Assembly: GCA_029259185.1 (NCBI GenBank)
Contig: JAPDJF010000036.1
Span: 1-37,475 of the forward strand
Reading direction: 5' to 3'
DNA length: 37,475 bases
Origin: Hadesarchaea archaeon
Lineage (GTDB): Archaea; Hadarchaeota; Hadarchaeia; Hadarchaeales; WYZ-LMO6
In this document: positions 1 through 37,475 of the stretch, piece after piece
Layout of the letters: each line of letters opens with the position of its first letter
Position numbering within the stretch: the first letter of the stretch is position 1
Made by a program: the position numbers and the translations under genes
The notes under the pieces: generated by a model
Databases searched by the model: none
The model's input: the letters and a program-made list of their open reading frames with translations, nothing else
Told to the model about the DNA's origin: nothing

Positions 1-168
1 CCTTCCCGTGGCCCTCGCCTGCTCCCTGAGCTGACCGCTCGTCCGGATGATGACCCCTGCGGCCACAGCTGCTACGAGGATGAGGGCTATGAATATGATC
101 AGCGTACCTATCCCGACGATACCCCGCCTCTCTCCGGCAAACCTGCTGGCCAATTTCATCTTTCTCAT
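1..168 (-). CDS. flaB: Archaellin/flagellin (5' part; runs off the window start)
   Basis: Not in the ORF track. Manual translation from ATG 168 (alternative ATG 159) gives [56 protein letters not shown]. This is a class III signal peptide followed by the conserved archaellin N-terminal helix. Confidence 0.93.
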
Positions 169-270
169 TCCATCCTTATTTAACTAAAATGAGGCTTAAA
201 AAAGCTCCTATTCAATTTTAGAATCTGATAATCAGACTTTAGACAAAAAACAGTTAATTTATCTCTTTTT

Positions 271-286
271 TTATCAAAAATGATAA
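271..286. promoter_or_regulatory. Palindromic operator-like site TTATCA-N4-TGATAA upstream of the archaellin gene
   Basis: TTATCA-AAAA-TGATAA read directly; the same motif recurs at 2201, 3711 and 3798. Confidence 0.55.
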
Positions 287-291
287 TTTTC

Positions 292-1410
292 TTATTCTTT
301 CTTTTTAAGCTCCCTCACCGTTTTCTCAAGCTCGGTGGTGACCATGTCCAAGTGCTGGGCGGTCTTGGCCAAACCCCTTATCGCCGCCGTGTGGGATTTA
401 AGGTGCATCGCATATTCCCTCATGGCACTTGAGAAGGAAACGAGCGCACCCTGGGTGTCCGCTGTGCTCCGGAGGGCCATTATTACCCTCTCCTCCAGCT
501 CCTTCCTCCGCTCCATCCAAGGAGGAATGGTGGCGTACAGGAGGAGGGAGGAAATTACTATAATAGCATAAGTCCTCCCGTATGCGGTCTGGAGGAAGAG
601 AAACACGTGGCCGAGTTTTGGAATTTTGAATCCGCTGTACCTCCCTATTACCTCCCCCACGCTTGTTTTGAACGGGTCTGGCCCGGTGGCATCACCTTTC
701 GTGATGAGATACTGATCCTCCACCTTCTCCACTCGGTGGATCAGCTGGGCAGGATAATTGTACCTCCGCTGGAACTCCTCGGATACCTTGAAGGCCACGA
801 CGTCCCCCGGTTTGATATCACTTGGACTTACTCCCTCCAGGTACACCACATCCCCCCTCTCAAGCGTTGGCTCCATACTGCTCGACCCAACCACCATAAA
901 GGGGATCCCCTCCACGTTGTAGATCAGGAGTGAAGCGAATACCAGAATCAACAACCCAACAGCTAGCTTGGAGGCAAGACTCCACCCTTCGAACCTCTTC
1001 CTCACGGGCGGCTCGACCCTGAGGGGAGGGACAACCTCACCCTCGATTTTCGGAACTGAGGGCTTTGGAAGTTTGAACTCCAAGAAATACCGTGGTCGTC
1101 CATCACTCCCCCTTCTCACATAAAAGCGAGGATCTCGGAGAGAACCTCCACCCCTCAGGATATCCTCAACCCGAGCACTCGGGACAACGGAGAAATGAAC
1201 CCACTTCCACTCCGAAGGGGGTCTTCCCTCCTTTGGAAACCTCAACCAAAGGTGAAGTTTCCCTTCTGCCTCATCGAACCTGAACTTAAAGGTTCCTGGG
1301 GGGAGTGTTCGATCCTTTTTCCCCAAAGCTAAGAGACTCTCGGCTATCCCCCCCATCCGTTCGGGTAGCTTGAGTCTGTAGGGGAGAAACGCAGCAGACA
1401 CCTTTACCAA
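292..1410 (-). CDS. sipW: Signal peptidase I, archaeal/SipW (S26B) type, with an extra N-terminal domain and a C-terminal coiled coil
   Basis: A TM segment is followed by VVGSSSMEPTL.RGD, IKPGDVVAF, LIHRV and ITKGDA (Ser-His type S26B motifs), then a second TM and a heptad-rich tail. Start is TTG 1410 (GGAG upstream) or ATG 1356. Confidence 0.85.
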   Translation of the reverse strand: MVKVSAAFLPYRLKLPERMGGIAESLLALGKKDRTLPPGTFKFRFDEAEGKLHLWLRFPKEGRPPSEWKWVHFSVVPSARVEDILRGGGSLRDPRFYVRRGSDGRPRYFLEFKLPKPSVPKIEGEVVPPLRVEPPVRKRFEGWSLASKLAVGLLILVFASLLIYNVEGIPFMVVGSSSMEPTLERGDVVYLEGVSPSDIKPGDVVAFKVSEEFQRRYNYPAQLIHRVEKVEDQYLITKGDATGPDPFKTSVGEVIGRYSGFKIPKLGHVFLFLQTAYGRTYAIIVISSLLLYATIPPWMERRKELEERVIMALRSTADTQGALVSFSSAMREYAMHLKSHTAAIRGLAKTAQHLDMVTTELEKTVRELKKKE

Positions 1411-1564
1411 AGAAAACTCCGCCTTTCCGATTTAAGAGATTTCTTAGAAAAATTTCAACTTTGATGAACTCAAAGCGCTGACCGACTGGCTTGGAGAGTA
1501 AAAGATCCGAGGGTGAATCAAAAGTTAGGGAGAGAGGTCGGTTTCAGAGGCTCCGCCTATCCCC

Positions 1565-2233
1565 TCAGAGGTTCGCGGCTTCCTCGATGTTACAGTAGTT
1601 GACCACGCCCGGATAGCTAGTGTATCCCTCTTTGGCGTAGTAATCACCGCTGTCCAACGCGATGACTAGTGGGTGATCGTGGCTCACGTTGTCGTAAGAG
1701 ATTATGAAAGTCGCAGGACCGCCCACCAGGGTCAACATAACGTTCTCCCCTGCGATGCGTTGCCAGTTATCGTTGTTCTGAAGTTGTTCGACGTTATCGG
1801 CATCTGTACCTATGAACTTGTAAACTGCGATGTTCTCGGTGAAGGATGTATAGTACTCGTTTAGATCCTTACGGTTAACCATTTCAACTTGGATCCACAC
1901 CCCCGTTCTCAACGCCGCATGAGGTCTGATGTAGAAGAGGTTCCCGGCACCTATCCTCCCACCAGTCCCTCCTATCACATTTTCAGGGAAGGAAGGAGCG
2001 TTATCATACGGTCCAACGGCCGAGTTTTCGGTCGTGAGATCTATGACGTCACCTATCCCGGGCGCAGAGTCGATAGGTGTGACGGTGGCTACCCCATAGG
2101 TCGCAGCGTATGCCAAGCCGAAGATCCCGCCCAACAAAATCAGGGTGAAAATGAAGATCAGGTGCTTCCTGTAAGATTTTTTTATCAGCCTAAATCTCCG
2201 ATTATCAAGGTTGAAAATCGATTTTCCACCCAT
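1565..2233 (-). CDS. Secreted cannula (CanA)/TasA-like fibre subunit, minimal core paralogue 1
   Basis: Basic n-region plus hydrophobic signal peptide ending LAYA/A. Strong similarity to 2553..3641 (GPYD..P.FPENVIGGTGGR, WIQVEMVNRK, TSFTEN, DHP.V.ALD.GD..AKEGY, IEEAA). Start moved to ATG 2233 because the track's upstream extension is AT-rich regulatory DNA. Family assignment is inference. Confidence 0.7.
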   Translation of the reverse strand: MGGKSIFNLDNRRFRLIKKSYRKHLIFIFTLILLGGIFGLAYAATYGVATVTPIDSAPGIGDVIDLTTENSAVGPYDNAPSFPENVIGGTGGRIGAGNLFYIRPHAALRTGVWIQVEMVNRKDLNEYYTSFTENIAVYKFIGTDADNVEQLQNNDNWQRIAGENVMLTLVGGPATFIISYDNVSHDHPLVIALDSGDYYAKEGYTSYPGVVNYCNIEEAANL

Positions 2234-2525
2234 TTTTCCGCACCTTCCGAATATTGGGTTATTATGAAACTTAAAAACGGTTTCTATCAGATTATCATGC
2301 GTTAGAATTAAATCTGAGCATGAAAATCCGTTTAAATTGGTTTTTATCCAATTATCATCTTGTATAATTATCAAAGTCTGAAAATCTCTATTAAAAATCA
2401 AATCCGATAATTAATTTTGATTAAAAATTTAGTTGACCCCACCAAAACTTTTTTTACCACACCCACTGAACCCAGAGAACCCACGATTACCTTAACCACA
2501 AACGAAACCAACACGGGTTAACGGG

Positions 2526-2550
2526 TGGAAAGTTGAAGAAAAGAAAAAAT
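2526..2550 (-). terminator. Oligo-U archaeal terminator after paralogue 2
   Basis: The minus strand reads TTTTTCTTTTCTT immediately after the stop at 2553. Confidence 0.45.
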
Positions 2551-2552
2551 GC

Positions 2553-3641
2553 TCAGTACGCCGCTTCCTCGATGCTCAGGTAGTGAGTTATCCCGGGGAA
2601 GGTCCAGTACCCTTCCTTCGCCCAGAAGTCTCCCCTATCCAAAGCCACCACCATTGGGTGGTCAGCTCCCATCGTGGTTGAATGGAATATCCTCACGTAG
2701 TCGATCATCAAACTCGTTCGACCGACGGTCGAATCCGCCTGCCTGAAGCGGAGATGGACGTTTTCCGCTTGATTATCGTTGATCAGAGCTCTGAAGTTGT
2801 AGTTGTCATCCGTGAGCGTGAGAGTGTACACCGTATCGTCGCCCGAGTACGATAGGTTCTCGATGTAAACCCACTGTCCAGCGTCGAAATCCCACAGGTA
2901 GAGCTCTACCTCTTCGTTAGTGCCCTCTATGTGATACTCTATCTGGATCTCGTAGGAGTGATCCCGCGGAACTTCGGTTATGTAGTGGTAGACGTCGAAC
3001 ACATTGTCGGTGTTCTCGTATATGTTCTCATAGTTTCCGTCATCGGCCTGAGCGTTCTCGAAGTCGGTGACGGTTCCACCGATGTTCTCATAGTTATCAA
3101 CGTACGCGTAGCCGGAGTAGACCCTACTCACCTCGAACGTTGCCGGTGCACCTACGAGGGTCAGATAAGCCTCGTCGATTCGCTTCCACATGTTGTCCCA
3201 TACCCACCTCTCGGAGTTATCGCTAACGGCTAGATAAAGTCCGAGGTTCTCGGTGAAGGAGGTCCAGTGTTCATTTATCTCCTTCCGGTTTACCATCTCG
3301 ACTTGGATCCACAACCCCGTGTAAAGTTGAGGTCTGGGTTCGATGAAGAAGATATTCCCTGGAGAGAGCCTGCCTCCCGTGCCCCCTATCACGTTTTCAG
3401 GGAAGTAGGGAAATGTGTCGTACGGACCGATGGTCGTGTTCTCAACGCTCTGATCGTGCACCACTCCTATGTCCGGTGCACCTTGGGGCGGCCCGAGCAC
3501 CGCTACTCCCTGGGTCGCAGCGAAGGCTAGGGCAAAGATCCCGCCGAGTAAAGCGAGCACTAGGAATAACGCATTACGCCTCTTCAGTACCTTCCGCTTC
3601 GCAGAGGCCCAAGCCTTGAAGAATTTTCTTCGCGTTGTCAT
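2553..3641 (-). CDS. Secreted CanA/TasA-like paralogue 2 with a ~150-aa inserted acidic beta-sandwich domain
   Basis: Signal peptide ending LAFA/A. The core aligns with paralogue 1 except for an insertion (~2668-3126) between PATFEVS and ADHPMVVALD, which contains DDGNY...YLWD...QW...IDYVRI. Confidence 0.72.
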   Translation of the reverse strand: MTTRRKFFKAWASAKRKVLKRRNALFLVLALLGGIFALAFAATQGVAVLGPPQGAPDIGVVHDQSVENTTIGPYDTFPYFPENVIGGTGGRLSPGNIFFIEPRPQLYTGLWIQVEMVNRKEINEHWTSFTENLGLYLAVSDNSERWVWDNMWKRIDEAYLTLVGAPATFEVSRVYSGYAYVDNYENIGGTVTDFENAQADDGNYENIYENTDNVFDVYHYITEVPRDHSYEIQIEYHIEGTNEEVELYLWDFDAGQWVYIENLSYSGDDTVYTLTLTDDNYNFRALINDNQAENVHLRFRQADSTVGRTSLMIDYVRIFHSTTMGADHPMVVALDRGDFWAKEGYWTFPGITHYLSIEEAAY

Positions 3642-3687
3642 CTCCGATAACGAATCTTCAGAATCTTTTTTAAGAATGTTTCTCTCA

Positions 3688-3815
3688 AATTATCAAAATT
3701 GTCCACCATAATTATCAAAATTGATATGAATTAGACTCCAATTTGGATTTCAAGCTCTAATTTTGGTGTTCAGATGAAAAAATGATTCTTTTCAGTGATT
3801 ATCAACTGTGATAAT
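3688..3815. promoter_or_regulatory. Cluster of ATTATCA-N4-TGATAAT operator-like sites in the divergent promoter region
   Basis: Perfect ATTATCA-ACTG-TGATAAT at 3798-3815; ATTATCA-AAAT-TGATAT at 3711-3727; direct repeat AATTATCAAAATTG at 3688 and 3710. Confidence 0.6.
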
Positions 3816-3864
3816 TTTATCGAAATACTTTAATGTAGTTTACTAAAGAAAAATTAACGATAAG

Positions 3865-4038
3865 ATGGAACTCGTTGAGAAAAGATGCACGTTCTGCGGG
3901 TACATAAACTACTTCCCGAACCCGCCCCTCCACCCCGAACACCGATGCTTGGAATGCGGCACTATAATCTATCCCAAAGCGATCCCAAAGGCCATGGAAA
4001 TAGCCCGCCCCACCCCCCGGCGTCCACGCAGACTCTAG
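3865..4038 (+). CDS. Small zinc-ribbon protein, 57 aa (CxxC...CxxC)
   Basis: Below the ORF-track cutoff. MELVEKRCTFCGYINYFPNPPLHPEHRCLECGTIIYPKAIPKAMEIARPTPRRPRRL* has two CxxCG knuckles and a basic tail. Confidence 0.75.
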   Translation: MELVEKRCTFCGYINYFPNPPLHPEHRCLECGTIIYPKAIPKAMEIARPTPRRPRRL

Positions 4039-4126
4039 AGATTCAGCTCTGATAATCACTTCCCCATTTTTTTAAATTTACTTAACAAATTTTAACTAAG
4101 GGAATATTTAGGAGGATGCTAGCCCG

Positions 4127-5959
4127 ATGGAAACTCTTCGGAGGAGAAAAGGAACCGTCCTGCTCGTGCTGTTCCTCCTCACGCTCGCGGTGGCTCTCGT
4201 CTACTGCTCGACCTCCGCAGTGTTCACCACCACGCCCGAGAACTTCGCCCCGCGGGTGGCTGAAGTTAAGATGCTCGAGTGGAAGAGCAGGAAGGTGGGA
4301 CCGTACTACCACTTCCCGCCCCCGTACCAATTGTTCCCCCACGGGGTCGCGGCTTACCGCTCCGAGACGGGGAGTGGGGATGACTACCCGAAGTACAGGA
4401 CGTGGAACGGCGCCTACTGGAGTTCGGAGGAGGAACTCCCGGAGAACTTCGGCACCCCTCGCTGGGTGGTGGCCAAACACTTCCCGTTCTACTGCGAGCG
4501 CCTGGAGGAGTGGATATTCGTGGTGTGTGATGTTGAGGGGTGGCTCAGCGCGTACGTGTGGGACGGGGAGAACTGGATCATCGAAAACCGTTTCGCCCAG
4601 ACGGTGACCATCAACCGGGCATTCGACCTAGCGTATGAGCAGAAGTCCGGCGACGCCCTGCTCGTCTACTCGACAGGGGGGATTGACCCAGAGCTCAAGT
4701 ACAGGATCTGGAACGGGGAGAACTGGTCGTCCCCAGCCAGCTTGGACCTCACCACCGAGGACGAGGTGGTGAGGCTTGTCCGGATGGACTCCAACCCGCT
4801 TTCGGACGAGATATGCATGGTGGTGGTGAACGCCGCTCCCACTGCCATAGGGGTGGTCTGGGATGGGCAGAGCTGGGGAAACGAGACCATGCTCGATGTC
4901 GCTTCCGGCAGGGCTTACTCATCCACCACGTGGTCCGCGGACCTAGCTTATGAACAGACCACGGGGCACTGCGTGGTCGTGTACAATGATTTCTTGGTCG
5001 CGGCCCAGTTCGGGAGAACCCGTTCGAGGGTGTGGGACGGTACGGATTGGAGCGGATTTACCACCATAACCGATGATTACTCCACCGTGATCGAGGTGGA
5101 GCCCCAGCCTGGGTCCGAAAACATCATGCTTGTCGTGATCCTAGGAAGCACCTCCACCTACGGGAGGGACCTGTGGGACGGGGGTGCCTGGGTGGGGCTC
5201 GAGGACACGACGATCGCGAGCACCTACCCCGAGAACCGGACCTATGACCTGGCGTGGGAACCCGAGGGGGAGGAGCTACTGTGGGCATACCAGGACGACG
5301 CGAACCCGGGGACCCTCCAGTACCAGACGTGGACCCCCGCTGGAGGGTGGGGGACCCTCAGCGGTTCGATCCAGACGGGAGGGAGTCCAACCTGGGTGGA
5401 GCTCATCCCGGGATCCGAGCACCCGAGGGACACGGGGGTGCTCGGGGCATACCTGACCGACAACTTCGACCTGGGGGGTGCGTGGTGGACGGGAGACGAG
5501 CTGGTGAACCTCGGCTCCCAGCGGTTCACCGCGCTAGCGGGAGAGAGGTACACCAAGGTGTTCGACCTCACGAACCAGGGCGTGGACCACGGGAACCTCT
5601 ACCTCATAAGACCAAGCCCGCAGTACCGCCGGGGGCTGTGGATCCAAGTCGAGCTCGTGAACCGGTGGGAGATAGACAATTTCTACCTGGTGTTCGAGGA
5701 GAACGTGGGGGTGTACCGCGTGACCACCGACAACTCCGAGCTCTGGGAGAACGAGGAATACTGGGTGCCCGTGCAGCAGGAGAACATGAGCAAGTCGGGC
5801 AAACCCATCGAGTTCCAGGTTCCGGAGGTGTACGTGAGCTACGACTACCCGCTCGTGATCGCGATCGACAACATGTACTACGAGGTGAGACCTGAGAACG
5901 CCGAAAACGTGTGCGTGGGAGCGTACCACTACGTAAGCGTGGAGGAGGGAGACTATTGA
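4127..5959 (+). CDS. Secreted CanA/TasA-like paralogue 3 with a ~420-aa inserted repeat (probable beta-propeller) domain
   Basis: Signal peptide with SipW-like STSAVFT. The core is split into VGPYYHFP and GNLYLIRP..GLWIQVELVNR..ENVGVY..DYPLVIAID..YVSVEEGDY. The insert holds eight ~50-aa W(D/N/T)G..W repeats. Confidence 0.75.
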   Translation: METLRRRKGTVLLVLFLLTLAVALVYCSTSAVFTTTPENFAPRVAEVKMLEWKSRKVGPYYHFPPPYQLFPHGVAAYRSETGSGDDYPKYRTWNGAYWSSEEELPENFGTPRWVVAKHFPFYCERLEEWIFVVCDVEGWLSAYVWDGENWIIENRFAQTVTINRAFDLAYEQKSGDALLVYSTGGIDPELKYRIWNGENWSSPASLDLTTEDEVVRLVRMDSNPLSDEICMVVVNAAPTAIGVVWDGQSWGNETMLDVASGRAYSSTTWSADLAYEQTTGHCVVVYNDFLVAAQFGRTRSRVWDGTDWSGFTTITDDYSTVIEVEPQPGSENIMLVVILGSTSTYGRDLWDGGAWVGLEDTTIASTYPENRTYDLAWEPEGEELLWAYQDDANPGTLQYQTWTPAGGWGTLSGSIQTGGSPTWVELIPGSEHPRDTGVLGAYLTDNFDLGGAWWTGDELVNLGSQRFTALAGERYTKVFDLTNQGVDHGNLYLIRPSPQYRRGLWIQVELVNRWEIDNFYLVFEENVGVYRVTTDNSELWENEEYWVPVQQENMSKSGKPIEFQVPEVYVSYDYPLVIAIDNMYYEVRPENAENVCVGAYHYVSVEEGDY

Positions 5960-6035
5960 TGGTCTCTGAGGTTTTCACTCTCCGACCCCAAAGGCGTTTC
6001 CACTTCGAAATGGGCTAAGAGATGGGGTTGCTGAG

Positions 6036-6584
6036 ATGGACTTCCTGATGGAGATCTTGGTGGTACTCGTGATCGCGCTCTTCGTGATAGTGCTGATCGA
6101 CATACTCAGGGGAAAGAAAACTGTCTACCCGAGAGACCTCTGGAAGCTCGTTCCCTCTGCCTCCGATCTTCCAGGATCGGGATGGGGGCTGATAGGGGAG
6201 TGGTGGCTCCCTTGGGTCGATGTGGTGTGGAAAAACGCGGTTGACAAGAACCCTTTAGAATCCGGGTACGAGGAAGGGTTCATGAACCTGTTCGAAAGGG
6301 GGGAGGAGCGAGTAGCCTTCTGCATTCTCAGATTCACGTCGAGCGAACTCGCCGCCAAAGCTTTCTCGGGGATCCGTGCAGAGTGGGGAGACAAGGAACT
6401 TTACGGGGTTTCGGTGGGGGAGGAATCGATCGGCCTATACCTCAGATCAAACGATGCGGATGGCATACTGTTCCGGGAGGGGGAGCTAGTGGCCTTCGTG
6501 TTGCTTGGTAAACCCGGGGTTCGCAGGGGGGAATCGCTAAAGTTCGCAGATCGTTTTGTGAAAATCATATGGGGGCTCGGATAG
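6036..6584 (+). CDS. Hypothetical protein with an N-terminal membrane anchor
   Basis: 182 aa, single N-terminal hydrophobic helix, co-oriented downstream of paralogue 3. Confidence 0.7.
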   Translation: MDFLMEILVVLVIALFVIVLIDILRGKKTVYPRDLWKLVPSASDLPGSGWGLIGEWWLPWVDVVWKNAVDKNPLESGYEEGFMNLFERGEERVAFCILRFTSSELAAKAFSGIRAEWGDKELYGVSVGEESIGLYLRSNDADGILFREGELVAFVLLGKPGVRRGESLKFADRFVKIIWGLG

Positions 6585-6643
6585 AACCACCTAATCGATC
6601 TCCGGGTAAAAATAGGGAAACGGGAAAAGATTAGTACGGAATC

Positions 6644-7024
6644 ATGTCGGGAAAGGGGACGAAGGTTTTCAAATACAAGCAAGTTCTCGTCGTTAGAGGC
6701 GACCTCGAAATGAGCGCAGGAAAGCTCGCGGCCCAGGTCGCCCACGGAGCAGTCCTAGCAGCCGAAAAGGCGAGATCCACCAAAAAAGAATGGTTTCAGG
6801 GTTGGATAGGAGAAGGTCAGAAAAAGGTTGTGGTGAAGGTTCCGGGGAAACCCGAACTGATACGTCTCCGAGACCAAGCGAAAGAACTCGGCCTCCCGGC
6901 TGAGGTGGTCGAAGATGCGGGCCTGACCGAGCTACCTCCCGGAACCCTAACCGTGCTCGGCATAGGACCTGGTCCGTCCGAACTCGTAGACAAGCTAACA
7001 GGGAGACTCCCCCTCCTGAGGTGA
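6644..7024 (+). CDS. pth2: Peptidyl-tRNA hydrolase 2
   Basis: KQVLVVRGDLEMSAGKLAAQVAHGAV, GQKKVVVKV, DAGLTELPPGT.TVLGIGP. Confidence 0.97.
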   Translation: MSGKGTKVFKYKQVLVVRGDLEMSAGKLAAQVAHGAVLAAEKARSTKKEWFQGWIGEGQKKVVVKVPGKPELIRLRDQAKELGLPAEVVEDAGLTELPPGTLTVLGIGPGPSELVDKLTGRLPLLR

Positions 7025-7028
7025 GTGG

Positions 7029-8009
7029 ATGGAAATCTCAAAGATGGGGGAAAGGAAGCTAGTGGAACTCGCCAAGCGTGTTTTCAAAACCCCCCGCTCC
7101 GTGAAAGTTGGCATAGGTGACGACGGGGCTGTTATTTCTCTGGGCAAGCATGAATTAGTGGTGACCACGGATATGCTCGCCTCTGGCACGGATTTCCCAT
7201 CAGGAACAACACCCTTCCACATGGGATGGAAGGCCGTAGTGGCAAACCTCAGCGACTTGGCCGCCATGGGAGCGAGGCCCTTGGGAATTCTCTTTTCGTT
7301 GGGCTTGCCGGGAACTCTGGAAAGGGAATTCGTTGAAGAGCTACTGAGGGGCATGAAAAGGTCCGCCGAAGAGCACGGAACCTGCGTCATAGGGGGGGAC
7401 TTCGGGGAATCTCCAGAAGTAACGATATGCGGTACGGCGGTGGGGAAGATAGAGGATGGAAAAGCTTTGAAGAGGAGTGGGGCCAAACCGGGCGATCTCC
7501 TGGCTATCACGGGGGAGCCCGGATGTGCCGCAGCCGGGTTGGAGATCCTCAACCTAAAGATGAAGGGTCACCGAAAACTCGTGGAGTCCTTCCTGAAGCC
7601 CCGTGCTAGGCTGAGGGAGGGAGTGATTCTCGCACGAAGGGGGTGGGCCACTTCTGCCATAGACGTTTCAGATGGGCTCATCAGGGACATGTGGAACCTC
7701 TCAAGGGGGAGCGGGGTAAAACTCGTGCTCGAACGTGAAAAAATTCCAGTCTCTCCGGCCCTCCTGAGGCTCACCTCCAAGCTGGGGAGATCCGCATGGG
7801 ATTTCGTGCTCTACGGAGGAGAGGACTTCGAGCTCATCTTCACGGTGTCACCAAGGCGGTGGGACGATGTCGAGAGGATGCTCGGAAAACTGGGAACGAA
7901 AGTGAGCGTGGTGGGGAGGGTAGAGAAGGGAAGGGGTGTATTCCTCCAAGAGGATGGAAAGACGATGAGAGTTCGAGATTTCGGCTACGAGCACTTCACC
8001 CATGGATAG
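7029..8009 (+). CDS. thiL: Thiamine-monophosphate kinase
   Basis: GIGDDGA, TTDML, NLSDLAAMGARP, IGGD, AIDVSDGL, GGEDFEL. Confidence 0.95.
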   Translation: MEISKMGERKLVELAKRVFKTPRSVKVGIGDDGAVISLGKHELVVTTDMLASGTDFPSGTTPFHMGWKAVVANLSDLAAMGARPLGILFSLGLPGTLEREFVEELLRGMKRSAEEHGTCVIGGDFGESPEVTICGTAVGKIEDGKALKRSGAKPGDLLAITGEPGCAAAGLEILNLKMKGHRKLVESFLKPRARLREGVILARRGWATSAIDVSDGLIRDMWNLSRGSGVKLVLEREKIPVSPALLRLTSKLGRSAWDFVLYGGEDFELIFTVSPRRWDDVERMLGKLGTKVSVVGRVEKGRGVFLQEDGKTMRVRDFGYEHFTHG

Positions 8010-8019
8010 AGAAATCTCG

Positions 8020-8880
8020 CTAAACGTAAAGTGCAGATTCCATGAGATTTCTTGGGTCAAGCATCTTCTTGATCTTCCGTTGCCATCGGTGGTAATTACT
8101 GACAAGAGGACCGAATTTGGAATGCGCTCCCGGAACCTCGAAGAGACCGAAGCCGAGTCCAAGGGGTTCTTCGACGCTCACCCTCGCACACTCCTCAAAG
8201 AAATGAGGCATCTCCTCGAGATGCTTCCGGTTGCGAGGATTGTACAACACCAACTCTTCGTGATGAAGGAGAAGACCGTCCGACTCGTAAAGTCCACCCC
8301 ATATGTTGTCAGCGAGATCATCGTACATCACGCCCTTCTCGATATATTTTTGTTTTATCTTTGCCCCGATCTCAGCTTGGCGCACCCAACATCGATCGTC
8401 TCATCACAGCCGAACGTCATCGTGAAGGTTCCCCCAAACCTGAATATGGCTGGGGGGAAGGATGCCCTGATGAGGCCCCACCACAGCGAAGCTGGATGCA
8501 GGATTTCTTTGAGTTCCGAGGGTACTTTTATTTCCCCCATCGACTCGATGAGTTCACCTATTACCTCATAGACCCCACCCGGGATCTCGCTCAAATCCAC
8601 ACACATCGAAGCCTCCGTTTCGTCCATGATCTTCGCTAGGACCTTCTGCTGGTATGCGAGCTCCCTATACGAATTGGCCGCCAAGACGAGCTGGAACATG
8701 TGCTGCATAGCCTTGAGACCCTCCCGCGTGATGGGAGCATCGGGCAATCGTCTTAGAATCTCGGGCGCGAAGCAGGCCAGTATCAATCCTATCGCGTTCT
8801 TACCGTGTACGTATCCTATTTCGGAATCCGCGATCTTATACATCGCCTCTCCGTATTTCTCAAAACTGGGGTGCTCCTCC
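8020..8880 (-). pseudogene. Truncated, frameshifted C-terminal half of a FAD-linked oxidase (GlcD/VAO-like)
   Basis: ORFs 8355..8843 and 8020..8385 join by a frameshift near 8385 and end in WQRKIKKMLDPRNL, a typical FAD-oxidase C-terminus. The FAD-binding N-terminal half is absent. Confidence 0.6.
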
Positions 8881-8998
8881 GCGCATAAAAGCTTGTTCGG
8901 GCCGGGCGACTCCCTTTCATCACTTGACCCATTTGACTTTTATGAACTGGACGAACACAATAAACTATGTAACTCTATCAATCAACTCATTGGGGGAA

Positions 8999-10570
8999 AT
9001 GATGGACATCGACCCAACAGCCCAGGATTTAGATGTGCACGAAGTCAAGACCCTACTCGCCTTGAAAGGGGGTGAACGAGCACCGGTGAAGAAGATAGAG
9101 GAGTCCACCGGACTAGACCACTCCGCCGTCATGCGAGCCGCGCTGAGACTGAGTCAGAGGGGACTGATCAAGATCGAAGAATCCGAGGCCCTGACCATCA
9201 GGCTCACTCCGGAGGGCGAGGCGGACTCCACGAAGGGACTGCCCGAACGTAGGATGCTCAGAATTCTGGCCGAGAGGGGAGAATGCTCTCTGGACGAACT
9301 TCAAAAGGTGGCTCAGATGTCACCCGGGGAGGTCAGGATCGCTCTGGGCTGGCTCAGACGCAAGGAATGGGCGGAGATCTTGAGGGAGGGAAACCGGGTT
9401 TTCTTGAAGATAACGGAGAAGGGGAAGGTGAACCTTCATGAAGAATCCGACGATGAAAAATTGCTCAAAACGGTCTCCAAATGGGGGGAGGCCGAAGTGA
9501 GGAAACTCCCCCAAGACCTCAGGTCTGAGGTAGGGACGCTCAAGCGGAGGGGACTCGTCGAAGTAGTTGAGCGGGTGGAGCGAAGCCTCATCCTCACCGA
9601 TCTAGGAAAAAGAGTACTTGAGGCGGGTGTAACACCCACGGAGGAAATCAGCGAACTCACCCACGAGCTGCTCGTTACCGGGAGGTGGAAGAACACCAAA
9701 TTCAAACGTTATGACCTCTCCCTTGGAGTTCCCCCCATCTACCCGGCTAAGATCCACCCCCACCAGAAGGTCATAGAGGAGATCCGAGACGTGCTCATCG
9801 GGATGGGTTTCGTCGAGATAAAAAGCAGGATAGTCGAATCTGAGTTCTGGAACTTTGACATCCTCTTTCAAGCCCAAGATCATCCCGCGAGAGAAGTCCA
9901 TAGCAATCTCTCCCTTTCCAAACCCGCTCGGACGAAGTTGCCCTCACCCGAACTCGTGAGACGTGTGGCCAAGGCCCATGAAAAAGGTGTGGCGGGATCC
10001 ACAGGGTGGGGATACAAGTTCAGTACCGAAATCAGCCGAAAGCCCGTTCTTTGCTCACAAACTACGGTAGCCACCGTCCGATACCTAACCTCCCGCCCGA
10101 AGCCACCCGTAAAGATATTCTGCATCGATCGGGTTTACCGTCACGAAAAGATAGACTACAAACACCTAGCGGAGTTTTATCAGTGTGAAGGGATAGTCAT
10201 GGATCGCGGGCTGACCCTCCGGAACATGCTGGGGTATCTCAGGCAAATCGTCACTAACCTCGGATTCGAAAAGATGAGATTCAGACCGGGTTTTTTCCCT
10301 TTCACCGAACCCTCGGTCGAGGCTGACGTATTCAACGAGGAAAGGAGGGAGTGGATAGAAATACTGGGGGCCGGCCTCTTCAGACCCGAGCTGCTCCGCC
10401 CCATTGGCATAAGATATCCGGTGCTAGCATGGGGCATCGGCTTATCTAGGCTTGTTATGATGCGACTCGGGCTCGATGATATCAGGGATATATTCTCAAA
10501 CGATCTCGAGTGGCTGGCGAGTTCGAGATACCCACCGACCCACGCGCCCGAGCCTCTGGGGGTGGAATGA
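8999..10570 (+). CDS. pheS: Phenylalanine--tRNA ligase alpha subunit (archaeal type)
   Basis: N-terminal wHTH extension, FWNFDILFQAQDHPARE, HLAEFYQCEG, FFPFTEPS, GAGLFRPE, AWGIG. ATG 8999 follows a GGGGG RBS. Confidence 0.97.
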   Translation: MMDIDPTAQDLDVHEVKTLLALKGGERAPVKKIEESTGLDHSAVMRAALRLSQRGLIKIEESEALTIRLTPEGEADSTKGLPERRMLRILAERGECSLDELQKVAQMSPGEVRIALGWLRRKEWAEILREGNRVFLKITEKGKVNLHEESDDEKLLKTVSKWGEAEVRKLPQDLRSEVGTLKRRGLVEVVERVERSLILTDLGKRVLEAGVTPTEEISELTHELLVTGRWKNTKFKRYDLSLGVPPIYPAKIHPHQKVIEEIRDVLIGMGFVEIKSRIVESEFWNFDILFQAQDHPAREVHSNLSLSKPARTKLPSPELVRRVAKAHEKGVAGSTGWGYKFSTEISRKPVLCSQTTVATVRYLTSRPKPPVKIFCIDRVYRHEKIDYKHLAEFYQCEGIVMDRGLTLRNMLGYLRQIVTNLGFEKMRFRPGFFPFTEPSVEADVFNEERREWIEILGAGLFRPELLRPIGIRYPVLAWGIGLSRLVMMRLGLDDIRDIFSNDLEWLASSRYPPTHAPEPLGVE

Positions 10571-12214
10571 ATGCCGACCATCACCGTGAGTTATTCGGAT
10601 ATATGCAGTATGCTCGGAAGGGAGTTCGACAGCACATACCTCTGTGAGCGCTTGAACATGATGGGCATAGAAACGGAGGTTATCGGTGACGAACTCAAGC
10701 TAGAGATCCTACACAACCGACCCGACTTGCTCAGCCCGGAGGGAGTGGTGAGAGCGCTCAAAGGTTTTTTAGGTATAGAGACCGGGCTCCCCAAATACCG
10801 CGCGACTCCTTCGGGGATAACTTTGAGGGTGGATAAAAGCGTGAAATCCGTAAGACCATTCATTTCCGCCGGGGTGGTCACAGGGGTAAAACTCACGGAT
10901 GAGATAGTCGCTTCCCTCATGCAAGTTCAAGAAAAGCTCCACGCGTCGCTCTGTCGAAACAGGCGCAAAGGGTCCATAGGAGTGTATGATTTGGATACGA
11001 TCGAACCACCAATCCGGTACACCACGGTTTCTCCCGAGGAGATCTCTTTCACCCCCCTAGATTTCGGTCGGACACTCACCCCTGCACAGATCTTGCGAGA
11101 GCACCCTAAGGGCATCGAATACGGGTGGATCATGGAAGGATGGAACCGCTACCCGATACTGATGGATGAAAAGGGAAGGGTTCTATCCATGCCCCCCATC
11201 ATCAACAGCGAGGAGACAAGGGTCACGGAAAAGACCGAGCGGTTGTTCATCGATGTAACGGGGGAAGACGAGCGGTTGGTGAACTGGACGCTTGTAATCC
11301 TCATGACGAGTCTCTCGGAAAGGGGCTTCCGGTTACACACCGTTTCGGTGGAATATCCAAACAAACGCATAGAAACACCATCCCTCCGCCCCAAGCGATA
11401 CTCCTTGAATGTGAAGGTCACGAACGAACTCCTAGGTCTGAACCTGAAGCCGAGTAAAATTGCTGAGATCTTGAAAACTATGCGCTACGGAGTTGCGGGC
11501 TCTCGGAAAGATAGCTTAACTTTGCTCGCTCCGCCGTACAGGGGTGATATCCTGCATCAGGTTGACTTGATCGAGGATGTGGGAATAGGGTACGGGTATG
11601 ACAAACTCACCCCCGTGGCTGGCAAAGTTTTCACGATCGGAAAGAAAGCACCTATAGAAAGTCTCGCCGACCGGGTGCGTGAGATCATGATCGGATTGGG
11701 ATTCACGGAAGTTATGACGTACACCCTCACAAACCCACACGTCAACTTCGAGTTGATGCGAACGACCGGTGATGCTGTCGAAATATCCAATCCCGTGTCC
11801 GAGGACTACACGATCGTTCGGACATGGCTCCTCCCTTCTCTGCTCTCTGTCCTCCGATCGAACAAGCGAAATCCTTTACCCCAGCAGATATTCGAAGTCG
11901 GGGATGTGGTGCTCCTGGACGACCGAACCGAAACCGGAGCCGTGAACGTCAGAAGGGTAGCAGCTGTTGCAATAGGGAGTCGGGCAAACTGGACGTACAT
12001 CAAGGCTGTAGCGGATGCCCTCTTGAGAGAGCTCGACATCGCGGCTGAGGTCAGGGGTACGGACCATCCGAGTTTTCTGGGGGGAAGGGTGGCCGAATTC
12101 ATTTTTCGTGGACGGAGATTGGGTGTGGCCGGAGAAGTCCATCCCGAGGTGATTCTGGGCTTCGAACTTGAACATCCAGTGGTCGCTCTGGAATTCGACC
12201 TTATTTCCGGCTGA
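10571..12214 (+). CDS. pheT: Phenylalanine--tRNA ligase beta subunit
   Basis: NRPDLLSPEG, SMPPIINS, R.DILHQVDLIEDV.IGYGY, GEVHP; abuts pheS. Confidence 0.97.
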   Translation: MPTITVSYSDICSMLGREFDSTYLCERLNMMGIETEVIGDELKLEILHNRPDLLSPEGVVRALKGFLGIETGLPKYRATPSGITLRVDKSVKSVRPFISAGVVTGVKLTDEIVASLMQVQEKLHASLCRNRRKGSIGVYDLDTIEPPIRYTTVSPEEISFTPLDFGRTLTPAQILREHPKGIEYGWIMEGWNRYPILMDEKGRVLSMPPIINSEETRVTEKTERLFIDVTGEDERLVNWTLVILMTSLSERGFRLHTVSVEYPNKRIETPSLRPKRYSLNVKVTNELLGLNLKPSKIAEILKTMRYGVAGSRKDSLTLLAPPYRGDILHQVDLIEDVGIGYGYDKLTPVAGKVFTIGKKAPIESLADRVREIMIGLGFTEVMTYTLTNPHVNFELMRTTGDAVEISNPVSEDYTIVRTWLLPSLLSVLRSNKRNPLPQQIFEVGDVVLLDDRTETGAVNVRRVAAVAIGSRANWTYIKAVADALLRELDIAAEVRGTDHPSFLGGRVAEFIFRGRRLGVAGEVHPEVILGFELEHPVVALEFDLISG

Positions 12215-12216
12215 GA

Positions 12217-12250
12217 TGGGAGCGATCGGACACCACTCGCAACGCTCCCA
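12217..12250 (+). terminator. Hairpin just downstream of pheT
   Basis: 8-bp stem TGGGAGCG/CGCTCCCA; function (terminator or 3' stabiliser) uncertain. Confidence 0.35.
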
Positions 12251-12287
12251 GATAGGAAAAACTATATCGAGAGAATAAAATAATATC

Positions 12288-12566
12288 AATCGCAATGAGG
12301 GAACATCCGCGGTCGAAAGGGCTGGCGGGATACGTGAACGCCGGTGCATCGCCGCGGGCACACCGGAGCATCTGCCGGGACAATCCGTGCCACTAGGGTC
12401 CTCCTGAGAGCGACTGGCGGGAACACCTAGCGATGATCTGTGGGCCAACCCTGGTGCGGAACACCGGCAGGTGGCCTCGGGATCCCACCACGAGGGTTAG
12501 CAGGTGGAGGACGTCGAAAGACAGTCGAGGAAACCTGTGGTTAGTGTGTTGGGATCCTGGGGTCTA
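12288..12566 (+). ncRNA. GC-rich structured ncRNA candidate, family unassigned
   Basis: Non-coding, GC-rich island preceded by a BRE/TATA-like GAAAAACTATAT (12256-12267). Multiple helices: CCGGTG/CACCGG, CTAGG/CCTAG, GGTG/CACC, AACCC/GGGTT, GTC-GAAA-GAC. Confidence 0.6.
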
Positions 12567-12610
12567 ATTCTCTAGGCTAGATTTATTGGGCGGAATGAGG
12601 AGAAAAGAAG

Positions 12611-14560
12611 ATGGACATCAAAACGAGAGGTCTACGAGCCCTGTGTGAAGTGTTTTTTTCAAAATCAGGAGGTTTGAAGTCCCCGATCGAACTGGAGGGA
12701 TTCGATACCGAGATCGAGGATTTCGTCGAAAGGGTGGCTAGAGGTTTTTTTCCATTCCTGCACCACCGTTTCCTTACCGCTCTCCTCATGCTCTTTTGTA
12801 TCGCCGTGGCGAAACTCCCGCGATCCGTGATCCAGAAGCTTAACGAGCGATCATATTTGGTACGCACTTTATTCAATACGATAAAACTCGTCACCGTGTT
12901 CCCTTACGCCGCCCGTGAGGAGATAAAAGAGACACTTGAAACCAAAATCGAAACCGGAAAGCCGAAAGTTCCAACTCCTGAGATGGTGAGAGAAAACATA
13001 ATCGAATTCGAAAAGATTGCTGAGCCCAAGGTTGAGATAGAATGCGACGTGTTGGTAATCGGCTCAGGGGCAGGGGGCGCGGTAGTCGCCAAGGAACTTG
13101 CGGAGAAGGGTTTGGACGTTGTAGTGGTGGAGAGGGGGTTCGAACACACGAGCGATGAATTCAACGGAGAAATGACCGACACGATGCCACTCTTATACAG
13201 GAAGGGAACCGGGTTGATCACGCTCCCCCTCCCTACCCCGAGTTTCTCCCTCAAACCGTGGGTGATGCTACCGGTAGGGGATTGTCTGGGTGGCACCACC
13301 GTGATCAACTCAAGCACGTGCTATCGCACGCCCGACTCCGTTCTTGAGAGGTGGACAGAACAGGGGTTAGAGGGGCTCACTCCCGATGACATGAAACCGT
13401 ACTTCGAGCGTGTGGAACGGACGATCTCCGTTCACAGGGTTTCTTTGGAACTCATGGGAGAAGCACACACCCGGATAGCCGAAGGCACCGAACGATTGGG
13501 ATACTCGGGAAGACCACTCGAGAAGAATGCCCTGTACTGCGATGCAACCGGGGTTTGCCAGTACGGATGTCCGATAGACGCGAAACAAGACATGCATGTC
13601 ACCTACATCCCCCTCGCCACCCAAGCGGGAGCAAAATTCTATACGGGATTCGAGGTTCAGCAAATCGAAACGTGTGGGGGGGAGGTGGTGAAGGTTGGGG
13701 GGGCGATACGCAACCGGAGAGGGGAAAGGATCGGAAAGTTCGTGGCGAGGGCTAGGATATTCGTGCTCGCAGCGGGGGCGATTTATACCCCCACCCTCCT
13801 GCTGATGAACCGAATAGCGAATTCGAGTGGAATGGTTGGGCAAAACCTCCGGATTCATCCGTGCTTGCTCGTTTCTGGGTTCTTCCCGGAAGCCGTCTAC
13901 GGATGGAGGGGGGTATCCCAATCATACGCGATCGAGGAATTCTTCGATGAGGGATTCATCATGGAAACGACGATGGTTCCACCCCGACTGGGAGCCCTAA
14001 CCTCCCAGCTACTCGGCGAGGAGTTCTGCAGAATCATGGAAGAGTGGAAGAAAGCGGGGGCGATAGGAGTTATGATAAACGATTCTGATTCGATCGGCAG
14101 GGTTCTCCCCCTCTCTCCTTTCCCCTATGCTCTACCCAAGCTGGAGGTTGAGGCCCTAGTCCTCTACAGACTCGGAGAACGTGACAAGAGGGTCGCCGTG
14201 AAGGGGGTGGCAGAAGCATGCAGAGTCCTGCTGGCCGCGGGAGCCACGAAGGTCTGCACTGGGCTTGTGAGGAAACCATGGGTGAGAGGAGAAAAAGACA
14301 TACAAGAGATCCTAAGTGTGGAGAGGAAGATCAAAGCCAACGAATTCATATGGTCCGCTTACCATCCCCAGTGTACATGCCGGATGAGTGTGAGCCCAAA
14401 GCACGGGGTCGTTGACTCCTACGGTCAAACCCACGATTTGGAGAATCTATTCATAGCCGATGCCAGCATTTTCCCCGAATGTGTGAGAGTTAACCCCCAG
14501 ATATCGATCATGGCCTTCGCAAACAGGTGTGCGGATCACATCTGGGAAACGAGGTTTTGA
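12611..14560 (+). CDS. GMC family oxidoreductase (long-chain alcohol oxidase-like)
   Basis: VIGSGAGG dinucleotide motif, LGGTTVINS, CxxxGxCxxGC, LAAGAIYTP, AYHPQCTCRM, IADASIFP...NPQISIMA. Confidence 0.9.
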   Translation: MDIKTRGLRALCEVFFSKSGGLKSPIELEGFDTEIEDFVERVARGFFPFLHHRFLTALLMLFCIAVAKLPRSVIQKLNERSYLVRTLFNTIKLVTVFPYAAREEIKETLETKIETGKPKVPTPEMVRENIIEFEKIAEPKVEIECDVLVIGSGAGGAVVAKELAEKGLDVVVVERGFEHTSDEFNGEMTDTMPLLYRKGTGLITLPLPTPSFSLKPWVMLPVGDCLGGTTVINSSTCYRTPDSVLERWTEQGLEGLTPDDMKPYFERVERTISVHRVSLELMGEAHTRIAEGTERLGYSGRPLEKNALYCDATGVCQYGCPIDAKQDMHVTYIPLATQAGAKFYTGFEVQQIETCGGEVVKVGGAIRNRRGERIGKFVARARIFVLAAGAIYTPTLLLMNRIANSSGMVGQNLRIHPCLLVSGFFPEAVYGWRGVSQSYAIEEFFDEGFIMETTMVPPRLGALTSQLLGEEFCRIMEEWKKAGAIGVMINDSDSIGRVLPLSPFPYALPKLEVEALVLYRLGERDKRVAVKGVAEACRVLLAAGATKVCTGLVRKPWVRGEKDIQEILSVERKIKANEFIWSAYHPQCTCRMSVSPKHGVVDSYGQTHDLENLFIADASIFPECVRVNPQISIMAFANRCADHIWETRF

Positions 14561-14561
14561 G

Positions 14562-15707
14562 ATGGATTTTGAGCTCACCGAAGAGCAGAAAGCCATCCAA
14601 AAGCTGGCGAGGGAATTCGCGAAAAGGGAGTTTCCGGATCTGAAAGCCGAACTGGGAGAAGGAGAATTTCCCACCAAAACTTGGAAAATGGCGTGCGAAC
14701 TCGGACTCGTGGGAGCTAGGATCCCATCCAGACACGGGGGAGCTGGAGTGGACGTGCAAACGAGTCTTCTGATCGAGGAAGAATTCTTCAGGATAAACCC
14801 AAGGCTCGCAGAAGCCATTACCTTCGCGACCTTCGGTAGTGATCTGATCCGGATGTTCGGAACCGAGGAGCAGGGGGAGAAGTACCTCCGGCCACTCGTG
14901 GAGGGGAAAGCTAGGATGAGCAGTGCGCTGGAACCCGAAGGTGGAAAACCGAAGGAGTTAAGACTGAAAGCTAGACGAGAAAGAGGGGGCTGGGTGATCG
15001 ATGGGGTGGTGGGTATTCCCGCTGGACCACTTCCCGATTTCATTATTGTCCTCTGCACCGCCGATGAACTCAAAAACAAAACATCGGTTATGGTAGTCGA
15101 GACCTCGGGCGGTGGAATAAAGCTTGTAGGGAAAGATCATGGAAAAGAGGGGTTAGCGAAACTCTCGTTCATCAACGTTGAGGTCGATGAGAGAAATTTG
15201 GTAGGGAAAGAGGGCGAAGGTACCAAACTGGCGAGTGAATTTCTGATCCTCTCAAAGATAGACAACGCCGCTCAAGCTTTGGGTATAGCTGAGGGAGCAT
15301 TCGAAAGGGCAACTAGGTACATCCATGAGAGAGAGGGAGTGGGAAAACCCACATGGGGATACTCGGGGACCTCCCGCAAATTAGCGGAGATAAAAACTGA
15401 GATCGAAACGGCTCGACTGTTAACACGAAAGGCGGCCTGGCTGGCGGACAGGGGGGAGATGAATCCCGTGCTGGCGAGCATGGCAGAGTGGAAGGCGGGA
15501 AAAGTGGCAGTCATGTCCGCAGAGGAAGCCACACTCCTCCACGAGGGAACTTGGGGATACATCCAAGACTACCGTGTCGAGCGGTTTAGAAAAAGTGCGG
15601 GCGTAACTCTGAGGTTTCCACATGCCCTATCGAGAACTCGCCTCACCGCTTTTGACCTCCTCCCAGATGGATTAGAAGATGTGGAAAAATGGGTCAGAGA
15701 GAGTTAA
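14562..15707 (+). CDS. Acyl-CoA dehydrogenase-like protein with degenerate catalytic motifs
   Basis: MDFELTEEQ start and ACAD layout, but TEPxxGSD, NGxKxFIT and the C-terminal IxEGT motif are all altered. Confidence 0.8.
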   Translation: MDFELTEEQKAIQKLAREFAKREFPDLKAELGEGEFPTKTWKMACELGLVGARIPSRHGGAGVDVQTSLLIEEEFFRINPRLAEAITFATFGSDLIRMFGTEEQGEKYLRPLVEGKARMSSALEPEGGKPKELRLKARRERGGWVIDGVVGIPAGPLPDFIIVLCTADELKNKTSVMVVETSGGGIKLVGKDHGKEGLAKLSFINVEVDERNLVGKEGEGTKLASEFLILSKIDNAAQALGIAEGAFERATRYIHEREGVGKPTWGYSGTSRKLAEIKTEIETARLLTRKAAWLADRGEMNPVLASMAEWKAGKVAVMSAEEATLLHEGTWGYIQDYRVERFRKSAGVTLRFPHALSRTRLTAFDLLPDGLEDVEKWVRES

Positions 15708-16087
15708 GTACCAAGAGGGGTTTTAAAGATTTTGTTTCCCACCAGGAGGCCTAACCAGAGGTAGATGGGGTAAACCACGAACATGAAAATACAAACGAAC
15801 ATAAGTTCGGGAGAAAGGGTAGAGAAGGTGGCACCAGCCTCCACCACGTTCAGAATTCCTCCGTTGAGCATCCATTCCGTACCACTTTCAGCTCCACATA
15901 CCTCCCAAGCGCTTCGTGCTATCTCCAAGTTACAGAACATACTTATCGAAACCACCCAGAACAGCACCATCACCGCTACCGATACGATGGGGATGAAACG
16001 GGTGCTGTTGAAGAACAATTTCTTTTTCACCAGAACTATCGCCATCCCGGAGAGAAACAACAACAGGGGATCCATCCAGAAAGCCAT
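15704..16087 (-). CDS. Small integral membrane protein
   Basis: Three hydrophobic segments, 127 aa. Confidence 0.75.
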   Translation of the reverse strand: MAFWMDPLLLFLSGMAIVLVKKKLFFNSTRFIPIVSVAVMVLFWVVSISMFCNLEIARSAWEVCGAESGTEWMLNGGILNVVEAGATFSTLSPELMFVCIFMFVVYPIYLWLGLLVGNKIFKTPLGT

Positions 16088-16234
16088 GTACGCCCCTTTA
16101 CCTTTCGTTCCACCGACTAAAAGCTTTTAGAAACCCCACTTAGATTTAGCAGCGTCTTTCCCCGCAGGCTGAATGCACACGGGAGCTTAAATCATTTATT
16201 TTCGATTGCCATTATTCCTATCGGGTTTGAATAA

Positions 16235-17494
16235 TTGAGGAGTGAAATCCTCGTCTTGGGTGGGGGTCCAGCTGGTTTGGCTGCGGCCATAGGTGCCCGT
16301 CGCAGCGGTGCTGAAGTCAGGCTGGTCGAGCGATATGGATTCTTGGGGGGCACCGCTACCTCCGGCATATACGGATCACTCTGTGGTTTCTACACATCTG
16401 GACCCCAGCAGATCCAAGTGGTAAAGGGTATCGCGGACGAAATGCTCCAGCTTCTCCGCTCGAGGGATTCCCTCCTAGGACCGGTTCGTTCCGATCCGAT
16501 GGTTGTTCTGCTGTATGATCACCAGACCCTCAAGTTGGTCCTAGATCACATGGTATTGGATGCTGGAGTCGAGCTGATGCTCCACTCCACCGTTACCGGA
16601 GTGAAAAGGGAAGGCGAGGAGATCAAATCCGTAGTAGTGAGCACCAAATCCGGACCCATTGAACTCGAAGGAGAAATCTTCGTGGATGCCACAGGAGATG
16701 CGGACGTCACTGCATTGGCCAACGTGCCCTACGAAAAGGATGTTAACACGATGCAACCGGGGTCGATGATGTTCAAGATCTCAAACGTGGAGACTGAAGA
16801 GGTGATCCCCCTCATCCTCTCAGGCGAACTTCGAGAGCTGATCAAAGAAGCGAACGACTCAAAGGAATACAAAATCCCAAGAGAGGATGGAAATTTGATC
16901 CCCCTACCTCACCAAGGGGAGTTCGTGGTGGGATTCTCGAGGGTATCTGTGGATGGAACTGACGTTTACTCCCTGACCAAGGCAGAACTCGAGGGGCGTC
17001 GCCAAGTGGAGGAGTGCCTGCGATTCTTGAAGGAACGCGTCCCAGGATTCAAAAACGCATACATCTCGGAAATCGCTCTTCAGGTAGGGATAAGAGAGAG
17101 CCGACGGGTGAGGGGGGAATACGTGCTGACTGAGAAAGACGTCCTGTCAGGGGCTAAATTCGACGATGCCGTCGCTTGTTGTGCGTGGCCGATCGAGAGA
17201 CACTTGAGGGACACCAGAAGCACGGACATCCGAACTCTTGAGGGAGACGAATGGTACCAGATACCCTACCGATGCTGTCTTCCCCTAGGAGTGAAAAATC
17301 TACTCGTAGCTGGAAGATGCATCTCAACCACACCAGAAGCACAGGCTTCGACACGGGTTATAGCTCCAAGCATGGCGGTGGGTGAAGCATGTGGAATAGC
17401 AGCGGCGATGTGTGTGAGGGAAAAGCTCTCCCCCCGCGAACTGAATGTCCAAGAACTCCAAAAGGAATTGAGGGACCGGGGAGCCTTTTTGTGA
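16235..17494 (+). CDS. FAD-dependent oxidoreductase (FAD_oxidored/HdrA-related family)
   Basis: VLGGGPAG, ERYGFLGG, FVDATGDAD, GIRESRR..GEY, YQIPYRC, LLVAGRCIS; TTG start. Confidence 0.9.
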   Translation: MRSEILVLGGGPAGLAAAIGARRSGAEVRLVERYGFLGGTATSGIYGSLCGFYTSGPQQIQVVKGIADEMLQLLRSRDSLLGPVRSDPMVVLLYDHQTLKLVLDHMVLDAGVELMLHSTVTGVKREGEEIKSVVVSTKSGPIELEGEIFVDATGDADVTALANVPYEKDVNTMQPGSMMFKISNVETEEVIPLILSGELRELIKEANDSKEYKIPREDGNLIPLPHQGEFVVGFSRVSVDGTDVYSLTKAELEGRRQVEECLRFLKERVPGFKNAYISEIALQVGIRESRRVRGEYVLTEKDVLSGAKFDDAVACCAWPIERHLRDTRSTDIRTLEGDEWYQIPYRCCLPLGVKNLLVAGRCISTTPEAQASTRVIAPSMAVGEACGIAAAMCVREKLSPRELNVQELQKELRDRGAFL

Positions 17495-18247
17495 TCAAGT
17501 CAAGTCGCCACAAGTGCAGAATACCTCGTGAACAACATCGTAAAGTTCCCTCATCCCCGCCCCCGTTTTGGCACTCGTCCGCACCACTCTGGCCGGAGGA
17601 AGGAGTTGGACGAGTACTTCCGAGAGTTTCAACGTGAGCTCTGCGCCCACACCTCCGTCCTTCAGCTCATGCTCCGAAAGCTTGCCCGTGAGAATTTCAT
17701 CCACCTCAGGCCCCCGGTCGCCCATCAAGTCTATTTTGTTGAGAACACAGACGACGGGAGTACCCAGTCTCAGCCAAGTGGAGAGTCCCAACAGTCTCGT
17801 CAACACCATTCCGGCCGGTTCTTTCACCACTTCTGCATCCATCAAGAACAGGGAGACCGTAGTACCATCCATCGCCTCGATGAACTCAGGACCCCCATGG
17901 AAGAGGAACACCTCGAGCTGGCCAGGGGTGTCTATGAGTCTGATATCGCCTCCGGCCTCCCTCATTCTCCGGGAGAACTCCACTGCCCTCTGATGGAAGA
18001 GTTCTGCCGCGCGAACCATCGCTCCGTTGGGCCCGAGCCCATACTCATGCATGAGCTGGGAAAGCGTGAAATATTTCCGAACATCGAAATCGGGTTTGAA
18101 CGGAACCCGCTCACAGCCGGGATCGAGGTTCACATACGCTATGCCCCGGTCCGTATTTTGCTCTATCCATTCACCGAAGGTCTTGACGAGACTGCTCTTA
18201 CCAGCCCCTGCTGTACCAAGCAGAAGGATGTTGAGCGGATAGATCAT
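17495..18247 (-). CDS. GPN-loop GTPase
   Basis: GTAGAGKS, NLDPG, GLGPNGA, DTPGQLE, NKID, SAKTG. Confidence 0.93.
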   Translation of the reverse strand: MIYPLNILLLGTAGAGKSSLVKTFGEWIEQNTDRGIAYVNLDPGCERVPFKPDFDVRKYFTLSQLMHEYGLGPNGAMVRAAELFHQRAVEFSRRMREAGGDIRLIDTPGQLEVFLFHGGPEFIEAMDGTTVSLFLMDAEVVKEPAGMVLTRLLGLSTWLRLGTPVVCVLNKIDLMGDRGPEVDEILTGKLSEHELKDGGVGAELTLKLSEVLVQLLPPARVVRTSAKTGAGMRELYDVVHEVFCTCGDLT

Positions 18248-18295
18248 TGTTCACCCCCACTCTGGAGGATATAGCTAATCAAGTTTTTTTATCCC

Positions 18296-18595
18296 TTGTT
18301 GAGAAAAAAATCTGGTGAAACCCTGTACGAACTGGTTTTCACAGTCAAAGAGATGCAAAAGGATTGCCCAGCGGGACTCAAGGTCGGTGACAAACTCGTG
18401 TATCGGGAGCCCAACGTGATCTTGGAAGATACGGACAAAATATGTGTATTCGCTCTGGGTTCCATACTCCCGTACATTTCGGCCCTCGTGAGAGAAAGCA
18501 GGGAAGAGGGGGACTGGATTCCCAAAAAGGAAGAGATAATTTGTCCAGACCCCTCGGTCAGAGTTGTCTTCAAGATAACTAGGAGGAAAGTCTGA
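18296..18595 (+). CDS. TIGR04076-like Cys-containing small protein
   Basis: CPAGLKVGD...ICVFAL...CPDP...VVFKI pattern. Confidence 0.75.
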   Translation: MLRKKSGETLYELVFTVKEMQKDCPAGLKVGDKLVYREPNVILEDTDKICVFALGSILPYISALVRESREEGDWIPKKEEIICPDPSVRVVFKITRRKV

Positions 18596-18601
18596 CCCCC
18601 T

Positions 18602-19075
18602 ATGGCTCTATACATAGTCCAACACGCGGAAGCGAAAAGGGAGGAAGAGGATCCATCAAGACCCCTCTCACCGAAAGGCAAGAGGGATGCGGAGAAGATC
18701 GCGAGTTATCTCGGGAGGTTGGGTCTCCGTCTTGACAAAGTGGTGCACAGTCAAAAACTCCGTGCCAAACAGACCGCAGAAATTTTGGCTTCCCGATTGG
18801 GGGTGAGAGAAGTTGTTGAGGACGTGAACCTATCACCGAATGCTGATCCAAAAATTTGGGAAGACCGTATCTCGAAAGAAACCGGAGATATCATGGTAGT
18901 AGGGCATCTCCCCCATTTGGCTAGGCTCACCGGGCGTCTGCTGTGTAACGACGAAAACCGCTCACCCATAGCCTTTCAGATGGGGGGAGTGGTATGCTTG
19001 GAGAAAGACGAGAGCGGAAGATGGGTTCTGAAATGGATGCTGATTCCTCAACTCCTCACCACCACTGAGAGGTGA
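18602..19075 (+). CDS. sixA: Phosphohistidine phosphatase SixA
   Basis: QHAEA, RPLS.KG, HS.KLRAKQTA, VGHLPHL. Confidence 0.9.
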   Translation: MALYIVQHAEAKREEEDPSRPLSPKGKRDAEKIASYLGRLGLRLDKVVHSQKLRAKQTAEILASRLGVREVVEDVNLSPNADPKIWEDRISKETGDIMVVGHLPHLARLTGRLLCNDENRSPIAFQMGGVVCLEKDESGRWVLKWMLIPQLLTTTER

Positions 19076-19310
19076 TGGAAAACCATGAACGAAAGACACT
19101 CACGGATTCTTAAATCCCTCCAAGCAATAGTTGGGGGTACTCCATGTATGGACATCTCAGCAAGCATTCCCCGCAGAAGTCACATTTAGAGCGATCCCAC
19201 AACGAAAGCATTCCGCTACTCAGAATTAATATTTGGTTCCATCCATCTACCACCGGATGAAAAATATAAATTGGAAAATGATGAAACGGATTGTTTCAAA
19301 GGAGCCTCGT

Positions 19311-20255
19311 ATGAAGGAGCTTAACTTAAAAAAACTGGTAGAGGATCTGAGGAATTTCAAACCACTCATCCGAAAGTCATCTATATCGGAACTCATGCAG
19401 ATAGTCAAAACCGATTCTCTTGAAGATGCGGGCTTTATAAGAATCGGAAGAAGGGTAATCGTTCTTTCCTGTGACGGGATAATGGAATGGATAGTTAAAA
19501 AATTCCCAAGGGCAGCGGGATACTACTCGGTTCTAGCCAACGTTCAAGATGTTGTTTGTAAAGGAGGGAGACCTGTGGGATTCCTCTACGTGATCTCTTC
19601 CCCCTCGGTCGAGAAGAGAAAAAAGATAGCCGAGGGAATAAAAGAGGGATTGGAGAAATTTGACATAAAGTTCCTGAAAGCCCACACCCATCCCGATACG
19701 AGCTATCACTCGATCGACGGGATGTGCGTGGGTTTGGCCAAAAAAGTGCTCAGAAGCAATACCGCAGAGTCAGGAGACCACCTCCTCCTCGCGGTGGACC
19801 TCAAGGGAACTTTCACCAAGGGGAGGATCCTAAACGCCTTCGAATCAACCTCGCAAAGAACCAACGAGGAGATAAGAAGACAGATAGAAGGTATGGCCAA
19901 AGTGGCTGAGAGAGAACTCGCGTCGGCGGCGAAAGATGTGAGTGCTCCAGGCATAGTGGGAACTACCGCTATGCTCTGCGAGTATAGTAGGGTCGGTGCA
20001 TTAATCGACCTGAAGAAGATACCAATTCCTCCCGGAATGGATCTCCGGGAATGGCTCCTCACCTACCCCAGCACTTGCTACGTCTTAAGCACCAAAAAGC
20101 CAGAGGAATGCTCGAGAACGCTATCAAAGTACGGACTCCACACAGCCGTGATAGGGAGAATAATCCCTGAGAAGAAAGTCGTTCTCAAGTCCGGGAAAAG
20201 GTGGGAAATTTTCATGGACCTGAACAAAGAATCTATCTTCGGATTTCGAAAATAA
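19311..20255 (+). CDS. AIR synthase-related protein (sll0787 / methanogenesis marker 2-like)
   Basis: EDAG, SCDGI, AGYYSVLANVQD...GGRP, HTHPD, AKDVSAPG. ATG 19311 follows an AAGGAG RBS. Confidence 0.85.
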   Translation: MKELNLKKLVEDLRNFKPLIRKSSISELMQIVKTDSLEDAGFIRIGRRVIVLSCDGIMEWIVKKFPRAAGYYSVLANVQDVVCKGGRPVGFLYVISSPSVEKRKKIAEGIKEGLEKFDIKFLKAHTHPDTSYHSIDGMCVGLAKKVLRSNTAESGDHLLLAVDLKGTFTKGRILNAFESTSQRTNEEIRRQIEGMAKVAERELASAAKDVSAPGIVGTTAMLCEYSRVGALIDLKKIPIPPGMDLREWLLTYPSTCYVLSTKKPEECSRTLSKYGLHTAVIGRIIPEKKVVLKSGKRWEIFMDLNKESIFGFRK

Positions 20256-20256
20256 C

Positions 20257-20994
20257 CTATAGTTCCAACCCGAACACCTTTATCGCGTTTTCGGTGGTTC
20301 TCTCCGCTACTTCCTTTTCGTCGAGATTCTTGATCTCAGAAACTGCTTTTAGGGATCTCAGCACATCCTTGGGTCTGGACTCTACACCCCTATACTTCAC
20401 GGGAGAATCCGTCTCAAGCAACACCCGATCTAACGGACACTCCTTAATAGCCGATATGTGGGGGACACTGTATTCCGCCGCCGGAGTTGCAGAGATATAG
20501 TGTCCCTCCTCAAGCACCTCTTGGAGAATCTCCAGAGGACCCGTGTACCAGTGGAACACAGAAGGGGGAATGTTTTCCCCTTTCAAGCTCTCTAACGTTT
20601 CCATCCAAGCCCACCTAGAGTGGACGATGAGGGGCTTCTTGAATCTAGATGCTAGACTCACCACTTCCTCGAACGCTTCCAACTGGAGTCTTTTCGGCTT
20701 AGGGATCTTGAAATCCATACCCACCTCTCCAAGAGCTACGCACTCCTCCACATGCTCCCTCACGAATTCTAGGACCTCCCTGAAGTTCTCATCCAAACAC
20801 CAAGGGTGCAGACCCAATGCTGGAAAAACGAGTCCCGGATAGGTCTCACCCAAACTCAAGACCCGCTCATTGGAATCCTTATCCATACCCACCGCTATGA
20901 CACCGATCACCCCTGCCTCTCTAGCTTCATCCAGTGCTCGCTCAAGATCCGAGATCTCCTCTAAGTGGGAATGGGAATCTATCAGCCGAAACAC
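20257..20994 (-). CDS. tatD: TatD family hydrolase
   Basis: IDSHSHL, GLHPW, GEVGMD, VHSR, FHWY, LETDSP. Confidence 0.93.
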   Translation of the reverse strand: MFRLIDSHSHLEEISDLERALDEAREAGVIGVIAVGMDKDSNERVLSLGETYPGLVFPALGLHPWCLDENFREVLEFVREHVEECVALGEVGMDFKIPKPKRLQLEAFEEVVSLASRFKKPLIVHSRWAWMETLESLKGENIPPSVFHWYTGPLEILQEVLEEGHYISATPAAEYSVPHISAIKECPLDRVLLETDSPVKYRGVESRPKDVLRSLKAVSEIKNLDEKEVAERTTENAIKVFGLEL

Positions 20995-21051
20995 GTCTGA
21001 TGTACTCGAAAAAAATTAAAAAATTGTTGGGGAAAAACGAGGTCTTTCACC

Positions 21052-22260
21052 CTAAGATGAACTCAACCCATATTTTTCAGCTATTTCGAAGAACGCATCT
21101 CTTACCTTTCTTATCTTCTCCCAGTCCAAACCATAGGTGTTGAGCTTGAAGTGTTTGGATAACCCGGGTTGGATGCCTACGATGCCTCGTTCTCGTAGCT
21201 CCTCGTAAAGAAAGTATCCCCTTCGCTTGTGGGTTTGGGATACCCTGTAAAATCCATCCGATTCGAAGTGGATCAGCGTGTGTTGCTTTGGCTTAGTACC
21301 GAGTTGTTTCATGCCTTCGATCCGCTCAAGCTCTTCAACCAAAAACCTTGCTTTTTCCACCTCTTCTTGCCACCGTTCAACTCGTTTGACCACGTAGGGA
21401 AATGATGCCATCAGCGATAAGAGAGGTGCACCCATCACCGTACATCCGAGCAAAGCGTACTCCTTAAGTCCAAATTTGCGTTTGCTCCAATCTCCCGTTA
21501 TCTTAGATCTCGCCAGCACCCGGTCGGCTAATTCCTCCTTAAGTGCCAAGATCCCAGTCGGTGCACTCGCCGCCCAACTCTTGTGTCCACTGCTCACGAG
21601 AATATCCACACCGAGTTCTTTGCAGTTTATGGGCATTATCCCCGCAGTATAAGCGGCATTCAATAGAAAGGGCACGCCGTATTCCTTACATATCTTTCCC
21701 ACAATTCGTGCATCGTTGAGATTCCCGTACAGATAGTCAACATGGGTTAGAAGCACGACTGCTGGAAGCTTGCCCGTTTCTCTTTTGACCTCTTCTATTT
21801 TTTCAGCATATGCGCTGAGATCCACCTTGAACTCCGGGTAGCCGGTGTGGGGAACCTCCTTAATCCTCAGACGGGCTAGCTCTGCGGCGAGGTAGCTCGA
21901 ATAGTGAGAAAGACCGTCTAAAACCACATAATCACCGGGCTCCCCCAGGGTTGTGAATGCTATGAACTTCGCCTCCCTGCAACGGGTCACAACTCTCGCG
22001 ACATCCATTCCCAAGAACTCTGCTAGATCTCTCATGAATTGAGCTATGGGGGGACGTTCAACCGCATCGAGTCTAGGGGTTTTGGGGGGACACCAATCAC
22101 AGGTGGAGTATCCATCGCCAAACTCGAGCAGTACCTTCCGTGCGGCGTCTGTGAGCACTCCCCCACGCTGGATGGGGTGAAGGTTGATATATTTCTCCTC
22201 TTTAAACTCGCGTCGGAGATGAAGATATCGTTCGAGTCTCTCATTCGGAATTCTTAACAT
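21052..22260 (-). CDS. pscS: O-phosphoseryl-tRNA:Cys-tRNA synthase (SepCysS)
   Basis: INLHPIQRGG, DGYSTCDWC, HVDYLYGN, NAAY, SGHKSW (PLP lysine), LLGCT, GIQPGL. Start ATG 22260. Confidence 0.93.
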   Translation of the reverse strand: MLRIPNERLERYLHLRREFKEEKYINLHPIQRGGVLTDAARKVLLEFGDGYSTCDWCPPKTPRLDAVERPPIAQFMRDLAEFLGMDVARVVTRCREAKFIAFTTLGEPGDYVVLDGLSHYSSYLAAELARLRIKEVPHTGYPEFKVDLSAYAEKIEEVKRETGKLPAVVLLTHVDYLYGNLNDARIVGKICKEYGVPFLLNAAYTAGIMPINCKELGVDILVSSGHKSWAASAPTGILALKEELADRVLARSKITGDWSKRKFGLKEYALLGCTVMGAPLLSLMASFPYVVKRVERWQEEVEKARFLVEELERIEGMKQLGTKPKQHTLIHFESDGFYRVSQTHKRRGYFLYEELRERGIVGIQPGLSKHFKLNTYGLDWEKIRKVRDAFFEIAEKYGLSSS

Positions 22261-22262
22261 GC

Positions 22263-23039
22263 TCACATCTCCTTTCTCCTTCTGCACACAGGACAGTTAA
22301 GATTTCGTTCGAGCTTTATTTCGTCAAAGCTCATATCCTTACCATTGAAAACGAGCATCCGTCCCACCAAAGGCTTGCCTATCTTCGTAATGAGCTTGAT
22401 CGCTTCCATCGCTTGAAGACAACCCATTACCCCTGGCGTCGCACCGAGTACGGGGAAAACCGGTCGGGTGGGTGGCTCCTTGGGTATAAAACATCTGAGA
22501 CATGGGGACTTACCAGGTACAATCGTCACAAGCTGCCCCACCAATCCTTCAACCGCAGCATGAATGAAGGGTATACCGAGCCGCACGCAAGCCTCGTTCA
22601 GCAAGAACCTAGTAGGGTAGTTATCCATTCCATCGATGACGATGTCCGCCCCCCTAAGGAGTTCATCCACGTTCTCACGAGTTATCCTTTTTTGTTCACC
22701 CTCGACCTTAACGTTCGGATTGATCGCACGTAATTTTTCAACAGCCGATTCGATCTTGGAGCGATCGATATCTGCCTCCCAGTGTAGTACTTGACGATTG
22801 AGGTTCGTCAGCTCCACCAGCTGCTCATCGATTATCCTTAAGTATCCAACACCCGCTACGGTGAGATATATGGAAGATGAACTTCCCAACCCACCTACTC
22901 CCGCTACCACCACGCGAGCCCTCTTCAGCTTAAGCTGTGCTTGTTTACCAAAACTAGGAATGATCATCTGTCGGTTGTAACGTTTAAGTTCCGCTGGCTT
23001 CAGTGTGGCAACATGAAGCTTTTTTTTCATGACGGACAT
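22263..23039 (-). CDS. ThiF/MoeB/UbaA E1-like activating enzyme
   Basis: RYNRQM, GVGGLG, NLNRQ, DNYPTR, PCLRC, CPVC. Confidence 0.93.
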   Translation of the reverse strand: MSVMKKKLHVATLKPAELKRYNRQMIIPSFGKQAQLKLKRARVVVAGVGGLGSSSSIYLTVAGVGYLRIIDEQLVELTNLNRQVLHWEADIDRSKIESAVEKLRAINPNVKVEGEQKRITRENVDELLRGADIVIDGMDNYPTRFLLNEACVRLGIPFIHAAVEGLVGQLVTIVPGKSPCLRCFIPKEPPTRPVFPVLGATPGVMGCLQAMEAIKLITKIGKPLVGRMLVFNGKDMSFDEIKLERNLNCPVCRRRKEM

Positions 23040-23905
23040 TCACCCCCTGTTTTATTCCATTTTACGAAAGAGGGAATGGAGGTCTTTCCCCCCTCGACTG
23101 CCAACAGTTTCCCTCTCTTCAAAACAATCTTTTCTTGGATCCTTAAGATCATTTCCCCAAATCCGGTCAAAGCATAAGCTGGAATGTTCTTTCCGAAAAT
23201 CGCCCTAGCCCTGGGACCGATCGATTTCCTCACCACTCTGGATGCACATGCGTACACGATATCCGCTTTTTCGATGAATGGAATCAAATTCTCTTTCACT
23301 CCCGTGGTATGGATCACGAGTATGAGGAAAGCTGCCCCACTCTCCCCTTCGAGTCCCCTCATCGCTGGGATCAATCCAGCATCAGAACCCATAACCGTCA
23401 CACCGATTTTAGTATATCCGGCCGCCAAAGCCTCCTCAACCCCCTTGAGCTGATTTATTTCAGCGGTGGAGGGGTCCAACACCCTCGCTTCTCTCTCCAT
23501 GAGTTTTTCTATTACCGCTGGAATGGGTGTAGTCTCAATGAGTGCACTCATTACCATACCACTCCCCTGGACAACCGATGGTTCCTCTGATGATGGTACC
23601 AGCTCCATCACACATCGTTACGGCCGCTTCGATGAGCCCTTCCTTTAGAGCCGTTGCCAGACATTCAGAGGCTCCGAACCCAACGCCGAAGCTCTCCATC
23701 TCCACGAGTCTTCGAGAAGTACACAATCCAAAGAGCGCGATTCTCCGCTCCATAGACTTTCTAACACTCTCCACGGTTTGCTATCTACCCGCATGCTCGA
23801 AAAGAATATCGGGCAGAACTTAGTTTTGGGTTCCTCAACCGAGATGACTCCCCCTCCGCTGACAATGATTCTCGCTTTTGCTACCTCCCACACATGTCTA
23901 TCCAT
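23027..23905 (-). pseudogene. Methanogenesis marker protein 8 (DUF2099)-like, two frameshifts
   Basis: Three frames concatenate: MDRHVWE...EPKTKFCP / RI..FGLCT..R...FGASE...CDGAGT / VQG...TTPIP.VIE...INQLKGVEEA...HTTG...ACAS. Shifts fall near 23795 and 23588. Confidence 0.8.
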
Positions 23906-24097
23906 GCCTCTCCACATTCGATGATACAAAAAGCTGTAGATGCTAAGAGGGAATATCCACAAGGAGCTGAGCACAATGTGCACAACGCATACCTTCTATT
24001 TCAAGAACTATTTCTTCAGCGATCTCTCCCACTTGATCTCCGCTTTCTTGATATAACAGCGTTAAAATTTAAAAGGTTTCTTTTTAACAGTTCAACG

Positions 24098-24316
24098 ATG
24101 GTCAAGGTCAGATTTTTCGCCCCTCTAGAGAACTCGCGAAGAGAATCAGAGGTGAGAAACATGTGTTCTCCCCTGAGGATTCCCCCTGAACGTGGAAGAA
24201 AACCCCGAGAGGAACCCTCCCTAATGCCTGAAAAGAAAATCAAGTGGTTTCAAAATCTGGATACAATAGATGGACGAGGATACTGTATCGATCCTTCCCC
24301 AGTTGGTGGTGGATAA
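24098..24316 (+). pseudogene. Degenerate MoaD/SAMP1-like ubiquitin-like gene
   Basis: Starts MVKVRFFA and ends PVGGG*. The expected internal motifs (LRELA, DEDTVSILP) appear in shifted frames. Confidence 0.65.
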
Positions 24317-24317
24317 A

Positions 24318-24524
24318 ATGAAAGTCAAGGTCCGAGTACTCGATGATCTTGAAGAGAAAGAAGTGGAATTGCCCGAGCGTTCCAAAGTTAGAACACTTCT
24401 ACTCGAACTCAAATTGAGAGAGGAAGGAATAGTCGTTATTCGAGATAGAAAGATCCTGAGGAAAGAAGAGAGCCTGCAAGATGGTGACAGGATCAGGATC
24501 TTACCTATCGCGATCGGGGGATGA
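24318..24524 (+). CDS. ThiS/SAMP2-like ubiquitin-like sulfur carrier
   Basis: 68-aa beta-grasp pattern MKVKV...LQDGDRIRILPIAIGG with C-terminal Gly-Gly. Confidence 0.88.
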   Translation: MKVKVRVLDDLEEKEVELPERSKVRTLLLELKLREEGIVVIRDRKILRKEESLQDGDRIRILPIAIGG

Positions 24525-24827
24525 AGTTGCACTTTCATTTTCCGGTATAAATTTTTTGTTCCTGCTCTCGAAGGAGCTTGCCGATCTCTCGGATGGGTTT
24601 AATCGTGCCGATTTCGTCGTTGACGTTGGCCAAAAGGAGAATGCTCGCGGGTAAGAAAGACCCTCGGTCAAATTTGTCTGAGGGTAAAGCCGTTGAACGA
24701 GTAGCTAAACGAATTGGAATTTCTTATGGTCTTTTTCAGCAGGTGCTCTGACTCCTCGATGGCTCGCTTGTAGACGATGGCGTTGTAAACGGTTCTGGGA
24801 GAAATTTTCATTTCATCGGCGACATAC

Positions 24828-24856
24828 CCAATAACTGCAAAATTTGCAGTTATTGG
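24828..24856. repeat. Perfect 14-bp inverted repeat
   Basis: CCAATAACTGCAAA-A-TTTGCAGTTATTGG. Confidence 0.85.
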
Positions 24857-25042
24857 TTTCAGAAAAAGGATATAATTGAAGACGTCTCAGCCGAAATCAG
24901 GGCCGTTATTTCCAAAGTGAAAGCCAAAAGTATTTTGACTTCCGTTTGGTTGGTACAAAATATTTGAATTCAGAAGCAAGGGACACCCACTCGCGATTCT
25001 CAGTAAAACCGTACCAAATAACCGTTTTAAATAAATTCTCGA

Positions 25043-25372
25043 TCACGCTCTTCCATGACTAATTTTTTCTTTTTTTATCCTAGTACAGATATGACAATAC
25101 ATCCGGAGTATCTGTTCTCCCTCAACTTTTCCACTGGCTATTGCATCTGATAGCTCTCTCAAAGGTTTTTTCACCCCCCACTTTCTGATCGTCCTAATGT
25201 ATCCTGAACCTCGCAACTCGTTCAGATATTGGCTTACCGCAGGCTGGGTAATACCAAGCTTTTTCGCAACCTCGGCCTGGGTAAGCTTGTGACGCTTAAC
25301 GAGATCCCTCACGAGCATCGCCCTAAGAGCCGGAAGGACGTGTTTAGTGACGATTTCACAAGGTGGTCTCAT
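25043..25372 (-). CDS. HTH transcriptional regulator (COG2522-like)
   Basis: MRPPCE...LPALRA, LTQAEVAKKLGITQPAVSQYL...RG, C-terminal CxxC. Confidence 0.87.
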   Translation of the reverse strand: MRPPCEIVTKHVLPALRAMLVRDLVKRHKLTQAEVAKKLGITQPAVSQYLNELRGSGYIRTIRKWGVKKPLRELSDAIASGKVEGEQILRMYCHICTRIKKEKISHGRA

Positions 25373-25525
25373 CCTAGTCCCATAACAATGTTAACTTTTA
25401 CTTAAAAAATCTAGGATACCCAATAGACCATCGAATCTACCTACCACAAGTTTTGAGTTCCTCTATCTCTCTCAAATCTGACTTTAGATAACCGATTTAT
25501 TGTCTCTGGATAATATCTGGTCTGA

Positions 25526-26728
25526 ATGACGAAGGGTGTTGACGAGGTTCGCGCTGAAATCCCATTCCTGCAAACCGGAATCATTTATTTAGATAGTGCC
25601 GCAACGACGCCAACACCGCGACCGGTTATCGATGCCATGCTCGAGTATTTCCATGAGTTCAGCGCGAACGTTGGAAGGGGTCTACACTGTGCCACCAAAA
25701 TGGCAACTGAAGCATTTGAAGCTACTCGAGAGAAGATAGCCAAAATCATCCACGCAAAACCCAAAGAAATAGCTTACACCAAAAACACGACCGAAGCGAT
25801 AAACATCATCGCCCAAGGACTGAAGTGGCGGAAGAACGATAAGATAATAACCACGATCCTAGAGCACCATAGCAACCTCCTTCCTTGGCAACGTTTAAAG
25901 CAAAAGGGGATCGAACTCGAAGTGATTAAACCACTTACGAAGGAATGTTTGATAGACCCGGCTACGGTAGAGGCGACGATCGATGCTAAAACCCGTTTGA
26001 TCGCAATCCATCACGTTTCCAATGCTGTAGGGAGTATCCAACCAGTAGAAGAAATAGGAAAAATAGCAAGAGATAATGGGATAATCTTCCTAATCGATGC
26101 CGCCCAGTCGGTGGGGCACATGCCTGTTGATGTCCGAAAACTCAAATGTGACTTTCTAGCTGCACCGGGTCACAAGGGGCTGTTAGGGCCCCAGGGTACG
26201 GGTTTCCTCTACGCACGGGAGGATCGATGGAACGAACTCGAACCGTTATTGGTAGGCGGGGGAATAGTAAAGGATGTAGACATCCTCCATCACGAACTCG
26301 TTGATCCCCCCCAACTTTTCGACGCCGGAACACCAAACATCCCTGGTATAATCGGTCTCGGTCGTGCGTGTGAGTATGTGGCGGAGATAGGTATAGAGCG
26401 GATTGCCAAGCGTGAAAGGATGTTGACCAGACGGATCTTAAAAATTTTAGATATCGAGAATGTAGAAGTCTATGGCCCCCGTCATGTCAACCGGAGGGGA
26501 GGAGTCATTAGCTTTAACGTCAAAGGATTAAACCCACACGACGTAGCATCGATGTTAGACGAACTCAAGAGGATAGCCGTCCGCTCTGGCCATCATTGCG
26601 CCCAGCCCACCATGCGGTACCTCGGTGTCCAAGGAACGGTGCGAGCTTCGGTGCACTACTTCAACACAGAAGATGAAGTGGATAAATTCGTAACAACTAT
26701 CGAACAAATAGCGGGAGAATTCGGTTAG
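25526..26728 (+). CDS. sufS: Cysteine desulfurase, SufS/group II
   Basis: YLDSAATT, EHHSNLLPW, DAAQS, GHKGLLGP.G, AGTP, RSGHHCAQP. Confidence 0.9.
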   Translation: MTKGVDEVRAEIPFLQTGIIYLDSAATTPTPRPVIDAMLEYFHEFSANVGRGLHCATKMATEAFEATREKIAKIIHAKPKEIAYTKNTTEAINIIAQGLKWRKNDKIITTILEHHSNLLPWQRLKQKGIELEVIKPLTKECLIDPATVEATIDAKTRLIAIHHVSNAVGSIQPVEEIGKIARDNGIIFLIDAAQSVGHMPVDVRKLKCDFLAAPGHKGLLGPQGTGFLYAREDRWNELEPLLVGGGIVKDVDILHHELVDPPQLFDAGTPNIPGIIGLGRACEYVAEIGIERIAKRERMLTRRILKILDIENVEVYGPRHVNRRGGVISFNVKGLNPHDVASMLDELKRIAVRSGHHCAQPTMRYLGVQGTVRASVHYFNTEDEVDKFVTTIEQIAGEFG

Positions 26729-26737
26729 TAACTCTCT

Positions 26738-27142
26738 TTACAGTTTAGACGATATCCGAAGAGCGCGGACTGGGCACATAGATACACAGACCTCACAACA
26801 TATGCACTTTTCCTCATTCAACTCCAACGAGAAATCCTGATTCAACCGAAGAGCTTTAGTCGGACACACCGAGATACAAGCCCCACAGTCAAAGCACAGC
26901 TCCCTGTCCAGCTCAATAGTCCTCTCCGTTTCCCATACCTCTACCCCCTTCTCTCTAAAGAGGGTGAGAATCCTGTCCATTTCGGCCTCTGAGGCGTCGA
27001 AAGATATCAAAATCTCCCCCCCCTTCCCCGTGATATTCGCATACAAAATATTGACGAGCAAGCCACTCTCTTTGATGACCGAAGCTAGTATTGGCTCTTC
27101 GGCCTTCTGTGATGAGTACCTTATAAACACCTTTCTTTTCAC
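26738..27142 (-). CDS. NIL domain + 2x[4Fe-4S] ferredoxin (MA1822-like partner of homocysteine synthesis)
   Basis: NILYA motif, CxxCxxCxxxCP twice, overlapping the DUF39-CBS gene. Confidence 0.9.
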   Translation of the reverse strand: MKRKVFIRYSSQKAEEPILASVIKESGLLVNILYANITGKGGEILISFDASEAEMDRILTLFREKGVEVWETERTIELDRELCFDCGACISVCPTKALRLNQDFSLELNEEKCICCEVCVSMCPVRALRISSKL

Positions 27143-28653
27143 TTCTTTCTCCTCCCTAAAAGTCTTGAGATGTCTTCACTCGTGAGTATCCCTTTTACCT
27201 CCATCCCGCTATTGACCACAGGTACACCCGAGATCTTGTGCTTTTCCAGCGTCCTGGCCACGAAGTCGACCGGTTCATCTTCATGGGCTGTAATAACCCT
27301 TGTCGTCATTACTTCAGAAAGTCTGTTTTTCTTCGTCCCTATGGAAGTAGCGATGTCCCAAGATGTCACTATACCAATGAGCTTTCCTTTTTCGTCAACG
27401 ATCGGCAAATGATCGATATTTTTCTCCCTCAGGATCTTGGCTGCCTCCGCGATCGGATAGTCCGCCCTGCCCGTTATCACCTCTTTTGTCATCACGTCCC
27501 TGACCAAAGGAGTAACTTCAGCCTGCTTCATCGGCCTACAAACGCTATCGCTCGGTAATCTTTGGAGAGGTTGGGATAACAAAAATTCTCCTCTCTCTAT
27601 CCACTCCTTCAGGGTTAAGGCTATTTCTCTAGCCAACTTGAAGCTTCCTAGTGGGCTAACCGGGACCGACTTACCAGCGAGCTCGATTTCGCCCGATCTG
27701 AGTTCCGCATACGAAACCTCTCTCAGCACGGGTCTATCCCTCCTGGGGACACCGTAGTCCAGAACTTCTGTCTTTATTTGGGTCTCATCGAGCCCAGCAC
27801 TCTGGGCGATCCTTTCGTTGAGGATCGGGATGGGAACTCCGAGTCCTACATAAAGTGATGTCCCATACCGATGGATGGTGCACCCACGCAGATACCGAGG
27901 TTTCATCTGCTTCAGATCCCCCACCACCGCTATCGTTCCCAGTCCCCGCTTTGGGTCGTGCTGGGTCCCTTCCCAGAATATGTATCCCTTCCCTCCACCT
28001 AGGAATATCCGTGTACCTATTCCTATCGTCTCGTAAGTGGGATCTTTGGTGAGAGGGCTCAGCACCCCAGCTCCGGAAAAGGTGACATTTCCAAAATTCG
28101 GTAAAAGCATTCCCATATAGGTGTAGATCGTTTCATCACGTGAATTCGCGGCTGCACGGTAGCGCTGATAAGCGTTGCGTGGGCTACAGAGTATTGCCTG
28201 ATTCAGATCCTCGATCGTGATCACCGTCTCTATTTCCTTCCTAGGATAGCAGTCAGTACTATACCCCCTACCGCGGAGTACCACTTCCCTACCTCGGACC
28301 AAATCTTCGATGACATGCCCTCCACCGTACTCCATTCCCCTGCTCACAGACATAGAAGTGGCACCAATGTACGTATCCACCGCGGCGAGCCCAGCATAGG
28401 CAGGTACATCATTCAGGTATATCTCCCCCCCACCGAACTTGATCGGGGGATCCGAGTGACCAAAATTCAAGAATGCACCGGAGCTGCACATCGCCCCGAA
28501 TGTACCGGTTGTGACCACATCGACTTCTCTCGCTGCCTTGACCGAACCTTTTTCCTTAACTATCTGAACCATCTCCTCTGCCGTTACCACTACCGCATCG
28601 CCGCTCCGTATGCGCTCGTTTATGTACTCAATCGTTTTCTTTACCTCGGTCAT
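27139..28653 (-). CDS. L-aspartate semialdehyde sulfurtransferase (DUF39 + CBS pair; MA1821/MJ0100-like)
   Basis: VDVVTTGTFGAMCSSGA, YGGGHVIE, TDCYPR, YTYMG.LLP, C-terminal tandem CBS domains. Confidence 0.93.
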   Translation of the reverse strand: MTEVKKTIEYINERIRSGDAVVVTAEEMVQIVKEKGSVKAAREVDVVTTGTFGAMCSSGAFLNFGHSDPPIKFGGGEIYLNDVPAYAGLAAVDTYIGATSMSVSRGMEYGGGHVIEDLVRGREVVLRGRGYSTDCYPRKEIETVITIEDLNQAILCSPRNAYQRYRAAANSRDETIYTYMGMLLPNFGNVTFSGAGVLSPLTKDPTYETIGIGTRIFLGGGKGYIFWEGTQHDPKRGLGTIAVVGDLKQMKPRYLRGCTIHRYGTSLYVGLGVPIPILNERIAQSAGLDETQIKTEVLDYGVPRRDRPVLREVSYAELRSGEIELAGKSVPVSPLGSFKLAREIALTLKEWIERGEFLLSQPLQRLPSDSVCRPMKQAEVTPLVRDVMTKEVITGRADYPIAEAAKILREKNIDHLPIVDEKGKLIGIVTSWDIATSIGTKKNRLSEVMTTRVITAHEDEPVDFVARTLEKHKISGVPVVNSGMEVKGILTSEDISRLLGRRKK

Positions 28654-28703
28654 GCCGATGTTACTTCTTGAAACTTCTCGTTTTAAAAGCTTTTTGGCAT
28701 TAA

Positions 28704-28738
28704 ATAACTCTGAGTTATAAATAATAACTCACAGTTTT
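28704..28738. promoter_or_regulatory. Tandem operator ATAACTC-N-GAGTTAT between divergent DUF39-CBS and HTH-CBS genes
   Basis: Perfect palindrome at 28704-28718 and an imperfect copy ATAACTCACAGTTTT 20 bp downstream. Confidence 0.65.
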
Positions 28739-28785
28739 TAAAAACGGGGAAAAATTTATGATCCCTCCCCCTACGGTATTTCGAG

Positions 28786-29421
28786 ATGGAAAGATTGATT
28801 CGGCCATCCGAGATCAAGCCTCTGCGGGTGAAACTTGGCTTGACCCAAGCTCAGCTTGCCAGATTGTCGGGAGTGACCCAAGCATATATAGCGAAAATCG
28901 AAGCCGGACTCGCGGATCCAAAGATTTCGACCATTGAGAGGATTTCAAATGCCCTCGCCAGATCCGTTCCTGCTAGGAGCGGAGGGAAAAAAGGACTCAC
29001 CGCTGAACAGATGATGACCTCACCGATAATTCACGTGAAGCGGGGCGATACGATAAGGCACGCCATAAAGCTCATGCGGACTCACGATATCTCCCAATTA
29101 CCGGTACTCGAAGGTGGGATACAGGTAGGTTCAATATCCGAAGCCATTCTCATGAAAAAGATAACCGCGGGGGGGAATGTCGAAAAACTCGTTAGGAGCA
29201 CGGTAGAGAGGATGATGGAAGCACCATTCCCAACCGTGAACAGGGATACTAATGCATACATCGTGTACTCCATCCTCGAACATAGTCCAGCCGTTCTCGT
29301 GGTGGATCGGAGCCGTGCGGTGGGGATCATCACCAAGGCTGATGTGCTCCGGTTGATGGTGAAGCCAAAACATGTGGAGAGAGGTGCAACAAGGAAATAT
29401 CGAGATCTCGTTAAAGGGTGA
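28786..29421 (+). CDS. XRE-type HTH + CBS-pair transcriptional regulator (COG3620-like)
   Basis: LGLTQAQLARLSGVTQAYIAKIEAG.ADP, then ISQLPV and GIITKAD CBS motifs. Confidence 0.9.
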   Translation: MERLIRPSEIKPLRVKLGLTQAQLARLSGVTQAYIAKIEAGLADPKISTIERISNALARSVPARSGGKKGLTAEQMMTSPIIHVKRGDTIRHAIKLMRTHDISQLPVLEGGIQVGSISEAILMKKITAGGNVEKLVRSTVERMMEAPFPTVNRDTNAYIVYSILEHSPAVLVVDRSRAVGIITKADVLRLMVKPKHVERGATRKYRDLVKG

Positions 29422-29431
29422 AAGGGAAAAC

Positions 29432-30514
29432 ATGAATCAAGCAGGGGATCCGCAAACGATGAAGATAGAGCTCCTTTGCCGGGGGGCGCGAACCAAGGGA
29501 ATTTACAGGGGGAGGAGATGGGGAGCTGGCCCCTCGGGTGGCAGGTGTGTGATGTTCCAAGATGGTGATGTTCTTAACATCCCATTGAGGGGGAGATTCG
29601 TCAAAAAATCCCCGTTCGAACTGAAAGGGAAAGACGGAAGGTGGGAAGTGTATAGGTCTGGAAAAGCTATGACTAGTGTATCACCCATTCCCTTGCCTAG
29701 GTTTTACCAGAAGAGGACCTCGGACGGAATTCCTATGTACAAAGTAGCCAAGCTCCACGGTAAAGATTGCCTGGCCACCACCCTCCTCTCAACTTGCTGG
29801 AGATGGAGACAAGGCAAGGCATGCAAGTTCTGTGCGATAGAAATCCATGGAGAGAAAAGGCCGCTAATAAGAAAAAGCGGGAAACAGCTGGCCGAAGCAG
29901 CCAAAGTCGCGATGGAAGAGGGGGTAGCGAAACACATGACGATAACCACGGGAACCAATCCCTCCCCCGACAGGGGTGCGATGATGCTAGCGGGAGTTGT
30001 GGAGGAGATCAAGGGCTCGGTGGAAATTCCTATCGAAGTTCACCTAGAACCCCCCGAGGATCTGGAAGTTCTGGATACCCTGAGGGGGGCTGGGGTGGAT
30101 GGGGTGGGAATCCATCTGGAGTTCTTCGACGAAAAGATTCGGAAGGAGGTATGTCCCGGAAAAGCTGAGATCGGGAGGGAGGAATACATCAAATCTTGGA
30201 AAGAGGCTGTGAGAACATTCGGTAGGCTCCAAGTTAGCTCTTTCCTCATAGTCGGCCTCGGGGAATCCGAGCAAAGTGTTGTTGGCGGAATCGAAACACT
30301 CTGCAAGCTGGGGGTGGTTCCCCATGTCGTTCCCTTCAGACCGATTCCGGGTACCCCGCTCGGTGATCTGGATCCGCCCGATCCTAAACGTCTGGTAAAG
30401 ATATATGAAGAGATGGAGCGAATGTACAAACGCTATAGGATATCTCCTCGGAAAGTGAGAAGTGGTTGTGCTAGGTGTAGGGCCTGTGGGATCGACGCAC
30501 TAATTCCGTTCTAG
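29432..30514 (+). CDS. Radical SAM protein, MSMEG_0568-like
   Basis: HGKDCLATT, Cx8Cx2C (CWRWRQGKACKFC), ITTGT, PFRPIPGTP, C-terminal GCARCRAC. Confidence 0.82.
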   Translation: MNQAGDPQTMKIELLCRGARTKGIYRGRRWGAGPSGGRCVMFQDGDVLNIPLRGRFVKKSPFELKGKDGRWEVYRSGKAMTSVSPIPLPRFYQKRTSDGIPMYKVAKLHGKDCLATTLLSTCWRWRQGKACKFCAIEIHGEKRPLIRKSGKQLAEAAKVAMEEGVAKHMTITTGTNPSPDRGAMMLAGVVEEIKGSVEIPIEVHLEPPEDLEVLDTLRGAGVDGVGIHLEFFDEKIRKEVCPGKAEIGREEYIKSWKEAVRTFGRLQVSSFLIVGLGESEQSVVGGIETLCKLGVVPHVVPFRPIPGTPLGDLDPPDPKRLVKIYEEMERMYKRYRISPRKVRSGCARCRACGIDALIPF

Positions 30515-30519
30515 AGAGA

Positions 30520-31728
30520 TCATCGAAGCCATTTTCTCCAAGCCGCAAACTCTCCACCTAACAAACTCAGTGCTACTGTTATTCGCTGAGCGTGCCTAGT
30601 CCCCTCCGCTATACCAGCTTGCCTGACCGTATTAAATGCCCGATAGACCGAGTATTCGGCCGTCGTTCCTATTCCTCCGTACCACTCGAGCACATCACTC
30701 AGAGCTTTCATACAGTCATCCGTAGCTATCGTTCTGACCAACGCACCCGCGAACAACACATCTTCGAGCTTGGCTTCCCCTTTCAGGTATCTGTCCATCA
30801 TCCAAGCTGCTCGGTAACACATCCATTTACAAGCTTGGATCCTGGAGTAGTCTTCTGCCAATTCGAACTGGATGCCTTCGAAAGCGGCTATCGGTCGCCC
30901 AAATGCCTGGCGTTGTTTTATGTACTCTATCCCTTGCTCAAGTGCTGCCTCTGTTGATGCTATCTGGCTCATGGCGGTGGCTACCCTAGCTCTGGCGAAA
31001 GATTCATAGGTGAGCGGCACTCCCTGGCCCTCCTTTCCAAGCAGACAATACTCTGGAACCCTTGTCCCATCGTACTTTATCCCACCTAGATCCACACCCA
31101 TCCCACGGTAATCCTGGAATGTCATCCCGTTAGAGTCTGCTGGGATGTAGAGCAGACTCATCCCCCTCGCCCTCTGCCTGAACTCCGGATTGGTATTCAC
31201 GGTGGTTATGAACCCCCCACCATACTTTCGAGTCTCGGGAACGCAACTCACCATGAGCTTCTCTCCGTTCACCACATACTCCCCATTTTTTCTGTCCGCC
31301 GTCGTCACTATTCTAGTGAAGTCCGTTCCACATCCTGGCTCGGTGGAATGAAGAGGAGTTATCCAACCCTTCTCTACGACATTCGGGAGAACCTCCTCCT
31401 TTAATCTCTCGGTGCCGTGGACTTCAATACTCTTGACACAACTCGCCCCATACCACGCTGCTATGGAACCGAACCCTGATCGATCGGCTTTCGCGAGTTC
31501 TTCGACCGCTATTATGTAGGTCAAGAAGTCCGCATTCCCACCACCCCAGTCTTCTGAAATGAGCAAGCCAAAGAAGCCGAATTCCGTTAAAGCCTTATGT
31601 ACATCTGGTGTCAGGCTCCTGTTCTCGATCATCTCTTTCTCCTTTGGAGTAACGTGCTTGGCACAGTACTCTTTGAACTGTCTTCTGAAGATCTCCTGCT
31701 CCTCTGTAAAAGTAAAATCTAACGCCAT
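30520..31728 (-). CDS. Acyl-CoA dehydrogenase
   Basis: STEPGCGTD, NGEK, RQAFGRPI..F, IAEGT with the catalytic Glu. Confidence 0.92.
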   Translation of the reverse strand: MALDFTFTEEQEIFRRQFKEYCAKHVTPKEKEMIENRSLTPDVHKALTEFGFFGLLISEDWGGGNADFLTYIIAVEELAKADRSGFGSIAAWYGASCVKSIEVHGTERLKEEVLPNVVEKGWITPLHSTEPGCGTDFTRIVTTADRKNGEYVVNGEKLMVSCVPETRKYGGGFITTVNTNPEFRQRARGMSLLYIPADSNGMTFQDYRGMGVDLGGIKYDGTRVPEYCLLGKEGQGVPLTYESFARARVATAMSQIASTEAALEQGIEYIKQRQAFGRPIAAFEGIQFELAEDYSRIQACKWMCYRAAWMMDRYLKGEAKLEDVLFAGALVRTIATDDCMKALSDVLEWYGGIGTTAEYSVYRAFNTVRQAGIAEGTRHAQRITVALSLLGGEFAAWRKWLR

Positions 31729-31846
31729 CCCTTTACTCCGAAAAAAGATTATTTAACTCTATCGGCTGCGAACTCAAGAACTCAGAGAGCTTTCACTCTT
31801 TGAGAAAAAATTAAAAGTTAAGACCCATCGAAAGACTGGGGTTAAA

Positions 31847-32410
31847 TCAGCTGCCCTTAATGACCCTTGTTAGGCTCGTCATTACGGGTGCCAACTTCAT
31901 CCCAATAGCCATACTGCCTTCCATCGTATACTGCTTAGCCATGAACCCTTTGATTGGATCGACGGTGCCCGCAAACATTCCTACCAGAACTTTCGTCGGT
32001 CCCCTCAGGGTCAAATCGGCTTTTGGCAGTAAATCAGTGCCACCCGAGATCTTACCTCCGCTTATCTTCAGGTGCCCCTTCAGCGGACTATCCGTAGCCT
32101 CAAAATTCACACCTATTTCCCCAGCACTCTTCAATTTGTTTTGGATATCCGCATTCTTCTCAGCGAGTATGCTTGCTCCTTCCCACAAAACATCCATGAA
32201 TTTACTCGACAACTCTGGTGCCTCACTCACAAATTTTCCGATGTCGATTTCGTTCATTTTGTTCATCAGTTTCGGTATCAGGTCGGGTACGGCTTCCATC
32301 AGCTTCCCAACATTTCCCTTCAACTGATCCATTAATGGTGGAAGGTTTGTCTTCAGTTCGTCTTCGGACATCTTCATGGCTTCTTCAACGGCTTTTTTTA
32401 GTTCCTCCAT
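31847..32410 (-). CDS. SCP2 sterol/lipid-carrier domain protein with a helical N-terminal extension
   Basis: C-terminal ADLTL...GTVDPIKGFM...MEGSMAIGMKL SCP2 pattern. ATG 32410 chosen because a TATA-like element lies just upstream. Confidence 0.8.
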   Translation of the reverse strand: MEELKKAVEEAMKMSEDELKTNLPPLMDQLKGNVGKLMEAVPDLIPKLMNKMNEIDIGKFVSEAPELSSKFMDVLWEGASILAEKNADIQNKLKSAGEIGVNFEATDSPLKGHLKISGGKISGGTDLLPKADLTLRGPTKVLVGMFAGTVDPIKGFMAKQYTMEGSMAIGMKLAPVMTSLTRVIKGS

Positions 32411-32493
32411 ACCGTTTCCACTTTTCCTAAAAGTATAAAAAGTTTGGGCCATTCGATGACCAAAGCCCGTAATCTCAGCTCGGGCTCAACCGC

Positions 32494-33693
32494 TCAGAAA
32501 GTTCTAGTCAGCTCCCGACCGAGGAGGAGTCGAGCTATGACGTTTTTCTGAACCTCCTTCGTTCCCTCCACGATCTCAAGAGACTTAGCGAACCTATACC
32601 ACCTTTCGAGATCACTCTCCACGTACCCGTATCCTGCATAGATGTCTATCGCCAAATCACAAGCCTGAACTGCCGTTTTGGCCCCAAACCACTTCGCCAT
32701 CGATGCTATTTTCACCGACTCCTCCCCGTAGAGCGCAGGGTTCTCCCTCGCCTTCTGGACCATCCACGCCGCACGATAACACAGAGATTTTAGCATCTCA
32801 ATCTGGGTGGCCATCTCCACTATTCTGAAAGCCAAGGCCTGGAAACCACCTATCTTCCTCCCAAAAGCTTCCCTCTCGCTACAGTAAGATACTGCCTGCT
32901 CGAGGGCCGCCTCAGCCACCGCCGCGCTCTGCCACCCTATGGCTGTTCTAGTCGAATCCAAAAACATCATTCCTATGTAGAAACCCCTATTGAGATTCGA
33001 AGGACCACCCAAGATGTCATCATCCGTGACCCTCACATCATTGAATCTCACTTCAGCGGTTGGAGATGCAAACCAACCCATTTTGTCTTCGTATTTTCTC
33101 GCCTCTACGTTAGGAGTTTTTTCGATCACGAACTCCGTTTGCCCTCGATAAGGTCGATCCACTTTCATGTCCGTTTGAACAAGCGTCACGAACACCGAAG
33201 CCGTCGTCCCATTGGTTATGAACTGCTTCGTGCCGTTGATCACCCAATTGTCCCCTATTTTTTCGGCCCTCGTGTCCAAGAAACGAGAAATGTCGCTACC
33301 CCCTGCCGGTTCGGTGAAGCAACCTGCAGAGGTTATCTCTCCCTTGGCCAGTTTCGGTAACCATTTCGATTTCTGCTCATGGGTACCGGCTTCTGCTATC
33401 ATGTCCGCACCGAAAGTGCCAGCGAGGATCGCAGTCGCCACGGGTGGATCCGCTTTCACTAGTTCATAAACCACTAACATAGCATCAAACATGTTCAACC
33501 CCTGTCCTCCGTATTCTTCAGGCCAAGTCATCCCGATGTATCCCTGAGCGGCACACTTCCTATAGAGGTCCCACGGAAACTCCCCCTTCTCCTCGATTTC
33601 CTTGGCTTTAGGTCGGATTTCTTTTAAAGCAAATTCTCTAGCAGTTTGTTGCATTAACTTTTGTTCTTCCGTTAATTCGAAGTCTAAGGGCAC
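32494..33693 (-). CDS. Acyl-CoA dehydrogenase
   Basis: GTG start (MPLDFELTEEQ) after GGAG; TEPAGGSD, NGTKQFITNG, REAFGRKI, IVEGT. The track's longer ORF is read-through from TnpB debris. Confidence 0.92.
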   Translation of the reverse strand: MPLDFELTEEQKLMQQTAREFALKEIRPKAKEIEEKGEFPWDLYRKCAAQGYIGMTWPEEYGGQGLNMFDAMLVVYELVKADPPVATAILAGTFGADMIAEAGTHEQKSKWLPKLAKGEITSAGCFTEPAGGSDISRFLDTRAEKIGDNWVINGTKQFITNGTTASVFVTLVQTDMKVDRPYRGQTEFVIEKTPNVEARKYEDKMGWFASPTAEVRFNDVRVTDDDILGGPSNLNRGFYIGMMFLDSTRTAIGWQSAAVAEAALEQAVSYCSEREAFGRKIGGFQALAFRIVEMATQIEMLKSLCYRAAWMVQKARENPALYGEESVKIASMAKWFGAKTAVQACDLAIDIYAGYGYVESDLERWYRFAKSLEIVEGTKEVQKNVIARLLLGRELTRTF

Positions 33694-33799
33694 GTCATTT
33701 TTTCTCCAACCTTCTAATAAAATTTTTGGATGCCACGGCTTTGCGCAAATAGCCCCTGAGGCCAATTCCCGTGCTTGGAGGCTCGGAGTCCCCCTCAAG

Positions 33800-34255
33800 A
33801 GCCGAAAGCCCACGCCCCGTCCCTGAGCCAGTGGCCCAGGAACCCCTCTCCGAGACCGCGTGCCGTCGACGTTGTACTCGAGGCCACACGAGGGACATTT
33901 GAAGAAGCCTTGAGAGACCCTTCGTCCTTCGTTTCCGCAGCGGTGGCACGTTCGGCTGGTGTACGCCTCGCCGGCGTGCACCGCGGGGATCCCCCCCAGA
34001 GAGCCTTGTACTCGATGCACCTCGACAGCCGGTGGTGGGGCATCGGGTGCAAGATGCGCCTGAACCTCCGCCCCTTTGCCCGCTTGCGGATTCCCTTCAG
34101 ATCTCCTATCACGATAACCGAGTTCCGCTCCTTAGCCTCGTTGACGATCGCCCTCGAGATCTTGTGGCACAGGTCGTCTATTCGCCGGCGCTCGCTCTGC
34201 CTATCCGCTTGATCACCCGCAGCAGCTTGCGCTCGCCGAGTCGCTTTCGGAGCTC
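33800..34255 (-). mobile_element. tnpB: TnpB (IS200/IS605 family) pseudogene, C-terminal half
   Basis: RKRLGERKLLRVIKRIG, RRIDDLCHKISRAIV, IVIGDLKGIR, IEYKALW, EAYTSRTCHRCG...FKCPSCG; frameshifted and truncated at RuvC-III. Confidence 0.88.
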
Positions 34256-34322
34256 TCGCAGCTCGCGGATGGGCTTGGGCGGCACGTAGGCCTCGGGCAA
34301 CGAGCCGAGCTCGAGCAACCTA
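34250..34322 (-). mobile_element. IS110-family transposase fragment
   Basis: LLELGSLPEAYVPPKPIRELREL matches the IS110 motif that follows the DEDD domain. Confidence 0.6.
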
Positions 34323-34403
34323 CCTCCTCCATTTCTTGGTCTGAGGACGTGGCTAAAAGCGGTCGGCCAGCATTCCAATCAAGCCGTGGCTTGGAGCTTG
34401 GGG

Positions 34404-34469
34404 TGTAAAACAAAATGCACAGGATAGAATGTTTTAAAGCCGCGGATTCATATGTAAAACAAAATGCAC
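34404..34469. promoter_or_regulatory. 17-bp direct repeat flanking a TATA-like box
   Basis: TGTAAAACAAAATGCAC at 34404-34420 and 34453-34469, with TTTTAAA between them. Confidence 0.6.
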
Positions 34470-34483
34470 GGGAGGCTGGACTT

Positions 34484-36058
34484 TTGGCCCCTCAAGTTGT
34501 CCTAACGGTGGATCGAACTCTCGCATCTGAATACGGCGGTTCAATCTTCCTAGGATTCGCTGCCTGTGCTCCTAGGATCATTCCGGATTTCCTTTACCGC
34601 CTTTTCCTCTGTCCTCCCGTGAAGGCTAGAGAGCATATGGCTGTAGCTGCCCCGGCAGGGACAAGAAAGATGGAAGCCGCCCTGCTGGAAGCCGGAATCG
34701 ATGTCGTGGTGGCCCATCCTGAGCATTTGGAGGAGGTCATCGACGAAGATACCGAGGTGGTCGGAATAACTTCCAACGACCCAAGAGGATTTGGACCGGC
34801 CTCATCCACCTTTAGCAGCCTCCTGGGAAGAAAAACCTTCTCTGCCCTTTTCTTCGAGCGAACCGTCCAAAGGGCGAGAGAGATTTTGGACTCAAACGGG
34901 GGAGGAAAGCTAATAGCGGGTGGACCGGGTGCATGGCAGCTGGAGGACGAAGAAGTGTTAGACGAGTATGGCATCGACTGTGTGATCATAGGGGAGGGAG
35001 AAATCACCGGCGTGGAGATCGTCAAGCGTGCGCTTAGGGGGGAATCCATCCCACGAGTGGTTCATGGGGCGATGGTTCCCTTAGAGCGAATCCCAAATAT
35101 CAGACACCGAACGATCGGCGGTCTTGTTGAAATCTCCAGAGGCTGTGGAAGGGGGTGTCGATTTTGTCTCCCAAACCTTCGGGTTCTGAGATCCAGACCT
35201 CTGCAACGGATCTTAGAGGAAGTAGAAGTTAACTTGAGAGAGGGGGCGGAGGGTGCTTGTTTGCATGCGGAGGATGTCTTCCGCTATGGAGCGAAAGGTC
35301 CGATCCCGGATGAAAACAAAGTACTTCAGCTTTTTGATGGAGTCTCAAAGCTCACCCCTAATGTAGGGGTATCCCACTTCGCTTTCGCTTCTGTGGTGTG
35401 CAAGCCCGATTTGGTCAGAAAAATCACGGAACTTCTCGATAGCCGTGGGAGCGGATCCCCATGGTATTCTGGGCAGGTGGGGATCGAAACCGCCTCACCC
35501 GAACTCGTGAGACGGCACATGCCGGGGAAGCCTCTCCCGTTTAAGCCGGAGCAGTGGAGTGAAGTGGTTATCAAGGCGCACGAGATTTTGGCTGAAAACA
35601 GGTGGGTTCCCTGCTCTACCCTTATCTCCGGGCTTCCTAGCGAAACTCCCAAAGATGTCGAGCTGACAATCGAACTCGTTGAAAGATTGCGCGAGTTCAA
35701 GTCCCTCATCGTTCCCCTCTTCTTCGTTCCCATAGGTCAACTGAGGGGAGGTCAATTTTTCCTCAAAGAGCAAATGTTGCCCGAACACTGGAAGCTGCTC
35801 GCTGCATGCATAGAACACAACTTTCAGTGGGTGCCGAAGTTGGCAGAAGAAAATCTTCGCAACCGAATTCAAAAGTTCTTCATCAAAGAAGTAGTGCTAC
35901 GGTCTTTCCAGCGTCGGTTGAGAGAACCTTTAAAACTCATGAAGGAAGGAATTGATCCAACAGATGGAGTATCCCACGCATCCGTTCCTGGGCTACCTCT
36001 GTGGAAACCTAGCACGTATCAATCACATGTACATCCTCAATGTACTCGCTGCAGGTGA
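34484..36058 (+). CDS. Radical SAM protein with a B12-binding-like N-terminal region
   Basis: EISRGCGRGCRFC, GGPGAWQ, IGEGE, GIETAS. Probable TTG start at 34484 after GGAGG. Confidence 0.88.
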   Translation: MAPQVVLTVDRTLASEYGGSIFLGFAACAPRIIPDFLYRLFLCPPVKAREHMAVAAPAGTRKMEAALLEAGIDVVVAHPEHLEEVIDEDTEVVGITSNDPRGFGPASSTFSSLLGRKTFSALFFERTVQRAREILDSNGGGKLIAGGPGAWQLEDEEVLDEYGIDCVIIGEGEITGVEIVKRALRGESIPRVVHGAMVPLERIPNIRHRTIGGLVEISRGCGRGCRFCLPNLRVLRSRPLQRILEEVEVNLREGAEGACLHAEDVFRYGAKGPIPDENKVLQLFDGVSKLTPNVGVSHFAFASVVCKPDLVRKITELLDSRGSGSPWYSGQVGIETASPELVRRHMPGKPLPFKPEQWSEVVIKAHEILAENRWVPCSTLISGLPSETPKDVELTIELVERLREFKSLIVPLFFVPIGQLRGGQFFLKEQMLPEHWKLLAACIEHNFQWVPKLAEENLRNRIQKFFIKEVVLRSFQRRLREPLKLMKEGIDPTDGVSHASVPGLPLWKPSTYQSHVHPQCTRCR

Positions 36059-36080
36059 ACCACCCCAGCTTTCGGGGCTT
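36055..36080 (-). mobile_element. Orphan IS200/IS605-type right end (reRNA 3' end-like)
   Basis: The minus strand reads AAGCCCC-GAAAGCT-GGGG-TGGTTCAC: a subterminal hairpin followed by a TCAC end. Confidence 0.6.
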
Positions 36081-36236
36081 TTCTGACCGTGCCTTCTAAG
36101 TGTCTATGGACTCCAGCACTCCTTTACGAACCTCTATCCAAGAGACCGGTTAAATGTCGAAGAGATCCACAGTTCGGAGCTGAGTCACCATAACTTGGAA
36201 CACCTGACACGGTTTTGCGTGGGAATTTCGGCCCCA

Positions 36237-36557
36237 TCACCCCACTATCCTCTTCAGCCTGGCCAGCCTTCGGTGGATTTCGGCTTCAACCGATTTCAAA
36301 AACTCCTCTTTTGATGGGAAACGATACCGGTGGGCGCGCCTCCGATTCGGCGTGACGAAGGTTTCCCTTCTCACCAAGTTGAGGTGGAGGAGCTTTTTCA
36401 GGTGCCCCTTGACGGCCCGCTCCGACCGCTTGGTTTTCTCGATGATTTCTTTGACCGAGAGGCCCCTCTTCTGGTGCCGGTGAAGTAGCATCAGGATTTC
36501 TTTTCCGGTGGCTCCTAGGTTGAGAATTCCGGCGCTCTCTCGGATGAGCCTTTTCAT
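36237..36557 (-). CDS. Winged-helix transcriptional regulator
   Basis: LSVKEIIEKTKRSERAVKGHLKKL...LVRRE...YRF wHTH pattern. Confidence 0.82.
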   Translation of the reverse strand: MKRLIRESAGILNLGATGKEILMLLHRHQKRGLSVKEIIEKTKRSERAVKGHLKKLLHLNLVRRETFVTPNRRRAHRYRFPSKEEFLKSVEAEIHRRLARLKRIVG

Positions 36558-37060
36558 CCAAGTCCGCCAACACTATGAGAAAGGCTATTTAAACCTATGG
36601 TGGCATGGGGCATGGGGGCTTTTGACACTCTCCACGACTGAAGCCGGGAGATTCTCGGTTTTTCAGCTTCATCATGCCGAGTTCGGGGCAGTGCCAAGAC
36701 GGCTCCTGCCTGCGAGATATACCCGCGGCCCGCTGGAACCACCTTCATCATTTCAGTCTGGAACTTGGACATCCAGACCACATACGAGCAACCTGCTCAA
36801 GAGAGGATGAGAGGTGAGGAAATTATAGACCTATCCGACAGGATAATTTAAGCTTTCTAGCGATTTGTAAAACTTCATCGTGTTGAAAATTCGTGCCCAC
36901 ATTTCGGACATTTCACACCGGGGCAGGAGGATACGGACATCGAGCAATTACGACATGAGGTTATCCTAGCATATGCTTTGCTGAATCGAAAACCACACTT
37001 CGGACACGTCACGATATCAGTGGACAGGGTTTTGTTCCTCCCACTCAGCTCGTCGAGTAG

Positions 37061-37294
37061 CTAGGGAATAGCTTCCACACCTTTGATCTCAGGAAGCTCC
37101 TTTTTTATGGCGCGCTCCACTCCCATGGCCAACGTTAGAGTTGACATGGGGCAGCCCGCACATGCTCCAGTTAACCTGACTTTGACTATCTTGTCTTTCG
37201 TAACATCCACGAGTTCTACATTTCCCCCATGGGCTCGGAGTTCGGGACGAATTTTTTCTAACGCTTCTTCGACCTTCTTTCTCGTAATATCCAC
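37061..37294 (-). CDS. NifU C-terminal (Nfu-type) Fe-S carrier
   Basis: IRPEL.AHGGNVELV, LTGACAGCPMS. Confidence 0.93.
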   Translation of the reverse strand: MDITRKKVEEALEKIRPELRAHGGNVELVDVTKDKIVKVRLTGACAGCPMSTLTLAMGVERAIKKELPEIKGVEAIP

Positions 37295-37370
37295 CTAGTT
37301 CTTTCCGTAATTCATCATTTATAAAATTGGGTATCAGCGGTTTACCACGGTTCTGTTGCGTAATCGGGAG

Positions 37371-37475
37371 CTACGCAACTGATGGGGTCGCAATCATCCC
37401 CCACCAATCCGGGCCGAACCTCAGCCCTTCATCTTCGAGTTTGGCGATGTTCACACAAGCTATGCGATCCCTGTC
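37371..37475 (-). mobile_element. tnpB: 3' end of a tnpB gene (runs in from the window end)
   Basis: DRDRIACVNIAKLEDEGLRFGPDWWGMIATPSVA* is a RuvC-III DRDxxAxxNI motif. The stop overlaps the hairpin GTTGCGTA/TACGCAAC. Confidence 0.7.

Follow-up and report, generated by a model that had tools for sequence, protein, structure and literature searches.

The window analysed, a stretch of 37,475 nucleotides, comes from a deep-sea vent member of the Hadarchaeota, a little-known phylum that NCBI places in the kingdom Methanobacteriati; the sequencing runs that contain DNA of the locus carry the label hydrothermal vent metagenome. The window holds a signal peptidase gene beside three genes for secreted paralogous proteins (Table 1). 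The initial annotation had described these four genes at positions 292-5959, which we confirmed, and the unit extends past those bounds to a 182-aa gene on one flank and an archaellin fragment on the other. The motifs that had been listed as common to the three paralogues (GPY..P, GN...I.P, G.WIQVE.VNR, EN...Y, D.P.V.A.D and a C-terminal Y...EE) are invariant columns of their three-way alignment.

Table 1. Features of the peptidase and subunit gene cluster and its flanks (positions in the window)
Feature	Position	Strand	Basis or remark
Archaellin gene, N-terminal 56 codons, runs off contig start	1-168	-	PF01917, E 1.3e-11 at 4-123
Two TGATAAT heptamers	226-287		Between peptidase stop and archaellin start
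Specialised S26B (ER/archaeal-type) signal peptidase I, 372 aa	292-1410	-	TIGR02228
Paralogue 1, 222-aa precursor, candidate major subunit	1565-2233	-	ORF, homologues
Mature paralogue 1, 179 aa, pI 4.24	1568-2104	-	
Paralogue 1 signal peptide, residues 1-43	2105-2233	-	Putative cleavage after AYA
Four TGATAAT heptamers	2201-2373		At and upstream of paralogue 1 start
Paralogue 2, 362 aa, candidate decorated minor subunit	2553-3641	-	Alignment with paralogue 1
Paralogue 2 beta-rich insertion, 153 aa	2667-3125	-	Within the loop that reads 'YDNVSH' in paralogue 1
Five TGATAAT heptamers	3689-4056		485-bp divergent spacer of paralogues 2 and 3
Paralogue 3, 610 aa, candidate tip, adhesin or anchor subunit	4127-5959	+	Alignment with paralogue 1
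Paralogue 3 insertion, ~410 aa, 7-8 repeats of ~50 aa with W(D/N)GxxW	4310-5536	+	Repeat alignment
Conserved 182-aa protein, N-terminal hydrophobic helix, candidate accessory/anchor	6036-6584	+	Directly downstream of paralogue 3

Signal peptidases I of the archaeal and ER type use a Ser/His pair, in which His replaces the bacterial Lys, together with a GD box. The peptidase of the locus has Ser178 in an SMEP motif, His225 in IHRV and KGD at 238-240, and S178, H225 and G239-D240 are invariant in all five aligned peptidases. It scores 82.4 bits against TIGR02228 (cut-off 51.85), its best PDB matches are SEC11A/C (E ~3e-13), and judged by sequence it is an archaeal/ER-type signal peptidase I of MEROPS group S26B, as had been proposed. 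SipW proper was ruled out, as the score of 42.6 bits falls short of the 190 required by the SipW equivalog model NF046067, so that the earlier description of the locus as SipW-dependent stands in the sense of a functional analogue and not of SipW itself. The protein comprises a ~145-aa N-terminal domain, a transmembrane helix, the catalytic domain, a second hydrophobic segment and a 74-aa helical C-terminal tail, with the two transmembrane or hydrophobic segments assigned by eye from the alignment. The N-terminal domain is conserved in the G023 and G014 orthologues, and the tail in all four subunit-linked peptidases. In a profile search of 66 Hadarchaeota genomes, the tail domain was found in four, with one copy each at the subunit loci, and not in the other 62; only these 62 misses are informative, because the four matches include the sequences from which the tail model was made. 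Two further signal peptidases of ordinary size (157 and 183 aa) are encoded in the genome.

The open reading frame of paralogue 1 spans 1565-2401(-), and its start was assigned to the ATG at 2233 because homologues start at the equivalent Met and a Shine-Dalgarno-like box (GGAAGGTG) lies upstream. Paralogues 1 and 2 are 52% identical over 162 aa (E 7e-55); for paralogues 1 and 3 the identity is 42% across a 98-aa stretch (E 3e-21), and their N-termini match as well (E 2e-05). These values place the paralogy of the three subunit genes far beyond chance. All three mature proteins have a pI of 4.2-4.3, and invariant acidic columns are present in the family alignment. Paralogue 2 keeps the signal peptide, N-terminal segment and core of the paralogue 1 type. 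Paralogue 3 consists, in order, of the signal peptide, the family N-terminal segment through GPY..P, the insertion and the C-terminal part of the jelly-roll core; the repeats of its insertion are spaced at 47-58 aa and can be aligned with one another. The paralogues match no Pfam or NCBIfam model, including any SipW-cognate signal-peptide model. For the insertion of paralogue 2, sequence searches of Pfam and the PDB gave nothing and the Atlas leads were unnamed clusters only; for that of paralogue 3, Pfam and the PDB likewise gave nothing, and BNR_4 (12% of one cluster) was the sole named Atlas lead. Paralogue 3 has an orthologue in G023 (39% identity over 602 aa, E 1e-108), as does the downstream 182-aa protein, in synteny (34% identity, E 7e-29); the latter matched no Pfam family, DUF5305 included.

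In the family of CanA and CanX, from Pyrodictium abyssi, the Asp/Glu calcium sites (types I-III) are conserved and calcium triggers assembly into ~25 nm tubes. The initial annotation had likened the subunits to CanA, and the AlphaFold2 model of mature paralogue 1 (pLDDT 91.3, pTM 0.86), with its all-beta core, agrees with that view. In a Foldseek search against the PDB, which returned 1131 matches at E <= 10, the best and only strong matches, all five of those at E <= 0.001, were the cannula proteins CanA, CanX or Hyper2 of Hyperthermus (PDB 7UII, 9H8B, 9DLO, 9HDI and 9BAB; E 1.6e-05 to 2e-04, probability 1.00), and an earlier, poorer model gave an identical top five. Their TM scores of 0.47-0.63 and rmsd of 6.7-10.7 Å, at 12-15% identity, suggest a fold that is related, though not close, to that of cannula proteins. 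The bundling pilin AbpA came sixth (E 1e-03), with a TM score of only 0.36-0.37 to the modelled paralogue 1. At the level of sequence, a 23-member family profile searched against 177,635 PDB sequences gave CanA (E 0.0055) as its best match, followed by CanX (0.23), whereas neither paralogue 1 alone nor a 6-sequence profile reached CanA; homology to CanA is thus marginal and seen with the broad profile only. In the profile alignment, the strand-helix segment WIQVEMVNR...Y aligns with CanA VTLANAEQLKPYF, a likeness that had been noted earlier, but the resemblance once suggested for GDYYAKEG was not reproduced.

The donor strand of CanA is described as its first 19 residues, an amphipathic stretch without order in the monomer that has small hydrophobic residues, one aromatic, a central Gly and a Pro (PMC12518558). 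Residues 1-10 of mature paralogue 1 are likewise disordered in the monomer model (pLDDT below 50), and the sequence ATYGVATVTP.. fits this description. Conservation of the segment is nearly that of the core (mean top-residue frequency 0.65-0.68 for mature residues 1-23 and 0.72 for the core), and paralogue 3 retains it despite the ~410 aa that lie between segment and core. The signal peptide itself, LLGGIF..AYA, is unusually conserved in the subunit precursors (0.74 for h-region and AxA).

The subunit family is rare, with 27 matches among 1.84 billion representatives, and was present in four Hadarchaeota genomes out of 66, the same four that carry the peptidase tail domain. A linkage of homologues to S26B peptidases had been expected from the first reading, and the peptidase adjoins subunit genes in four of five loci from these four genomes; the exception is an orphan family member (G014:C1) that lies among housekeeping genes without an adjoining peptidase. 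Published cannula loci differ in this respect, in that no dedicated signal peptidase is reported for their neighbourhoods in the account that assigns CanX and CanX-like proteins mainly to Thermoproteota (PMC12518558). We therefore rejected the published cannula genomic context (no peptidase; Pyrodictiaceae or Thermoproteota) as a description of this locus, whose relatives are Candidatus Hadarchaeota, and for the same lack of a dedicated peptidase the system-level analogy is with TasA, AbpX and Tafi rather than with cannulae.

As in the TasA-TapA-SipW system of Bacillus subtilis, a dedicated ER-type peptidase is encoded next to major and accessory subunits whose signal peptide is conserved. Unlike TasA and archaeal TasA-like proteins, the subunits show no match to the TasA/Peptidase_M73 model: PF12389 matched neither the three paralogues (E <= 1), nor the 23 family members (E <= 0.1), nor any protein of the whole genome (E <= 1). 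The gene set is comparable to that of AbpX/AbpA and the haloarchaeal Tafi loci (TafA/E, TafC, TafD, TafF, TafG), which comprise signal peptidase I, major and minor pilins and a tip subunit, a membrane anchor or both, with acidic subunits of pI about 4 (10.64898/2026.01.04.697558). By this analogy, the small membrane protein at 6036-6584 could be a TafF-like anchor. The AbpX-linked peptidase, as described there, has ten transmembrane helices and a DUF5305 partner (10.64898/2026.01.04.697558), whereas the peptidase here has two hydrophobic segments by inspection, a unique cytoplasmic N-terminal domain and a helical tail, and Pfam searches of the locus proteins found no DUF5305. An AbpX- or Tafi-type locus, as recognised by a ten-helix peptidase and/or DUF5305, was rejected on these grounds.

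Taken together, the most likely product of the cluster is an extracellular protein fibre made of cannula-protein-like subunits, with a signal peptidase of its own. We consider it probable that the locus forms a module, complete in itself, for a TasA-superfamily extracellular filament whose subunit fold is closest to those of CanA, CanX and Hyper2, and the evidence supports a new peptidase-linked, CanA-like branch of that superfamily outside Thermoproteota. This upholds the initial annotation, which had proposed cannula-like subunits in an unexpected lineage; among the outcomes that could have spoken against it and are open to computation, such as an unrelated fold or homologues without S26B linkage, none was observed. 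Three acidic pre-proteins would be exported via Sec with the conserved signal peptide, and the adjoining peptidase (Ser178/His225) would cut after AYA, freeing a Gly-, Ala-, Val- and Thr-rich N-terminal segment. As a donor strand, the freed segment may then insert into the jelly-roll of the subunit that follows, an insertion that divalent cations might strengthen. Paralogue 1 would be the major subunit, paralogue 2 would present its inserted beta domain at the filament surface, paralogue 3 may be a tip, adhesin or anchor by means of its large propeller-like repeat module, and the small downstream membrane protein may serve as an accessory factor.

A narrower form of this explanation is that the subunits form true cannulae, rigid hollow tubes ~25 nm wide that join cells as in Pyrodictium and Hyperthermus. 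All of the top five structural matches form cannulae and outrank AbpA, which forms thin fibres, and the Foldseek matches listed include no chain of TasA or AbpX; the proteins are acidic and the source labels name a hydrothermal vent. Sec-type signal peptides, acidity and clustered paralogues with domain insertions are likewise features of cannula proteins, and the insertion-bearing paralogues recall the P. abyssi cannula gene clusters (PMC12518558). However, tubes need lateral, calcium-mediated contacts, whereas the comparison here concerns the overall fold, identity to CanA is only 12-15%, published cannula genes lack a nearby dedicated peptidase (PMC12518558), and the locus is arranged like thin-fibre systems (10.64898/2026.01.04.697558). 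We regard true cannulae as unlikely, if conceivable.

The subunits could instead be non-polymerising, lectin- or adhesin-like binding proteins with a jelly-roll fold, secreted or attached to the surface, that simply need a specialised signal peptidase. Jelly-rolls are common among carbohydrate-binding modules, CBM32 and sialidase lectin domains appear among the lower-ranked Foldseek matches, and the insertions of paralogues 2 and 3 resemble binding modules (repeats). Against this, the filament subunits stand apart in that search, with five at E <= 2e-04 and the lectin-like domains at 2e-02 or worse, and the N-terminal segment, which is conserved, disordered in the monomer model and retained in paralogue 3 as well, would serve no evident purpose in a monomeric lectin. 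A multi-paralogue cluster with a peptidase is, moreover, a published hallmark of TasA-superfamily filaments (10.64898/2026.01.04.697558), and we judge the binding-protein reading to be quite improbable.

Archaellin genes adjoin the cluster in three of five loci. Here the archaellin fragment lies immediately downstream of the peptidase gene on the same strand, its reading frame open at the 3' end, and TGATAAT arrays are common to the upstream regions of archaellin and subunit genes. The array at paralogue 1 is one of only two TGATAAT clusters in the 1.27 Mb genome, and the spacer between paralogues 2 and 3 contains an inverted pair, ATTATCA-N4-TGATAAT, at 3798-3815. This proximity and the common arrays would suit accessory archaellum parts (sheath, anchor or surface decoration) in place of an independent filament, but we know of no archaellum component with this fold, and the module is missing from 62 of 66 Hadarchaeota genomes, counted regardless of archaellum presence. 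Such a role is hardly credible, as archaellins are type IV pilin-like and processed by prepilin peptidase rather than signal peptidase I (PMC12337348).

For an independent filament, the shared TGATAAT arrays would probably serve to coordinate its expression with that of the neighbouring archaellin genes. More speculatively, and with considerable doubt on our part, vent Hadarchaeota might have a five-gene module for cannula-like tubes or matrix that is mobile or often lost. Donor-strand release in it would be gated by a peptidase that senses the intracellular state, or is coupled to it, through its cytoplasmic N-terminal domain and coiled-coil tail, and module and archaellins would be under one TGATAAT-binding regulator. 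If true, this would be the first such tube or matrix structure outside Thermoproteota, and an archaeal switch between motility and matrix analogous to the control of flagella versus tapA-sipW-tasA in Bacillus. The N-terminal archaellin stretch recurs identically at the end of another contig (C35), where the twin archaellin start likewise has two TGATAAT copies upstream.

The first 6.6 kb of the window contain four long ORFs at the positions assigned in the initial annotation (see table), and its proposal of three related genes beside a signal peptidase is borne out, the latter three ORFs being paralogous. Paralogues 1 and 2 share 52% identity (E 7e-55), while paralogue 1 matches paralogue 3 over the C-terminal core (42% identity, E 3e-21) and in a second, separate N-terminal stretch (E 2e-05). 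All six sequence motifs that had been claimed as shared are invariant columns in a three-way alignment of the paralogues. The revised start of paralogue 1 corresponds to the methionine that starts four homologues of 220-224 aa, and the SD-like sequence GGAAGGTG lies just before it. Paralogue 2 carries a 153-aa insertion within one core loop. In paralogue 3, an insertion of ~410 aa separates an N-terminal segment from the remaining core; it consists of 7-8 repeats of ~50 aa each with the motif W(D/N)GxxW, and was labelled a putative beta-propeller from the repeat pattern alone. Searches of the Protein Atlas with both insertions returned only clusters without a name and families carried by a minority of a cluster (BNR_4, 12% of one; AF_1625_C, 25% of another), which we treat as leads only.

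Coordinates of features in the window and in related loci (G000, genome of the window; G014, G015 and G023, other Hadarchaeota genomes; C, contig)
Stretch	Position	Strand	Feature	Remark
Window	1-168	-	Archaellin, first 56 residues	Runs off the contig
Window	292-1410	-	Signal peptidase ORF (372 aa)	ORF reading
Window	1565-2401	-	Paralogue 1 ORF	Start revised to 2233 (222 aa)
Window	2553-3641	-	Paralogue 2 ORF	ORF reading
Window	3798-3815		Inverted TGATAAT pair	
Window	3865-4038	+	57-aa ORF	Two CxxC pairs
Window	4127-5959	+	Paralogue 3 ORF	ORF reading
G000:C35	7351-7370		TGATAAT	Two copies at twin archaellin start
G000:C35	7390-7603	+	Archaellin gene	Contig ends inside gene
L024 (G000:C13)	515-1815		254-aa protein and the signal peptidase that it precedes	Signal peptidase of 157 aa
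L025 (G000:C1)	1787-2872		361-aa ORF beside third signal peptidase	
L017 (G023:C46)	7215-7264, 10417-11579		TGATAAT	
L017 (G023:C46)	13243-15576		777-aa secreted protein	Downstream of archaellins
L019	3176-3250, 5289-5418, 6787-7119		TGATAAT	
G023:C46			179-aa membrane protein, 621-aa paralogue 3 orthologue, two ~220-aa subunits, 366-aa peptidase, two archaellins	Gene-for-gene match to window
G014:C9			Three archaellins, one subunit, 368-aa peptidase	
G015:C48			Two distant members, then 391-aa peptidase	3.2-kb contig
G014:C1			Lone family copy	Amid ribosomal and other housekeeping genes

The paralogues, their insertions, the N-terminal domain of the peptidase and the 182-aa membrane protein encoded directly downstream of paralogue 3 exceeded no Pfam or NCBIfam cut-off; matches to Lipocalin (E 0.012), AFP_2 and CCDC85 were discarded as sub-threshold. 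A whole-genome search with PF12389 found no match, and the idea that a canonical TasA lies elsewhere in this genome was discarded. Paralogue 3 has a GC content of 0.615 and a GC3 of 0.84, compared with GC3 values of 0.58-0.69 in its neighbours and a genome GC of 0.52, a pattern that could stem from another origin or from a strong bias in codon use. The 57-aa ORF just upstream of it, whose zinc-ribbon matches are sub-threshold (best zf-ChsH2, E 8e-05), occupies a GC-rich island inside the AT-rich divergent spacer, and no counterpart of it was found in the spacer of G023. A scan for bacterial sigma-70 promoters and terminators was set aside as not applicable to archaea. The sequencing runs listed with DNA of the locus comprise five DNA runs from two studies and no RNA run.

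Structure modelling within the locus with AlphaFold2 covered paralogue 1. An alignment of six sequences gave a poor model (pLDDT 59.6), whereas 25 sequences gave a confident model of the mature protein (pLDDT 91.3, pTM 0.86) with an all-beta core and residues 1-10 below pLDDT 50. A Foldseek search of the PDB with the better model returned 1131 matches at E <= 10. The five at E <= 0.001 are all cannula proteins (CanA filament 7UII, CanX 9H8B, CanA monomer 9DLO, Hyper2 9BAB and K1-CanA 9HDI; E 1.6e-05 to 2e-04, TM 0.47-0.63), which agrees with the CanA-like fold that had been proposed. The Pyrobaculum bundling pilin AbpA ranks sixth (1e-03), and all remaining matches are at 2e-02 or worse. The poorer model retrieved the identical five cannula proteins. 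PDB sequence searches with each paralogue singly, or with a profile of six sequences, gave nothing meaningful. With a 23-sequence profile, the top two of 177,635 PDB sequences were CanA (E 0.0055) and then CanX (E 0.23), and the profile aligns the CanA segment cited in the initial annotation with the family's WIQVEMVNR...Y. Support for the likeness to CanA is weak at the level of sequence. Since the nearest folds are those of cannula proteins and the sequence support is of this kind, we place the family in the TasA superfamily as a new and divergent branch. Its nearest relatives of solved structure are the cannula proteins; we do not assign it to the CanA family proper.

The peptidase had been described as a SipW-type enzyme of family S26B. 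It scores 82.4 bits against TIGR02228 (cut-off 51.85) and 42.6 bits against the equivalog model of Bacillus SipW (cut-off 190), and its closest solved relatives are the eukaryotic SEC11A/C (E ~3e-13). The serine (SMEP), histidine (IHRV) and GD boxes are invariant across five aligned peptidases. Judged by these matches, it is an archaeal/ER-type signal peptidase I but not SipW proper. Two of its features are unusual: a ~145-aa N-terminal domain precedes its first hydrophobic helix, and a helical tail of 74 aa follows the second. The domain is kept in two orthologues and the tail in all three, the G015 peptidase having the tail and lacking the N-terminal domain. Neither region matched a Pfam family, and a word-based homologue search with the N-terminal domain returned only itself. 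On other contigs the genome encodes two more signal peptidases, whose sizes (157 and 183 aa) are ordinary, so the copy in the window is an extra, specialised one. The 254-aa protein preceding the 157-aa, housekeeping-size enzyme resembles CcdA at its N-terminus (PF07362, E 6e-08) and contains a hydrophobic helix and a region rich in Thr, Ala and Pro; the two proteins may form another peptidase-substrate pair. The 361-aa ORF beside the third signal peptidase has a C-terminal CxxC...CxxC motif and, judged by eye, resembles a TnpB/IS605-type transposon protein.

Members of the subunit family occur at five loci in four genomes. The survey of synteny that had been suggested revealed the linkage, the peptidase adjoining subunit genes in four of the five loci. 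Archaellins are adjacent in three of the five, the G015 contig being too short to judge. The contigs of the window and of G000:C35 both end inside archaellin genes, with identical N-terminal residues over their common stretch. The assembly break seems to fall in repeated archaellin paralogues, and the locus in the window therefore probably continues into an archaellin cluster. The 777-aa protein near the archaellins of G023 carries four PKD-like domains and, at its C-terminus, a membrane helix; it may add to the surface components of that neighbourhood.

The family is rare. Six matches, two of them from the window itself, were found in a word-indexed collection (5.8-billion). A profile search of 1.84 billion representatives yielded 27 matches at E <= 0.001, and a broader profile yielded 14, none with a name or Pfam domain; Pfam reached no cut-off on any of 23 aligned members. 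In the collection of species-representative genomes two loci only were found, both in Candidatus Hadarchaeota (G023 and G014) and within the order of the window's genome, which is 1.27 Mb in size and 95% complete. NCBI places Hadarchaeota within the kingdom Methanobacteriati. The family is present in 4 of 66 Hadarchaeota genomes, the window's own included (3 of 26 high-quality ones), and in none of the five other genomes of the window's taxonomic family. Searched as a profile, the peptidase tail was likewise found in these four genomes, once each and always at the subunit locus; because the profile was built from those four sequences, only the tail's absence from the other 62 genomes is informative. 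A metagenome scan found one locus (L026, 2213 bases), which is near-identical to the region of paralogues 2 and 3 and so adds no synteny. Its paralogue 2 is interrupted by a frameshift or a stop, or else by a misassembly, and reads as two ORFs of 152 and 192 aa. The representative library also contains an 1809-aa protein, P0018, in which 17 separate stretches match positions 170-196 of the family profile (E 3.9e-10), and which may be a repeat protein made from one strand-loop element of the family fold.

In the signal peptide, the hydrophobic region and the AxA site (LLGGIF..AYA) equal the folded core in conservation (0.74 vs 0.72). To our knowledge, ordinary signal peptides are not conserved to such a degree, and this suggests that the dedicated enzyme recognises this one. 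The mature N-terminus (ATYGVATVTP...), disordered in the monomer model, has a conservation of 0.65-0.68, near that of the core, and is small-hydrophobic with Gly and Pro, as the donor strands of cannulae are described to be (PMC12518558). Paralogue 3 keeps this segment at ~410 residues from its core. By analogy with systems already described, we consider the following mechanism well-founded as a proposal. The precursors would be exported via Sec and cleaved after AYA, and the mature proteins would polymerise by donor-strand exchange between subunits without a chaperone, possibly with the assistance of cations. Paralogue 1 would be the major subunit, paralogue 2 a decorated minor subunit, and paralogue 3 a tip, adhesin or anchor, and the product could be a hollow tube or a thin fibre. 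Homo-oligomer predictions with three copies of mature paralogue 1 scored 0.22 and 0.20 against a mark of 0.42, without controls, and speak neither for nor against binding. As far as computation goes, the reading of the locus as a cannula/TasA-like fibre system is supported.

Cannulae and CanA-like proteins are presented as peculiar to hyperthermophilic Thermoproteota and as self-assembling without dedicated processing (PMC12518558). There, CanX homologues are confined to Pyrodictiaceae, CanX-like proteins occur mainly in Thermoproteota, and the neighbourhoods of both are without dedicated signal peptidases, while homologues of AbpX and TasA have a wide distribution and in many cases adjoin signal peptidase I (Sleutel et al., 2025; PMC12518558). 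For abpX loci, a ten-TM signal peptidase is described along with minor subunits, tip proteins and an accessory protein with DUF5305 (10.64898/2026.01.04.697558); the Tafi system is described as having peptidase components (TafD/TafG), a protein at the tip and an anchor in the membrane (PMC12337348). The locus shares the predicted protomer fold of paralogue 1 with cannulae but, unlike them, has a dedicated peptidase. Its organisation of peptidase and minor subunits is that of TasA, AbpX and Tafi systems, with another kind of specialised peptidase than the ten-TM enzyme described for abpX loci. Mature paralogues 1-3 are all acidic (pI 4.2-4.3), as AbpX-type and cannula subunits are in the same sources (PMC12518558; 10.64898/2026.01.04.697558). 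We found no literature joining Hadarchaeota with TasA, and the literature listed holds no link between Hadarchaeota and cannulae; hits in Hadarchaeota may appear in PMC12518558 (Fig. 6b, supplementary hit tables) and in 10.64898/2026.01.04.697558 (Fig. 5, Table S3). A family with a predicted CanA-like fold is now seen in another archaeal phylum. By joining a cannula-type protomer to the peptidase-plus-minor-subunit organisation of TasA/AbpX/Tafi, the locus would bridge the two branches of the superfamily. We know of almost no cultured members of the Hadarchaeota and of no described surface structures. The signal peptidase has cytoplasmic domains that appear unprecedented, and the 179-aa mature subunit offers a part for assembly and cryo-EM work and a possible thermostable biomaterial.

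The heptamer TGATAAT occurs 11 times in the window, with all copies in the non-coding DNA of the locus between 226 and 4056. This compares with 3.7 copies expected, and none of 100 shuffles reached 11, the shuffles being of whole sources and the spacers AT-rich (33-38% GC); elsewhere in the window, low-GC stretches contain none. The 112 copies genome-wide represent no enrichment. Only two clusters of at least three copies exist in the genome, both in this locus. Orthologous loci in two other genomes have 15 copies (2.7 expected) and 19 copies (2.9 expected), which gather upstream of each archaellin gene and of the subunit genes. From this distribution we infer that TGATAAT is a candidate operator coupling the fibre genes with the archaellins, and such a short cis-element, shared by both sets of genes, could open up the regulation of surface structures in this uncultured lineage.
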